A DNA stretch of 64,000 bases from Betaproteobacteria bacterium (GTDB lineage Bacteria > Pseudomonadota > Gammaproteobacteria > Burkholderiales > CAIKXV01). This document shows positions 1 through 64,000 of this stretch, piece by piece. How positions within the stretch are numbered: position 1 is the stretch's first letter; every line of letters begins with the position of its first letter. A program made the translations under genes and the position numbers. Below the pieces are notes generated by a model. It made no database searches, had not been told where the DNA came from, and saw only the letters and a list, made by a program, of their open reading frames with translations. The stretch covers positions 121,797 to 185,796 of the forward strand of contig CANGYF010000002.1 of the NCBI GenBank assembly GCA_947458265.1, in the 5' to 3' direction.

Positions 1-698
1 ATCTGCGCCCGGTCCGAACCCCAGGCCGCCTCGGCCTTGCCGTAGGTCGCGATCTTCAGCTGCACGACGCCGGTCTGGGTCCAGACGATGTTCAGGTCGG
101 AGCAGTCGGCGCATACCGCATAGTCGGTGTGCATGCCGTGGGTCAACAGGTGGCGCGTGCCGGCCCCTTCGCCACGGTACTCCCTGGACTGCCAGGGACC
201 GACCGGGGTACGCGAGATCTCGCCCACCACCGCGGCGAACACGACGTCGCCCTTGAGCTCCACGCCGCTGGCCTTCAGTGCCTTGGCCGCCATCATGAAC
301 GAGGCGACGCCGCCCTTCATGTTGGAGATGCCCAGGCCACGCACCACGCGTCCGTCGACGATCGACCCGCGCAGCTCGGACTGCGGCTCGACCGAGCGAA
401 CCATGCGCAGGTCTTCGTCGGTGCCGGTGAAGCTGGTGTCGGTATGGCCGTTGAAGCCGAGGCTCAGGCCGTTGCCCGAGCCCTTCAGGATGCCCACCGC
501 GTTCGGACGGCCGGCCTCCACCTCCTGGGTAATCGCCTTCAGGCCCTGCCGCCGGAACCAGTCGACGATGAACTCGGCCACCTGCTTCTCCTGCCCGGTC
601 GGGCTGGGGATGTCGGTGAGGTCGCAGCCGAGTTGCGCCAGTTCGTCGCGGTCGATGTGTGCCAGGACGCGTTTCGCCGCGTCGTTGTCGATTGCCAT
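1..698 (-). CDS. M20 family metallopeptidase/deacylase (ArgE/DapE-like), 3' end runs off the window
   Basis: Not in the ORF track; translated by hand from ATG at 698 (GGAGG RBS upstream): MAIDNDAAKRVLAHIDRDEL...IPSPTGQE...GRPNAVG...FNGHTDT...RGLGISNMKGG, which matches the M20 N-terminal motifs. Confidence 0.8.
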   Translation of the reverse strand, partial: MAIDNDAAKRVLAHIDRDELAQLGCDLTDIPSPTGQEKQVAEFIVDWFRRQGLKAITQEVEAGRPNAVGILKGSGNGLSLGFNGHTDTSFTGTDEDLRMVRSVEPQSELRGSIVDGRVVRGLGISNMKGGVASFMMAAKALKASGVELKGDVVFAAVVGEISRTPVGPWQSREYRGEGAGTRHLLTHGMHTDYAVCADCSDLNIVWTQTGVVQLKIATYGKAEAAWGSDRAQ

Positions 699-718
699 GC
701 CTTCCTCCGTTGAACCGC

Positions 719-1687
719 TCAGTCGATCTTGATCTTCGCCGTGGTCACCACCTCGCGCCACAGCTTTATCTCGCGCGCCAGCTTGTCGCGGAACACCGCC
801 CCGGTCGTGCCGTCGATGTCCCAGCCGAGATTCTCGAGGTTGGTGCGGCCCTGTCCGGTGGTGACCACCGCGATCAGCGCCGATTCGAGCCGGCTGAAGA
901 TATCCTTGGGCAGACCGCGCGGCGCAGCGAAGCCCTGCCACGAAAGGATCTCCATGTCCTTGTAGCCGAGCTCCGACAGGGTCGGCACCTCCTGGAACTG
1001 CGCGATACGCTTGCCGCTGGTCACGGCCATCGCACGCAGCCGTCCGCTGCGGATATGGTTGGCCACGCTGCCCAGGCTGGTGAAGGTCAGATCGACCTCG
1101 CCGCCGAGCATCGCGCCCATGGTCGCGCCGGCCCCCTTGAACGGCACGATGATCGCAGTGGTCTTCGTGCGCAGCATCAGCAACTCGGAGGTCATGTGGC
1201 CGGACGAGCCCAGCCCGGCGACGCCGAACGTGTGCTTGCCCGGGTTCGCGCGCAGCAATGCGATCACCTCCTTGACGCTGGTCGCCGGCACCTTGGTGCT
1301 CGCCACCAGCACGTTGGGCGTGTTGGCGGCCAGGCTGAGCAGGTCGAAGTCGCGCAGCGAGTCGTACCCCGGGTCCTTGTAGTTGACCATGTTGATCGCA
1401 AAGGTACCCACCGACCCGATCAGCAGGGTGTTCCCGTCCGGGTTGGCCTTCGCCGCCATCGTTGCGCCTATGGTGCTGTTCGCCCCGGCACGGATGTCGA
1501 CAATCACCGGTTGTCCGAGGTTCTCCTGCAGGCGCGCGGCCACTTCCCGCCCGACGATGTCAGACGGCCCGCCGGCCGCGAACGGCACGATCAGGCGGAT
1601 CGGGCGGTTCGGCCAGCCCTGCGCGGATGCAGCGCTGCAGGCCAGCAGGGCAGCCAGGGCGCTGGCTGCGATGAAGCGGTTCTTCAT
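719..1687 (-). CDS. Bug/TctC tripartite tricarboxylate transporter substrate-binding protein
   Basis: Signal peptide, WPNRPIRLIVPFAAGGPSD, PDGNTLL, VPFKG, VPTLSELG motifs. Confidence 0.93.
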   Translation of the reverse strand: MKNRFIAASALAALLACSAASAQGWPNRPIRLIVPFAAGGPSDIVGREVAARLQENLGQPVIVDIRAGANSTIGATMAAKANPDGNTLLIGSVGTFAINMVNYKDPGYDSLRDFDLLSLAANTPNVLVASTKVPATSVKEVIALLRANPGKHTFGVAGLGSSGHMTSELLMLRTKTTAIIVPFKGAGATMGAMLGGEVDLTFTSLGSVANHIRSGRLRAMAVTSGKRIAQFQEVPTLSELGYKDMEILSWQGFAAPRGLPKDIFSRLESALIAVVTTGQGRTNLENLGWDIDGTTGAVFRDKLAREIKLWREVVTTAKIKID

Positions 1688-1883
1688 GCGAGGACTCCCG
1701 TTCGGATCGGTTGCACCGCAGGCGTCGACTGCCCGCGGACCAGGTCGGCTGCGCGCTCTGGCATCACGGACGCACGGCCATCCTCAGCCGCTCGATGCCC
1801 TGCACGCGAAGCGAGGGATCGACCACCGCCTCGGCTCCGATGCCGATTCTGCACGTCCCTGCGGGATGATGCACGGCAGTCAT
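1684..1883 (-). pseudogene. C-terminal relic of a GMC oxidoreductase
   Basis: [10 protein letters not shown]...[17 protein letters not shown], then after a 1-nt frameshift [14 protein letters not shown]; the stop overlaps the Bug start (ATGA); no N-terminal FAD domain. Confidence 0.7.
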
Positions 1884-1942
1884 CAGCCTGCCACCATCGT
1901 TCAGCCGACCGGCGGTCGCGCCGCTACGCCCGCCTGACCGGG

Positions 1943-2821
1943 TCACAAGGCGTCGATGGGCAGCTTGAGGTAGCGCACCCCGTTGTCTTCCGCCGCGGGC
2001 AGCGCACCGGCACGGATGTTGACCTGGATCGACGGCAGGATCAGCACCGGCATCGCAAGGGTGGCATCGCGCTGCTCGCGCATGGCGACGAACGCGGGCT
2101 CGGCCACGCCATCCCGGACGTGGATATTGCCCTCGCGTTGCGCCTCGACGGTGCTCACGGGACAGGGGGCGCGCCCGCCGGGCGGATAGTCGTGGCACAT
2201 GAACAGCCGCGTCCGCGCCGGCAGGTCGAGCAGGGCGCGGATCGAACGGTAGAGCATCGCCGCATCGCCGCCGGGGAAGTCGCAGCGTGCAGTGCCGACG
2301 TCGGGCGGGAACAGCGTGTCTCCGACAAACACCGCATCGCCGATCCGGTAGGCGCAATCGGCGGGCGTGTGTCCGGGCACATGCATCACCACCGCCTGCA
2401 GGTCGCCGATGCGGAAGGTCTCGCCGGGTTCGAACAGGTGGTCGAACTGCGAGCCGTCGGTGGGAAACGCGGGCCCCAGGTTGAACACCTTCGCGAACAC
2501 TTGCTGCACCGCGCAGATCGATGCGCCCATGGCGATGCGCCCGCCCAGCCGGTCGCGCAGCCAGCTTGCGGCGCTCAGATGATCGGCGTGTGCATGGGTC
2601 TCCAGGATCCACGCCACCCGCAGGGACAGCCGCTCGACCACCTCGACCACACGCCGGGCCGACGCATGCGAGACGCGACCCGACTTCGGGTCGAAGTCCA
2701 GGACCGGGTCCACGATGGCGCAGGCACTGCCCGCGCCGGCGTGCACGACATGCGTGAAGGTGCAGCTGACCGGATCGAACAGCGACTCCACCTGCGGCTC
2801 GGCCGCAATGCCTGCATCCAT
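1943..2821 (-). CDS. MBL-fold persulfide dioxygenase-like protein (ETHE1/Blh/PDO type)
   Basis: [64 protein letters not shown] motifs; start trimmed to ATG 2821. Confidence 0.88.
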
Positions 2822-2873
2822 CCATTCCTCCGTCAAGCGGGTCGTCGCTGGCGCGACGCGCGGCACCAGGCCT

Positions 2874-3077
2874 TCAGTGGCCTGCCTGCGTCGAGCAGGT
2901 CCTGATGCCCAGCAGAGTATAGGCCGGGCAGTACCCGAGCAACGCCGTGGACAGCGGCACCAGTCCGAGCAGCCCGAGCCAGCGCAGGCCGCCGTCCAGC
3001 ACGAACACGAGCGACAGCATGCCGAGCCCGACCGCGATGCGCAGGGTCCTGTCCATCGAACCGACGTTCTTTTCCAT
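2874..3077 (-). CDS. DUF2892 / YgaP-like small membrane protein
   Basis: 67 aa; NVGSMDRTLR, two hydrophobic segments, GYCPAYTLLGIRTC signature. Confidence 0.88.
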   Translation of the reverse strand: MEKNVGSMDRTLRIAVGLGMLSLVFVLDGGLRWLGLLGLVPLSTALLGYCPAYTLLGIRTCSTQAGH

Positions 3078-3218
3078 CTCGTTTCTCCTCGGGGTGGTGG
3101 AGGGATGGAAGAAGCATGCTCCTGCGCGGCAGCGGCGTCGGTGACCGCGGTCACCGACTTGTCCAGCCCTGCACCCAAACCGTACGCAGGATCTGCAGGC
3201 AACGGTTCCGGCCTGCGC

Positions 3219-3920
3219 TCAGCCGGAGGTCGCCGCGATCCTGCGCAGGCCCTCCGGGTCGACGATCTCGATGCGCTCGCGCGAAAGGCGTACGAGCCCG
3301 TCATCGGCCAGGTGATGCAGCAGGCGCGTCACGATCTCGCGCACGCTGCCGAGTTCATCGGCGATCGACTGGTGCGTCACCTGAAGCACCCGGCCCCGCC
3401 CGAGCAGGAGCGCGGCCAGCCGCTGATCCAGCCGACGGAAGGCGACCGCCTCGACCAGTGCCATCATGTCGCCGAGCCGCGCGGAGAACAGTGCGAAAAC
3501 GTAGGTGCGGAAGCACTCCTGCGTCGCCACCAGTTGCCGGAACGCCCCTTCAGGCAAGAAGACCAGCCGGGCTTCCCGTTCCACCACGCCGCGTGCCGCG
3601 TAGGCAGTCCGTCCGATCAGGCAGCCGGAGGTGAGCACGCAGGCATCTCCCGCATGAACCCGGTACAGGAGGATCTCGCGCCCCGAAGCGGACGACTTGG
3701 ACACCCGGATCGCGCCGTCGAGCAGGAACGGCATCGCCTCGCAGGCCGCGTGGTCATCGAACAGCACGGTACCCGCCGGCACGGCCAGCGCGCGCGCCCT
3801 GGCGAAGGCTGCCTCGAAAGTGGCTGGCGGCAGCGCGCCAAGCACCGGATACCACGCCTTCAGTTCGTCGGCGAGGCCCGCGTCGACGGATGGCGGGCGG
3901 GAGGTGGCCTCGTACGTCAT
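3219..3920 (-). CDS. Crp/Fnr family transcriptional regulator
   Basis: cNMP-like domain (SGREILLYRV..GDAC), LDQRLA, HTH THQSIADELGSVREIVTRLL; ATG overlaps the ATPase stop (ATGA). Confidence 0.9.
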   Translation of the reverse strand: MTYEATSRPPSVDAGLADELKAWYPVLGALPPATFEAAFARARALAVPAGTVLFDDHAACEAMPFLLDGAIRVSKSSASGREILLYRVHAGDACVLTSGCLIGRTAYAARGVVEREARLVFLPEGAFRQLVATQECFRTYVFALFSARLGDMMALVEAVAFRRLDQRLAALLLGRGRVLQVTHQSIADELGSVREIVTRLLHHLADDGLVRLSRERIEIVDPEGLRRIAATSG

Positions 3921-6595
3921 GCCGGCGGCGCTGCCGGCGCCGCGCCACGGCGCTGCAAAGCAGGTCCGGACACCAGCGCCGGCTCGCGCCGAAGCAGGCG
4001 CATCGCATTGCCGACCACGAGCAGCGAACTGGCCGACATGCCGATCGCGGCAACCCAAGGCGTGACCAGGCCGGCCATCGCCAACGGCACGGCGACAAGG
4101 TTGTAGGCACCAGCCCACAGCAGGTTGCCGCGGATCACCCGCAACGTGCGCTGCGCCAGCGCGATCGCATCGAGCAGCGAACGCATGTCCGCCTGGTCGC
4201 CGCGGGCAAGCCACACCATGTCCGCGGCCGCCTGGGCCACCTGGGTGCCCGTGGCCGGTGCGATCGATACCTGCGCCTGCGCCAGGACCGGAGCGTCGTT
4301 CACGCCGTCGCCGAACATCGCCACGACCGCGCCGCGGGCCTGCAGGTCGCGCACGAAATCGAGCTTCGCCTGCGGCAACATCGCACCGTGCACATGGGAG
4401 GAACCGCCTTCGATACCCACCGCCGATGCGACGGAAGCCACCGTTTCGAGCTGGTCACCCGACAGCAGCATCACGGTCGCGCCGCCCGCGCGCAGGCCGG
4501 CCACCAGTTCACGCGCGCCCGGACGCAACTGGTCGACGAGCAGGAAGGTAGCGAGCACGCCTTGCGTGTCGCCCAACTGGACGCACGTCTCGCCACGTGC
4601 CATGGCAGCCGTCACGATCGGGGCCACAGGGCGGGCGGGGCCGCCCGGAAGGGCCGCGGCGAACGCGGGCGTACCGAGCCGCAGCAGGGTGCCGCCGACG
4701 ACAGCTTCCACGCCGCCGCCGGGCACGTGCCGCAGCCCTTGCACGGGCGGGATCGACGCGCTGTCGGCACCGCAGCCGGCACCCCGGGCATGGTCTGCGA
4801 GCGCCTGGCCGATCGGATGCTCCGAACGCTGCTCCAGCGCGGCAACTGCCTGCAGCATCGACTGCACCGAAGGCATGCCACCCGGACGGGCGACCGGTGG
4901 CTCCGGACGGAAGCTCGTCACCCGCAACCGGCCGGTCGTGAGCGTGCCGGTCTTGTCGAACACGAACACCGTCGCACGGGCCAGGGTCTCGATGGCATGG
5001 CCGCGCGTCGGCAGCAGGCCCGCCCGCGCAAGGCCACTGGCCGCGGCGGCCAGTGCAGCAGGCGTGGCGAGCGACAATGCGCACGGGCAGGTGATGACCA
5101 GCACCGCGACGGTGATCCACAGCGCACGGGCCGGATCATGCGCGCCCCACCACCAGGCGGTGCCCGCGGCGACGCAGAGCAGGCCGAGCACGAAGTGTCC
5201 CGCCACCCGGTCCGCCAGGGCGGCCAGCGGCGGCTTCTCGGACGCGGCCCGGTCGAGCAGCCGCACGATGCCCGCAAGCACGGTGTGCTCGCCCACGCGC
5301 TCGACCTGTACGACCAGCGGGGTGACCAGGTTCACTGCGCCGCCGGTGACCGCCGATCCCGCCGCGCGCAGCACCGGCCGGCTCTCGCCGGTGAGCAGGG
5401 CTTCGTCCACCTCGCCTGCACCCTCGAGCACGCGCCCGTCGGCCGGGATGCGCTCCCCGGGCCTCACCAGCACGACATCACCGGCGCGCAACCGAACCAC
5501 TGCCACCGATTCGACTGGCTGCTGCGCCGGCCAGGCCGGCAGCAGGGCTGCGGTGGCCGGGATCAGGCGTGCCAGTTCGTCGGTCGCCCGCGCCGCACGC
5601 GCCCGCACCTGGGACTCGAGGAAGCGCGCACCGAGCAGCAGGAACACGAACATGGTGACCGAGTCGAAATACACGTCGCCGACGCCGGTGACGGTGGCGA
5701 ACACGCTGGCCGCGAACGCCCCGGCGATGCCGATGGCCACCGGCACATCCATGCCAACGCGCCGGGCGCGCAGGTCGCGCCATGCCGAGCCGAAGATCGG
5801 CGCCGCCGAATACACCAGCACCGGCAGCGTGAGGATCAGCCCGGCCCATCGCATCAGGATGTCGACGTCGCCGGTCATGTCGCCACCGGCGAGCCACACC
5901 GGGACGGCGTACATCATCACCTGCATCATCCCCAGGCCGGCGATCGCCAGCCGCGCCAGCGCCTGCCTGCGCTCGCGCCGGTGCAGGTCGTCCATGCGCG
6001 AGGCATCGTAGGGGCTTGCCCGGTAGCCCACGGCGCCGACCGCAGCCAGGATCGACGACAGTGAACCACGCGAGGCATCCCAGCGCACCCGTGCACGGCG
6101 CGTCGAATAGTTGAGCTCGACCCCGGTGACGCCTGGCACGCGCTCGAGCGTGCTTTCCACGAGCCATGCGCAGGCAGCGCAGGTGATCCCCTCGATCAGC
6201 AGCGCGGCCTCGCGCCCGTCGCCTGGGTGGCCAGCGTCGGAACGCTCACCGGGCGTACCGACCGTCCGTACGAAGCCCGCCTGGACGGCCGGGTCGTCGT
6301 AGAGCAGCAGTTGTGCCAGCGGCGCCGGTATCGCATCGGCGGCGGACCCGGGCATCGACGCACGCTGTTCGTAATAGCGCTCCAGGCCGCCGTCGACAAT
6401 CGCCTGCGCGACGGCCCGGCAACCGGCGCAGCACATCTCGCGCAGGCTGCCGCCGATGCGTACGGACAGGCCCGTGGCACCGGCGAGGGGCAATCCGCAA
6501 TGGAAGCACAGGCCGGCGAGCGGACCGGCGCATGCGGCTCCGCTGCCGCGATCATCGCCGCGGTATGCGCCAGGCACCAGATCCGTGTCCTCCAC
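3917..6595 (-). CDS. ccoI: P1B heavy-metal (Cu+) translocating ATPase, CcoI/FixI type
   Basis: N-terminal CFHCG...CCAGC domain, HMA GITCAAC, TGES, CPC, DKTGT, SEHP, GDGVND, YN and MSASS motifs; start uncertain (GTG 6595; ORF open to 6649). Confidence 0.85.
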   Translation of the reverse strand: MEDTDLVPGAYRGDDRGSGAACAGPLAGLCFHCGLPLAGATGLSVRIGGSLREMCCAGCRAVAQAIVDGGLERYYEQRASMPGSAADAIPAPLAQLLLYDDPAVQAGFVRTVGTPGERSDAGHPGDGREAALLIEGITCAACAWLVESTLERVPGVTGVELNYSTRRARVRWDASRGSLSSILAAVGAVGYRASPYDASRMDDLHRRERRQALARLAIAGLGMMQVMMYAVPVWLAGGDMTGDVDILMRWAGLILTLPVLVYSAAPIFGSAWRDLRARRVGMDVPVAIGIAGAFAASVFATVTGVGDVYFDSVTMFVFLLLGARFLESQVRARAARATDELARLIPATAALLPAWPAQQPVESVAVVRLRAGDVVLVRPGERIPADGRVLEGAGEVDEALLTGESRPVLRAAGSAVTGGAVNLVTPLVVQVERVGEHTVLAGIVRLLDRAASEKPPLAALADRVAGHFVLGLLCVAAGTAWWWGAHDPARALWITVAVLVITCPCALSLATPAALAAAASGLARAGLLPTRGHAIETLARATVFVFDKTGTLTTGRLRVTSFRPEPPVARPGGMPSVQSMLQAVAALEQRSEHPIGQALADHARGAGCGADSASIPPVQGLRHVPGGGVEAVVGGTLLRLGTPAFAAALPGGPARPVAPIVTAAMARGETCVQLGDTQGVLATFLLVDQLRPGARELVAGLRAGGATVMLLSGDQLETVASVASAVGIEGGSSHVHGAMLPQAKLDFVRDLQARGAVVAMFGDGVNDAPVLAQAQVSIAPATGTQVAQAAADMVWLARGDQADMRSLLDAIALAQRTLRVIRGNLLWAGAYNLVAVPLAMAGLVTPWVAAIGMSASSLLVVGNAMRLLRREPALVSGPALQRRGAAPAAPPA

Positions 6596-6623
6596 CCGCA
6601 CCGGCCTCCCGGACCATCCAGGC

Positions 6624-7226
6624 CTAGAACCTGTAGCCGAGACCGACACCGAAGATCACCGGATCGATCTTCAGGCTGCTGACGAAGGCTCCGGCCGCGG
6701 TCTTCACATCGGTCTCGATCCAGATCTTCTTCACGTCGACGTTCAGGTACCACTTCCCCGACAGGCGATAGTCGAAGCCGGCCTGGATCGCACCACCGGT
6801 ACTGGTCCTGTCCACCGTCAGCGCGCCGCCCGCGAGGTTCACGTCGTAGAAGCGGGTGTAGTTGAGGCCGACGCCGACGTAGGGCTTGAAATCCTGCGAC
6901 GGCATGAAGTGGTACTGCAGCAGCAATGTCGGCGGCAGGTGCTTCACGCTGCCGATGTCGGCACCGGCGTTGGTCACCTGGTGCCGCTGAGTGGCCAGGA
7001 TGAGCTCGACCGCGATGTTCGGCGTGAAGAACCAGCTCAGGTCGAGTTCCGGCGTGACCTCGTTGGACACCCCCAGGCTCAGCGGCGACGAACGCTCGTG
7101 CGGCACGATGTTGAGCACGCGCCCCCGGACCATCAGCTGTGCATTGACCTCAGGAGCAGCGACGAGCGCTGCGGATCCGGCAGCCACCAGGGCCGCGGCG
7201 GCAGCGAGCGATCGATTGATCTTCAT
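6624..7226 (-). CDS. ompW: OmpW family outer membrane protein
   Basis: Signal peptide, PELDLSWFFTPNIAVELIL, LPPTLLLQYHF, PYVGVGLNYTRF, C-terminal GLGYRF. Confidence 0.93.
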   Translation of the reverse strand: MKINRSLAAAAALVAAGSAALVAAPEVNAQLMVRGRVLNIVPHERSSPLSLGVSNEVTPELDLSWFFTPNIAVELILATQRHQVTNAGADIGSVKHLPPTLLLQYHFMPSQDFKPYVGVGLNYTRFYDVNLAGGALTVDRTSTGGAIQAGFDYRLSGKWYLNVDVKKIWIETDVKTAAGAFVSSLKIDPVIFGVGLGYRF

Positions 7227-7276
7227 GGTCGAGTCCTTCTTGTCCGATGGGAGAGGGTGCGCCGGGTTGCGTTCAG

Positions 7277-7282
7277 ATCGTA
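7277..7282 (-). promoter_or_regulatory. Putative -10 element (TACGAT) of the ompW promoter
   Basis: Puts the start site near 7270 and the FNR box centre (7311.5) at about -41.5, the class II FNR geometry. Confidence 0.6.
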
Positions 7283-7283
7283 G

Positions 7284-7301
7284 GGTTGCCTCGCGGCAAC
7301 C
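7284..7301. promoter_or_regulatory. Second Crp/Fnr-like palindrome GGTTGCC-N4-GGCAACC
   Basis: Perfect 7-bp arms with a 4-bp spacer, 19 bp from the FNR box. Confidence 0.45.
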
Positions 7302-7304
7302 AGG

Positions 7305-7318
7305 TTGATGCAGATCAA
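7305..7318. promoter_or_regulatory. FNR/Anr/FixK box TTGAT-GCAG-ATCAA
   Basis: Exact match to TTGAT-N4-ATCAA, extended to GGTTGAT...ATCAACC (7303-7320), upstream of ompW. Confidence 0.88.
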
Positions 7319-7379
7319 CCATGGTTCACTGCGCGCGGCGGCCGGACGGATGCGCCACGCCGCCGCGTAGAATGGCGGG

Positions 7380-8120
7380 ATGATTCCCTGGCTCGGACCC
7401 GCCGACCCGTTTCCTGCACTCGATACCGCCCTGGTCGAGCCGCCGGGGCTGCTCGCCGCGGGCGCAGACCTGTCGGCGCAGCGCCTGATCGACGCCTACT
7501 CGCATGGAATATTCCCGTGGTTCAACCCCGGGGACCCGATCCTCTGGTGGAGCCCGGATCCGCGCATGGTGCTGCCGCCCGCAGAACTGTACGTGCGCCG
7601 ATCACTGCGCAAGCGGCTGCGCCAGCCCGGCCACGAGGTACGCGTCGACTGCGCGTTCCGCGAAGTCATCACCGCCTGCAGTGGTCCGCGCGGCGGGCAG
7701 CCCGGCACCTGGATCACCCCCGCGATGATCGAGGCGTACTGCAGGCTCCATGCGCTGGGCCATGCGCATTCGGTCGAGACGTGGATCGACGGACGCCTGG
7801 CTGGCGGCCTGTACGGCATCGCGCTCGGCCGCGTGTTCTTCGGCGAGTCGATGTTCACCCGCGTGCCGGATGCGTCGAAGATCGCGTTCGTCCACCTGGT
7901 GCGCCAGCTCGAGCAGTGGGGCTTCGGGCTCATCGATTGCCAGATGCGCACCGACCACCTGGCGAGCTTCGGTGCGCGCGAGATCCCGCGCACCGATTTC
8001 GCGGCCCGGCTCGCGGAGTTGCTACACTACGAAAGAGATGGCCGCCCGGTGTCCTGCGGGGTCCCCGCCAGTGCATGGCCGGAGGGGTGCCGCAGCATCG
8101 ATCCAGGCCTCGGCCGCTGA
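7380..8120 (+). CDS. aat: Leucyl/phenylalanyl-tRNA--protein transferase
   Basis: GLLAAGADL, AYSHGIFPW, ILWWSPDPR, GHAHSVE, FFGESMF, DASKIA, LIDCQ motifs. Confidence 0.96.
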   Translation: MIPWLGPADPFPALDTALVEPPGLLAAGADLSAQRLIDAYSHGIFPWFNPGDPILWWSPDPRMVLPPAELYVRRSLRKRLRQPGHEVRVDCAFREVITACSGPRGGQPGTWITPAMIEAYCRLHALGHAHSVETWIDGRLAGGLYGIALGRVFFGESMFTRVPDASKIAFVHLVRQLEQWGFGLIDCQMRTDHLASFGAREIPRTDFAARLAELLHYERDGRPVSCGVPASAWPEGCRSIDPGLGR

Positions 8121-8138
8121 AGCGACGCTGAATCGACC

Positions 8139-8897
8139 ATGACCCGGCTCAACGATTTCCCGATTTCGGCGCTGCAGTTCTACACGACTGCCCGCTACCC
8201 GTGCAGCTACCTGCCAGACCGCATGGCCCGGTCGCAGGTGGCCACGCCGAGCCACCTGATCGACACTGCGGTCTACGGCGAACTGGTGCGCTCGGGCTTC
8301 CGGCGCAGCGGCGCCTTCACCTACCGTCCCTATTGCGACAGTTGCCGCGCCTGCGTGCCGGTGCGCGTGCTGGTCGATGCGTTCGAGCCGACGCGGGCGC
8401 AGCGGCGCGCGCAGGCCAGGCATGCCGGGCTGGCCTCGGAAATGTTCGACCTGCGCTATTCGCCGGAACACTACGCGCTCTACCTGCGTTACCAGGCGCT
8501 GCGCCATTCCGGCGGCGGCATGGACCACGACAGCCGCGAGCAGTACCGGCATTTCCTGCTCCAGAGCAATATCCGCTCGCACCTGGTCGAGTTCCGCGAG
8601 GAGCTCGATCGCGACGCGCGCACGCTGCGCATGGTGAGCATCGTCGACCGCCTGCAGGACGGGCTGTCTTCGGTCTACACCTTCTTCGAGCCGGATGCGC
8701 CGGGCGCCAGCTACGGCACCTACAACATCCTGTGGCAGATCGAGCTCTGCCGCCAGCTCGGGCTGCCCTACCTCTATCTCGGATACTGGATCAGCCAGAG
8801 CCGAAAGATGGCCTACAAGGTCAACTTCCAGCCGCTGGAAGGCCTGATCGACGGGCACTGGCAGCCGTTGCCGCGGCAGCCGGTCGGCGCGCGCTGA
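8139..8897 (+). CDS. bpt: Arginyltransferase-family (ATE1-like) aspartate/glutamate leucyltransferase
   Basis: YPCSYLP, GFRRSG...[28 protein letters not shown]...KMAYK; directly after aat. Confidence 0.93.
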
Positions 8898-8910
8898 GCC
8901 GGCGGCCGCG

Positions 8911-9381
8911 ATGACTCAGGAAGGACGACGGCGTGCGGCCCTGCAGGTCGCATGGGTGGACGAGGACGCCTGCATCGGCTGCACGATCTGCATCCAGAAG
9001 TGCCCGGTGGATGCGATCGTCGGCGCCAGCCGGCGCATGCACACCGTGCTGGCCGCCGAATGCATCGGCTGCCGCCTGTGCGTCGCGCCCTGCCCGGTCG
9101 ACTGCATCACCATGGTAGATCCGCCAGCGGGACTGGCCCGTCCCGATCCCGGCCAGGTGCGCGAACGCCATCGGTTCCGGCAGGTGCGGCTCGCGCGGGA
9201 ACCGGTCGAGCGCGCGGCACGCTTCGCCGAGAAGGCGCGCGCGAAGCTGGCCGGCATGGCGCTGGAACCCAAGGGTCCGGACAGCGGGCGCCACCGCGCA
9301 GTGGTCGAGCGCGCGCTGGCGCGGGCGCGCGAGCGCCTGGCCGCCGTGCCGCCCGGCGCACGACCGCCAGACACCGATTGA
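8911..9381 (+). CDS. RnfB/RsxB-like 2x[4Fe-4S] ferredoxin (short form)
   Basis: [19 protein letters not shown] and [16 protein letters not shown] motifs, basic helical tail. Confidence 0.85.
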
Positions 9382-9462
9382 CCGGGCCACGACCGGCCCG
9401 ACCGGCACGCGAGCCGGTCGCCATGGTGTAGCCTACGCGGGTTCATCGCACTGTCGACGCCC

Positions 9463-10854
9463 ATGCCTCGCAACCGTCCAGTACCTACGCCTGCTTCGCC
9501 CGTCCGCACCGCCCGTCCCGCATCGCCCCGCGCCGCGCATGGCCGCAGCCATGCGCGCACCAGGGCACTGCTTCCGGTCGCCCTGGGGCCGGACCACGGC
9601 CTGCACTTCGCTCGCGGGGTCGAGGCCGGGGGCTGGGTGTTCGCGACCGGCCAGATGGCGACCGACCCTGCCACGGGCAGCATCGCCGCCGACGTGCTGC
9701 GCAGCCGTTCCCCGCTGTCGGGCAAGCCGAAGCACCTGCTCGAATCGGCACGGGTGTTCGACAACCTGGAACAGGTACTTGCCGCCGGTGGCAGTTCCCT
9801 CGCGCGCATCGTGCGCAGCGACCAGTACTTCACGACCTGGGCCGCAGTCAGCCACTACCACACGGAACGGGTACGCCGGTTCCGGCCGCTGGTACCGCCG
9901 ACCACCTCGGTGCTGATGCCCGGCCTCCTGGTGGCCGGCGCAGACCTGGATGCGCAGTTCATCGCACTCTCGCCGCAGTCCGGCGCGGCGATCGAACCGA
10001 TCTATCCGCCGGGCCTGCACGTGCCTTCGACCTCCGGCTTCGCGCCCGTGGTGCGGGCCGGAGACTTCGTGTTCATCGCGGGTTTCATGGCTGCGCACCA
10101 GCCGGGGGACCTCGGCGGCATCGCTCCCGAAGCCAAGGTTCCCGATGGGCACCTGTGGAAAGGCACGCGCATCAAGCTCGAGGCCGAGTACGCCATGAAG
10201 GAGAAGATCGCGGTCGCACTGGAAGGTGCGGGCTCGTCGATCGCCTCGATGGTGAAGGCGCAGGTCTACCTGCGCGACATGCATGACCTGCCGGCGTTCA
10301 ACGAGGTCTGGGCGCGGTGGTTCCCCGAGCCCGCCACGCGTCCGGCGGTCAGCTACATCCCGACCTCGACGCCCGGTTTCGCGATCGAGGACGCCCGGCT
10401 GGAGATCAACGCGATCGGGCTGGTCGACGGCTGCCGGACCCGGCGCCGCAACATCGATGGCGGGTTCCATACCGGAATCGACGGACAGCCAGCCGCGGTC
10501 CTTGCCGGCGACCTGCTGTTCTGCTCAGCCCTGCTGGCCGCGGATGCCGACGGTGCGCTGGCCGGCTGCATTCCGGACCCGCGCCATCCCTGCTTCGGCT
10601 CGACGGTCGAGGCACAGGTCGACGCGATCGTGGACCGCGCGAGCGCGCTGTGCGAGGCGGCCGGCACCACGCTGCGAGACATGGTCCGGCTGCAGCTGTT
10701 CATGACCGATCTGTCCGGACTGGATGCCGCCTGGCGCGCGTTCCAGCGCCGCCTGCCCGGCCTCGACCTGCCGCTGTCCGCGGTGCAGGTGCCCGGGCCG
10801 CTGCCCGTGCCGGAATGCACGCTGATGGCGGACCTCTGGATCTACGCACCATGA
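9463..10854 (+). CDS. Protein with three tandem Rid (YjgF/RidA) domains
   Basis: Three repeats of the pattern AGxxxFxxG...xLxxAGSSL..xV (GWVFATGQ / DFVFIAGF / DLLFCSAL); domain 2 has VYLRDM...FNEVW; start uncertain. Confidence 0.8.
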   Translation: MPRNRPVPTPASPVRTARPASPRAAHGRSHARTRALLPVALGPDHGLHFARGVEAGGWVFATGQMATDPATGSIAADVLRSRSPLSGKPKHLLESARVFDNLEQVLAAGGSSLARIVRSDQYFTTWAAVSHYHTERVRRFRPLVPPTTSVLMPGLLVAGADLDAQFIALSPQSGAAIEPIYPPGLHVPSTSGFAPVVRAGDFVFIAGFMAAHQPGDLGGIAPEAKVPDGHLWKGTRIKLEAEYAMKEKIAVALEGAGSSIASMVKAQVYLRDMHDLPAFNEVWARWFPEPATRPAVSYIPTSTPGFAIEDARLEINAIGLVDGCRTRRRNIDGGFHTGIDGQPAAVLAGDLLFCSALLAADADGALAGCIPDPRHPCFGSTVEAQVDAIVDRASALCEAAGTTLRDMVRLQLFMTDLSGLDAAWRAFQRRLPGLDLPLSAVQVPGPLPVPECTLMADLWIYAP

Positions 10855-13800
10855 TCCGCCTGCCCTCCCCCGCACGACTGCGCAGGCTCGCGCTCTGGCT
10901 GGCCGGACTGTTCCTGCTGCTGGTGCTGGCAGGATTCTTCATCGTGCCGCCGGTCGCAAAGTCGCTGATCGTCAAGCAGGCCTCGAAGGCGCTCGGCCGT
11001 GAGGTCTCGATCGAGCGCATCGTGGTCAATCCGTTCGCGCTGTCGGCCACCGTATCCGGGTTCCGCCTGTACGAAGCCGGTTCGAAGGAGGTGTTCGCCT
11101 CGCTCGACGAGTTGTACGTCAACGTCGAGTCGAGTTCGATCTGGAACCTCGCACCGGTGGTCGGGGCAATCAGGGCCAGCGCACCGAAGGTGAAGATCGT
11201 CCGCCTGCCCGGCGATCGGTTCAACTTCACCGACATCCTCGAGACGCTCGCGAAGCGGCCCAAGAGCGAAGACAAGGTCCACTTCTCGCTCAACAACATC
11301 GAGCTGACGGGCGGCGAGATCGAGATCGACGACCGGATAGAGGATGCACGGCATTCGGTCACTGCGATCCGCCTCGGCATTCCGTTCCTGTCGAACCTGC
11401 CGGCCAAGGTGGCTCTGAAGGTGACGCCCTCCTTCGCGGCGAACTTCAACGGCACCGACGTCGAGCTGAAAGGCGAGACCGTACCGTTCCAGGACACGCT
11501 CGAGAGCTCGCTGCAGCTGTCGCTCGACCGGCTGGCCATCGGGCGCTACCTGCGCTACGTGCCGGCGACCCTCGCGTTCGACATCCCGTCCGGGACGCTC
11601 GACACCGACCTGCGCCTGAACTTCATGCGTGCTGCCGGGAAACCCGCGCGGCTCACCGTTTCCGGCACCGCGCAGCTGCGCGACCTGTCGGTGGTCGACG
11701 CCGCCAGGGCGCCACTGCTGGCGCTGCCGCTGCTCGATGTCGACATCGAATCGATCGACGTGTTCGCCCGCAACATCGACATCTCGATGATCGCGCTCAA
11801 CGGGCTGTCGGTCGATGTCGTGCGCGGCCGCGACGGCGCACTCAACCTGGGCGCGCTCGCCCCGCGGCCGGAGAAGACAGCCAACGCGCCGGCCACTGCA
11901 CCGCCGCCGAAGGCCGCCGCGGCGCCTCAGCCAGTCCTCTACACCGTGAACCAGTTCGCCCTCGACGATGCGCGGGTCGTGTTCACCGACCGCACTCAGC
12001 CGGCGCCCTTCCGCACGGAACTGGCGGACATCGACCTCTCGGTCGCGGGCCTTTCGAACGAACGCCCGGATCCGGCCACGGTCAAGGGCGCCATTCGTAC
12101 CGCGTTCGGCGAAACGCTTGCGCTCACGGCCATGGTCACGCCCGGGCCCGTCACCGCCGAGGGCACGCTCGAGCTCGCCGGTGTACGGCCGCGCAACTAT
12201 GCACCGTACTACGCACGGTTCATCCGGTTCGAGGTCGACGAGGCGAAGGTCGCGATGGGCACGCGCTTCCGTGTCGCAGCCGCGGGCGATCGTGTCGATG
12301 CGGGGCTGCAGGGGCTGTCACTGTCGATCGCCGACCTGCGTACCCGGCGCAGCGGCGACAAGGAGCCGCTGGTGAACATCGGCCTGCTGGCACTGAAGGA
12401 TGTCGACGTGGACCTGGGCCGCCGCGCTGCGACGGTCGGCGAGTTCACCGCGCGCGACGGCGTCGTGCGTATCGATCGCGCGAAGGATGGCCGACTGAAC
12501 CTGGCGTCGCTGGTCGAGGACTCCGCAGCCCCTTCCGGCCCGTCCCCGGTCCCTGCCGCCCAGGCCGCTGCCCCTGCCACCGCTGAGGCGCCCGCCGCGC
12601 AGCCGTGGACCTGGGCGTTGCGCCGTGCCGCGATCGACCGCTTCAACGTGCGCTTCGACGACCGCATGCCCGGCGACCCGGTGGCGATCGAGCTGTCGGA
12701 CCTGGGGGCGACCGTCGAGGACCTGTCCAGTGCGAAGGGCTCGCGCGCGAAGGCCTCGCTCAAGACCGCGATCAACCGCACGGGAACCCTGGCGGCGCGG
12801 GGCCAGTTCGCGCTCGACCCGATGACGGCCAGCATCGACCTCGATGCGCGCTCGATCGCCTTCCTGCCGCTGCAGCCCTATGTCACCGAACGGCTGAACA
12901 TCGTCGTCACCGGCGGCGACGTGTCGGCGAAGGGGTCGATCAATGCCGACCTCTCGGTGAATCCACCACGGGCCGGTTTCGCCGGTGAAGTCAACATCGC
13001 GAACTTCGCCGCCCTGGAACGGCTGACCAGCGAGGAACTGCTGCGCTGGAAGTCGCTGTTCTTCGGCGCGGTCAACGTGACGGTGGGGCCGACGCAGGTC
13101 GCCATCGGCGAGATCGCCCTGTCCGATTTCTTCGCACGGATCATCCTGTCGGACAAGGGCAGGCTGAACCTGCAGGACATCGTCCGCGCTGACCCGGCTG
13201 CCGTATCCACGACCCCAGCGACGACACCGGCGACGGCGGCAGCGAAGGCGGGCGCGTCGGCGGCGTCCCCTGCGCCACCGGCCGGGCCGGCGGGCGCGCG
13301 CCCTGCCCCTGTGCCGGCTGCCGCGGGCGCACCGTTCCCGGTGAAGATCGGCCGCATCTCGCTCGCGTCCGGAAACATCAACTTCTCCGACTTCTTCGTC
13401 CGGCCGAACTTCCGGCTCAACCTCACCGGCATGACCGGCAGCATATCCGCGCTCACCTCCGAGCCGGGCACCGCGGCAGATCTGGAACTGCGCGGCCAGC
13501 TCGACGGCAGCGCACCGGTCGAGATCGTCGGCCGACTGAATCCGATCGCCAGCCCGCTCCTGGTCGACCTCAAGGGCGCGGTACGCGGCGCCGAGCTCTC
13601 CACGCTGTCGTCCTACTCGACCAAGTACACCGGCTACGGCATCGAGCGCGGCCGGCTGACGCTGAACATCGCCTACAAGGTTGAAGGCCGCAAGGTGAAC
13701 GCGGAACACCGGATCTTCCTCGACCAGCTCACCTTCAGCACCGAGCGCATCGAAGGTCCCTCGGTGGTCAAGCTGCCGGTCCTGTTCGCCGTGCGCCTGC

Positions 13801-14534
13801 TGCAGAACCGGCGCGGCGAGATCGACCTCAACCTGCCGATCAGCGGCACGCTGGACGATCCACAGTTCCGCATCGGCCCCATCATCTGGCAGGTGGTGGT
13901 CAACCTGATCACGCGCGCGGTGACCGCGCCGTTCTCGCTGCTTGCCTCGCTTGGCGGCGGCAGCGCCGAGGAAATGTCGGTGGTGGAGTTCGAGCCGGGC
14001 CGGGCCGTTCTGACGGAGGCAGCTCAGAAGCGCCTGGCCACGCTGGGCAAGGCGCTGGCAGACCGTCCTTCCCTGCGGCTGGAACTCGCCGGAGGTGTCG
14101 ATACCGAGCGCGATCGAGAGGGCCTGCGCCGAGCGCAGCTCGACACGGCGGTGCGTGCACAGAAGGCACGCGAGCTTTCGCGGCGGGGCGAGGCAGTGGC
14201 CGGGCTCGACGCGGTCAGGCTGGAGCCGAAGGAGTACGAAACCTATCTGCGCGCGGCCTACCGGGACGCGAAGTTCCCGAAACCGCGCAACGCGATCGGG
14301 ATGCTGCGCGAACTGCCTGCACCCGAGATGGAAACGCTGATGCTGACCAACACCGCGGTGTCGCCGGAAGACCTGCGCGACCTGGCCACTGCGCGCGCAC
14401 GGGCGGTCGAGACCTACCTGGTGAAGGAATCTGCACTCTCCCCCGAGCGCATCTTCCTGGTGCCGGCCAAGCCCGCCGCCGATGGCGCGAAGGCAAAGTT
14501 GCCTGCCTCGCGCGTCGACCTTTCCATCCGCTAG
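10851..14534 (+). CDS. DUF748 repeat envelope protein with OmpA-like C-terminal region
   Basis: N-terminal anchor, [22 protein letters not shown], repeated beta-taco-like segments, [36 protein letters not shown]; ATG overlaps the upstream stop. Confidence 0.85.
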
Positions 14535-14547
14535 CCGGCAACGCCCC

Positions 14548-15282
14548 GTGGAAGAGAAGACCCGGGTATCGAAGCTGATGGCGGCGCAGGGACTCTGCTC
14601 CCGGCGAGAGGCCGACACCTACATCGAGCGCGGCTGGGTCAGCGTCGATGGCGTCGTCATCACGGAACTGGGCACGCGCATCCTGCCGCAGCAGAAGATC
14701 ACCCTCTCGCCGGCGGCGGCTGCGAAGCAGCATGAGCGGGTAACCGTGCTGCTCAACAAGCCGATCGGCTACGTGTCCGCCCAGGCCGAGGCCGGCTACA
14801 AGCCGGCGGTCGTGCTGGTCACCGCCGCCACGCGCTGCACCACCGATCGTGCCCCGCTGCGCTTCGAGCAGGCCCACCTGCGCGGCCTGGCGCCCGCCGG
14901 TCGGCTCGACATCGACTCCACCGGGCTGCTGGTCCTGACCCAGGACGGACGCATCGCGCGCCAGCTGATCGGCGCCGACAGCGAGATCGAGAAGGAATAC
15001 CTGGTGCGGGTCTCGGGCAGGCTGTCCAGCGAAGGCATGGCGCTGCTGAACCACGGGCTGAGCCTCGACGGTGTGGTGCTGAAGCCGGCCAGGGTCGCCT
15101 GGCAGAACGACGACCAGTTGCGCTTCGTGCTGCATGAAGGGCGCAAGCGGCAGATCCGCCGCATGTGCGAGCTGGTCGGCCTGCGCGTGACCGGACTCAA
15201 GCGGGTGCGCATCGGCAAGGTGCGCCTCGGGGACCTGCCGATCGGACAGTGGCGCTACCTCGCCCCCGGCGAACGGTTCTGA
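14548..15282 (+). CDS. rRNA pseudouridine synthase, RsuA/RluB/RluF family, with S4 domain
   Basis: [37 protein letters not shown] motifs; GTG start chosen. Confidence 0.93.
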
Positions 15283-15327
15283 GCCGCGCGCGAGGGCCGT
15301 GCAAGGCTGCAGTGCCGGCCGCGCAGC

Positions 15328-15333
15328 TATAAT
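15328..15333 (+). promoter_or_regulatory. Putative sigma70 -10 (TATAAT) upstream of the CoA-transferase/nth unit
   Basis: Perfect TATAAT in a GC-rich intergenic gap, ~40 bp before the ATG. Confidence 0.5.
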
Positions 15334-15374
15334 CCGCCTCCCGGTTAGTCCGACCGCTAGCGGAGCAGAAAACG

Positions 15375-16586
15375 ATGGCCCTTCCCCTCGATGGCGTGAA
15401 AGTGATCGACCTGACCAACGTGCTGGCAGGGCCGTTCTGCACGATGACCATGTCAGACATGGGCGCGGAGGTGCTGAAGGTCGAGAACTTCCCCGAGGGC
15501 GACCTGTCGCGCCGCCTGTCGCCGAAGATCAACGACGAGAGCTACTGCTTCGCGATGGTCAACCGCAACAAGCGCAGCATCGGCCTCGACCTGAAGAGCC
15601 CGCGCGGCAAGGAAGTGTTCATGAAGCTCGCCGCCGGTGCCGACGTGATCCTCGAGAACATGCGGCCGGATGCGAAGTTCCACATGGGCGTCGACTACGA
15701 GTCGGTGAAGAAGGTCAACGACAAGATCATCTATGCGTCGATCTCCGGCTTCGGCCAGACCGGCCCCTATGCGAAGAAGGGTGGCTACGACATCGTCGCC
15801 CAGGGCATCACCGGCATCATGCGCATGACCGGCGAGCCGGGCGGCCGGCCGGCCAAGGTCGGCATCGCGATGAACGACGTCGCCGGCGGCATCACCGCGC
15901 TCTACGCCATCCTGGCGGCCTACATCCACCGGCTGCGCACCGGCGAAGGCCAGTACCTGGAGACCTCGCTGGTCGATGCCGGCCTGGCCTGGATGATGTG
16001 GGAGACGGCGGCGTTCTTCGGGGCAGGCGAAGTGGCGATGGCCAACGGCACCCGCCACCGGCGCTCGGCACCCTACCAGGCCTTCCGCACCGCCGACGGC
16101 TACGTGACGGTCGGCGCGAACAGCGAGAAGATGTGGGCGAGCTTCTGCAACGACGTGCTTGCGCGCCCTGAGCTGCTCCAGGACGAACGCTTCAAGGGCC
16201 TGCAGAACCGGGTGGCCAACGTCGATGCATTGCAGGACGAGATCGAGAAGGTGCTCTCGACGCAGCCCACGGCGCACTGGGTTCCGCTGCTCGACAAGGC
16301 GGCGGTACCGGGCGGCCCGGTGTATACCTTCGACGAGACGGTGGAAGACCCGCACATCAAGGCACGCGAGATGTTCTTCGACGTCGAGCACCCGATCATC
16401 GGCAAGATGAAGAACATCGGCTACCCGGTGAAGTTCTCGCGCACGCCACAGCAGTTCCGGTCCGCGGCGCCATGGCTCGGGCAGCACACCACCGACGTGC
16501 TCACCGAACTGGGCTATCCGGCCGACCAGATCGACGCGCTGTTCGCCGATTCGATCGTGTTCGACAAGCACCGCAAGACCGCCTGA
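15375..16586 (+). CDS. Class III CoA-transferase (CaiB/BaiF)
   Basis: PLDGVKVIDL, AGPFC, GAEVLKVE, NRNKRSIGLDLK, ISGFGQTGPY, catalytic Asp in AMNDVAGG. Confidence 0.93.
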   Translation: MALPLDGVKVIDLTNVLAGPFCTMTMSDMGAEVLKVENFPEGDLSRRLSPKINDESYCFAMVNRNKRSIGLDLKSPRGKEVFMKLAAGADVILENMRPDAKFHMGVDYESVKKVNDKIIYASISGFGQTGPYAKKGGYDIVAQGITGIMRMTGEPGGRPAKVGIAMNDVAGGITALYAILAAYIHRLRTGEGQYLETSLVDAGLAWMMWETAAFFGAGEVAMANGTRHRRSAPYQAFRTADGYVTVGANSEKMWASFCNDVLARPELLQDERFKGLQNRVANVDALQDEIEKVLSTQPTAHWVPLLDKAAVPGGPVYTFDETVEDPHIKAREMFFDVEHPIIGKMKNIGYPVKFSRTPQQFRSAAPWLGQHTTDVLTELGYPADQIDALFADSIVFDKHRKTA

Positions 16587-16608
16587 CCAGGAACGGAGCG
16601 GGCCTGCA

Positions 16609-17250
16609 GTGAACCCGGCAAAGCGGCGCGCGATCTTCGAGCGGTTCGCACAGGCCAACCCGCATCCGAAGGGCGAGCTCGACTGGCAGACGCCTTTCCA
16701 GTTGCTGGTCGCGGTGATCCTGTCGGCTCAGGCGACCGACCGCAGCGTGAACCTCGCCACCGCCCCGCTGTTCCGCGATGCCCCCGGGCCACGCGAGATG
16801 CTGGCGCTCGGCGAGGCGGGCATCGAACACTACATCCGCACCATCGGACTGTTCCGCTCGAAAGCAAAGCACGTGGCCCAGACCTGCGCGATCCTGCTCG
16901 CCGAGCATGGCGGCGAGGTCCCCGACGACCGGGAGGCCCTGGAAAGGCTGCCCGGCGTGGGGCGCAAGACCGCCAACGTGATCCTCAACATCGCCTTCGG
17001 CCATCCGACGATCGCCGTCGACACGCACCTGTTCCGGCTCGGCAATCGCATCCCGCTCGCACCGGGCAAGACGCCGCTCGAAGTGGAACGCAGGCTGCTG
17101 AAGTTCGTGCCGCCCGAGTACCTGCAGCATGCACACCACTGGCTGATCCTCCATGGCCGGTACGTCTGCAAGGCGGTGCGCCCCGACTGCCCGAACTGCC
17201 TGATCAGCGACCTCTGCGAGTACCGGGGGAAGACGCAGGCCCCGGCGTGA
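16609..17250 (+). CDS. nth: Endonuclease III
   Basis: LLVAVILSAQATD, HhH LPGVGRKTANV, VDTH, C-X6-C-X2-C-X5-C Fe-S motif. Confidence 0.97.
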   Translation: MNPAKRRAIFERFAQANPHPKGELDWQTPFQLLVAVILSAQATDRSVNLATAPLFRDAPGPREMLALGEAGIEHYIRTIGLFRSKAKHVAQTCAILLAEHGGEVPDDREALERLPGVGRKTANVILNIAFGHPTIAVDTHLFRLGNRIPLAPGKTPLEVERRLLKFVPPEYLQHAHHWLILHGRYVCKAVRPDCPNCLISDLCEYRGKTQAPA

Positions 17251-17252
17251 GC

Positions 17253-17678
17253 ATGTTCCAGCCCACGCGCGACGAGGCGCGCACCTTCCTCGCCGAGGCC
17301 TGGCGCAAGCACCGGTCACGCGAGCCGCTGACGCCGCTCGAGGCCATCACCGCGGACATCGTCGCCGCCCATCCTGAGTACCACCTGCTGCTGGAAACGG
17401 CACAGGCAGGGGAGTCACCCGAGGCCCTGTCCGAGGGCGGCGAAGCCAACCCGTTCCTGCATCTGCACCTGCACCTTGCGCTGGCAGAGCAGTTGTCGAT
17501 CGACCAGCCACCCGGCATTCTGGCCGTGTACCAGCGACTGCTGGCGCGCCATGGAGAACCAATGGCGGCCCAGCACGCGGCAATCGAGTGCCTCGCCGAA
17601 ACGCTTTGGCGTGCCCAGCGGGACAATATGCCGCCGGATGGGGAAGCCTACCTCGAATGCCTGCGCAGACGCGCCTGA
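17253..17678 (+). CDS. DUF1841 family protein
   Basis: MFQPTRDEAR...HPEYH...NPFLHL.LHLAL.EQLSIDQPPGI...YLECL. Confidence 0.88.
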   Translation: MFQPTRDEARTFLAEAWRKHRSREPLTPLEAITADIVAAHPEYHLLLETAQAGESPEALSEGGEANPFLHLHLHLALAEQLSIDQPPGILAVYQRLLARHGEPMAAQHAAIECLAETLWRAQRDNMPPDGEAYLECLRRRA

Positions 17679-17715
17679 AGCCGCGCGGCGGCGCAGTCGC
17701 TGCGCGCTGCGTCTG

Positions 17716-18108
17716 CTACTGGCGAATGACGGACAGCGGCCCCTTCTGGCGCGCATAGAAGGCGGACAGGTCGCGGAAGTCCTGTTCGGTCAGGTTGCCG
17801 ATCTGGCCACTCATGATCGCGTTCTTGCGTGCACCGTTGCGGTAGGACCGCAGGGAATACACCAGGTAGTCTTCGTGCTGTCCTGCCAGCCGCGGGAAGT
17901 TCGGTGCGATGCTGTTGCCATCGGGACCATGGCAGGCCGCGCAGGGCTTGGACAGTTCCGCGCCACGCTGCACGTTCTGCGCGGAGACCGGCGCAGCCAG
18001 CAGCGCACAGGACACGCCGGCGACGAGTGCCAGGTGCGCGGTGGAGCCAGCGAAGACACGGACGGCACGAACGGCGGATCGGATCGGGTTCATCTTGGTC
18101 ATGTTCAT
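17716..18108 (-). CDS. Monoheme cytochrome c (c553/c4-like)
   Basis: Signal peptide, CAACH, PRLAGQ, RKNAIM axial Met. Confidence 0.9.
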   Translation of the reverse strand: MNMTKMNPIRSAVRAVRVFAGSTAHLALVAGVSCALLAAPVSAQNVQRGAELSKPCAACHGPDGNSIAPNFPRLAGQHEDYLVYSLRSYRNGARKNAIMSGQIGNLTEQDFRDLSAFYARQKGPLSVIRQ

Positions 18109-18473
18109 TTGCCGGCCGCCGGGGCCGGACGCAGGCCGCCCTGCCCGTAGAAGGCTGCCAGATCGGCCATTGCCTGGTCGGTCAGTGCCGACGCGATCGC
18201 ACGCATGGTCGGATGGCTGCGCTCGCCGCTGCGATAGGCCTGCAGCGCGGACAGGATGTATTCGGGATGCTGGTTGCCGATCTTCGGGAAGTGGAAGACC
18301 TCGGGATAGGCGTTGCGCAGGCCGCTGATGCCATGGCAGCCGGCACACATGGCTGCCCGCTGTGCACCCACCTTCGCATCGCCGGTCGGCGACTGCGCCG
18401 ACACCGGAACGGCCACCGTGCCGAGCAGGATGGCTGCAAGGCCGATGAAACTGGCGTTGACTGCATTCTTCAT
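18105..18473 (-). CDS. Monoheme cytochrome c (c553/c4-like)
   Basis: Signal peptide, CAGCH, PKIGNQ, HPTM axial Met; stop overlaps the next start. Confidence 0.9.
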   Translation of the reverse strand: MKNAVNASFIGLAAILLGTVAVPVSAQSPTGDAKVGAQRAAMCAGCHGISGLRNAYPEVFHFPKIGNQHPEYILSALQAYRSGERSHPTMRAIASALTDQAMADLAAFYGQGGLRPAPAAGK

Positions 18474-18763
18474 CGCTACACTGCTTTCTCGTACCGCAAA
18501 GTGGCACGGACTTTAATGGAATCGGGGGTATACGGTCAATCGAGCCCTTGCAACGGTTTCACCCGCTGCGCCAGCCTGTACATCGACCCGGTTTGCCCGG
18601 GCCCGCGCCTTGCTCGATAATCGGGCAGGGACGGATGCCGTGGGTGATTTGCCATGCCGGTGACTCGCACTGCCTGCTTGCAGTGCCGTCCCGCCACCGT
18701 CCCTCGGGACATCCGGATACCGTGAGCTTGATTTTAACCGATTCGAACGCTGCGCCCCGCGGC

Positions 18764-20539
18764 ATGCTGCGCCTGCTGCCCTTCATGCGCTGGCTGCCCG
18801 GCATCGATCGCCGCTGCGCACGCGCCGACCTGCTTGCCGGCCTGACCGGTGCAGTGATCGTCCTGCCCCAGTGCGTGGCCTTCGCAGCACTCGCCGGCAT
18901 GCCGATCGAGTACGGACTGTATTGTGCAATGGTCCCGGCCGTGGTCGCAGCCCTGTTCGGTTCGTCCTGGCACCTGGTCTCCGGCCCGACCAACGCGATC
19001 TCGATCGTGCTGTTCGCCTCGCTGGCACCGCTGGCCGAGCCCGGCAGTGCGCGCTATGTCGAGCTGGCACTGACCGTCACCCTGCTCGTCGGGGCCATGC
19101 AGCTGGCGATGGGCCTGGCGCGGCTCGGCACGCTGGTGAACTTCATCTCGCACACCGTGATCGTCGGCTTCATGGCCGCAGCCGGAGTCGTGATCATCGA
19201 CGCCCAGGTCAAGACGTTCTTCGGCCTGGATATCCCGCGCGGCGCCGGCTTCCTCGACACATGGGGCGCACTGCTGCTGCGCGCAGGCGAGATCGACCTG
19301 CAGGTCACGCTGGTCAGCGTGGCCACGCTCTGCTGCGCGATCGCCCTGCGGCGCTACGTGCCGCGCTGGCCGTACATGATCATCGCGATGGCCATCGGTG
19401 CACTGGCTGCGCTGGCCATCGACGTGGCCAGCGCAGGTCGTTCCGGCATCACGACCGTCGGCGCGCTGCCGGCGTCACTGCCGCCGGTGTCGATGCCGAA
19501 CCTGTCCGTCGCCGCGATCCGGGAGACCGCGGCGATCGCGCTGGCGATCACCATCCTCGCGCTCACCGAGGCGGTGTCGATCGCGCGCAGCATCGCCGTG
19601 CGCTCCGGCCAGCGCATCGACAACACGCAGGAGTTCATCGGGCAAGGCCTGTCGAACGTGGCCGGCGCCTTCTTCTCCAGCTACGCATCGAGCGGTTCGT
19701 TCAACCGCAGCGGCGTCAACTACGACGCAGGCGCGCGCACCCCGCTGGCTGCCGCATCGTCGGCGCTGTTCCTGCTGGCGATCCTGTTTGCCGTCGCCCC
19801 GCTGGCGGCCTACCTGCCGCATGCAGCGATGGCCGCGGTACTGGTGATCGTCGCCTGGGGGCTGATCGACTTCAAGGGCATCCGGCAGATCCTGCGCACC
19901 AGCCGCAATGAAGCGGCGGTGCTGGTCCTGACCTTCCTGTCCGGCGTGTTCGTGAGCCTGGAGTTCTGCATCCTGGCCGGCGTGATGCTGTCGCTGCTGC
20001 TGTACCTGAACCGCACATCGCGCCCGGCCCTGGTCGCCCTGGTGCCGGAGACTGGCGGTGGCGGCCTGCGCCGCTTCGTTCCATCCGGCGGCGACGTTGC
20101 CGGTTGCCCGCAACTGCTCGTGCTGCGCGTGGACGGCTCGCTGTTCTACGGCGCGATCGAGCATGTGCGCGACCGGCTGCTCGACCTCACCGGCAGTCCC
20201 GGACAGCCGCGGCACCTGCTGCTGCTCGGCGACGGCATCAACCTGATGGACATCGCCGGCGCCCACCTCATCGAGGCCGAGGCCAGGCGGCTGGCCGCCG
20301 CCGGTGGCGGGCTCTACCTCGCCGCGCTGAAGGCACCGGTGCGCGAGATGCTGGAGCGCTCGGGGGCGCTGGAAGTACTCGGTCCCGGGCGCGTGTTCGA
20401 GCGCAAGGCCGATGCGCTGGCGGCGATCCTGCCGCAGCTCGACCGGTCCACCTGCCCCGCCTGCGCCACGCGCACGCGGTGCGTGTTCGATGACGGCGCC
20501 CCCGGCCAGTCCGCCGCGCCGGGACAGGACCTGCGATGA
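18764..20539 (+). CDS. SulP/SLC26 anion permease with STAS domain
   Basis: DLLAGLTGAVIVLPQ, GLY, GPTNA, QEFIGQGLSN, GSFNRS, STAS RVDGSLFYG; start may be GTG 18722. Confidence 0.92.
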   Translation: MLRLLPFMRWLPGIDRRCARADLLAGLTGAVIVLPQCVAFAALAGMPIEYGLYCAMVPAVVAALFGSSWHLVSGPTNAISIVLFASLAPLAEPGSARYVELALTVTLLVGAMQLAMGLARLGTLVNFISHTVIVGFMAAAGVVIIDAQVKTFFGLDIPRGAGFLDTWGALLLRAGEIDLQVTLVSVATLCCAIALRRYVPRWPYMIIAMAIGALAALAIDVASAGRSGITTVGALPASLPPVSMPNLSVAAIRETAAIALAITILALTEAVSIARSIAVRSGQRIDNTQEFIGQGLSNVAGAFFSSYASSGSFNRSGVNYDAGARTPLAAASSALFLLAILFAVAPLAAYLPHAAMAAVLVIVAWGLIDFKGIRQILRTSRNEAAVLVLTFLSGVFVSLEFCILAGVMLSLLLYLNRTSRPALVALVPETGGGGLRRFVPSGGDVAGCPQLLVLRVDGSLFYGAIEHVRDRLLDLTGSPGQPRHLLLLGDGINLMDIAGAHLIEAEARRLAAAGGGLYLAALKAPVREMLERSGALEVLGPGRVFERKADALAAILPQLDRSTCPACATRTRCVFDDGAPGQSAAPGQDLR

Positions 20540-22674
20540 GGTCATTGCTGCCGTTCCTGCGCTGGTGGCCACTGCAGGCTGCGACGCTGCGCGCCGACGT
20601 TGTCGCAGGCATCAGCGTCGCGCTGGTGCTGGTGCCACAGTCCATGGCCTATGCGCAGCTTGCCGGGATGCCCGCGTACTACGGCCTTTATGCAGGCTTC
20701 CTGCCCGTGATCGTCGCTGCGCTCTGGGGTTCGTCCAGCCAGCTGGCGACCGGACCGGCAGCGGTCTCGTCGATCCTCACCGCCTCCGCGCTGGCGCCAC
20801 TGGCCACGCTCGGCTCGGAAAACTTCGTCGCCCTGGCCATCCTGCTGGCCTTCATGGTGGGTGCGATCCAGCTCGTACTGGCGCTGTGCCGGATGGGCAA
20901 CGTGGTGAGCTTCCTGTCGCATCCGGTGATCCTCGGCTTCACCTCCGCGGCTGCGATCATCATTGGCCTGTCCCAGCTGAACAAGCTGCTCGGGTTGCCG
21001 ATCGGGCGCAGCGATTTCTTCCTGGGCGACGTCTGGCAGATGCTGCTGCAGTTGCCGGACACGCACCTGCCGACGCTGGCCATGGGCCTGGGAGCAATGG
21101 CCGTGATCTGGGCGTTCCGCCGCTGGCTGCCGCGCTGGCCGGGCGTGCTGGTGGCGGTCGCGCTGGGCATCGCAGTGAGTTGGGCCACCGGCTTCGAGCG
21201 GACCGGCAGCGCACCGGTCGAGGTGCTCGCCGACACGCATGTGCTGTCGATCGCCCAGGACTACCAGAAGGCGCGCACGCAACTGCGCGAACTGGACGTA
21301 CGCATCGAGGCTTTGCGTCGCCCGGAGACCCCCGCGCCGTCGCGCAGCGATGCACTGGCGAGGCGCTACGAGCTGGAACTCAAGCAACTCGAACGCGCCG
21401 ACCTCGAACGGGAGAACGGGCAGCGGCTGCGCGACCTGCGCCAGCTCGCGTTCAGCGCCACCCATGCACCCGACGGCGCGATTACCCGCCTCGAACCGGC
21501 GGGCCGCGACGGCGACACCAGCCGGGAGACCTGGCGCATCAAGGATATCCGCGGCGGCATCGTGCGCCTGTCGGGCGGCGGCGAGGTGGTCGGCGTGATC
21601 CCGCCCGGTTTGCCGTCGATGGGCCTGCCACAGTTCTCCTGGGACGCCCTGCGTTCACTGCTCGGCGCAGCGCTGGTCATGGCGCTGATCGGCTTCGTCG
21701 AGGCCGTGTCCATCGGCAAGGCGATGGCCGCGCGTACCCGCCAGCGCATCGACCCCAACCAGGAACTGCTCGGGCAAGGACTCGCCAACATCGCCGGCAG
21801 CCTGACACAGGCCTTCCCCACCATGGGCTCTTTCTCGCGCTCGGCGGTCAACATCAGTTCGGGCGCGCGCACCGGGATGTCCAGCGTGGTGACCGGCCTG
21901 CTCATGCTGGTCACCCTGCTGGCGCTGACTCCGGTGCTCTACCACCTGCCACAGGCGGTGCTGGCGGCGGTGATCATGATGGCGATCACCAGCCTGATCG
22001 GCTTCAGGGCGATGAACCATGCCTGGCGCGCGCATCGCCACGATGGCATCGCCGCCTGGGCCACGTTCTTCGCCGCGCTGCTGCTGGCACCTGCCATCGA
22101 CTACGGTGTGCTGTTCGGCGCGGCGCTGGCGATCCTGCTCTACCTGTACCGGACGATGCGCCCGCGGATGGCACGGCTGGCCCGCGATCCGGATGGCATG
22201 CTGCACGACGCGGACGGACCGGGCGCGCCGGCCGGCGAGGCGCTGGTCGTGCTGCGCTTCGACGGCTCGCTCTATTTCGCGAACGTGCCTTCCTTCGAGG
22301 ACCGGGTGCTGGAGGCGGTGGCCGCCTCGCCCGACGTGCGCGAAGTGCTGGTGGTCGCCGACGGCATCAATGGGATCGATGCCTCCGGCGTGGAGGTGCT
22401 GGAACACCTGTCCGCGCGGCTGTCCACCGGCGGCATCACGCTGTCGCTGTGCGGCGTCAAGCGACAGGTGGCCGAGGTGTTCGAACGTACCGGCCTGTCG
22501 GCGAAGATCGGTCCAGGCAACCTTTTCCGCAATCCGCGCCAGGCCATCGACGCGATCGAGCAGCGCACCCGGCCGCCGTCGGCAGGGGCAGGTCCCGCCA
22601 CGCCCGCAGCGAGCGGGCCCGCGCCTGCTTCGGCAAGCGTCCAGCAGCCGGGCGCTGCACTGCCGCCCCTATAA
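20536..22674 (+). CDS. SulP/SLC26 anion permease with a large soluble insertion and STAS domain
   Basis: DVVAGISVALVLVPQSMAYA, NQELLGQG, GSFSRS, RFDGSLYFAN; charged insert of ~120 aa. Confidence 0.92.
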   Translation: MRSLLPFLRWWPLQAATLRADVVAGISVALVLVPQSMAYAQLAGMPAYYGLYAGFLPVIVAALWGSSSQLATGPAAVSSILTASALAPLATLGSENFVALAILLAFMVGAIQLVLALCRMGNVVSFLSHPVILGFTSAAAIIIGLSQLNKLLGLPIGRSDFFLGDVWQMLLQLPDTHLPTLAMGLGAMAVIWAFRRWLPRWPGVLVAVALGIAVSWATGFERTGSAPVEVLADTHVLSIAQDYQKARTQLRELDVRIEALRRPETPAPSRSDALARRYELELKQLERADLERENGQRLRDLRQLAFSATHAPDGAITRLEPAGRDGDTSRETWRIKDIRGGIVRLSGGGEVVGVIPPGLPSMGLPQFSWDALRSLLGAALVMALIGFVEAVSIGKAMAARTRQRIDPNQELLGQGLANIAGSLTQAFPTMGSFSRSAVNISSGARTGMSSVVTGLLMLVTLLALTPVLYHLPQAVLAAVIMMAITSLIGFRAMNHAWRAHRHDGIAAWATFFAALLLAPAIDYGVLFGAALAILLYLYRTMRPRMARLARDPDGMLHDADGPGAPAGEALVVLRFDGSLYFANVPSFEDRVLEAVAASPDVREVLVVADGINGIDASGVEVLEHLSARLSTGGITLSLCGVKRQVAEVFERTGLSAKIGPGNLFRNPRQAIDAIEQRTRPPSAGAGPATPAASGPAPASASVQQPGAALPPL

Positions 22675-22748
22675 TCGCGCTCCGTCGAGTCCGGCGCGGG
22701 CAGGTGCCCGCGCCGGGGCAGACACGGCAGCCAACAGGGACAAGCGCG

Positions 22749-23300
22749 ATGGGCTTTCGCCTCACGAGGATCTACACCCGCACCGGCGACGGCGGCGACA
22801 CCGGTCTTGGCGACGGCAGCCGCGTGGCCAAGGACTCACCACGGGTCGAGGTTCTGGGTGCTGTCGACGAACTCAACTGCGCGGTCGGGCTGGTCCTGGT
22901 CGAAGCAGTATCGCCCGAGGTGCACGAGTGCCTGACCGCCGTGCAGCACGACCTGTTCGACCTGGGCGGCGAACTGAGCATCCCCGGCTACACCGCGGTC
23001 ACCGAACGCCATGTGACCCGCCTCGAGGAAGTGCTCGACCGCTTCAATGAGCCGCTGGAGCCGCTGAAGGACTTCATCCTGCCCGGTGGCTCGCGCGCGG
23101 CGGCCGCCTGCCACGTGGCGCGCACCCTCGCGCGCCGGGCAGAGCGGCGCATGGTGACCCTGGCCGCGGCCGAACCGGTGTCCCCGCCGGCCCGGCACTA
23201 CCTCAACCGGCTGTCCGACCTGCTGTTCGTGCTGTGCCGGGTGGTCAATCGCGACGCCGGCGTCGCAGACGTGCTCTGGCAGAAGGGCCGCAGCCTCTGA
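22749..23300 (+). CDS. Cob(I)alamin adenosyltransferase, PduO type
   Basis: RIYTRTGDGGDT, DELN, QHDLFDLG, FILPGG, RRAERR, YLNRLSDLLF; TATAAT at 22670-22675 upstream. Confidence 0.95.
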   Translation: MGFRLTRIYTRTGDGGDTGLGDGSRVAKDSPRVEVLGAVDELNCAVGLVLVEAVSPEVHECLTAVQHDLFDLGGELSIPGYTAVTERHVTRLEEVLDRFNEPLEPLKDFILPGGSRAAAACHVARTLARRAERRMVTLAAAEPVSPPARHYLNRLSDLLFVLCRVVNRDAGVADVLWQKGRSL

Positions 23301-23351
23301 AGCTGGCCCGCCCGCGCGCCGGCGCCATCGATGCGGCGCGCGTCTTTCCGG

Positions 23352-23990
23352 TCAGGCCTGCTGCTGCCAGACCTGGAGCAACTGGCCGCTGACGTCGCGC
23401 AACCGCTGGTTGAGCAGCAGTACCAGCTGCAGCAGGATCTTCTGCCCGAGGTACGGATGGTCCTTCATGATCCGCTCCAGCCCCTTGCGCGGCAGGGCCG
23501 CGAAGGTGACCGGCGTTGCGGCGATGCAGGTCGCGAAGCGCGGCTCGCCGTCGACCAGCGACATCTCGCCCAGGGTCTTGCCAGGGGCTGCCACGCCGAC
23601 CAGCGCACGTTCCGTCTCCGACCCCTTCTTGAAAACCTCGACATAGCCCTCGAGTACCAGCACCATGAAGTCACCGGGGTCTCCCTCGACGATGAAGGGT
23701 ACGCCGGTGGCGACACGGTAGACCTGCAGGAATCCGGCAAAGCGCTGAAGATCCTCGGTCGTGAACCGGGACAGCAGCGCGCTGTCGCGCAGCACCTTCC
23801 CGATCAGCGGCACGAAGGCGGTGCCCAGGCCCAGCCGCTCGATCGACTGCGCCGCCGGCACTGCGGCCTTGCCCGGAACAGGAGCGCCCGCATTGCCTGC
23901 CGCCGCAGGCCGGGCAGGCGCTGTCGACGCACGCGCGGCGGACGGCGCCAGCGTGCGTTCAACAGGGAATCCGGGTACTGGGTCGGACAT
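23352..23990 (-). CDS. Stand-alone cyclic nucleotide-binding domain protein
   Basis: EGDPGDFM.LVLEG, GEMSLVDGEPRFATCIA phosphate-binding cassette; Pro/Ala-rich N-terminus; no HTH. Confidence 0.85.
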   Translation of the reverse strand: MSDPVPGFPVERTLAPSAARASTAPARPAAAGNAGAPVPGKAAVPAAQSIERLGLGTAFVPLIGKVLRDSALLSRFTTEDLQRFAGFLQVYRVATGVPFIVEGDPGDFMVLVLEGYVEVFKKGSETERALVGVAAPGKTLGEMSLVDGEPRFATCIAATPVTFAALPRKGLERIMKDHPYLGQKILLQLVLLLNQRLRDVSGQLLQVWQQQA

Positions 23991-24165
23991 CGATGCACTC
24001 CAATCGCGCCGTCGGGATGGCTGCGCGACCATGCATGCCGGCTTCAGGGGAACCATCCTGCCCCCCGGAGGTTACGCGTGACGACCGCGTTCCGGGAGCA
24101 ACAACGTCACGCTCGCGGCAAGGCGTTTTTCACGCTGGAACGGCACCGTCCGCGCCGCGCGCCCA

Positions 24166-25011
24166 TCAGTCGAGCCGGAAACCCCTGCCACGGACGTAGG
24201 CACCGAAGTCGGCACGCTCGGGCACCGAATACTGGCGCGCCTTGTCCTCCGACCAGCCATAGAAAGGGGCGACGCCCAGGTCGCGCACGCGACGCTGGCG
24301 AGCGTATGGCTGGCGCTGGTGCCGCCAATGGTCATAGCCGTCGATCGTCGCCCGGGTGGCAGCCTCGCCCTCGTCGCGGTAGCGATCGGCATGCAGCGTG
24401 AGCGAGAGCGGCAGCCGCGGCGTGATCGGGCCGGGCGCACCCGGCCAGCCCACCGCGAGGCCGGCCACCGGGAACACCCGCTCCGGCAGTTCGAGGAATT
24501 CGCTCACCGCCTGTGCACGGTTGCGGATCTGGCTGATCGGACAGCAGCCCAGGCCTGCCGCCTCGGCCGCCACGATGAACGACCCGAGCACGATGCTGGC
24601 GTCGACCGCGGCGTTGAAGAACCAGTCGAGGTGGTCGTTGGCGAACGGTACGCCGCGCCATTCGCTGACCTGTCGCTGCCGGCGGTGGTTACCGCAGAAC
24701 ACGAGCAGCGCCGGCGCCGCCGCGATCCAGGCATCCGGGGCGATGAGTGGCGCCAGCCCGGCCCGGCGGGCGGGGTCGGTGACCAGCACGATGTCGCGGC
24801 TCTGCATGTCGCTCTTGGTCGGCGAGGACAGCGCGATCGCAGCCAGCGTCTCCAGCATGCCTGTCGGCAGCGGTCGGTCGGCCCATGTGCGTATCGATGC
24901 GTGGGCAGCCATGCGCACATGGGCTTCGGTAGCGAAGCTGGTGTCCAGCTCGCCTGCGTCCTGGAACCGGTCGGCCAGCAGCCCTGCCAGCTCGCGTCGT
25001 GGATCAGCCAT
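24166..25011 (-). CDS. NfsA/Frp-like nitroreductase (flavin reductase)
   Basis: HASIR, SPTKSDMQ, AEAAGLGCCPISQIRN, PRLPL motifs. Confidence 0.88.
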   Translation of the reverse strand: MADPRRELAGLLADRFQDAGELDTSFATEAHVRMAAHASIRTWADRPLPTGMLETLAAIALSSPTKSDMQSRDIVLVTDPARRAGLAPLIAPDAWIAAAPALLVFCGNHRRQRQVSEWRGVPFANDHLDWFFNAAVDASIVLGSFIVAAEAAGLGCCPISQIRNRAQAVSEFLELPERVFPVAGLAVGWPGAPGPITPRLPLSLTLHADRYRDEGEAATRATIDGYDHWRHQRQPYARQRRVRDLGVAPFYGWSEDKARQYSVPERADFGAYVRGRGFRLD

Positions 25012-25045
25012 TCCCGATTGCTCCCGTGCCAGGTCCGCCCGCCGT

Positions 25046-26458
25046 TCAAGCAGCGCAGCGTGCCTCGATGTAGCGTTTCACCGCGTCGGTGTCCGCGTCC
25101 ATCACGTCGAACCGGCGCGGTGCGGACTCGAGGGCCTCGAACCCGGCCGGGCGCACGGGTGGTCGGCCGAGCGCCTCGACGATGGTCGCCTCGAACTTCA
25201 CCGGCAGCGCGGTCTCGAGGCAGACGATCTGCTCGCCCGGCTCGCGCAGCTCCAGCGCCACCTTGATGCCATCCGCGGTATGGGTATCGACGATGCGGCC
25301 GCAACCCTCGTAGGTACTGCGGATGGTGCGCAGCCGGTCGGCATGCGTGCTGTGCCCGGAGACGAACCCGGTATGCGCGACCTTCGAGAACTCGCCGCTG
25401 GCCGCAAGGTCGAACGATCCGCGTTCGTCGATCTCGCGCCACAGCGCGCGTACGCGATCCCCGTCGCCGCCGACCAGGTCGTACACATAGCGCTCGAAGT
25501 TCGAGGCCTTCGAGATATCCATCGACGGGCTGGAGGTCTGCCGGGTTTCCTGCGAGCTGCGCGGCCGGTAGGTACCGGTGCGGAAGAACTCGTCGAGCAC
25601 GTTGTTCTCGTTGGTGGCGAGGATCAGCCGCCGCACCGGCAGGCCCATCCGGCGTGCCACATGGCCGGCGCAGATGTTGCCGAAGTTGCCCGAGGGGACG
25701 CAGAACGACACCGCCTCGTCTTCGGAGCGGGTCGCCGCGAAGTAGCCCTTGAAGTAGTACACCACCTGGGCGACCAGCCGCGCCCAGTTGATCGAGTTGA
25801 CCGTGCCGATGCGAAGCCGCGACTTGAACGCGAGATCTGCGCTGACCGCCTTCACGATGTCCTGGCAATCGTCGAACACGCCACGGATCGCGATGTTGTG
25901 GATGTTCGGGTCCATCAGCGAGAACATCTGCGCCGTCTGGAACGGGCTCATCGCGCCATGCGGCGAGAGCATGAACACCCGGATGCCGTGCTTGCCGCGC
26001 ATCGCATACTCGGCGGCCGAGCCGGTGTCGCCCGAGGTGGCGCCCAGGATGTTGAGTGATTCGCCGCGCTCGGCCAGCACGAATTCGAACAGGTTGCCGA
26101 GCAGCTGCATCGCGACGTCCTTGAACGCCAGCGTCGGACCGTTGGAAAGCTGCAGCAGGTGCAGGCCAGGCTGCAGCGCGCTCATCGGAGTCACCGCGTC
26201 GGACCCGAACACCTCGGCGCGGTAGGTGCGCTCGACGATGGAACGCAGCGCCGCCGGCTCGATGTCGTCGATGAACAGCGAGAGGATCTCGAACGCGAGC
26301 GAGCGGTAGTCGAGGCCACGCCAGCGGGCCAGCATCGCCCGGTCGACCTGCGGGTACGATTCCGGCATCGCGAGCCCGCCGTCGGGCGCGAGCCCCTCGA
26401 GCAGGATCTCGCGGAAGCTCGCCGGCGCCATTGCGCCGCGGGTACTCAGGTAACGCAC
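25046..26458 (-). CDS. thrC: Threonine synthase
   Basis: YLSTRG, GLAPDGGL, GPTLAFKD (PLP Lys), ATSGDTG, NSINWAR, VPSGNFGN, SPSMDI. Confidence 0.97.
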   Translation of the reverse strand: MRYLSTRGAMAPASFREILLEGLAPDGGLAMPESYPQVDRAMLARWRGLDYRSLAFEILSLFIDDIEPAALRSIVERTYRAEVFGSDAVTPMSALQPGLHLLQLSNGPTLAFKDVAMQLLGNLFEFVLAERGESLNILGATSGDTGSAAEYAMRGKHGIRVFMLSPHGAMSPFQTAQMFSLMDPNIHNIAIRGVFDDCQDIVKAVSADLAFKSRLRIGTVNSINWARLVAQVVYYFKGYFAATRSEDEAVSFCVPSGNFGNICAGHVARRMGLPVRRLILATNENNVLDEFFRTGTYRPRSSQETRQTSSPSMDISKASNFERYVYDLVGGDGDRVRALWREIDERGSFDLAASGEFSKVAHTGFVSGHSTHADRLRTIRSTYEGCGRIVDTHTADGIKVALELREPGEQIVCLETALPVKFEATIVEALGRPPVRPAGFEALESAPRRFDVMDADTDAVKRYIEARCAA

Positions 26459-26461
26459 GGG

Positions 26462-27802
26462 CTACAGCTCTTCCAGGCGCAGCCGGGTCACGCGCCCGGA
26501 CACCGTCGCCAGCGCCTCGATGCTGGCGATCGCGGCATCCATGTTGTGCTCGATGGTGCGGTGGGTGAGCAGGATGATGTCGGCCTCGCTCTCGCCCGCC
26601 GCCGGCTCCTTCTGCACCATCGCATCGATGGAGATCTTCCGGTCGGCGAGGATGCGCGTGATGTCGGCGAGCACGCCCGGCTTGTCCTGCACCCGCATGC
26701 GCAGGTAGCAGGCGGTCTCGACGTCGGCGATCGGCAGGATGCGCAGGTTCGAGATGCGGTCGGGCTGGAACGCCAGGTGGGGCACCCGGTTCTCCGGGTC
26801 GACCGTCGCCAGCCGGGTGATGTCGACAAGGTCGGCGACCACCGCCGAGGCGGTTGGCTCGGAACCGGCACCGGCGCCGTAGTACATGGTCTGTCCGACA
26901 GCGTCGCCCTTCACCAGCACCGCGTTCATCACGCCTTCCACGTTCGCGATCAGCCGCTTCGCGGGGATCAGCGTCGGGTGCACGCGCAGCTCGATGCCGG
27001 CGGCATCGCCCTCGCCCACGCGCCGGGTGATGCCCAGAAGCTTGATCCGGTAGCCCAGTTCTTCAGCATAGCGGATGTCCTCGGCGGTGAGCTTCGTGAT
27101 GCCCTCGGTGTACGCACGCTCGAACTGCATCGGCACGCCGAAGGCAATCGCCGACATGATGGTGAGCTTGTGCCCGGCATCGATGCCCTCGATGTCGAAG
27201 GTCGGATCTGCCTCTGCATAGCCGAGCTTCTGCGCCTGCGCGAGCACCGTGTCGAACGCAAGCCCCTTGTCGCGCATCTCGGACAGGATGAAGTTGCTGG
27301 TGCCGTTGATGATGCCGGCGATCCATTCGATGCGGTTCGCGGTCAGGCCTTCGCGCAGCGCCTTGATGATCGGGATGCCGCCGCAGACCGCCGCCTCGAA
27401 CGCGACCATGACACCCTTCGCCTGCGCCGCGCCGAAGATCTCGTTGCCATGCAGCGCCAGCAGCGCCTTGTTCGCGGTGACCACGTGCTTGCCGTGGGCG
27501 ATCGCCTCGAGGATCAGGTCCTTCGCGACGCCGTAGCCGCCGATCAGTTCGACGACGATGTCGATCTCGGGGTCGCGCACCACCGAGAAGGCGTCGTCGA
27601 CCACGGTCGCCGGCGCCTCGCCTTCGACGGTGCATCCGGCCACCAGCGCGCGCGCGCGGGCAAGGTCCTTGTCTGCGACCCGGGTGATGCGGATGCCACG
27701 CCCCGCGCGTCGTTCAATCTCGTCACGGTTGCGCGCGAGCACCCCGAAGGTGCCCCCGCCGACGGTGCCGATGCCCAGCAGACCCACGTTGATCGGTTTC
27801 AT
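26462..27802 (-). CDS. hom: Homoserine dehydrogenase with ACT domain
   Basis: GLLGIGTVGGG, VVTANKA, EAAVCGGIP, NGTSNFIL, GYAEADP, C-terminal ACT (DKPGVLA). Confidence 0.97.
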   Translation of the reverse strand: MKPINVGLLGIGTVGGGTFGVLARNRDEIERRAGRGIRITRVADKDLARARALVAGCTVEGEAPATVVDDAFSVVRDPEIDIVVELIGGYGVAKDLILEAIAHGKHVVTANKALLALHGNEIFGAAQAKGVMVAFEAAVCGGIPIIKALREGLTANRIEWIAGIINGTSNFILSEMRDKGLAFDTVLAQAQKLGYAEADPTFDIEGIDAGHKLTIMSAIAFGVPMQFERAYTEGITKLTAEDIRYAEELGYRIKLLGITRRVGEGDAAGIELRVHPTLIPAKRLIANVEGVMNAVLVKGDAVGQTMYYGAGAGSEPTASAVVADLVDITRLATVDPENRVPHLAFQPDRISNLRILPIADVETACYLRMRVQDKPGVLADITRILADRKISIDAMVQKEPAAGESEADIILLTHRTIEHNMDAAIASIEALATVSGRVTRLRLEEL

Positions 27803-28998
27803 CAGAGCAGCCCATCCTTGCGGAACATCTCTTTCACGCCGCGCGTGGCCTGGCGGATGCGCGACTCGTTCTCGATCAGCGCCAGGCGCACATGGTCGTC
27901 GCCGTACTCGCCGAAGCCGATGCCGGGCGAGGCCGCGAGCCTGGCCTCTTCGAGCAGCTTCTTGGAGAACTCGAGCGAGCCCATCTTCGCGTACGGCTCC
28001 GGAATCTTCGCCCAGATGTACATCGCCGCCTTCGGCGACTCGACCATCCAGCCGGCCGCGTGCAGGCCCTGAACCATCACGTCGCGCCGCTTCTGGTAGG
28101 TCATCGCGATCTCGCGCACGCAGTCCTGCGGACCCTCGAGCGCGAGGATCGAGGCGATCTGGATCGGGGTGAATGTGCCGTAGTCGTGGTAGCTCTTCAT
28201 GCGCGCCAGCGCCGACACGAGGTCACGGTTGCCGACCATGAAGCCCACGCGCCAGCCGGCCATGTTGTAGCTCTTCGACATCGTGAAGAACTCGACCGCG
28301 ACGTCGCGCGCGCCGGGTACCTCCATGATCGAGGGCGCACGGTAGCCGTCGAAGGTGATGTCGGCATAGGCGAGATCGTGCACGACGTAGATGTCGTGCC
28401 GGCGCGCGATGTCGATGATCTTCTCGAAGAACGGCAGGTCGACGCACTGGCTGGTCGGGTTCGACGGGAAGTTCAGGATCAGCATCTTCGGCTTCGGGTA
28501 CGACTCCTTCATCGCACGGTCGAGTTCGTCGAAGAAGTCCACCCCTGGCGTCATCCGCACGTGGCGGATGTCGGCGCCCGCGATCACCGGGCCGTAGATG
28601 TGGATCGGGTAGCTGGGGTTGGGCACCAGCACGATATCGCCGCGGTCGAGGGTCGCCAGCGCCAGGTGCGCGATGCCTTCCTTCGAGCCGATGGTGACGA
28701 TCGCCTCGCTGTCCGGGTCGAGTTCGACGCCGTAGCGGGTCTGGTACCAGTTGCAGATGGCCTTGCGCAGCCGGGGGATACCCTTGGACACCGAGTAGCC
28801 GTGGGTATCCGGTCGCTGCGCCGCCTCGACCAGCTTGGCGACGATGTGCGGCGGCGTCGGGCCGTCCGGATTGCCCATCGACAGGTCGATGATGTCCTCG
28901 CCCCGGCGGCGGGCGGCCATCTTCAGCTCCGCCGTGATGTTGAACACGTACGGGGGAAGGCGTCGGATGCGGGCGAATTCTTCCATCTGTTCAGTCAC
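27802..28998 (-). CDS. alaC: Alanine transaminase (class I/II aminotransferase)
   Basis: [36 protein letters not shown]; upstream of hom-thrC. Confidence 0.92.
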
Positions 28999-29099
28999 CT
29001 GGCACCGCGACAGCTCGCCGGCGGCACATTGTGGAAAGCCGTCGAGTTTACCCGAGGCAACCGCCGCGCGCGGCGCGGCGGTTGCCGGCCTGCCCCGGG

Positions 29100-29960
29100 T
29101 CAGCCGCCGAACTCGGCCGTCGCGCTGAGCGCCACCGCTCCGGTGTCGTCCTCCGCCCAGAGCTTCGCGCTGCGCCCGTCCGGCGCAGGCTCGCCGCAGA
29201 GGGTGATCGCCCGGTTGACGAACAGCGGCCGCACGTTGCGCGACGCCATGTAGCGCAGCGGGCTGCCGGCGTTCGCGCGCGCCAGTTCGAACACCAGCAG
29301 GGTGGTCAGCCCGCCGTTCATCACCAGGGTCGGATAGCCCTCGGTGCCGGTCACGTACGGGTGGTCGTAGTGGATGCGATGGCCGTTGAAGGTAAGCGCC
29401 GAATAGCGGAACAGCATGACCGGATCCGGCGTCACGACCTGCTTCCAGACCGCCGTTCCCGGAGCGGGCACCGGCGCCGCTGCCGGCTTCGGCGCCGCCG
29501 GATCGGGCTCTTCCCGGTAGACGATGTCCTGCTCCTCGACCACGGCAAGGCCGCGCGGGCTGGAAATCTCGGTACGCACGGTCACGAACACCATCTGTCC
29601 GGACTTGCCCACCTTCGGCGTCACGCTCTGGATCACCGACTCCCGCTTCACTTCGTCGCCGACCCGCAGTTCGCCCTCGAACGTGATGCGCTTGCCTGCG
29701 AACATGCGGCGCGGCAACGGCACTGGCGGCAGGAAATCGCCGCGCTGCGGGTGGCCGTCCGGCCCGATCTGCGACTGCCGCACCACGCGCGGGAACAGGA
29801 TCGAATGCCAGCCGATCGGCAGCGGGTCACCGTCCTTCGGACGCGGATCGTCGCGATCCAGCGTGCAGGACAGTCGGTGCACCGAGGGCACGGTCACGTA
29901 GTCGATGTCGGATTCGCGGTTGCCGATCCACTCGGCGAGGCGGTCGAGGTCCTGCGTCAT
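29100..29960 (-). CDS. Double hot-dog acyl-CoA hydratase, itaconyl-/mesaconyl-CoA hydratase-like
   Basis: [48 protein letters not shown] motifs. Confidence 0.85.
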
Positions 29961-30011
29961 GTATTCCTCCTGGGATGCCGGTCGAGTACGCGGGACGACC
30001 GGACCGGCCTG

Positions 30012-30026
30012 GAACCGTAACGGTTC
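30012..30026. promoter_or_regulatory. Perfect palindrome GAACCGT-A-ACGGTTC, putative operator
   Basis: 7-bp arms with a 1-bp centre, upstream of both the hydratase gene and the candidate sRNA promoter. Confidence 0.55.
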
Positions 30027-30036
30027 GTTTCAGTGC

Positions 30037-30065
30037 TTGCGGATCGTACACCGGAGGCGAATACT
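30037..30065 (+). promoter_or_regulatory. Putative sigma70 promoter TTGCGG-N17-AATACT
   Basis: -35 at 30037-30042, 17-bp spacer, -10 at 30060-30065, A at 30072 as likely +1. Confidence 0.5.
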
Positions 30066-30071
30066 GGCGTC

Positions 30072-30137
30072 ATTGCGGTCGCGGCCAGCGACGCAAGCAG
30101 CTTCAGCCGGAAGGGGTGACCCTGCCGGCTGTTTTTT
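30072..30137 (+). ncRNA. Candidate ~66-nt small RNA (5' hairpin, short linker, terminator)
   Basis: Promoter immediately upstream; hairpin TTGCgGTCGC/GCGACGCAA; terminator hairpin plus T6, on the strand opposite to both flanking genes. Confidence 0.55.
30104..30137 (+). terminator. Rho-independent terminator
   Basis: CAGCCGGaAGGG-gtga-CCCTgCCGGCTG followed by TTTTTT. Confidence 0.8.
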
Positions 30138-30159
30138 GGGACCGGGCGGGCTCGCGCGC

Positions 30160-31119
30160 CTACTCGACGGCGATGCCGGCGTTGCGGATGAGCGCACCCC
30201 AGTAGGCCAGCTCCTGGGCGATCGTCTTCGCGAACGTCGCCGGATCCTGGTACTGCGCGAATGCCCCCTGCGAATCGGCCTTTTCGCGGAACTCCCGGCC
30301 TTCGACGATGCGCCGGACCTCGTCGGACAGCCGCTTCACCACCTCCGGCGACAGGCCAGCCGGCCCCAGCAGCCCGAACCAGGAGGCCACTTCGTATTTC
30401 GGGAAGCCCGCCTCCGCCGCGGTCGGCACCGTGGGCATCGACGGATGCCGGTTGCGCGCCGCATAGGCGATCGCACGCAGCTTGCCGGCCTGCACCTGCT
30501 GGATCACGCCCGGCGGCGTGGTAATGAAGATGTCGATGTTGCCGCCCATCAGGTCGACCACGGCCGGTCCGCTGCCCTTGTAGGGCACGTGGATCATCTT
30601 CCCGCCCGCCTGCTGCTCCAGGATCTCGCCGGACAGATGCTGGATGGACCCGGCACCGGAGGAGCCGTAGCTGATCTTGCCCGGGTTTGCCCGGACCAGC
30701 TCGACCAGTTCCTTCATCGTCGTGACCCGGGTCGACGGCCCGACGGCAATCACCTGCGGTGCGTACAGGGCCATCGCGATCGGAGTGAAATCCTTGACCG
30801 GATCCCACTTCAGCCCCTTGAACAGGTGCGGGTTGCCGACATGGAAGCCGGAGAACTGCAGCAGCAGGGTGTGGCCGTCCGGCTTGGCCCGGGCGACCAG
30901 CTCGGTGCCGATGTTGCCCGAGGCACCGCCGCGGTTCTCGACCAGCACCGGCTGGCCGAGTGCCTTCGACAGCGGCTCCTGCAGCAGCCGTGCCGTGAAG
31001 TCGGTGGAACCACCGGGTACGGTGGGGACGATCATCGTCACCGGCCGCGACGGGAACGATTGCGCAGCCGCCACCGTGGACAGGCCGAGCATCGCGCCAA
31101 CGAGAATCCGCTTCATCAT
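30160..31119 (-). CDS. Bug/TctC substrate-binding protein
   Basis: Signal peptide, FPSRPV, ENRGGASG, PDGHTLL, HVPYKG. Confidence 0.93.
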   Translation of the reverse strand: MMKRILVGAMLGLSTVAAAQSFPSRPVTMIVPTVPGGSTDFTARLLQEPLSKALGQPVLVENRGGASGNIGTELVARAKPDGHTLLLQFSGFHVGNPHLFKGLKWDPVKDFTPIAMALYAPQVIAVGPSTRVTTMKELVELVRANPGKISYGSSGAGSIQHLSGEILEQQAGGKMIHVPYKGSGPAVVDLMGGNIDIFITTPPGVIQQVQAGKLRAIAYAARNRHPSMPTVPTAAEAGFPKYEVASWFGLLGPAGLSPEVVKRLSDEVRRIVEGREFREKADSQGAFAQYQDPATFAKTIAQELAYWGALIRNAGIAVE

Positions 31120-31529
31120 GGGTACTCCTCCGATTTCAGGTACTCCGATATCTCGATGAGGTTGAGGTCCGGGTCGCGAACGTAGACCGATCGGATGCGC
31201 CCGGTCGCACCGGTCCGCGGCCCCGGCCCCTCCTCGATCGGCACGCCGGCCGCCTGCAGTCGCTCGATCACGGTGTCCAGAGGCAGCGCGGCAATGAAGC
31301 ACAGGTCGAGCGCGCCCGGCACAGGCAGGTGCGCCTTCGGCTCGAACTCGCCGCCCTTCACATGCAGGTTGATCTTCTGGTTGCCGAAGCGGAAGGCCAC
31401 GCGGCCCTGCGGCAGCTCGGGCGTGACGCCGAAACGCTCGAGCTGCATGCCGAGCACCCGCGTGTAGAAGTCGATCGCTCGCCCGGCATCGGTAGTGGTC
31501 AGCACCAGATGGTCGAGATGGTCGATCAT
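31116..31529 (-). CDS. VOC/glyoxalase family protein
   Basis: IDHLDHLVLT, FYTRVLGM, QKINLH, DLCF, RTGATG.IRSVYVRDPDLNLIEIS. Confidence 0.92.
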   Translation of the reverse strand: MIDHLDHLVLTTTDAGRAIDFYTRVLGMQLERFGVTPELPQGRVAFRFGNQKINLHVKGGEFEPKAHLPVPGALDLCFIAALPLDTVIERLQAAGVPIEEGPGPRTGATGRIRSVYVRDPDLNLIEISEYLKSEEYP

Positions 31530-32521
31530 GCAGCCGCCGGTGCAGACGTTCCAGCAGCGGCGCGTGCACGCGCCTGCGCCACCGAGGCCGGCACCGGGTG
31601 CAGGTCGAGGCGCTGGCCGGCCTTCACTACCTGCCCTGGCAGCTCGTGGCCCACCAGAACACCGAGCCGGCGCGCACAGTCGAGCAGCTCCGGCAGGTCG
31701 ATGCCGGTGGCACGGCCTTCGAGCACCAGCATGTGCACCAGGTCTTCGGTGCAGACGTTGCCGGTCGCCCCGGGTGCATACGGACAGCCGCCCAGGCCAC
31801 CCAGCGAGGCATCGAACCGGTCGACCCCGGCATGCAGCGCGGCCAGCGCATTGGCGAGCCCCATGCCGCGCGTGTTGTGAACATGCAGGGTGAGCATCGC
31901 CTGCGGGAAGCGTGCGCGGAAGTCGCGGCACAGCCCGGCCACCTGCGACGGATAGGCCATGCCGGTGGTGTCGCACAGCGTCACCCCCCGCGCGCCGGCA
32001 TCAAGGAAGGTCGCGGCGAAGTCGAGTACCGTCGTCGCCGGCACCTCGCCTTCCATCGGACAGCCGAAGCTGCAGGACAACGACACGTTGGCCGGCACGC
32101 GCGCCTCCGTGGACAGGCGGATCACCTCGAGCAACTGTGCAACCGAGCCGGCGCGCGTCATGCGCAGGTTGGCCAGGTTGTGCGTCTCCGAGCAGGACAT
32201 CACCAGGTTGAATTCGTCCGGTGGCGCCGCCAGCGCGCGCTCGACGCCGCGCACGTTGGGCACCAGCACGGTGTACTCGACGCCAGGCACGCGCTCGATC
32301 CGGCGCATCACCTCGTCGGCGTCGGCCAGCATCGGGATCGCCTTCGGCGAGGTGAACGAGGTCACCTCGATCTTCGCCAGCCCGGTCCGCGACAGCGCGT
32401 CGACGAAGGCGACCTTGTCGTCCGTGGGCACAAACACCGCCTCGGCCTGCAGGCCGTCGCGCATCGCCACGTCCTGGATGAAAACGCGCGCCGGGGCAAC
32501 GCGGGCAGGGACATCCATCAT
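31526..32521 (-). CDS. HMG-CoA lyase family acyl-CoA lyase
   Basis: RDGLQ, EVTSF, DTTG, HVHNTRG, GGLGGCPYAPGATGNV.TED. Confidence 0.92.
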   Translation of the reverse strand: MMDVPARVAPARVFIQDVAMRDGLQAEAVFVPTDDKVAFVDALSRTGLAKIEVTSFTSPKAIPMLADADEVMRRIERVPGVEYTVLVPNVRGVERALAAPPDEFNLVMSCSETHNLANLRMTRAGSVAQLLEVIRLSTEARVPANVSLSCSFGCPMEGEVPATTVLDFAATFLDAGARGVTLCDTTGMAYPSQVAGLCRDFRARFPQAMLTLHVHNTRGMGLANALAALHAGVDRFDASLGGLGGCPYAPGATGNVCTEDLVHMLVLEGRATGIDLPELLDCARRLGVLVGHELPGQVVKAGQRLDLHPVPASVAQARARAAAGTSAPAAA

Positions 32522-33774
32522 TCAACCTCTCCGCCGGTATCGATCACCTTCTTCGCCGCGAGTTCGGCGATTGCCGCCTCGCTGATGCCCAGTTCGCGCA
32601 GCACCTGTGCCGTATGCAGGCCGAGCGCCGGTGCCAGCGTCGACAGGCGGCCGGGCGTCGCGGACAGCTTCGGCACCACGCCGGGGACATCGAGTTCATG
32701 GCCTTCTGCGGTGGTGATGCGCTGGATCATCCCGCGCGCACGATAGTGCGGATCCTCCGCGATGTCGCGCGCGGTGTAAATACGCCCGGCGGGCACACGT
32801 GCGCGCGTCAGGCCGTCGAGCACCTCGGCCAGCGGCAGCGTCGCCGTCCATGCGCCGATCGCGGCATCGAGTTCGGCCGCTCGCTTCGCGCGTCCGTCGT
32901 TGGACGCAAGGTCGGGCGCATCGCGCAGGTCGGGCCGGCCGATCAGGTCCATCAGCCGACGGTAGATGCTGTCGCCGTTGCCGCCGATCAGCACCGCGCC
33001 ATCGGCACAGCGGTAGGCATTGCTCGGCGCGATGCCCGGCAGCGCACTGCCCGCGGGTTCGCGCACCGCACCGAACGCGCTGTACTCGGGCAGCAGGCTC
33101 TCCATGCAGTTGAACACCGCTTCGTACAGGGCCACGTCGACCACCTGGCCCCTGCCCGCTTCCCCCGACGCCTTGCGATGGTAGAGCGCGAGCAGCACGC
33201 CGATCACACCGTGCAGCGCCGCCAGCGTGTCGCCGATCGACACGCCCACGCGCACCGGCAGCCGTCCGGGTTCACCGGACAGGTGGCGCAGCCCGCCCAT
33301 CGCCTCGGCGATCACGCCGAACCCCGGGCGGTCGGCATAGGGACCATCCTGGCCGTAGCCGGAGATGCGCAGCATGACCAGGCCGGGATTGCGTGCGGCC
33401 AGCGCCTCGTAGCCGAGGCCCCAGCCTTCCAGCGTACCCGGCTTGAAATTCTCGATCACGACGTCGGCCTCGTCTGCCAGCCGGCCGCAGAGTTCCTGCC
33501 CCTCGGCCGAGCGCAGGTCGAGGGCCACCGAACGCTTGTTGCGCGACTGCACCTGCCACCAGACGGAAGTGCCGTCCTTGAGCATCCGCCACTTGCGCAG
33601 GGGATCGCCGCTGCCCGGTGGCTCGACCTTGATCACGTCGGCGCCGAAGTCGGCCAGCATCTTTCCAGCGAAAGGACCGGCGATCAGCTGGCCGAGTTCG
33701 AGCACCCGCAGGCCCTGCAGCGGCAATGTGGCGGGTGTACCGTCCGACCCGTGGCGAGGATGACTGTCTGACAT
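32518..33774 (-). CDS. Class III CoA-transferase (CaiB/BaiF)
   Basis: IAGPFAG, GADVIKVE, RNKRSVALDL, ISGYGQDGPY, SIGDTLA. Confidence 0.93.
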   Translation of the reverse strand: MSDSHPRHGSDGTPATLPLQGLRVLELGQLIAGPFAGKMLADFGADVIKVEPPGSGDPLRKWRMLKDGTSVWWQVQSRNKRSVALDLRSAEGQELCGRLADEADVVIENFKPGTLEGWGLGYEALAARNPGLVMLRISGYGQDGPYADRPGFGVIAEAMGGLRHLSGEPGRLPVRVGVSIGDTLAALHGVIGVLLALYHRKASGEAGRGQVVDVALYEAVFNCMESLLPEYSAFGAVREPAGSALPGIAPSNAYRCADGAVLIGGNGDSIYRRLMDLIGRPDLRDAPDLASNDGRAKRAAELDAAIGAWTATLPLAEVLDGLTRARVPAGRIYTARDIAEDPHYRARGMIQRITTAEGHELDVPGVVPKLSATPGRLSTLAPALGLHTAQVLRELGISEAAIAELAAKKVIDTGGEVE

Positions 33775-33856
33775 CGTGGGACCATGCCTTGTTCCGACCC
33801 GGGCAAGCGTACCACCGTGTGGCAGGCAACCGTGCCAGGCTGCCCCGGCCCGGCGG

Positions 33857-35623
33857 TTACTCGTCGCCGGCGAGCAGCACCCGGTTGCGACCCTTGCGCT
33901 TGGCCTCGTACATCGCCTCGTCCGCGCGCGCCAGCGCCTGTGCACCGGTCTCCCCCGGGCGCATGCGGGCCACGCCCGCGCTGAAGGTGATCAGCACCTT
34001 CTCGTTGTTGTGCAGGAAGAACTGCCGGGTCAGTTCCCGCTGCAGCCGCTGGACCACCACGCGTGCATCCTCGACCGGCGTCTCGGGCAGCAGCAGGACG
34101 AACTCCTCGCCGCCGTAGCGGCCAATGGTGTCCGACGGACGCAGCATCGAGCGCACCACTGCCACGAGGTGGCGCAGGGCCCCGTCGCCCGCCTGGTGGC
34201 CGAGCCGGTCGTTGAGCTTCTTGAAGTGGTCGAGGTCGATCACGGTGAAGCACAACGACGATCGGTAGCGCTGCGCGCGCGCAACCTCCCGCTCGACCGC
34301 CTCGTCCAGCCCGCGCCGGTTCAGCGCACCGGTCAGCGCGTCCTCGCGCAGCGCCGCGCTCACGCGCGCCAGTTCTGCCTCCAGCTCGGCGACCTTCGCC
34401 CGCGCGCGCTCGGCGTGCTCGCCAACGCCGAGCACCTGGTCGCGCGATCGGGTCGCGTCGACCTGCATCCTGCGCATGTCGACCATCAGGTCGTCGAGCA
34501 GGTCGCGCAGTCCATTCACGTTGTCGGTGACCCGCACCCGCTCGGTGTAGCCGACGATGCGTGCCTGGTAGACGACCGCGCTTTGCGCCATCTCGCCGAC
34601 GCGTTCGACGAACACGCCGATCAGCTCCTTCAACGTGCGCTTCATCTCGCGCAGCGCATCCTTGAGCGCCCGCTGCCGTTCGACGGTCTCCCGGAACTGC
34701 GCCTGAGCATCGGCCAGCGTACGCGAACTCGGCGGCTGCTCCACGGTACGCTCGAGCAGTTGCACCTGCCCCGCCACCCAGCGATCGTCGTCGACCAGTT
34801 CCGCCAGGTTGGACACCAGCATGCGCACCAGCGCCATCGAATCCTCGACGATCAGCCGTTGCTCGACCTGCACCAGCTCCGCCTCGCGCAGCGCATGGCC
34901 GATCGCCGTGTCGATCGCGGCGCAATCGGCCGGGGTCGCGGCCGCGCGCACCAGCGGCGGCAGCCGGGCGACAGTACCCGCCAGCCGCGGGTAGTCGGAC
35001 ACGCGCGGCGCCAGTTCGCGCTCGAACACGGCCGCCAGCAGTTCGCGCAGCGTGTGCGCCAGGTCTTCGACAATCGGCAGCAGCGTCACGCCAGCCGCAG
35101 GCCCTTTCATCGCGGCGATGCCGTTGAATACCGGAGCATCCCGCCAGGCGGCGGGCGCAGGCGCCGCCGCGCCATCGGTGGCTTCCGGCGTCCCGGCAGC
35201 CTCGGCCGCATCGACCAGCAGCGCCCCTGGCGCCGAGGGCAGCGCCTCGCCCCATGCCTTCGTGAGCGCAGCCAGCTTCTCGCCGAGCTGCGGCGAGCGG
35301 CGGAAGCTGATCAGCAGCCGCTCGAGCCCGTCCCGCTTCTGGGTGAGCGACACGCCGGCATGGCGCAACTCGAGCTGGCGCATCAGGTCTCTGATGACCT
35401 GCGACCAGTCGGTCGCATCCGGCTCGCCTGCGGCGGCCGACGGCGCGGCAGGCAGGACCGGGACGGCCGAGGTGCCCGAGATCTCGGCATAGACCAGGAC
35501 GTAGTTCTCCGGCGTAGGCGCGATACGGCGCGACGCGAGCAGCTTCAGGGTTTCGCGGGCGAGTTCCCCCGGCGTGCGGACGGTCATGGACGGACGGGAC
35601 GACGGTACGGATTCAGGTGGCAT
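33857..35623 (-). CDS. Cytoplasmic diguanylate cyclase (coiled coil plus GGDEF)
   Basis: PTPENY N-terminus, DALTGALNRR, DLDHFKKLND..GH, RPSD I-site, GGEEF. Confidence 0.92.
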   Translation of the reverse strand: MPPESVPSSRPSMTVRTPGELARETLKLLASRRIAPTPENYVLVYAEISGTSAVPVLPAAPSAAAGEPDATDWSQVIRDLMRQLELRHAGVSLTQKRDGLERLLISFRRSPQLGEKLAALTKAWGEALPSAPGALLVDAAEAAGTPEATDGAAAPAPAAWRDAPVFNGIAAMKGPAAGVTLLPIVEDLAHTLRELLAAVFERELAPRVSDYPRLAGTVARLPPLVRAAATPADCAAIDTAIGHALREAELVQVEQRLIVEDSMALVRMLVSNLAELVDDDRWVAGQVQLLERTVEQPPSSRTLADAQAQFRETVERQRALKDALREMKRTLKELIGVFVERVGEMAQSAVVYQARIVGYTERVRVTDNVNGLRDLLDDLMVDMRRMQVDATRSRDQVLGVGEHAERARAKVAELEAELARVSAALREDALTGALNRRGLDEAVEREVARAQRYRSSLCFTVIDLDHFKKLNDRLGHQAGDGALRHLVAVVRSMLRPSDTIGRYGGEEFVLLLPETPVEDARVVVQRLQRELTRQFFLHNNEKVLITFSAGVARMRPGETGAQALARADEAMYEAKRKGRNRVLLAGDE

Positions 35624-35726
35624 GCGTGTTGCGCGGTCGACGGCAGGAAGGTGGGGCCATGCCGCGCATCCATCGGCGATCGGGCGCCGGCGCCGAAAGA
35701 CGAAGGGTAGCAGACAGCCCGGCGCA

Positions 35727-37112
35727 TCACCGGCGCGCGCGCCAGCTGCGCGCCTGCACGCCGGCGGCCACCAGCAGGCCGTACAAGGCCAGCCCGGTCG
35801 CCACCGCTGCGAACACGCCCGGCAGGCCGAGCCCGAGGGGGCCCGCAGCCTGCGCACCGCCACCCGCCGCGCAGGCGATGCGCGCGATCGCGGCGGCAAA
35901 CGGCCAGCGCATGCGCCCGGCACCCTGGCTCGCGAAGTACAGGGCCATGCCCAGGCCGAGCAGCGCATAGGCCGGGCCGATGATGCGCAGGGCCAGCCGT
36001 GCGATGCGCGCCACCTCCGGATCGGCGGTGAACAGCCCGATCCACGCGTCCGGGAACAGCGCCGCCGCCAGGCCGATCGCGGCACAGGCGGCGCATACGA
36101 CCCATGCGCCGCGCCAGGCCAGCGCCAGCGCTAGCGACCATTCGCCGGCACCGACGCGGCGCCCGACCCGCTGGGTCAGCGTCGCACCGATGCCGAACGA
36201 CAGCGGAACCATCAGGAATTCCAGCCGGGCCGCGATGCCCCAGGCGGCGATCGCCGCCGGACCGAACCCGGAGATCAGCGCGGTGACCGCGACCGTGGTC
36301 AGCACCGCCAGCGTCGCCATCGCCGAAGCGACGACACCCACCGACAGGATGCGCATGAACAGCTCGCCGCGCAGCGGGCCCCACAGCCGCGGCACGAAGC
36401 CACAGCCACCCGCCATCACGTTGCGCAGCAGGAAGCCTGCCGTGACCGCGAACACGATGCAGTAGGCGACCGGCAGTCCGATGATGCCCAGGGCCGGCAA
36501 CGGCCCGAAACCGAACATCAGCGCCGCGCCGAGCACCGGTTGGACCAGCCAGGCGATGGCGATCAGGCGGGCCGGCATCGCCATCACCCCGGCACCGCGC
36601 AGCACCGAGGCCAGCGTCGCCACCAGCCATTGCAGCGGCACGCCGACGAACAGCACGCTCGAATAGAGCACGGCCGTGTCGAGCACCGTGCCGCGCGCGC
36701 CGATCGCCTCGAAGAGCTGCCGTCCGCCCAGTTCCATCGCCGCGAAGAACAGCAGCCCGAGCCCGCCGCCGATCAGCAGTGCATGCCGGATCAACGCAGC
36801 CGCTTCGTCCTGCCGCCCGGCCCCGAGCGTACGCGCCACCGCCGAACTCACGCCGCCACCCATCGCACCGGTGGACATCATGTTCATCAGCAGCGCGAAC
36901 GGCAGCACCAGCGCATAGGCCGCCAGCGCCTCGGTGCCGAACCGCCCGACCAGTGCGGTCTCGGCGATCAGCGCGCCAACCTGCGCGAAGCCGACCAGCG
37001 TGGTCGGCAGCGACTGGCGCAGCAGCGGCCCGACCCGCTCGTCGGCAGCACCGTCCGCCCTCTCCCTGCCGCCAGCTGCACCGGAGGCCATGGCTGGCGA
37101 TCGGCCGGTCAA
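35727..37112 (-). CDS. MATE family efflux transporter
   Basis: About 12 hydrophobic segments, VGRFGTEALA, GAMGGGVSSAVAR.LGAG, RLEFLMVP; TTG start overlaps the upstream stop (alternative ATG 37092). Confidence 0.88.
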   Translation of the reverse strand: MTGRSPAMASGAAGGRERADGAADERVGPLLRQSLPTTLVGFAQVGALIAETALVGRFGTEALAAYALVLPFALLMNMMSTGAMGGGVSSAVARTLGAGRQDEAAALIRHALLIGGGLGLLFFAAMELGGRQLFEAIGARGTVLDTAVLYSSVLFVGVPLQWLVATLASVLRGAGVMAMPARLIAIAWLVQPVLGAALMFGFGPLPALGIIGLPVAYCIVFAVTAGFLLRNVMAGGCGFVPRLWGPLRGELFMRILSVGVVASAMATLAVLTTVAVTALISGFGPAAIAAWGIAARLEFLMVPLSFGIGATLTQRVGRRVGAGEWSLALALAWRGAWVVCAACAAIGLAAALFPDAWIGLFTADPEVARIARLALRIIGPAYALLGLGMALYFASQGAGRMRWPFAAAIARIACAAGGGAQAAGPLGLGLPGVFAAVATGLALYGLLVAAGVQARSWRARR

Positions 37113-37966
37113 CGCGCGGGCGACATCCGGAAATCGAACTCGACCAGCGCGAACGGGTTGGGCAGGCGATGGCGCGCAGCCTCTTCCGGCGCATCGCGCG
37201 TCACGAACGGCACCGCGAGCGAGGCGCGCACCCCGAACACCGCGTCCTGTTCGATGTAGGGGTCATCGGCCGGGAACAGCTCGGTGGTGAGCGGTGCGAA
37301 GCCATCGGCCAGCACCCGGAAGTGGAAGTGCGCCGGACGCCAGGCGTGCCGTCCGCCGGCGCGCAGCAGTCCGCCCACCGGACCATCGTACGGGACCGTA
37401 TAGGGCGCGGGCCGCACCGTGGTGAACGCGTAGACGCCGTCGTCGCCGAGTGGCATCCGGAAGCGCAGGTTGTCAGGGCTCTGGGTCGGATCCTGCTGCC
37501 AGTAGTGCCCGAGGGCATTGGTCTGCCAGAAATCGATCGTCGCGCCGCGCACCGGCCGCCCCTCGAGGTCGAGCACCCGTCCCCGGACCAGCACCGGCGG
37601 GCCGGCGTTGTCACGGATCAGGTCGCCGCCGACCGGCAGCATCGGCGACCCCTCGGCGTGGAAGGGCCCGAGCACGCTGCGCTCGGTCGCGCCGGGCACG
37701 CCCTGCAGCAGGTCGGTCAGCGAGGTCAGACCGAGGATGTCGGAGGCCAGCACGAACTCGTTGCGCTTGTCGTCGGTGATCGCCGCCGCCGCGGTGAGGA
37801 ACGCAATGCCGGCACGCCATTCCTCGGGCCTGAGTTCGACCTCGCGTGCAAACGCGTGCAGGTGGCGCACCAGCGCGCCGATCACTTCCTTCATGCGCGG
37901 ATCACCGGCGCCTTCGAACGAAGCGATGACGGCATCGGTCAGGGTATTGCGGTCGATACCTTGCAT
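37109..37966 (-). CDS. Intradiol ring-cleavage dioxygenase (hydroxyquinol/catechol 1,2-dioxygenase type)
   Basis: LHAFAREV, SDILG, VLGPF, DFWQ...GHY, PAPY.VPYDGP.G, WRPAHFHF (Tyr/Tyr/His/His iron ligands). Confidence 0.9.
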   Translation of the reverse strand: MQGIDRNTLTDAVIASFEGAGDPRMKEVIGALVRHLHAFAREVELRPEEWRAGIAFLTAAAAITDDKRNEFVLASDILGLTSLTDLLQGVPGATERSVLGPFHAEGSPMLPVGGDLIRDNAGPPVLVRGRVLDLEGRPVRGATIDFWQTNALGHYWQQDPTQSPDNLRFRMPLGDDGVYAFTTVRPAPYTVPYDGPVGGLLRAGGRHAWRPAHFHFRVLADGFAPLTTELFPADDPYIEQDAVFGVRASLAVPFVTRDAPEEAARHRLPNPFALVEFDFRMSPAR

Positions 37967-37990
37967 AGGTCGCCTCACGGACTCAGGAAT

Positions 37991-38022
37991 CGGCACGGAT
38001 CGGGGTCTGACCCCAGGGTCAG
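37991..38022. repeat. Partial REP-like element (GGGGTCTGACCCC core)
   Basis: Shares CGGCACGG..ATCGGGGTCTGACCC with the element at 50889-50967. Confidence 0.6.
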
Positions 38023-38052
38023 TCGGCCCACAGTCGGCCCTCAGTCAGCCTT
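38020..38052. repeat. Three copies of an 11-bp tandem repeat at the Bug stop codon
   Basis: cagtcggccca cagtcggccct cagtcagcctt. Confidence 0.65.
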
Positions 38053-39048
38053 AAGGCCGAGCTGCTTCACGACCTTCGCATAGCGCTCCACGTCGTGGCG
38101 CAGCACCTTGTCGAACTCGGCCGGGCTCATCGGCGTCGGCTCGATCGCCAGCGCGTTCATCCGTTCCCGCACGTCGGGTGCGTTGAGCGCGCGGTTGATT
38201 TCGGCATTCAGGCGGTTCACCACCGGTGCCGGCGTCCCGGCCGGCGCGAGGAAGGCGATCCAGGTGTAGTCGGCGAACCCGGGGTATCCGAGTTCGGCCA
38301 CGGTGGGCACGTCGGGCAGTGCGGCGGAGCGCCTGGCGCTGGTCACCGCGATCGGCCGGATCTTGCCCGACTGCGACAGGGGCACGGCAGGAGGCATGGA
38401 GGTGCTGCCGATCGGCACCTGGCCACCCAGGACGGCGGTGACCGCGGCTGCAGGCGTGTGCGGCACGTGCGTGATGTCGACGTTGTTCAGTTGCCGGAAC
38501 AGCACCTCAGCCGCAAGGTGCGTGGTCGTTCCAGTGCCCGACGATGCATAGCTGAGCCGTTCGGTGCGGGCCAGCGCCAGCAGTTCCTTCAGGCTGGTCG
38601 CCTTGACCGATGGATGCACGAACAGGATGTTCGGCGTGAGGGTCGCCATCGCCACCGGCGCGAAATCGCGGATCGCGAAGCCCGGCCGCGAGAACAGGCT
38701 CACGTTCACCGCGAACGCGACGCTGGTACCGAGCAGCACATGGCCATCGGGCGCCGACTTCGCCACGATCTGCGCGCCGATGTTGCCGCCTGCCCCGCCC
38801 CGGTTGTCGATCACCACCGGCTGGCCGAAAGCATCGGCCAGCCGGGGCTGCACCAGCCGCGCGATGGTGTCGGTGGTCGCTCCTGGCGGGAACGCCACGA
38901 CCAGCCGCAATGGCCGCGACGGGAACGTCTGGGTCTGCGCCTGGGCCTGGGCCTGAGCCTGGGACACGGCGATCGTGCCCGCCAGCGGCAGCAGGATGGC
39001 GATGGCTCTGGCCGTCGCCCGCATCATTGCAGGGGCTTTCGAATGCAT
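38041..39048 (-). CDS. Bug/TctC substrate-binding protein
   Basis: FPSRPLRLVVAFPPG, DNRGGAGG, PDGHVLL, VPTVAELG; GGAGGAG RBS before ATG 39048. Confidence 0.92.
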   Translation of the reverse strand: MHSKAPAMMRATARAIAILLPLAGTIAVSQAQAQAQAQTQTFPSRPLRLVVAFPPGATTDTIARLVQPRLADAFGQPVVIDNRGGAGGNIGAQIVAKSAPDGHVLLGTSVAFAVNVSLFSRPGFAIRDFAPVAMATLTPNILFVHPSVKATSLKELLALARTERLSYASSGTGTTTHLAAEVLFRQLNNVDITHVPHTPAAAVTAVLGGQVPIGSTSMPPAVPLSQSGKIRPIAVTSARRSAALPDVPTVAELGYPGFADYTWIAFLAPAGTPAPVVNRLNAEINRALNAPDVRERMNALAIEPTPMSPAEFDKVLRHDVERYAKVVKQLGLKAD

Positions 39049-39154
39049 GCTTTCTCCTCCCGGGAGCCATCCGCGCAGGCGCGGGTGGCTGCTGTCGTCG
39101 TGGCCGTCGTCGTGGCCGTGGTTACGGTCGTGGTCGTGGTCGCCGCTGCGGCTG

Positions 39155-39826
39155 TCACAGCAGCGTGCACATCTCGTCGAAAGACAACCGGGGCAGCCGC
39201 GGCGGCAATGCAGCGACGTCGCCATAGCCGAGGTTGACCATGAAATTCGACTTGAAGGTCGTGTCGTGGAAGAAGACTTCATCCACCTTGGCATTGTCGA
39301 AGCCGGACATCGGCCCTACATCGAGACCGAGCGCCCGCGCCGCGATCATCAGCCACGCACCCTGCAGGGTGCTGTTGCGCAGCGCATAAGGCTCCGCCGC
39401 ATCCGGATGGGTCCGGAAATGGGTCGCATGGTCGCCTGCCGGGAACAGCCGCGACAGGTGCTCGTAGAACAGCGTGTCGTAGGCGATCACCGCGGTCACC
39501 GGCGCCTCGCGCACCTTCGCCACGTTGCCCGCATCCAGGGTCGGGATCAGCCGGGCCTTGCCTTCGCGGCTGCGGATGAACAGGATGCGCGCCGGGCTGC
39601 AGTTGGCGCTGGTCGGACCCCACTTCATCATGTCGTGCAACTGGTGCAGCAGGTCGTCGCCGACCTCGCGCGAGAGCCACATCTTGTGCGAGCGTGCACC
39701 GGTCAGCAGCCCCGCCACCGCCGCCTGCAGGGCCGCCGGGCTGAGCGCTGCGAAGCGCGCCCGCACCGCGAGGGCCTCGGACACGGCCTGCTCCTTCTGC
39801 TCGTCGGTGTTCATGTGCAGGCTCAT
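39155..39826 (-). CDS. RutE-like nitroreductase (malonic semialdehyde reductase family)
   Basis: GPTSANCSPAR, RNSTLQGAW, ARALGLDVGPMSGFD, NLGYG, PRLPRLSF. Confidence 0.88.
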   Translation of the reverse strand: MSLHMNTDEQKEQAVSEALAVRARFAALSPAALQAAVAGLLTGARSHKMWLSREVGDDLLHQLHDMMKWGPTSANCSPARILFIRSREGKARLIPTLDAGNVAKVREAPVTAVIAYDTLFYEHLSRLFPAGDHATHFRTHPDAAEPYALRNSTLQGAWLMIAARALGLDVGPMSGFDNAKVDEVFFHDTTFKSNFMVNLGYGDVAALPPRLPRLSFDEMCTLL

Positions 39827-40737
39827 GATGCTGCCTCAAGCGTACGCGCCTCCCGGGCGCGGATCTTCTCGTGCCGGCGCAGCAGCTTCTCGGCGCGCAC
39901 GACGATCGGGATGTCGATCATCTTGCCGTCGATCTGGAACGAACCCCGGCCCTCGGCCGCGTACTTCGCGTTCATCTCGATCACCTTGCGTGCGAACTCG
40001 ACCTCTGCGGCCGCCGGCGAATACTCGGCGTTGACGATCTTCACCTGCCCGGGATGGATGCAGCCCGCACCGTCGAAGCCGAAGCGGCGCGACTTGCGCA
40101 CCATCGCCGCGAACCTGTCCCAGTCGCTGAAGTCGGCGACCGTGCCGATGAAGCCCAGCGGCATCACGCCGGCGGCCCGCGCGGCGATGATCATCCGCTG
40201 CTTCGGGTGCAGCAGCACGTCCTCGTCCGGCAGCATGTCGCAGTTGAGCGCGAAGTCCTCGCCACCGATGTTCATCGCCACCACCCGCGGGCAGGCGCGC
40301 GGGATCTCGTCGATGCGCTGGAAGGCATCGGGCGTCTCGATCATAGTGATGAACTTCGTGTGTCCCACCGTCATGCCGCGCTTGAGCTCGAGCTCGCTCA
40401 CCAGCTCGTCGAGCAGCCGCACGTGCGAGGCGCTGTCGGCCTTGGTGATCGCCAGGCCGTCGACGTCCGGGCAGATCGAATGCTCGATGTCGCGCACGGC
40501 CAGCGACAGCGGCTGGTTGATCCGTACCACCACGTCCGAGCCACCCTGGCGCACCCGCGCCGCGTTCTTTTCGACCAGCGTGCGGGCGTTCGCCTTCTCG
40601 CCCGGCGGCACTGCGTCCTCCAGGTCGAGCTGGATCACGTCGGCCGCGCGGGTATGCGCCTTGTCGACGAACTTCTCGACGTTGACCGGCACGTAGAGCA
40701 GCGATCGCCAGACCGGCAGTTCATCCTGGGTTTGCAT
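39823..40737 (-). CDS. CitE/HpcH family acyl-CoA lyase
   Basis: RSLLYVP, LDLEDAV, VRIN, IET, GGED, IHPGQV, GKMID.P. Confidence 0.9.
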   Translation of the reverse strand: MQTQDELPVWRSLLYVPVNVEKFVDKAHTRAADVIQLDLEDAVPPGEKANARTLVEKNAARVRQGGSDVVVRINQPLSLAVRDIEHSICPDVDGLAITKADSASHVRLLDELVSELELKRGMTVGHTKFITMIETPDAFQRIDEIPRACPRVVAMNIGGEDFALNCDMLPDEDVLLHPKQRMIIAARAAGVMPLGFIGTVADFSDWDRFAAMVRKSRRFGFDGAGCIHPGQVKIVNAEYSPAAAEVEFARKVIEMNAKYAAEGRGSFQIDGKMIDIPIVVRAEKLLRRHEKIRAREARTLEAAS

Positions 40738-40772
40738 CGGTTGTCTCCTGTTCGTTGATCTCGGGTCCCGCA

Positions 40773-42044
40773 TCAGGTCCTGGCCGCGGGGTCGACCAGC
40801 GCGCCGCAGGCGCGCAGTGCAGCGATCCGGCCGGGCGGGAAGCCCGCCGCCGAGAGTATCTCGTCATTGTGCTCGCCCAGCGCCGGCGCAGGCAGTCTGA
40901 TGGCACCCGGCGTGCCGGACAGCCGCGGCACGACGCAGTGCATCGGCACCTGGCCCATGTCGGCATCGGGATAGTCCGCCAGCACTTCGCGCTCGACCAC
41001 GTACGGGTCCTGCATGATCTGGGAAATGTCGTAGATCGGGCCGACGGTGACCTGCTCCCGATCGAAGAACGCGAGGTTCTCGTCGAGCGTCATGCCGGCG
41101 ATGAAGGTGCCGATCACCGCGTCCAGTTCAGCCGAGTGGCGCAGGCGATCGGCGTTGGTGCGAAAGCGCGGGTCGTCCACCAGGTCGGCGCGACCGATCG
41201 CGCGCAGCACCCGCTCGGCCATCGCCTGGGTCGAAGCCGACAGGCAGACCCAGCGATCGTCGCGGGTGCGATAGGCATTGCGCGGTGCAGCCGTGGTCGA
41301 GCGGCTGCCGGTGCGGCTGCGCAGGCGGCCGCTCGCGCGATAGCTGGCGGCCTGCGGTCCCATCACCGAGAACAGCGGATCGAACAGCGAGACATCGATC
41401 GACTGCCCGGCGCCGCCGCCTACCTCGACCTCGCGCAGCGCGACCATGGTCGCGAAGGCGCCATACAGGCCCGCGGTGCAGTCGGCGAGCTGCATCGGCG
41501 GCAGCACCGGCTCACGATCCTCGAAACCGTTCAGGGCGGCAAAGCCGGACATGCCTTCGGCCAGCGTACCGAAGCCCGGCTTGTGCCGGTAGGGCCCGTC
41601 CTGGCCCCAGCCGGTCACGCGCACCAGCACCAGCTTGGGATTGCGCGCATGCAGCACCTGCGGCCCGAGGCCCATCTTCTCGAGCGTGCCGGGACGGAAG
41701 TTCTCGATCAGCACCTGCGCCCCTTCCACCAGCGCCAGCAGGGCCTCGATCGCCTCCGGCCGGCGCAGGTTCAGGCACAGGCTCTTCTTGTTGCGCGCGT
41801 ACACCTTCCAGTTGGTCGGCACGCCGGCCACCAGCCAGTCGCGCAGGGCGTCGCCCTCGGGCGTCTCCACCTTGATGACCTCGGCGCCGAAATCGGCCAG
41901 CGCCAGGCTCACCATGTTGCCGGCCACCACCCGCGACAGGTCGAGCACGCGCACCCCGTGCAACGGGCCGCGGGCACCGGTGGCGAACGGGCGCCGCCTC
42001 AGTGCGCGCGGGGGCGGGGCCTCGCCGCCATGCTCTGCCGCCAT
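40773..42044 (-). CDS. Class III CoA-transferase (CaiB/BaiF)
   Basis: GPLHGVRVLDL, GAEVIKVE, RNKKSL, GWGQDGPY, LADC. Confidence 0.92.
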   Translation of the reverse strand: MAAEHGGEAPPPRALRRRPFATGARGPLHGVRVLDLSRVVAGNMVSLALADFGAEVIKVETPEGDALRDWLVAGVPTNWKVYARNKKSLCLNLRRPEAIEALLALVEGAQVLIENFRPGTLEKMGLGPQVLHARNPKLVLVRVTGWGQDGPYRHKPGFGTLAEGMSGFAALNGFEDREPVLPPMQLADCTAGLYGAFATMVALREVEVGGGAGQSIDVSLFDPLFSVMGPQAASYRASGRLRSRTGSRSTTAAPRNAYRTRDDRWVCLSASTQAMAERVLRAIGRADLVDDPRFRTNADRLRHSAELDAVIGTFIAGMTLDENLAFFDREQVTVGPIYDISQIMQDPYVVEREVLADYPDADMGQVPMHCVVPRLSGTPGAIRLPAPALGEHNDEILSAAGFPPGRIAALRACGALVDPAART

Positions 42045-42049
42045 CGCGC

Positions 42050-43054
42050 TCAGTCCGGCCGGATCGCCGCGTCGCGGGCCACCGAGCGCCAGAACAGGAT
42101 CTCCTCGCGCACGATGCGCGCGAAGGCCTCGGGCGTGGTACCGGCAGGCTCCGCACCTTCGGCGGCAAGACGGTCCCGCATCTCGGCCGTCTGCAGGACC
42201 TTGACCGTCTCGGCATTGAGCCGGTCGATGATCGGCCTGGGCGTACCGCCGGGGGCGAACAGGCCCCACCAGAGCACGGCCGCATAGCCGGGCACCCCGG
42301 ACTCGGCGATCGTCGGCACGTCGGGCACGAACGGCGAACGCGCCGGCGTCGATACCGCCAGCGCCCGCACCCGGCCGGACTTCACCTGCGGCATCACGTT
42401 AGGGATGCCGGACAGCAGGAACTGGATCTGCCCGCCCATCAGGTCGGCCAGTGCCGGGCCGATGCCCTTGTACGGCACGTGCACCGTCTGCACCTTCGCC
42501 ATCCGGTTGAGCACCTCGGTGGCCAGGTGGTTGACGCCGCCGCTGCCGGAGGAGCCATAGTTGAGCGCGCCGGGCTTGGCACGGGCCAGCGCGATCAGTT
42601 CCTGCATCGTCTTCGCCGGGGACTCGGCGGACACCGTGATCATAAGCGCCCCCATGCCGAGCCGGGTGACCGGTGCGATGTCCCGGAAGGGATCGAACGG
42701 TACCTTCGACTGGATCGCGACGTTGGTGGTGAACGACGTCGAGTGGATCATCAGGTTGTAGCCGTCCGGCGGTGCCTTGGCGACGATGCCCGCGCCGAGC
42801 AGGCCTCCGGCCCCCGGGCGGTTGTCGATCAGGACCGGCTGGCCCATCGCCTCGCTCAGCCGCTGCCCGACGATGCGCCCGAAGATATCGTTGCTGCCGC
42901 CGGGCGTGAACGGGATCACGAAGCGCAACGGACGGTTGGGGTACGGCTGGGCGGACTGGGCCTGCGCCACGCCTGCCGATAGCAGCACGGACGACAGCAA
43001 CAAGGGCAGCAGCCGGCGCGACGCCCGCAAGGGACGGGCTTGACCAGTGATCAT
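42050..43054 (-). CDS. Bug/TctC substrate-binding protein
   Basis: YPNRPLRFVIPFTPGG, DNRPGAGG, HVPYKG, VPTIAE. Confidence 0.93.
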   Translation of the reverse strand: MITGQARPLRASRRLLPLLLSSVLLSAGVAQAQSAQPYPNRPLRFVIPFTPGGSNDIFGRIVGQRLSEAMGQPVLIDNRPGAGGLLGAGIVAKAPPDGYNLMIHSTSFTTNVAIQSKVPFDPFRDIAPVTRLGMGALMITVSAESPAKTMQELIALARAKPGALNYGSSGSGGVNHLATEVLNRMAKVQTVHVPYKGIGPALADLMGGQIQFLLSGIPNVMPQVKSGRVRALAVSTPARSPFVPDVPTIAESGVPGYAAVLWWGLFAPGGTPRPIIDRLNAETVKVLQTAEMRDRLAAEGAEPAGTTPEAFARIVREEILFWRSVARDAAIRPD

Positions 43055-43217
43055 CGGGACTCCTTCGGGCGGATCCGGCGCGGTCCGTACGCTGCGGACC
43101 GGCGGCGAAGCCAGATGCTATCGCGTCCGCCGCCGTTGCGCGCGCGATGGAGGCCGGCGGCGACACATGGACCTCTGCGTTACCATCGCGCCACGATAAC
43201 GGGAAGCGGATGTACGG

Positions 43218-44105
43218 ATGCCCTTCGAAGGCTTTGCGCAAGCGCGGATCACCACCTCAGACCCCGGCGTCGAGATCAACGTGCGCCACGGTGGCAACGG
43301 CCCGCCCCTGCTCCTGCTGCATGGCAACCCGCTGTCGCACCATTCCTGGCACCGCATCGCCGACCGGCTCGCCCGTCGCTTCACCGTCGTCGCCACCGAC
43401 CTGCGCGGCTATGGCGACAGTTCCAAGCCGCGCGGCCTGCCCGACCACTCGAACTACACCTTCGGGCGCATGGCACTCGACCAGGTCGAGGTGATGGCTG
43501 CGCTCGGCTTCGACCGCTTCCAGGTGGCCGGGCACGACCGCGGTGCGCGCGTGGCGTTCCGGATGGCGCTCGACCATCCAGACCGCGTCAGCCGCGTCGC
43601 CTTCATGGACATCCTGCCGACCCACCATGTGTTCGCCCACAGCACCCGGGAATGGGGACTGAATTCCTACCACTGGTTCTTCATGGCGCAGCCCTACGAT
43701 TTCCCGGAGCGGCTGCTGGCGGGCAACGAGGCGTACTACATCCGCAGGAAGCTGATGAAGCAGGGCGTGGGCAAGGGCGGCTTCTCCGAGGAGGAGGTGC
43801 TCGAGTACATTCGGGTCTGCACGCCTGAGCAGATCCACGGGGTCTGCTCCGACTACCGGGCGACCGCGTTCGTCGACTACGAAGTCGACCGCGAGGCGTT
43901 CGAACGCGGCATCCGCGTCCAGCAGCCGGCGCTGGTGCTGTGGGGCGAGCACAGCCATACGCAGAAGTACTATTCCCCCGCCGACGTGTGGCCGCGCTAT
44001 GCGGCACGCATCGAGCGGACAGTCGCCCTGCCCTGCGGCCATTATCCGAACGAACAGAGCCCGGAAGAGACCCTGCGCGAACTGGACGGCTTCTTCGAAG
44101 CCTGA
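43218..44105 (+). CDS. Alpha/beta hydrolase, haloacetate (fluoroacetate) dehalogenase-like
   Basis: DLRGYGDS.KP, GHDRGARV, DILPT, YHWFF, DYRA, CGHY. Confidence 0.85.
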   Translation: MPFEGFAQARITTSDPGVEINVRHGGNGPPLLLLHGNPLSHHSWHRIADRLARRFTVVATDLRGYGDSSKPRGLPDHSNYTFGRMALDQVEVMAALGFDRFQVAGHDRGARVAFRMALDHPDRVSRVAFMDILPTHHVFAHSTREWGLNSYHWFFMAQPYDFPERLLAGNEAYYIRRKLMKQGVGKGGFSEEEVLEYIRVCTPEQIHGVCSDYRATAFVDYEVDREAFERGIRVQQPALVLWGEHSHTQKYYSPADVWPRYAARIERTVALPCGHYPNEQSPEETLRELDGFFEA

Positions 44106-44235
44106 GCAGACAGCCCGCGCTGGCGGCCTGCATGCTCTGGCAGGCGCTCTGCGCAACCGACGAGGACGTGGCAAGCTGGCGCTGACGCCGGCGCACCGCG
44201 CCGGCCCTCACGAACTTTTTTCCCAGGAGATGGAC

Positions 44236-45456
44236 ATGGCGGGAGGCCCGCTCGAAGGCGTGCGCATCATCGATCTAACCTCGGTCGTGGTCGGGCCGCT
44301 CTGCACGCGCACCCTGGCCGACTACGGCGCGGACGTCATCAAGGTCGAGAGCCCGGCGGGCGACCTCGGCCGCAACATCGGCGGCCGGGGCCGGACCGAG
44401 AACATGGGGCCCAAGTTCCTGCACCTGAACCGGAACAAGCGCAGCGTGGTGCTCGACCTGAAGAAGCCGGCCGGACGCGAGGCGCTGCTGAAGCTGGTCG
44501 AGACCGCCGACGTGCTGCTCTGGAACGTGCGCCCGGACTCGATGGCGCGCATGCAGCTGTCCTACGAGGACGTGCGCAGGGTGAATCCGAAGATCATCTA
44601 CTGCGGCATGTTCGGCTTCGGGCAGGACGGACAGTACCGGTCCAAGCCCGCTTACGACACGATCATCCAGGGCTCTAGCGGCCTGTCGGCGCTGCTGCAC
44701 CGAGCCGTGGGCGAGCCGCGCTACGTGCCGATCGTCATGTGCGACCGGACGGTCGGACTGATCGCGGTGCAGATGATCGTGATGGCGCTGTTCGCGCGCA
44801 CCCGCACCGGCGAAGGCCAATCGATCGAGATCCCGATGTTCGAGAACATGGCCGCCTTCGTGCTCGACGAGCACATGTACCAGGCCACCTTCGATCCGCC
44901 GATCGAGGGTGCACCGACTGACCACGGCGGCACCGGCGACCCGCGGCTGCTCGATCCGGACGGCCGGCCGCTGCCGACCAAGGATGGCTGGGTCTGCGTG
45001 TCGGCGAACACCGACGCGCAGGCCTTCGGTTTCTTCCGCGCGGTCGGCCGGCCGGAACTGATCACCGACCCGCGCTTCTCGTCGGTGGCTGCACGGCACC
45101 GTAACGTGAAGGCGTATTTTGCGATCAGGATCGAGGCGCTGAAGGACAGGACGACGGCCGAGTGGCTGGAGATCCTGGACGCGGCAGACGTGCCGGCCAT
45201 GCCGTACCACACGCTGGAGACCCTGCTCGAGGATCCGCACCTGTCGGAAACCAGGTTCTTCGAATGGAAGGACCATCCGACCGAGGGACGGATCCGGAAC
45301 ATGCGGGTGCCCAACAAGCTGAGCGGCGGCGTGCGCAAGGACTACCGTCCGGCACCGAAGCTGGGTGCCGACAGCCGGGAAGTGCTCGCGGAGGCCGGCT
45401 ACGATGCCGCGACGATCGAGCGGATGATCGCCGAGGGGGTCACGCTCGCGCGCTGA
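44236..45456 (+). CDS. Class III CoA-transferase (CaiB/BaiF)
   Basis: GPLEGVRIIDL, GADVIKVE, NRNKRSVVLDLK, GFGQDG.Y, MCDR; AGGAG RBS. Confidence 0.92.
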   Translation: MAGGPLEGVRIIDLTSVVVGPLCTRTLADYGADVIKVESPAGDLGRNIGGRGRTENMGPKFLHLNRNKRSVVLDLKKPAGREALLKLVETADVLLWNVRPDSMARMQLSYEDVRRVNPKIIYCGMFGFGQDGQYRSKPAYDTIIQGSSGLSALLHRAVGEPRYVPIVMCDRTVGLIAVQMIVMALFARTRTGEGQSIEIPMFENMAAFVLDEHMYQATFDPPIEGAPTDHGGTGDPRLLDPDGRPLPTKDGWVCVSANTDAQAFGFFRAVGRPELITDPRFSSVAARHRNVKAYFAIRIEALKDRTTAEWLEILDAADVPAMPYHTLETLLEDPHLSETRFFEWKDHPTEGRIRNMRVPNKLSGGVRKDYRPAPKLGADSREVLAEAGYDAATIERMIAEGVTLAR

Positions 45457-45561
45457 TCGGCGCGGTGACGGGAAGCCGGATCATGCCGCAAGCGTCGGGT
45501 GGGTCCAGCCTGCGATTACGAATCGCACCAGACCGCACCCGCGCATCCGTCCGGGGTCTGG

Positions 45562-46563
45562 TCAGTCCGGCTTGACGCCTGCCGCCTTGACCAGCTTCGA
45601 CCACTTCGCAATCTCGGCCTTGATGTAGGCGCCGAACGCCTCCGGCGTGCTCGGGGTCGGCTCCAGACCTTGGGAGAAATAGAACTCGCGCAGGTTCTGC
45701 GTGCCGAGGATCTTCACCGTCTCGGCGTTCAGCCGGTCGATGATCGGTTTCGGCGTCTTCGCCGGCGCCAGCAGGCCGTACCAGTTGTTCGCCTCGTAGC
45801 CCGGCAATGCCGCTTCCGCGATGGTCGGCAGGTCGGGCAGCATGCCGGCCCGGGTGGCAGTGGTCACGGCCAGGCCGCGGATCTTGCCGGCCTTGATCTG
45901 CGGGATGGCAGTGGCCGCGGTCGCGAACACCATCTGCACCTCGCCGCCGAGCAGTGCGCTCATCGCAGGCGCCCCGCCCTTGTAGGGGATGTGCGTCATG
46001 TCCGTCTTCGTCATGTGCTCCATCAACACGCCGGACAGGTGTCCTGCACTGCCCACCCCGGAAGATCCGTAGTTCAGGCTGCCACCCTTCGCGCGCAGCA
46101 GCCCGACCAGGTCCTTGACGGTCTTCGCGGGCACTGACGGGTGGACCACCAGGACGTTGATCGACGAGGCCATGTTGGTGATCGGCGAGAAGTCGCGCAC
46201 CGGATCGAAGCTGAGCTTCTCGTAGATCGACGGGTTGATCGCCAGCGCGGCGATGGTGCCGACCAGCAGCGAATAGCCGTCGGCATTCGAGCGGGAAGCG
46301 ATCTCGGTGGCGATGTTGCCGCCTGCGCCCGGGCGGTTGTCGACCACGAACTGCTGGCCGAGGACCTCGGACAGGCGCTGCGCCACCGGGCGTGCGGCGG
46401 TGTCCGCGCCACCACCGGGGGCGAAGCCGACCAGCATGCGCACCGGCCGATCCGGGTAGGCCGGTGCCTTCTGCTGCGCATGGACGACAGCGGGAAGGCC
46501 TGCCAGTGCGATCGCCAGGCCGGCCAGCGCCGGGGTGCCGCTCGTGGATCGAGTCTTGGTCAT
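45562..46563 (-). CDS. Bug/TctC substrate-binding protein
   Basis: YPDRPVRMLVGFAPGG, DNRPGAGG, HIPYKG; AAGGAG RBS. Confidence 0.93.
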   Translation of the reverse strand: MTKTRSTSGTPALAGLAIALAGLPAVVHAQQKAPAYPDRPVRMLVGFAPGGGADTAARPVAQRLSEVLGQQFVVDNRPGAGGNIATEIASRSNADGYSLLVGTIAALAINPSIYEKLSFDPVRDFSPITNMASSINVLVVHPSVPAKTVKDLVGLLRAKGGSLNYGSSGVGSAGHLSGVLMEHMTKTDMTHIPYKGGAPAMSALLGGEVQMVFATAATAIPQIKAGKIRGLAVTTATRAGMLPDLPTIAEAALPGYEANNWYGLLAPAKTPKPIIDRLNAETVKILGTQNLREFYFSQGLEPTPSTPEAFGAYIKAEIAKWSKLVKAAGVKPD

Positions 46564-46575
46564 CAGGATCTCCTT

Positions 46576-46656
46576 CGGTTGTAGTGCCATCCGGTTGGGG
46601 TGCATCCGGTTCTGTTCCGTCCGGTTCGTCTGCCGGGGGTACGGTTGCGGCCGGTT
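46576..46656. repeat. Degenerate intergenic repeat with six CGGTT/AACCG units
   Basis: CGGTT at 46576, 46592, 46607, 46622, 46642, 46652. Confidence 0.45.
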
Positions 46657-47699
46657 CAGCGTGCAGCGGCCTTGCGCGAGGCGGCGAGCCGGGCATTGAT
46701 CTCCATCGCGGCCTCCATCGCGCCGCTGCCGGCCTTGTGCTGGCCGACGATGTCGAAGGCCGTGCCATGGGCCGGCGTGGTGAACACCGTGGGCAGGCCC
46801 GCGGTCACGGTCACGCCCTTGTTGAAGCCGAGCAGCTTGGTCGCGATCTGGCCCTGATCGTGGTACATCATGACGACCCCGTCGAACTCGCCCGCACGCG
46901 CCTTGATGAACACGACGTCGGACGACACCGGTCCGACGCAGCCGATGCCCTCGGCGCGCATCTTCTCCACCGTCGGGCGGATGATCGTGATTTCCTCGTC
47001 TCCGAACAGGCCGTTCTCGCCGTTGTGCGGGTTCAGCGCCGCCACGCCGATGCGCGGGGCGGCCACACCCTTGTCGCGCAGCATGCGGTCGGCCAGCCGG
47101 ATCGCATCGGCGACGCGCGGCGGTTGCACCATGTCGACCGCCTTGCGCAGCGAAACATGGGAGGTCACCCGGAACGTGGCGAACTGGTCGATCACGTTCA
47201 TCTCGCCGTAGAACCCCTGGTGCCCGGTGAGCGCGGCGAACATCTGGTGCTCGTCGTGGAAGTTCCAGCCGCCGCGGAACATCGCGCCCTTGTTGAGCGG
47301 TGCGAAGCAGATCCCGTCGAGCCGTCCGGCCAGCGCCAGATCGATCATCGCCTTGAGCGTGTCGCCGGCGAGCTTGCCTGCCTCGGGCGAGGCCTCCGCG
47401 CGCGGCAGGCCGGACGGATCCATGTTGCCCAGGTCGATCAGGGGCGTCGGACCGCCGGGCGCCTCGACCGCGGCCCAGTCGATGTCCTCGACGTTTGCAT
47501 GCACGCGCACCGGGAAGTCGACTTCGGCATCCGCCTGGCCCACGGCCAGCACGCGCGCATCGCCGATCACCACCACCCGGGTGCCAGCAGGCCACGCGCG
47601 GCGGGCGATCATCCGGCACGCGATCTCCGGGCCGATACCGGTCGGGTCGCCGAGCATCAGGCCGATCAGGGGGCGGGTTTCCAGTACCTTGTCAGTCAT
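46656..47699 (-). CDS. PdxA family dehydrogenase (PdxA2-like paralog)
   Basis: GDPTGIGPE, APLNK, TSHV.L, ALNPHNGE, YHDQG, TPAHGTAFDI. Confidence 0.9.
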   Translation of the reverse strand: MTDKVLETRPLIGLMLGDPTGIGPEIACRMIARRAWPAGTRVVVIGDARVLAVGQADAEVDFPVRVHANVEDIDWAAVEAPGGPTPLIDLGNMDPSGLPRAEASPEAGKLAGDTLKAMIDLALAGRLDGICFAPLNKGAMFRGGWNFHDEHQMFAALTGHQGFYGEMNVIDQFATFRVTSHVSLRKAVDMVQPPRVADAIRLADRMLRDKGVAAPRIGVAALNPHNGENGLFGDEEITIIRPTVEKMRAEGIGCVGPVSSDVVFIKARAGEFDGVVMMYHDQGQIATKLLGFNKGVTVTAGLPTVFTTPAHGTAFDIVGQHKAGSGAMEAAMEINARLAASRKAAAR

Positions 47700-47896
47700 G
47701 TCCAGCCTCTTCGTTGGAGCCGGGAAGCGGGTCCGGGCGCAGCCCGGTGCTGTCCGGCAACAGACGCGCCCCGGACAAGCGCCGCGCCGGCCGCAACCAG
47801 GGCAGCAGGCCCGGGACGGCGCAGGCCGCAGGTCCCGAAAGGGCGCGGAGTATGACACGGCACGGCCAGCCCATTCAGGGGCCGGCCGCTGCCCGC

Positions 47897-48895
47897 TCAA
47901 TCGAGCTTGATGCCCAGTTTCCGGCCGAGGTCGCCCCATACGGTCATGTCGTCGCGGATCAGGGCCGCGAACGCCTCCGGCGTGCTCGGCGACGGGTCCA
48001 TGCCCTGGGCGAGCAGGTTGCGGCGGACATCCGCATCGTCGAGGATGCGCCGCACCGACGCATTCAGCAGGTCGACGATCGGGCGAGGCAGCTTCGCCGG
48101 CCCGAGCAGCCCCCACCAGCCGCTGACGTCGAAGCCGGCAAGCCCGCCAGCCTCGGCCACCGTCGGCACGTCGGGTACCGCCGCGGAGCGCTTCGGCGCC
48201 CCCGAGGCGATGGCCTTGAGCCGTCCGCCCTTCATGTGCGGCAGCCCGACCAGCACTGGCGTGAACGCGAGCTGGACCTCGTTGCCGAGCTGAGCGGCGG
48301 TCGCCGGGCCGATGCCCTTGTACGGAATGTGCGACATCGCCATGCCGGTGCGCGACATCAGCAGTTCCATGCCCAGGTGCGGCGGCGAGCCGTTGCCCGA
48401 AGAGCCGTAGTTCAGCTTGCCCGGGTTCGCCCGGACGTGGGCGATCAGTTCCTTCAGGGTCGACGCCGGCAGCGACGGGTGCGCCAGCAGCAGCAGCGGT
48501 GAGGTCGTGGCCAGACTGATCGGGGTGAAATCGCGAATCGGATCGTAGGGCAGCTTCTCGACCAGGCGTGCGCTGCTGGCGAACGAGTTGAACGTGAACA
48601 GCAGGGTGTGGCCGTCAGCCGGCGCCTGCGAGACGATCTGCGCGCCGACGATGCCGCTGCCGGCCGGACGGTTGTCGACGATGAAGGTCTGTCCGTGCCG
48701 CTCGCCGAGCTGCTGTGCGAGCACCCGACCGACCGCGTCGGTGCCACCACCGGGCGCGAACGGAATGATCAGGCGTACCGGGCGCTGGGGATAGCTGCCG
48801 CCCTGGGCGGCGGCGGTGCCTGGCGACAGCACAGCCAGGAGCATGGCGACGGACAGACATGCTGCGCCCGGGGCGCACGCGCGACGATGGTTCAC
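47897..48895 (-). CDS. Bug/TctC substrate-binding protein
   Basis: YPQRPVRLIIPFAPGG, DGHTLL, HIPYKG; GTG start with GGAGGAG RBS. Confidence 0.92.
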   Translation of the reverse strand: MNHRRACAPGAACLSVAMLLAVLSPGTAAAQGGSYPQRPVRLIIPFAPGGGTDAVGRVLAQQLGERHGQTFIVDNRPAGSGIVGAQIVSQAPADGHTLLFTFNSFASSARLVEKLPYDPIRDFTPISLATTSPLLLLAHPSLPASTLKELIAHVRANPGKLNYGSSGNGSPPHLGMELLMSRTGMAMSHIPYKGIGPATAAQLGNEVQLAFTPVLVGLPHMKGGRLKAIASGAPKRSAAVPDVPTVAEAGGLAGFDVSGWWGLLGPAKLPRPIVDLLNASVRRILDDADVRRNLLAQGMDPSPSTPEAFAALIRDDMTVWGDLGRKLGIKLD

Positions 48896-49051
48896 TGGAA
48901 CTCCTCCGAGGCGGCCGGCCCCTGGATCGGGGACTTCGGCACGGGATGACAGGCATGGCGCGGCGGATGATACCGGAGGCTGCATCGCCGGCGGGCCGGA
49001 CCGAAGCCTGCCTCGGGCATAATCCGGCCCTTCACACGGAGGGCATGGACG

Positions 49052-50332
49052 ATGGGTCACACGCTGGCGGAAAAGATACTCGGCACCCGTTCGGGTGGCG
49101 CACCGGTCGAGGCAGGCGATGTCGTCGTCGCCCGCGTCGACTTCGCGATGGTGCACGATGCCCGCGCAGCCAATGCGCTGAAGGCGGTGGCGACCCTCGG
49201 CTTCGACGCCCTGCCCAATGCGGCGCGTACCGCGTTCGTGCTCGACCACTTCTCGCCGCCGCCCTCGCGCGAGGCTGCGAACGTGCATGCCGACATGCGC
49301 GAATTCTGCGAACGCACCGGCGCGGTGATCTACGACGTCGGCGACGGCATCTGCCACCAGGTGCTGCCGGAGCACGGGCACTTCACCGCCGGCGACCTGG
49401 TGGTCGGCACCGACACCCACTCCACCACCTACGGCGCGTTCAATGCCTACGGCACCGGCCACGAGGGAACGGACGTGGCGGCGATCCTCGCCACCGGCCG
49501 TACCTGGTTCAAGGTGCCGGAGTCGATCCGGGTGGAGCTGACCGGCCGCCTGTCGCCCGGCGTGTGGGCGAAGGATGTGACGCTGGCAATGCTCGGCCGC
49601 CTCGGCGCCGAAGGCGCCAACTTCAAGGTGATCGAGTACACCGGGAACGCGGTGTCCGAGATGGCGATCGACGACCGGATGACCCTGTCGAACCATGCGG
49701 CGGAACTGGGGGCAGAAGCCGCGATCCTCGAATGCGACGACAAGACAGTCGCCTGGCTCGCTGCGCATGGTGCGGCCGCGCCCAGGCCGGTGACCGCCGA
49801 CGCCGATGCGCGCTACGCCGACCGCTTCACGATCGATGCATCGGCGCTGTCGCCGAAGGTCGCGCACAACCATGACATCGGTGACGTGGTCGATGTGTCG
49901 GAACTCGCGGGCCAGCCGGTGCACGTTGGCCTGATCGGCACCTGCACCAACGGGCGCCTGGACGACATCCGGCAGGCAGCCGCCATCCTGAAAGGCCGCA
50001 GGATCGCGAAGGGCGTGCGCCTGGTGGTGACACCGGCCTCGCGTGCGATCTACCTCGCCGCGATGCGCGAAGGACTGTTCGAGATCCTGACCGAAGCCGG
50101 CGCATCAGTCGATGCCGCCGGTTGCGGCACCTGCGTCGGCATCACACACAAACTGATGTCGGCCGACCGCGAGCGGGTGATCTCCAGCGCGAACCGCAAC
50201 TTCAAGGGCCGCCTGGGCAACCCGGAATCGGAGATCCTGATCGCCTCCTCCGCGACCGTAGCCGCATCCGCCCTCACCGGCCGGGTCACCGACCCGCGCG
50301 AGTTCGCCTTCGACATCCGCAACGCCGCCTGA
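49052..50332 (+). CDS. Aconitase-family hydratase large subunit (short LeuC/HacA/DmdA type)
   Basis: TLAEKIL, DH, GICHQV, GTDTHS, GTCTNGR, GCGTCVG, SANRNFKGRLG; 426 aa. Confidence 0.9.
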   Translation: MGHTLAEKILGTRSGGAPVEAGDVVVARVDFAMVHDARAANALKAVATLGFDALPNAARTAFVLDHFSPPPSREAANVHADMREFCERTGAVIYDVGDGICHQVLPEHGHFTAGDLVVGTDTHSTTYGAFNAYGTGHEGTDVAAILATGRTWFKVPESIRVELTGRLSPGVWAKDVTLAMLGRLGAEGANFKVIEYTGNAVSEMAIDDRMTLSNHAAELGAEAAILECDDKTVAWLAAHGAAAPRPVTADADARYADRFTIDASALSPKVAHNHDIGDVVDVSELAGQPVHVGLIGTCTNGRLDDIRQAAAILKGRRIAKGVRLVVTPASRAIYLAAMREGLFEILTEAGASVDAAGCGTCVGITHKLMSADRERVISSANRNFKGRLGNPESEILIASSATVAASALTGRVTDPREFAFDIRNAA

Positions 50333-50343
50333 AGGGGATATCC

Positions 50344-50871
50344 ATGACCGGCAACGCATCCACCGTGGCACCCATCCGCGCGACCGTGCACCGCCTCGGC
50401 GACGAGGTCAGCACCGACATCCACTGCTCGGCCAAGTACAACATGGGCAAGTCGATCCAGTGGCTCGCCGAACATGCGTTCGAGCAGCTGCAGCCCGGCT
50501 TCGCGCAGAAGATCAAGCCCGGCGACGTGATCGTCGCGGGCAAGGACTTCGGCATCAACTCCTCGCGCGAGCAGGCGGTGCACGTGCTGCGCGCGATGGG
50601 CGTGTCCGCGGTCGTCGCCCAGTCGTTCGGGCGCCAGTTCTACCGCAACGCGATCAACAACGGCCTGCCGATCGCCGAATGCGACGTCTCGGCGATCAAG
50701 GACGGCGACGTGATCGAGATCGACGTGGCCGCCGGACGGATCGAGGTCCCGGCCAGCGGCTTCAGTGCAGCGGTGCCGAAGCTGCCACCGGCGGTACTCG
50801 CGCTGATCGCCGCAGGCGGGCTGCTGCCCTTCCTCAAGCAGCATCCCGACTGGGCCCTGCCGACCGCCTGA
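50344..50871 (+). CDS. Aconitase-family hydratase small subunit (LeuD/HacB/DmdB type)
   Basis: STDI, VAGKDFGINSSREQA, SFGRQFYRNAINNGLP, GGL. Confidence 0.9.
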   Translation: MTGNASTVAPIRATVHRLGDEVSTDIHCSAKYNMGKSIQWLAEHAFEQLQPGFAQKIKPGDVIVAGKDFGINSSREQAVHVLRAMGVSAVVAQSFGRQFYRNAINNGLPIAECDVSAIKDGDVIEIDVAAGRIEVPASGFSAAVPKLPPAVLALIAAGGLLPFLKQHPDWALPTA

Positions 50872-50888
50872 TCCGGCGACCAGGCGTC

Positions 50889-50967
50889 GGGATAATCAGG
50901 GTCAGACCCCGATTATCCGGACCGGCCCACGGCACGGGGATAATCGGGGTCTGACCCTGATTATCCC
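50889..50967. repeat. REP-like doublet: perfect 30-bp inverted repeat, 19-bp spacer, each arm internally palindromic
   Basis: GGGATAATCAGGGTCAGACCCCGATTATCC (50889-50918) and its exact reverse complement (50938-50967), between convergent genes. Confidence 0.85.
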
Positions 50968-50982
50968 CGTGGCACCGCTCGA

Positions 50983-51510
50983 TCAGGCCTTCAGGTGGGC
51001 GTCGCGCTGCGAGTAGAGCTTGTCGTCGGCGTAGCCCATCGTATCGGGCTTCGCGCGGCCTAGCATCACCTGGAAATAGACCGGCTCGAGGCTGTTGTTG
51101 TCGTAGCCGTGGATCACGCCAGGCGGGCAGGCGACGCATTCCCACTTGCCCAGCCGGGTGGTCACGCGGTTGCCCTGCTCGTCCTCGACGAAGACGTCCA
51201 GGAAGCCGTCCAGCACGAAGAACACTTCCTCGACTTCATGGGTGTGAGCAGCGTTGCCCTGGCCCGGGTTGACGAACATGATGGACAGCGTGAAGCCGCG
51301 CGCCGGGATCACCGTCGGATCGTCGTGCTTGCCCGAGCCGCCAGCGCCGATGAAGCGGTGCTGCGCGCGCTTCCAGCCCTCGATCTTCGCGTCCTCGAAA
51401 GCGGCCCAGTCGGCCTGCTTTTCCTTGAATCGCCCGGTGAACTTCTTCAGGACCGTCTCGAGCGGCAGCCCGACGAGTTCCGGGGGCATCGGATGGCGTG
51501 CAGCTGGCAT
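50983..51510 (-). CDS. Cupin domain protein
   Basis: PGQGNAAHTHEVEEVFFVLDG and PPGVIHG metal-binding motifs. Confidence 0.88.
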   Translation of the reverse strand: MPAARHPMPPELVGLPLETVLKKFTGRFKEKQADWAAFEDAKIEGWKRAQHRFIGAGGSGKHDDPTVIPARGFTLSIMFVNPGQGNAAHTHEVEEVFFVLDGFLDVFVEDEQGNRVTTRLGKWECVACPPGVIHGYDNNSLEPVYFQVMLGRAKPDTMGYADDKLYSQRDAHLKA

Positions 51511-51738
51511 GGTGTTCGCTCCTCGCTTGGTTCGTGATCGATGATCGATAGTAGTGTGCCGTCGCGCGTGAAGGCAACCGCGCGGCCTTTTTTCCGCATG
51601 GCAGCCTTCGCATGCGCGCTCCGGCGCCGCTGCTGCCGCTACTGCCGTAATATCGTGGCCTTTCCTGATGTGATCACAACGCTACCCGGCCGGCACCGGC
51701 GACGGAGACAGGTGCCAAACACGCAAGGAAGATCCCCG

Positions 51739-52776
51739 ATGCGACCGACGCACCCGATGTACCCGACGCAACCCATGCAAGCCCTGAACGGCGGACGTCC
51801 CCGGCGCCCTGCGCGCGCGTTGCGCTGCGCCCTGCTCTGCGCGCTGCTCGCGGCCGCGCCCTCCGCCGTCCTGGCCCAGGCACCGGCCTTTCCCGCGAAG
51901 ACCATCCGCCTGATCGCGCCGTTCGCGCCCGGCGGCGCCCTCGACCTGGTCGCGCGTGTCGTCGGGCAGGTGGTGACCGAGCAGCTCGGCCAGCCGGTGA
52001 TCGTCGACAACCGCGCCGGCGCTGCGGGGGCCATCGGCTCCGAACAGGTCGCGCGCGCCGCGCCGGATGGTTACACCCTCCTGCTCGGCGCCACCACCAC
52101 TCACGGCATCAATCCCGTGCTGCAGAAGCTTCCGTACGACCCGCTGAAGGATTTCACCCCGGTGTCGCTGGTGGCGACCATCCCGCACGTGCTGGTGGTC
52201 AACCCGTCGCTGCCGGTCAACACCCTGCCCGACCTGATCAAGTACGCGCGCAGCAAGCCCGGCATGACCTACGGCTCGGCCGGCACCGGCTCGCCGCACC
52301 ATCTCGCCGGCGAGATGCTCAAGATGGCCACCGGCATCGACATCACGCATGTGCCCTACAAGGGCTCGGCCCCGGCCATGAGCGACGTGATCGGCGGGCA
52401 GGTGCAGTTCATGTCGATCGAACTCACCGCGGCGGTCAGCCAGATCAAGGCTGGCAAGCTGCGCGCGATCGCGATCGCCACCGCGAAGCGGGTGCCTGGC
52501 GTCGACCTGCCCACGGCGGCCGAAGGCGGCCTGCCCAACTTCGAGGTGACCGCCTGGTACGCGGTGTACGCACCGGCGGGCACGCCGCGCTCGACGGTCG
52601 ACATCCTGTCGAAGGCGATCGCCCGCGGCCTCGGCTCGGGCGAGGCGCGCGACAAGCTCGCATCCCTCAACGCGGTCACGGTTGGCAGCACGCCGGAGGA
52701 ACTGACCACTCACATGCGCGCCGAACTCGCCCGCTGGTCGAAGGTGATCAAGACCGCCGGCGTCAAGGCAGAGTAG
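51739..52776 (+). CDS. Bug/TctC substrate-binding protein
   Basis: FPAKTIRLIAPFAPGG, DNRAGAAG, PDGYTLL, HVPYKG; N-terminal 9-bp repeats give alternative starts. Confidence 0.92.
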   Translation: MRPTHPMYPTQPMQALNGGRPRRPARALRCALLCALLAAAPSAVLAQAPAFPAKTIRLIAPFAPGGALDLVARVVGQVVTEQLGQPVIVDNRAGAAGAIGSEQVARAAPDGYTLLLGATTTHGINPVLQKLPYDPLKDFTPVSLVATIPHVLVVNPSLPVNTLPDLIKYARSKPGMTYGSAGTGSPHHLAGEMLKMATGIDITHVPYKGSAPAMSDVIGGQVQFMSIELTAAVSQIKAGKLRAIAIATAKRVPGVDLPTAAEGGLPNFEVTAWYAVYAPAGTPRSTVDILSKAIARGLGSGEARDKLASLNAVTVGSTPEELTTHMRAELARWSKVIKTAGVKAE

Positions 52777-52802
52777 CCGGCAGAGTAGCCGGCCGAGTAA
52801 CC
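52767..52802 (+). repeat. Three copies of a 12-bp tandem repeat containing the Bug stop codon
   Basis: ggcagagtagcc ggcagagtagcc ggccgagtaacc. Confidence 0.75.
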
Positions 52803-52840
52803 CTCCCTCCAGATCCTGCGCACACAGTCGAGCCCATCCG

Positions 52841-53746
52841 ATGAAGCCTCCCCAGTTCGAATACGCCGCACCCGCCACCCTGCCCGAGGCCCTCGCGCTG
52901 CTCGCCCATCCGGATGGCGATGCCAAGCCGCTGGCCGGTGGCCAGAGCCTGATGCCGGTGCTTGCCTTCCGCCTCGCCTCGCCGCGACTGCTCGTCGACC
53001 TGCGCCTGCTGCAGGGCATGGACCGCATCGAGGTCGACGCCTCCGGCGTGCGCATGGGCGCCAAGGTGCGCTGGCGCGACATCGAGCGCGATGCTCGCCT
53101 GAAGACCGCCCTGCCGCTGATGGCCGAGGCGATCGGGCATGTCGCGCACTACCAGATCCGTAACCGCGGCACGGTCGGCGGCAGCCTCGCGCATGCCGAC
53201 CCGGCCGCCGAACTGCCGGGCATCGCAGTGGCCTGCGACGCGACGATCGAGATCGCCAGCACGCGCGGCAGCCGCAGCGTGGCGGCCGCCGATTTCTTCG
53301 AGGGCGCGCTCACCACCGTGCTGCAGCCCGATGAACTGATCACTGCGATCACCTTCCCGGCCTGGCCGGCTGGCCGCGCCAGCGCCTTCGAGGAACTCGC
53401 GCGCCGGCATGGCGATTTCGCGATGGCCGGCACCGCCGTCTGGTTCGACCTCGACACCGCCGGCCGTGCGATGAACACGCATATCGGCGTGATCGGCGCC
53501 TCCGACCGCCCGCGCCGCCTCGCGGCAGCCGAGGCGAAGCTCGACGGGCAGGTGATCGATGCGCAATCGATCGGCGAGGCCGCCTGCGCGGCAGCCGGTG
53601 CCTGCGATCCGGCTGACGACCTGCATGCCAGCGCTGCCTACCGGCGCAACCTGGTCGGCGTGCTGGTCGAGCGGGCGCTGGCCCGGGCACTGGCCGGCAC
53701 CAAGGGTAGCGGCACGGCAATCAATCGCAGTGGGGAGTCGCACTGA
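52841..53746 (+). CDS. Mo-hydroxylase FAD subunit (CoxM/CutM family)
   Basis: MKPPQFEY, LAGGQSL, QIRNRGTVGGSLAHADPAAE, RRHGDFA. Confidence 0.92.
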   Translation: MKPPQFEYAAPATLPEALALLAHPDGDAKPLAGGQSLMPVLAFRLASPRLLVDLRLLQGMDRIEVDASGVRMGAKVRWRDIERDARLKTALPLMAEAIGHVAHYQIRNRGTVGGSLAHADPAAELPGIAVACDATIEIASTRGSRSVAAADFFEGALTTVLQPDELITAITFPAWPAGRASAFEELARRHGDFAMAGTAVWFDLDTAGRAMNTHIGVIGASDRPRRLAAAEAKLDGQVIDAQSIGEAACAAAGACDPADDLHASAAYRRNLVGVLVERALARALAGTKGSGTAINRSGESH

Positions 53747-54249
53747 TGGAAGTCTCGTTCAAGGTCAATGGCCATGCGGTGAAGACCGAGGTCGAACCGC
53801 GCACCACCCTGTCGCTGTGCCTGCGCGACAACCTGAAGCTCACCGGCACCCATGTCGGCTGCGAGCACGGTGTCTGCGGTGCCTGCACGGTGATCGTAGA
53901 TGGCGAAGCCGTGCGCTCCTGCCTGACGCTCGCGGTGCAGGTCGAAGGCCGCTCGATCACGACGGTCGAAGGACTGGCCGACGGCGATGCGCTGTCGCCG
54001 CTGCAGGCAGCCTTCCGCCGCCACAACGCGCTGCAGTGCGGTTTCTGCACGCCCGGGATGCTCACCACCGCGCATGCACTGCTCACCGACGAGCCGCATG
54101 CCAGTGCCGACCGCATCCGCGAGGTGCTGTCCGGCAACCTGTGCCGCTGCACCGGCTACCTGCCGATCGTCGAGGCGGTACTCGACGCGCGCGCCGCCTA
54201 CGGTGGCCCGGCAAGCGATGCCACCACCGGCCATGGAGCCGGCCGATGA
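53746..54249 (+). CDS. Mo-hydroxylase 2x[2Fe-2S] subunit (CoxS/CutS family)
   Basis: GCEHGVCGACTV...SC, QCGFCTPG, NLCRCTGY. Confidence 0.94.
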   Translation: MEVSFKVNGHAVKTEVEPRTTLSLCLRDNLKLTGTHVGCEHGVCGACTVIVDGEAVRSCLTLAVQVEGRSITTVEGLADGDALSPLQAAFRRHNALQCGFCTPGMLTTAHALLTDEPHASADRIREVLSGNLCRCTGYLPIVEAVLDARAAYGGPASDATTGHGAGR

Positions 54250-56603
54250 ACGCACGCCTGACCGACATCCTGCCGGAATCCGCCGAGGCTGCCGCCGCCG
54301 GCCCGTACATCGGGCGCTCGGTGCAGCGGGTGGAAGACCTGCGCCTGCTGCGCGGCCTGGGCCGCTACGCCGACGACGTGATGCTGCCCGGCATGCTGCA
54401 TGCCGCGATGCTGCGCAGCTCGGTCGCGCATGCCCGCCTGCGCGGCATCGATGCCACCGCCGCGCGTGCGATGCCCGGCGTTCATGCCGTGATCACCGCC
54501 ACCGAGGTCACGGGCGGACCCGGCAAGGCCGTGCCTACGGTTCCGCTGCGCCTGCAGCCGCTGCCGTGCATGGAGCCCTACCGGCAGCCGGTGATCGTGC
54601 AGGACCGCATCCGCCACGTCGGCGAGGTGCTCGCCATCGTCGTGGCCGACACGCTCGCACTGGCCGAAGACGCGATGGAAGCCATCGAGCTGGACCTCGA
54701 GCAGCTACCTGCGGTCGCCGACTGGAAGACCTCGGCGGCCGACGAAACCCTTCTTTTCGACGGCACCACCACCAACCGCGGCGTGACCTTCACCGCGAAG
54801 CGCGGTGACGCCGATGCGGCCTTCGCCGCGGCTGCGCACATCCAGCGCGAGCGCTTCACGGTTCAGCGCCAGGCGCCGGTCACGATGGAAGCGCGCGGCG
54901 TGGTCGCCGACTGGGACGCGGCCGGCGGCCGGCTGGTCGTGTACGGCGCGGCCAAGGTGCCGTTCTTCAACCGCCATGCCAGCGCGCAGATGCTGGGCAT
55001 GCCCGACAGCGCGGTGGACTTCATCGAGGGCGACACCGGCGGCAGCTTCGGTGCCCGCGGCGAGTTCTATGTCGAGGATTTCCTGGTGCCGTTCGCGGCA
55101 CGCCATGTCGGCCGCCCGGTCAAGTGGATCAGCGACCGGCGTGAAGACCTGATGACCATGGCGCAGTCGCGCGAGTGCGAAGCCGACGTCGAGATGGCCT
55201 TCGCGGCCGACGGCACCATCCTCGGCGTGCGTGGCACCGCCTGGTGCGACCTGGGCGCCTATCCACGCACCAACGGGCTGATCCAGCCGCGCAACATCCC
55301 GCATTTCCTGACCAATGCCTATCGAATCGAGGCGGTGCACGTCGATTCGCACGTGCAGTTCACGAACAAGGGGCCGGCCGGCACCTACCGTGCACCCGGC
55401 CGTGCCGAGACCGTGATGTTCTGCGAACGGTTGATCGAACGCGGCGCGAAGGCGATGGGTCTCGATCCGGTCGAGGTTCGCCGGCGCAACCTGGTCACCT
55501 CGAACGACATGCCCTGGCACTTCGCGACGCTCACCCCGTCGGCGCCGGAATCGAGTGGCCTGTCCGAGGCCGACAGCGGCGACTACCTCGCCGCGTTCGA
55601 GCGCTGCCTGGCCGAGTTCGACTGGCAGGGCAAGCTGGCGCTGCAAGGCAAGGTGGTCGACGGCCTCCATCACGGCATCGGCGTCGCCTCCTTCATCGAG
55701 GGCGGTGCGGCCGGCCCGCGCGAGAACGCGAAGATCGAACTCGCGCGTGACGGATCGGTCACGCTGTATGTCGGCTCCACCTCGGTCGGCCAGGGCCTGG
55801 AGACCTCGCTCGGACAGATCGCCGCCGATGCCCTCGGCATCCCGATGTCCGCGCTGACGCTGCTGCATGGGTCGACCACCTACCTTCACGAAGGCTTCGG
55901 CTCGTACCACTCGCGGTCCACCGTGATGGGCGGCTCGGCGATCATCGACGCGGCCGGCAAGTTCAAGCAGGCCGTGCGCGAAGCGGCTGCGACCTACCTC
56001 GAGTGCCTGCCCGAGCAGGTGATGATCACCGGCACGGAGGCGAAGTCGCCGCGCGGCCGCAGCATCGGCTTTGCCGAACTGGCGAAGAACGAGACGATCC
56101 GGGTGGATGGCACGTTCGCCAACCACCACCATACCTGGGCCTACGGGGCCGCCGCGGCGCATGTCGCGGTCGACGCGCGTACCGGCGACGTCTCGCTGCT
56201 CGACTACGTGGTGGTCGAGGACGTCGGCCGCGCGATCAACCCGCTGCTGCTGCGCGGGCAGTTGCTCGGTGGCACGGTGCAGGGACTGGGCGGCGCCTTC
56301 CTGGAAGAGATGGTGTACGACGCCGAGGGGCAGATGCTCACCGGCACGCTCGCCGACTACCTGATACCGACCGCGACGGACTTTCCCCGCCTGCGTGCGG
56401 TGATCACCGAGGACTTCCCGTCCCCGATCAACCCGATCGGTGCCAAGGGCGCCGGCGAAGGCGGCACGATCGTCGCGCCGGCGGTGATCGTCAACGCGAT
56501 CGCCAATGCGCTCGGCCAGTACGACTTGAATCCCGCTTCGTTGCCGCTGTCGCCGTCGAAGCTGTGGCACATGATCGACGACGCGCGGCGCGCTGAGCGC
56601 TAA
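54246..56603 (+). CDS. Mo-hydroxylase molybdopterin subunit (xanthine dehydrogenase/CoxL family; not a form I CO dehydrogenase)
   Basis: RVEDLRLLRG, GGSFG, TYRAPGR, GQGLET, QGLGGA..E, KGAGEGG. Confidence 0.9.
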   Translation: MNARLTDILPESAEAAAAGPYIGRSVQRVEDLRLLRGLGRYADDVMLPGMLHAAMLRSSVAHARLRGIDATAARAMPGVHAVITATEVTGGPGKAVPTVPLRLQPLPCMEPYRQPVIVQDRIRHVGEVLAIVVADTLALAEDAMEAIELDLEQLPAVADWKTSAADETLLFDGTTTNRGVTFTAKRGDADAAFAAAAHIQRERFTVQRQAPVTMEARGVVADWDAAGGRLVVYGAAKVPFFNRHASAQMLGMPDSAVDFIEGDTGGSFGARGEFYVEDFLVPFAARHVGRPVKWISDRREDLMTMAQSRECEADVEMAFAADGTILGVRGTAWCDLGAYPRTNGLIQPRNIPHFLTNAYRIEAVHVDSHVQFTNKGPAGTYRAPGRAETVMFCERLIERGAKAMGLDPVEVRRRNLVTSNDMPWHFATLTPSAPESSGLSEADSGDYLAAFERCLAEFDWQGKLALQGKVVDGLHHGIGVASFIEGGAAGPRENAKIELARDGSVTLYVGSTSVGQGLETSLGQIAADALGIPMSALTLLHGSTTYLHEGFGSYHSRSTVMGGSAIIDAAGKFKQAVREAAATYLECLPEQVMITGTEAKSPRGRSIGFAELAKNETIRVDGTFANHHHTWAYGAAAAHVAVDARTGDVSLLDYVVVEDVGRAINPLLLRGQLLGGTVQGLGGAFLEEMVYDAEGQMLTGTLADYLIPTATDFPRLRAVITEDFPSPINPIGAKGAGEGGTIVAPAVIVNAIANALGQYDLNPASLPLSPSKLWHMIDDARRAER

Positions 56604-56637
56604 CCACCGCTGCCCTTCCCTGCCTGGAGACACCGAG

Positions 56638-57666
56638 ATGAGCCACGCCCACCGCACGTCCCCCGATGCACGCCGCCGCAGTGTCGCCCTGGCCGGCGGT
56701 GGCGGATTGCTGTCCGCCCTTGCCAGCGGCGGCGGTCTGCTGCTGCCGACGGACGCAGCATTCGCGCAGGCAGCGAAGTTCCCGGTCAAGCCGGTGCGCG
56801 TGATCGCCGGCTTCGCACCGGGCGGTGCGCTCGACCTCAACGCCAGGATCGCGGCGCAGGCGATCCAGGAACAGCTTGGACAGCCGGGCATCGTCGAGAA
56901 CCGCGCTGGCGCATCCGGCGTGATCGGCACCGAACACGTGATGCGCGCCGCACCCGACGGCTACACCCTGCTGCTGGGTGCCGCAGGCACCCACGGCATC
57001 AACCCGGTCCTGCAGAAGCTGCCGTACGACCCGGTCAAGGATTTCGCGCCGGTGTCGCTGGTGTCCTCGGTGCCGCATGTGCTGGTCGTGCATCCCTCGC
57101 TGCCGGTGAAGACGCTGCAGCAGTTCGTGAAGTTCGCGCGCGCCAACCCGGGGCTGAACTACGCCTCGTCGGGCACCGGCACCATCCACCACCTGGCAGC
57201 CGAGATGCTGCGCTCGATGATCGGCGCGGAGTTCGTGCACGTGCCCTACAAGGGCGCCGGCCCGGCGATGGCCGACGTGATCAGCGGCCAGGTGCCCTGG
57301 ATGTCGATCGAATACGCGCCGGCGGCCCCGATGATCAAGGCCGGCAAGCTGCGCGCGCTGGCCCTGGCCACGCCGAAGCGGGTCGCCGGCATCGACGTCC
57401 CGACCGCCGCCGAGGCTGGCGTGCCCGGCTGGGAAGTCACCAACTGGTACGCGGTGTTCGCACCCGCCGGCACCAGCCCGGAGGTTGTCGACATCCTGTC
57501 GAAGGCAATCGCGCGCGGCATCGCTTCGCCCGAAGCGAGGGACCGGCTGTCCTCGCTCGGTGCGATCCCGATCGGCGGCACGCCGGCCGAACTCGCGGCG
57601 CTGGTGAAGTCGGAACTCACCCGCTGGTCGGCTATCGTCAAGTCGGCTAACGTCAAGATCGACTGA
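56638..57666 (+). CDS. Bug/TctC substrate-binding protein (Tat-like RRR leader)
   Basis: FPVKPVRVIAGFAPGG, ENRAGASG, HVPYKG. Confidence 0.92.
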   Translation: MSHAHRTSPDARRRSVALAGGGGLLSALASGGGLLLPTDAAFAQAAKFPVKPVRVIAGFAPGGALDLNARIAAQAIQEQLGQPGIVENRAGASGVIGTEHVMRAAPDGYTLLLGAAGTHGINPVLQKLPYDPVKDFAPVSLVSSVPHVLVVHPSLPVKTLQQFVKFARANPGLNYASSGTGTIHHLAAEMLRSMIGAEFVHVPYKGAGPAMADVISGQVPWMSIEYAPAAPMIKAGKLRALALATPKRVAGIDVPTAAEAGVPGWEVTNWYAVFAPAGTSPEVVDILSKAIARGIASPEARDRLSSLGAIPIGGTPAELAALVKSELTRWSAIVKSANVKID

Positions 57667-57681
57667 TCCAAGGACCCTGCC

Positions 57682-58575
57682 ATGCCCTCTCCCTCCGCCC
57701 GCCAGCGCCTGCGCGAACGCCTGACCTCCGGTCCGATGGTCGTCGCGCCCGGCATCTACGACGCCTATGGGGCCCGCCTGACCGAGATGGCCGGCTTCGA
57801 GGCCGTGTACATGACCGGCAACGGCGTCTCCGCCAGCCTGCTCGGCCGCGCCGATGTCGGCCTCATCGACCTCACCCTGTTCTCGCAGCATGCGCACCGC
57901 GCCGCGGCGGCAGTCGAGATCCCGCTGATCTGCGATGCGGACACCGGCTACGGCAATGCGGTGAACGTGCGCCGGACGGTCGAGGAGTTCGAGTACGGTG
58001 GCGTCGCGGCGATCCACCTGGAAGACCAGGTGATGCCGAAGAAATGCGGCCATATCCCGGGCGCGCGCCCGGTGGTGTCGCTGCTCGAACATGCGAAGAA
58101 GATCGAGGCGGCGGTGGCGGCGCGGCGCGATCCGGACTTCATCATCATCGCCCGCACCGACGCGGCCGGCGGACTCGGACTCGACGAGGCGATCGCGCGG
58201 GCGAAGGCCTACCGATCGGCCGGCGCGGACGTGGTGTTCGTCGAGATGAAGAACAGCCCGACGCTGCTCGACGACATGAAGCGCGTGACCAGCTCGGTCG
58301 ACGCGCCGGCACTGGTCAACGTCGAGGAGAGCGGTGCGCTCGGGCAACTGACCGCCGCGCAACTCGAGGCCCTCGGTTTCCGCATCGCGATCTACCCGGG
58401 GCTCGCGCGCTATGCCGCCGGCTTCGGCATCCGCCACGCGCTCGACGCTCTCAGGCGCGACGGCAATACGAAGGGCGCGCGCGACCGCATGCTGTCGTTC
58501 AAGGACTACAACGAGGCGCTGAAGCTCGACGACATCGTCGAGTGGGAAGGCAAATACCTTCCGCCGGCCGGCTGA
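57682..58575 (+). CDS. Isocitrate lyase/PEP mutase family lyase (PrpB / 2,3-dimethylmalate lyase-like)
   Basis: APGIYD, DADTGYG, HLEDQ..PKKCGH, IARTDA. Confidence 0.9.
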   Translation: MPSPSARQRLRERLTSGPMVVAPGIYDAYGARLTEMAGFEAVYMTGNGVSASLLGRADVGLIDLTLFSQHAHRAAAAVEIPLICDADTGYGNAVNVRRTVEEFEYGGVAAIHLEDQVMPKKCGHIPGARPVVSLLEHAKKIEAAVAARRDPDFIIIARTDAAGGLGLDEAIARAKAYRSAGADVVFVEMKNSPTLLDDMKRVTSSVDAPALVNVEESGALGQLTAAQLEALGFRIAIYPGLARYAAGFGIRHALDALRRDGNTKGARDRMLSFKDYNEALKLDDIVEWEGKYLPPAG

Positions 58576-58692
58576 TCGCGCCGGCCACTGGCACCGATCG
58601 CCACGCACGTCCCTCCGTACTTCCTTCGCCTGGCCCACCAGGGCCTTCCCGACCACAGACCACAGATCCAAACCTGCCCGGAGCTTCCCGCC

Positions 58693-59718
58693 ATGCCGAC
58701 CCTGATGCTTTCGAAGAACTTCATCGACGAACATGCCGCACGGCTGGCGCAGATCGAGAAGGCGAACAACACCACCTTCGAACTGGTGCGGCTCGACACG
58801 AAGCTGGTCTACCTGCCCGACGACATCGCCTCGCGCATCGACGCCGGCTTCCTGTCGCGCGACATCCGCTTCGGCTCGATGTCGCACGCCGGCCACTACG
58901 AGCCGGTGCCGGAAGCCTGCCCGCACTTCTTCAAGCCGATCGACCAGTCGAAGGGCTTCAAGTGGCTGCAGATCGCCAGTGCCGGCATCGACCGCCCGAT
59001 CTACGGTGAACTGATGGCACGCGGCGTCCGCGTCTCGACCGGCGCCGGCACCCATGCCGAGCCGATCGCGCAGACCTCGATCGGCGCGATGCTGATGCTC
59101 TCGCGAGGCTTCATGAAGTGGCTGCCGGCACAGCGTGCGCACGAATGGCATGCACTGCGCGGCGCCGAGACGCCGAAGGACCTGCGCGGGCAGACCATGG
59201 TGATCGTCGGCGTCGGCTCCATCGGCGGCTTCACCGCGCCGATCGCCAAGGCCCTGGGACTGAAGGTGATCGGCGTACGGCGCAGCCCGAAGCGGCCCGA
59301 CGACGTCGTGGACGAAATCGTGCATCCGTCGAAGCTCGATGAGCTGCTGCCGAAGACCGACTGGCTGATGCTCTGCTGCCCGCTGAGCGACGAGACGCGC
59401 GGCATGATCGACGCACGCAGGCTCGCGCTGCTGCCGAAGGGCGCACACCTGCTCAACGTCGCGCGCGGCCCGGTGGTGGTCGAGAACGACCTGATCGCCG
59501 CGCTGCAGTCCGGGCACCTCGCTGGCGCCTACCTCGACGTGTTCGAGACCGAGCCGCTGCAGACCGAGTCGCCGCTGTGGGACATGCCGAACGTGATCTG
59601 CACGCCGCACAACTCGTCGACCTCCGACGGCAACGAGGCGCGGGTGGCGGCGATCTTCCTGGACAACCTCGACCGCTGGTGCAAAGGGCAGCCGCTGGTC
59701 AACGAAGTGAAGGCCTGA
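58693..59718 (+). CDS. D-2-hydroxyacid dehydrogenase family protein
   Basis: SAGID, VGVGSIG, NVARG, LDVFETEPL, TPHNS. Confidence 0.9.
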   Translation: MPTLMLSKNFIDEHAARLAQIEKANNTTFELVRLDTKLVYLPDDIASRIDAGFLSRDIRFGSMSHAGHYEPVPEACPHFFKPIDQSKGFKWLQIASAGIDRPIYGELMARGVRVSTGAGTHAEPIAQTSIGAMLMLSRGFMKWLPAQRAHEWHALRGAETPKDLRGQTMVIVGVGSIGGFTAPIAKALGLKVIGVRRSPKRPDDVVDEIVHPSKLDELLPKTDWLMLCCPLSDETRGMIDARRLALLPKGAHLLNVARGPVVVENDLIAALQSGHLAGAYLDVFETEPLQTESPLWDMPNVICTPHNSSTSDGNEARVAAIFLDNLDRWCKGQPLVNEVKA

Positions 59719-59719
59719 C

Positions 59720-60424
59720 ATGAAGACACTGCACATCATCAGTGCCGGCGCGATGCAGGCGGTGGTGACCGAACTGGTCCCGGTATTCGAGCAGTCCTCG
59801 GGGGCGAAGGTATCGGCCACCTTCGGCGCGGTCGGCCAGCAGAAGGCACGCGTGCTGGCCGGCGAGCCGGCCGACGTGATCCTGCTCACCCCGGAGATGC
59901 TCGACGACCTGTCCACGACCGGCTGGGTAGTGCCGGGATCGCAGCGTACGCTCGGCCGGGTCGGCATGGGCGTGGTGGTGCCCAAGGGACACCCGCCGGT
60001 GGATGTTTCGACGCCGGAGGCCCTGCGCGCGACGATGCTCGCCGCGACGCTGGTGGTCTATCCCGATCCGCAGATCGCGTCCGCCGGGCGCAACTTCGAC
60101 AATGCACTGGTGAGCCTGGGCATCCGCGATGCACTGGCCGACCGCATCCGCCATTTCCCGAACGGCAACGTGTCGATGACCTGGCTGGGCGAACAGCGCA
60201 TCCCGGGCTCGATCGGCGTCACCCAGGTAAGCGAGATCAAGCCGATACCGACCATCGACCTGCTGCCCGCGTTCCCTGCCGAACTGCAGGTGATCACCGC
60301 ATACGGCGCAGCCCGCGCCGCGAAGGCCAGCGAACCCGCGCTCGGTCAGGCCTTCTTCGACCTGCTGTGCTCCGCGCGCGGGCGCGAGGTGATCGTCGAC
60401 GCCGGCTTCGCGCCGGTCGACTGA
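59720..60424 (+). CDS. ModA-like substrate-binding-fold protein lacking a signal peptide
   Basis: SAGAM, FGAVG, GEPADV.LL, PDP..SAG, QVSEI, PAELQ..T.Y; starts directly with the first beta strand. Confidence 0.78.
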   Translation: MKTLHIISAGAMQAVVTELVPVFEQSSGAKVSATFGAVGQQKARVLAGEPADVILLTPEMLDDLSTTGWVVPGSQRTLGRVGMGVVVPKGHPPVDVSTPEALRATMLAATLVVYPDPQIASAGRNFDNALVSLGIRDALADRIRHFPNGNVSMTWLGEQRIPGSIGVTQVSEIKPIPTIDLLPAFPAELQVITAYGAARAAKASEPALGQAFFDLLCSARGREVIVDAGFAPVD

Positions 60425-60505
60425 GCCTGCCGCCGCGGCGTGCATCGGCCCTCCGGACGGGTTAGAGTCCCCGCCAAACAAGGACGATCTTCCGGAGGAG
60501 CATAG

Positions 60506-61501
60506 ATGACATCGACCGTAGAACGGCATGGTTCCGAGCGCTTGCTGGCGATCCTGGGTGCATCCGCAGCCCTGCTCGCCCCCCTGACGGCCGCGGCCCA
60601 GCCGGCATTCCCGGTCAAGCCTATCCGCCTGATCTGCCCGTTCACCCCGGGCGGCCCGACCGACCAGACCGCACGGCTGATCGCGCAGAAGGTCACCGAG
60701 GCCTGGGGCCAGCAGGTCGTGGTCGAGAACCGTGGCGGCGCCAACGGCAACATCGGCATGGAGCTGGCGGTGAAGTCGCCGCCCGACGGCTACACCTGGG
60801 TGATCGCGACGGTCGGCACGATCGCGGTGAATCCGTCGCTCTACAAGCTGCCGTTCGACATGCTGAAGGACTTCGCGCCGGTGATCCACCTGACCAGTTC
60901 CCCAGCGGTACTGGTGGTCAATCCGTCGCTGCCGGTGAAGTCGGTGAAGGAACTGATCGCGCTGGCGAGGAAGCGCCCTGGCGAACTCACCTTCGGGTCG
61001 TCCGGCTCGGGTGGGCTCGGACACATCTCCGGCGAGATGTTCAAGCAGCTCGCCGGGCTCGACATGGTGCACGTGCCCTACAAGAGTTCCGCCCCGGCCC
61101 TGGTGGACCTGCTCGGCGGCCAGACCTCGATGCAGTTCGAGAACACGATCACCGCCACGCCGCATATCCGCAGCGGCCGGCTGCGCGCACTGGCGGTCAC
61201 CACCGAGACGCGCTCCCCGGTGCTGCCCGGCGTGCCGACGGTCGCCGAATCCGGACTGCCCGGGTACGCGAACAACTCCTGGAACGGCATACTGGTGCCG
61301 GCCGGGGTGCCGCGCGAGATCGTCGGCCGGATCAACGCCGAACTGGTGCGCATCCTGAAGGAACCGGACGTGCGCGAACGCCTGACCAGCGTCGGCGCCG
61401 AGATCGCCGGCAGCACGCCCGAGGCATTCGGCGCGATGATCCGGTCGGAGATCGAGAAGCTGGCCAAGGTGGTGAAGACCGCGAAGGTCCGGATCGACTG
61501 A
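60506..61501 (+). CDS. Bug/TctC substrate-binding protein
   Basis: FPVKPIRLICPFTPGG, ENRGGANG, HVPYK, VPTVAE. Confidence 0.93.
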   Translation: MTSTVERHGSERLLAILGASAALLAPLTAAAQPAFPVKPIRLICPFTPGGPTDQTARLIAQKVTEAWGQQVVVENRGGANGNIGMELAVKSPPDGYTWVIATVGTIAVNPSLYKLPFDMLKDFAPVIHLTSSPAVLVVNPSLPVKSVKELIALARKRPGELTFGSSGSGGLGHISGEMFKQLAGLDMVHVPYKSSAPALVDLLGGQTSMQFENTITATPHIRSGRLRALAVTTETRSPVLPGVPTVAESGLPGYANNSWNGILVPAGVPREIVGRINAELVRILKEPDVRERLTSVGAEIAGSTPEAFGAMIRSEIEKLAKVVKTAKVRID

Positions 61502-61604
61502 GCGGCGCCCCGGGAGTAAAGTGCAGGGGTAGCCGGAACATCATCCAACCGCGGCCGGACGCAGACGCCCACGTCGAAGTCGCCGCGATCCCGAGGAGAC
61601 AGAC

Positions 61605-62072
61605 ATGACCCAGTCGCGCGTTCCCGTGCATCACATCAATATCGGCTGCCGCCGTTCGGACCTGCCGAAGATCGAGGCGTTCTACGAAGGGCTGCTGGGC
61701 CTGAAGATCGGCTATCGCCCGCCGTTCCCGTCCGAGGGCATCTGGATGTACGACGGCGACCACCCGCTGCTCCATGTCGTCGTGCGCTTCCCGGAAGACT
61801 GGACCGGCATCGACGAGGCACATTCGGGCTACGACCACACCGCCTACCACTGCGTCGGCATCGACGAGTACCGGTCGCGGATCAAGGCCCTCGGCGTCGA
61901 GTACGAAGAGCAGCTGGTGTCGACCAATGCCTACCAGGTGTTCACCAAGGACCCGGTCGGCAACAAGGTCGAGCTGATCTTCCCGGACGAGACGGTAGCC
62001 AACGGCGTCGCCGAAGGGACCCTGTCGTCCTCCCAGTTCGGCACCCGTACGAAGATGCCCGAGACCGTCTGA
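61605..62072 (+). CDS. VOC/glyoxalase family protein
   Basis: HHINI, FYEGLLGL..G.RPPF, DHTAY, QVF.KDP.GNKVEL. Confidence 0.85.
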   Translation: MTQSRVPVHHINIGCRRSDLPKIEAFYEGLLGLKIGYRPPFPSEGIWMYDGDHPLLHVVVRFPEDWTGIDEAHSGYDHTAYHCVGIDEYRSRIKALGVEYEEQLVSTNAYQVFTKDPVGNKVELIFPDETVANGVAEGTLSSSQFGTRTKMPETV

Positions 62073-62093
62073 CCGGCATCCGGCAGTACCCCG

Positions 62094-62124
62094 AAGCCGC
62101 GGTTCGGTAGAATCGCGGCTTTTT
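62094..62124 (+). terminator. Putative intrinsic terminator after the VOC gene
   Basis: AAGCCGCGGTTC-ggta-GAATCGCGGCTT with a T5 run at 62120-62124. Confidence 0.55.
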
Positions 62125-62182
62125 CGTGCCCGCCGTGCGCGCTGCATGCGCGCCGCACGCAACCGCCTGCCAGGAGCCGCAC

Positions 62183-63520
62183 ATGGAAGAAGTCACCCGA
62201 ATCCTCGCCCGCTACGTCGTCGAGTCGCGTTTCGAATCGATCCCGGCGACCACCCGGCACCATGCGACGCGCACCTTCGTCAACTGGCTGGGCTGCGCGA
62301 TCGGCGGCTCGCACCATGAGGGCATGGACATCGCGCTGGCCGCGCTGGCGCCGATGGCAGGTGCGGCCCAGGCGTCGGTGCTCGGCCGCAGCGAGCGGCT
62401 GGACATCCTGCATGCCGCGCTGCTCAACGGCATCAGCTCGCACATGTTCGACTTCGACGACACCCACCTGAAGACGGTGATCCATCCGGCCGGCCCGGTG
62501 TGCTCGGCGATCCTGGCCCTGGCCGAGCACCGTCCGGTCAGCGGCGAAGACTTCGTGCATGCGCTGGTGCTGGGCGTCGAGGTCGAGTGCCGGATCGGCA
62601 ACTCGGTCTACCCGAACCACTACGACACCGGCTGGCACATCACCGGCACTGCCGGCGTGATGGGTGCGGCCGCCGCCTGCGGCAAGCTGCTCGGCCTGAA
62701 CGAGCAGCAGATGGTCTGGGCACTGGGCATCGCCGCCACCCAGTCCTCGGGCCTGCGCGAGATGTTCGGCACCATGTGCAAGCCGTTCCATCCGGGCAAT
62801 GCCGCGAAGAACGGCCTGATGTCCGCGCTGCTCGCGGAGAAGAACTTCACCAGCTCGAACCGCGGTATCGAAGCCCCGCGCGGCTTCGCCCACGTGCTGT
62901 CGACGAAGTTCGATCCGTCGGAGATCATCGACGGCCTGGGCAGCACCTTCGAGATCGACCTGAACACCTACAAGCCGTTCGCCTGCGGCATCGTGATCCA
63001 CCCGATCATCGACGCCTGCGTGCAACTGCGCAACGAACACAAGCTCACCGGCGACGAGATCGAGTCGGTGCTGGCGAAGGTGCATCCGCTGGTGCTCGAG
63101 CTCACCGGCAAGAAGACGCCGCAGACCGGGCTGGAAGGCAAGTTCAGCGTCTACCACTCGGCCGCTGCCGGCTTCATCTACGGTGCGGCAGGCGAGCGCG
63201 AGTACAGCGACGCGGTGGTGCGCGACACGAAGGTGGTCGCGCTGCGCGACAAGGTCACCGCGGTGGTCGACAGCACGATGCACGAGGACCAGACCCTGGT
63301 CGAGGTCAGGCTGAAGGACGGCCGCACGCTGAGCAAGTATGTCGAGGCGGCGATCGGCAGCCTGAAGCGGCCGCAGACCGATGCCGACCTGGAGGCGAAG
63401 TTCCGCGGCCTTGCCGAGGACGTGCTGCCGAAGGCGCAGGTGGACAAGGTCCTTGGCCTCGCGTGGAAGGTGGGCGCGCTGGCCAGTGCCGGCGACGTGG
63501 CGGCGGCTGCGCGCAAGTAG
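62183..63520 (+). CDS. MmgE/PrpD family protein
   Basis: AALLNG..SH.FDFDDTH, IHP, GWHITG, GTMCKPFH.G, KPFACG..IHP, KFS. Confidence 0.92.
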   Translation: MEEVTRILARYVVESRFESIPATTRHHATRTFVNWLGCAIGGSHHEGMDIALAALAPMAGAAQASVLGRSERLDILHAALLNGISSHMFDFDDTHLKTVIHPAGPVCSAILALAEHRPVSGEDFVHALVLGVEVECRIGNSVYPNHYDTGWHITGTAGVMGAAAACGKLLGLNEQQMVWALGIAATQSSGLREMFGTMCKPFHPGNAAKNGLMSALLAEKNFTSSNRGIEAPRGFAHVLSTKFDPSEIIDGLGSTFEIDLNTYKPFACGIVIHPIIDACVQLRNEHKLTGDEIESVLAKVHPLVLELTGKKTPQTGLEGKFSVYHSAAAGFIYGAAGEREYSDAVVRDTKVVALRDKVTAVVDSTMHEDQTLVEVRLKDGRTLSKYVEAAIGSLKRPQTDADLEAKFRGLAEDVLPKAQVDKVLGLAWKVGALASAGDVAAAARK

Positions 63521-63579
63521 GCGCGCTACCGCGGGCAGCCCCCGCTCAACCGGGTGCCAGCCACCAGGCCCGGCCCCGG

Positions 63580-64000
63580 CTAGCGCCGGGGTACGGGAAA
63601 CGGCAGCACCGCCGCCGTGGCGTCGCTCAGGCGGAACACCGAACGGCGGTCGTACCGGAAGAGGATGCGCCACTCGGGCGCGGCGTGCTGCGGGCAGCCA
63701 AGCGAGATCACGCCAGCGCCCGACAGCATCATCTCGGCGCGCAGCAGGTGGCATTCGTTGCCGCCATCGGTAGTCACCCAGGTGCCGTTGATGCTCTGGT
63801 CGACCAGGTAGAAGTGCGTGCGGCGAAGCTGGATGGTCAGGTGCAGGCGCGACACCTTCGGCACATCGACCACCAGGTCGCACTTCGACGAACGTCCGAT
63901 GGACACCGAAGGCCGCTCCGCCCGGACCTCGAGCGAGGTCTGGTCCAGTTCGAGCACCAGCGCACCCATGTCGGGTGGGAGCTGGCGGCTGAAATCGAAG
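63580..64000 (-). CDS. FHA-domain protein, 5' end outside the window
   Basis: IGR...CDLVV...VSRLH...LVDQSINGTWV; the frame stays open to the window edge. Confidence 0.82.
   Translation of the reverse strand, partial: FDFSRQLPPDMGALVLELDQTSLEVRAERPSVSIGRSSKCDLVVDVPKVSRLHLTIQLRRTHFYLVDQSINGTWVTTDGGNECHLLRAEMMLSGAGVISLGCPQHAAPEWRILFRYDRRSVFRLSDATAAVLPFPVPRR

Follow-up and report, generated by a model that had tools for sequence, protein, structure and literature searches.

A candidate small-RNA gene on the strand opposite its neighbours, restricted to one uncultured freshwater genus of the Burkholderiales

Introduction

What is a 122-base block, in which a promoter-like motif is combined with two hairpins and a terminator, doing in a gap between two genes that are both read from the other strand? 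The block lies within a 64,000-nt stretch of DNA (the window, on which all coordinates below are given) from a member of an uncultured freshwater genus of the Burkholderiales. An earlier note, made from the letters alone, had read it as an unannotated trans-acting small RNA of about 66 nt with Hfq-type architecture. Since small RNAs usually come to light through experiments with cultured strains, hardly any, to our knowledge, have been described from uncultured freshwater bacteria. Comparative genomics is the sole basis of the present candidate, for which there is a covariance model as well as a set of definite predictions: a plus-strand RNA of about 66 nt whose ends lie near 30072 and 30137.

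In this article, we draw on comparisons among related genomes, on structure prediction, on homology searches and on public RNA libraries to ask which strand of the block is likely to be transcribed, what it may encode and how such an RNA could act. Our answer, read from sequence, is that the block is probably a free-standing small-RNA gene on the plus strand, restricted to the genus and ordinary in its architecture; the case for its being more than chance rests mainly on conservation. If true, this would add a genus-specific regulator beside genes of organic-acid catabolism and uptake, and would mean that promoter-plus-terminator units can be recognised by eye in raw sequence, while leaving our understanding of how such RNAs work unchanged.

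The locus and its neighbours

The block occupies a 199-nt intergenic gap (29961-30159) flanked by two minus-strand genes. On one side lies a FAS1_DH/MaoC-like hydratase gene (29100-29960; Pfam PF13452, E 1.3e-10), from which the block diverges, and on the other a TctC/Bug solute-binding protein gene (30160-31140, start approximate; Pfam PF03401, E 2e-69), whose stop lies at 30160 and on which the predicted RNA converges. Upstream of TctC the minus strand carries an HMG-CoA-lyase-like gene and a family III CoA-transferase gene, and downstream of the hydratase it carries genes for a class I/II aminotransferase and a homoserine dehydrogenase. The minus-strand order over 26462-33945 is accordingly CoA-transferase, HMG-CoA-lyase-like, TctC, element, MaoC-like hydratase, aminotransferase and homoserine dehydrogenase, and the first three genes of this series resemble a CoA pathway for an organic acid together with the protein for its uptake.

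We compared the locus with 14 other species-level genomes of the genus. A hydratase ortholog adjoins every copy of the block that was examined. In six relatives (G004, G006, G008, G010, G012 and G014) a segment of about 1.8 kb stands between the T-run that closes the block and the TctC stop; it is absent from the source genome and from G002, G003, G011 and G013. The one copy of this segment that was read (G006, L033:443-2238) holds a minus-strand gene for a methyl-accepting chemotaxis protein of 508 aa. The segment begins on its left where the T-run ends, in the place taken here by 30138-30159, and since it lies beyond the T-run, the element travels with the hydratase side of the locus. In G005 the element is missing and the TctC stop lies about 40 nt from the hydratase ATG (L020:1460-1510), an arrangement in which, to judge from the spacing, the two genes look operonic. 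A hydratase tree leaves G005 at its base and does not resolve whether this genome lost the element or never had it.

Anatomy of the block

Each element that the earlier note had named was found again, base for base, when the plus strand was re-read. A -35-like hexamer, TTGCGG (30037-30042), agrees with TTGACA at three of six positions and is followed by a 17-nt spacer (30043-30059) and a -10-like hexamer, AATACT (30060-30065); the putative start is a purine, the A at 30072, 7 nt after the -10. The predicted small RNA would run from there to about 30137, roughly 66 nt, both ends being taken from motifs and fold and the 3' end lying in the T-run. It comprises hairpin 1 (30073-30096), with nine pairs, one bulged G and a GGCCA loop; a 7-nt linker, GCAGCUU (30097-30103), which is unpaired in both the single-sequence and the consensus folds and is a candidate seed; hairpin 2 (30104-30131), a GC-rich terminator stem of -21 kcal/mol; and a T6 tract (30132-30137) that directly abuts hairpin 2.

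The computed fold reproduces the hairpin-linker-hairpin arrangement that had been drawn by eye. At -34 kcal/mol (z -3.4), the predicted 66-nt plus-strand RNA is more stable than chance would suggest, none of 200 shuffles folding as well. In a scan of the whole 4.0-Mb genome, hairpin 2 with its T6 ranks 11th by energy among 159 sites at which a hairpin is followed by T5, and 5th among the 47 with T6 or more. Consensus promoter and terminator scans reported no site in the block: the terminator escapes because its inner loop breaks the rule of the scan, and the promoter because, with 7 of 12 consensus positions, it falls below the threshold. The pattern TTGC-N19-AATACT occurs three times in the 4.0-Mb genome, each time in an intergenic position.

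Two further features lie around the promoter-like motif. A CGTAAC box (30016-30021), 15 nt upstream of the -35, is a possible regulator site; it is enclosed by a perfect 15-bp palindrome, GAACCGTAACGGTTC (30012-30026), whose centre lies about 53 nt before the predicted start. The full palindrome recurs in G010, the remaining copies retaining CGTAAC alone, and the hexamer itself is invariant in a 12-row alignment but altered in L061 (CGAAAC), G001 and G009. The palindrome may be a regulator site serving divergent promoters. The second feature is ATCGTA at 30043-30048, inside the spacer of the plus-strand promoter, which reads TACGAT on the minus strand. Of 17 copies, 16 preserve this minus-strand motif in the form TAnnAT (TAGGAT in G009 and TAGCAT in G001), and G013 has lost it; the motif may mark a divergent hydratase promoter that overlaps the one proposed here. 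No conserved -35 to partner it was found in the aligned copies, and inspection of the block by eye gave no fit to a sigma-54 promoter or to a sigma-70 promoter on the minus strand.

Conservation and covariation within the genus

Of the 14 other genomes of the genus, 12 carry the block, and in each it points away from the hydratase ortholog. Copies in ten of the 14 were found by blastn, and those in G001 and G009 were added, at 57-59 bits, by a covariance model built from 12 copies; of the two genomes in which no copy was counted, G005 lacks the element and G007 has a contig that ends inside the hydratase. The block is single-copy in its own genome, where all other blastn matches score 34 bits or less and the covariance model has one match. 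G010 holds two nearly identical copies (L016 and L021, on contigs C95 and C264); since that genome is listed with 8% contamination, the bin may contain two strains.

In eight near relatives, the copies share 86-97% of bases with that of the source genome over the span from -35 to T-run; for the hydratase, the same eight comparisons give identities of 71-75% at third codon positions and of 95-97% at positions one and two. Four more distant copies are 60-69% identical over the element, which is about the level of third codon positions; the motifs and the pairing persist nonetheless. Conservation ends right after the T-run, alignments to the relatives breaking off at 30137-30150, that is, 0-13 nt beyond it, and at the opposite end, the interval separating the block from the hydratase ATG is variable in both sequence and length.

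The copies were placed in an alignment of 17 rows, fitted to the covariance model and comprising 16 distinct sequences. TTGC is found in all 17 rows and GAATACT in 16, the exception being G002 with GAATCAC, and the 17-nt spacing is constant in G013, G001 and G009 despite their different spacers. The 6-nt discriminator that follows the -10 is variable and the base after it is a purine in every row. The invariant single-stranded parts are the loop GGCCA and, in 17 of 17 rows, the GCAG(C/U)U of the linker. A T-run of T5-T7 abuts hairpin 2 in all 17 rows (T6 in 11, T7 in four and CT5 in two). The G002 copy (L014:1498-1622) combines a -35 of TTGCAG and a -10 of AATCAC with a plus-strand hairpin 2 that has two mismatches; this may be a decaying copy, and joint damage to the -10 and to hairpin 2 would fit a block that works as one functional unit.

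The pairing is preserved as well. Across the 16 distinct sequences of the model-fitted alignment, 97.2% of cells form standard pairs and six pairs, in 16 cells, have changed on both sides; none of 500 shuffles reaches the covariation score, and slid controls contain 0-2 pairs with changes on both sides. An independent MAFFT alignment of 12 copies gives five such pairs in seven cells, again with none of 500 shuffles as high. Double changes occur in two pairs of hairpin 1 (U-A to C-G in G002 and G004, and G-C to A-U in G003) and in four pairs of hairpin 2 (for example, A-U to G-C in G011 and C-G to G-C in G013), and the inner stem of hairpin 2 has been swapped wholesale in G011, G013, G001 and G009 with its pairing retained. 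The comparison in related genomes that the earlier note had called for thus finds the block kept throughout the genus, with covariation in both hairpins. As regards the claim itself, the unannotated plus-strand unit of about 66 nt gains support from genus-wide conservation that stops at the T-run, from the covariation of both hairpins and from the retention of the hexamers and their spacing; the trans mode of action attached to it is a more tentative matter, to which we return below.

The transcribed strand

The choice of strand is the weakest part of the case. Two arguments of the earlier note withstood re-examination. The T-tract is on the wrong strand to end the Bug operon, for the minus strand continues beyond the hairpin as AAGCUGCUUGCG, with no U-tract; and no plus-strand coding sequence requires the terminator, since none precedes hairpin 2 and the downstream alternatives are both on the minus strand. 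Folding favours the plus strand in nine of 12 copies and the minus strand in three (G004, G011 and G013), and the consensus fold is better on the plus strand (-33.3 against -30.1). The wobble pairs are ambiguous, with 7-9 G.U cells that pair on the plus strand only and about five C.A cells that turn into G.U when the minus strand is read. From these folds, from the T-run that abuts the hairpin in every copy and from the fit of the promoter footprint, we infer that the plus strand is probably the one transcribed.

Orientation alone proves little here: by our own crude gene calls, 34 hairpins with a T-run lie within 150 nt after a co-oriented gene genome-wide, and 15, that at 30104-30137 included, lie on the opposite strand no more than 150 nt beyond the stop of a convergent gene. 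Some of the 14 others could be further orphan RNA genes. Within the window, a plus-strand hairpin of the form GCCGTCGCGCG...CGCGCGGC-C-T6 lies at 51557-51593, and a weaker plus-strand hairpin with T5 at 24086-24130, each in a gap beside minus-strand genes.

These counts bear on another explanation, namely that the block is a terminator or insulator and nothing else, separating the hydratase, aminotransferase and homoserine dehydrogenase genes from the catabolic/TctC (or chemoreceptor) genes, with any plus-strand RNA a functionless by-product. The wrong-strand layout shared, on crude gene calls, with 14 other sites in the genome would fit such a role, as would the distance of hairpin 2 from the convergent stop (22 nt past that of TctC here, and 28 nt past that of the chemoreceptor in G006) and the start of variable gene content exactly at the T-run. 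A bidirectional intrinsic terminator, however, has an A-run before its hairpin and a T-run after it, so that both strands carry a U-tract, and we set this assignment aside for the block, whose minus strand reads AAGCUGCUUGCG at that point. Moreover, conservation is no lower in hairpin 1, the linker and the hexamers than in the terminator, with covariation, and a plain terminator would need none of these parts. We consider a pure terminator or insulator improbable.

The main rival to a plus-strand gene is a cis element of the minus strand, in which the hairpins would form part of the hydratase mRNA, either in its 5' untranslated region or between cistrons, and no separate plus-strand RNA would exist. 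Stem-loops at 5' ends protect mRNAs, and RNase E cuts single strands rich in A and U; in one version of this explanation, read-through transcripts would be cut in the A6 run, and the stem-loop left at the 5' terminus would protect the hydratase message. In its favour are the three copies that fold better on the minus strand and the C.A cells noted above, as well as G005, in which the short distance between TctC and the hydratase would permit a single transcription unit. That same genome, however, does without the element. A minus-strand element also leaves unexplained why TTGC and GAATACT are held 17 nt apart while the spacer between them changes, and why the 6 nt before hairpin 1 vary freely; the part nearest the ribosome-binding site is the least conserved; and upstream of 30137 on the minus strand there is no promoter-like sequence, in a flank that is itself unconserved. 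On balance we regard a minus-strand element as unlikely, and the free-standing plus-strand gene as the better account of the hexamers and their spacing.

Evidence from RNA libraries

The block is present in RNA libraries. We compared the region 29400-30700 (1301 nt) with unstranded contigs assembled from two metatranscriptome runs of two studies, one of lake water and one of freshwater. In one run (X1), a 187-nt contig covers 29951-30137 with three differences and ends on the last T, and a second contig covers 30113-30148, crossing the T-run, before continuing into unlike sequence. In the other (X2), a 218-nt contig covers 30086-30280, passing through the terminator, with insertions after 30151. 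In both runs there was no cover over 29400-29927 or over most of 30281-30700, which says nothing about the expression of the genes there.

These contigs can be read in more than one way. The 187-nt contig is far longer than 66 nt and takes in the supposed promoter; reaching from the A/T-run at 30137 to 29951, just inside the hydratase start, it fits the 5' end of a minus-strand transcript equally well. Its end at 30137 may also be a break in the assembly, because that is exactly where the species diverge. As unstranded contigs, the libraries therefore give a weak hint of a discrete RNA.

Families and homologs

The earlier note had not recognised the RNA family, and the database agrees: Rfam 15 gave no match within 30000-30160 at E values up to 10 (29700-30500 scanned) and no gathering-level match in the whole 64,000-nt window. 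A full-text literature search found nothing on this candidate RNA. Neither the covariance model, run on 151 genomes of the order, nor pattern scans found a credible copy outside the genus. Eight genomes outside it gave matches of 20-36.5 bits with the model, and we do not count these as homologs; the seven alignments that were read cover mostly the terminator hairpin, and the best-scoring match, in G108, is the terminator of a plus-strand gene (GGCCGGAAGGGGAAACCCUUCCGGCC-U7).

A pattern scan of genome contigs returned nine loci, all in records titled as uncultured Burkholderiales or Betaproteobacteria MAGs except two, one titled Bordetella parapertussis and one 'uncultured bacterium'. A looser pattern returned at least 119 loci, and when the model was applied to 80 of these only four genus copies scored. 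In metagenomes the pattern was found at 43 loci, three of them real copies.

Other kinds of element were considered and rejected. A repeat or mobile element of the REP or MITE type was set aside, blastn and the covariance model both finding only one copy. A 76-aa open reading frame on the plus strand (29975-30205) has no Pfam hit, runs past the end of conservation and is broken by a 1-nt insertion in G004, and a leader or riboswitch would require a plus-strand gene to follow, which none does; Rfam gave no match either. Taken together, the chance that the block is something of this sort (the end of a repeat or mobile element, a small protein gene or a plus-strand leader) seems very slight: the chemoreceptor gene does come and go exactly at the T-run, and the 76-aa frame does span the site, but the single copy, the state of that frame, the missing downstream gene and the silence of Rfam all speak against it.

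A possible mode of action

How, then, would a free-standing plus-strand RNA be made and what might it do? Transcription would start at about A30072 from a sigma-70-type promoter, TTGCGG-N17-AATACT. The transcript would fold into the bulged 9-bp hairpin, the 7-nt linker GCAGCUU and a strong intrinsic terminator, and would end in the U-run at about 30137, giving an RNA of roughly 66 nt. It would act by base pairing through the invariant linker and the loop of hairpin 1, probably with the help of Hfq, and its 3' half could in addition pair in cis with minus-strand transcripts that run through the gap.

The linker is the part that we take, from its invariance and its unpaired state, to be the likely seed of a base-pairing small RNA. 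Assistance by Hfq is probable given the presence of an hfq gene in the genome (an 81-aa open frame at G000:C4:70444-70629 that matches PF17209 with 104 bits); a ProQ/FinO domain was looked for and not found in the genome, which is 97% complete. In the Hfq-binding small RNAs of E. coli, the terminator is described as ending in at least seven T residues (PMC5558911). The T6 tail of the candidate is shorter than in this rule for E. coli.

Searches for targets in trans gave no outlier, either by exact complementarity or by a rough scan of duplexes. At 68% GC this genome is rich in exact complements of 12-15 nt, and those inspected lie inside coding sequences or at gene ends. The translation-start regions of the Bug gene and its catabolic neighbours are not preferred partners in the crude duplex scan, which used approximate starts: those of ten genes at 25046-37996 rank from 398 to 2528 among 2949. 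That action in trans is the main mode, as the earlier note had it, seems to us somewhat less likely than not. A role in cis is possible as well, because the gene converges on TctC, so that the 3' half of the RNA is complementary to minus-strand read-through.

The various readings can also be joined. The small-RNA gene could have been set antisense into a former operon of CoA-transferase, HMG-CoA-lyase-like, TctC and hydratase genes, of the kind that is still contiguous in G005, and could act both in cis and in trans. Convergent transcription and the terminator would then uncouple the hydratase and amino-acid genes from the catabolic genes upstream, the plus-strand promoter would compete with a hydratase promoter through the overlapping TAnnAT, and the boundary at the T-run would be a recurrent insertion point for the chemoreceptor gene. 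As a whole, this composite carries little probability in our judgement, and the simpler free-standing gene is the reading that we prefer.

Comparison with known systems

With respect to the Hfq-associated trans-acting small RNAs of Proteobacteria, of which SgrS and RyhB are named as examples in PMC5558911, the predicted RNA has the same general design: it is short and intergenic, with a predicted promoter of its own, it begins with a hairpin and has a conserved unpaired stretch, and it closes with a GC-rich intrinsic terminator and a U tail. It departs from them in that its linker, GCAGCUU, is not U-rich or A/U-rich and its tail is T6 (T5-T7 among the copies) rather than seven or more.

Hairpin 2 and its T-run look like the ordinary intrinsic terminators that the covariance model picked up behind genes in other families of the Burkholderiales, such as the one in G108, whereas the block has, upstream of this terminator, a conserved promoter-like motif and a second hairpin in place of a coding gene.

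Finally, cis-antisense RNAs and convergent transcripts that overlap at their 3' ends are a known class. The predicted RNA resembles them in that it converges on the TctC or chemoreceptor gene and would be fully complementary to any minus-strand transcript that crosses the gap, and one unstranded contig does cross it, at 30086-30280, over the region of the would-be overlap. It differs from them in its company, for the constant neighbour of the block is the divergent hydratase gene and not the gene on which the RNA converges.
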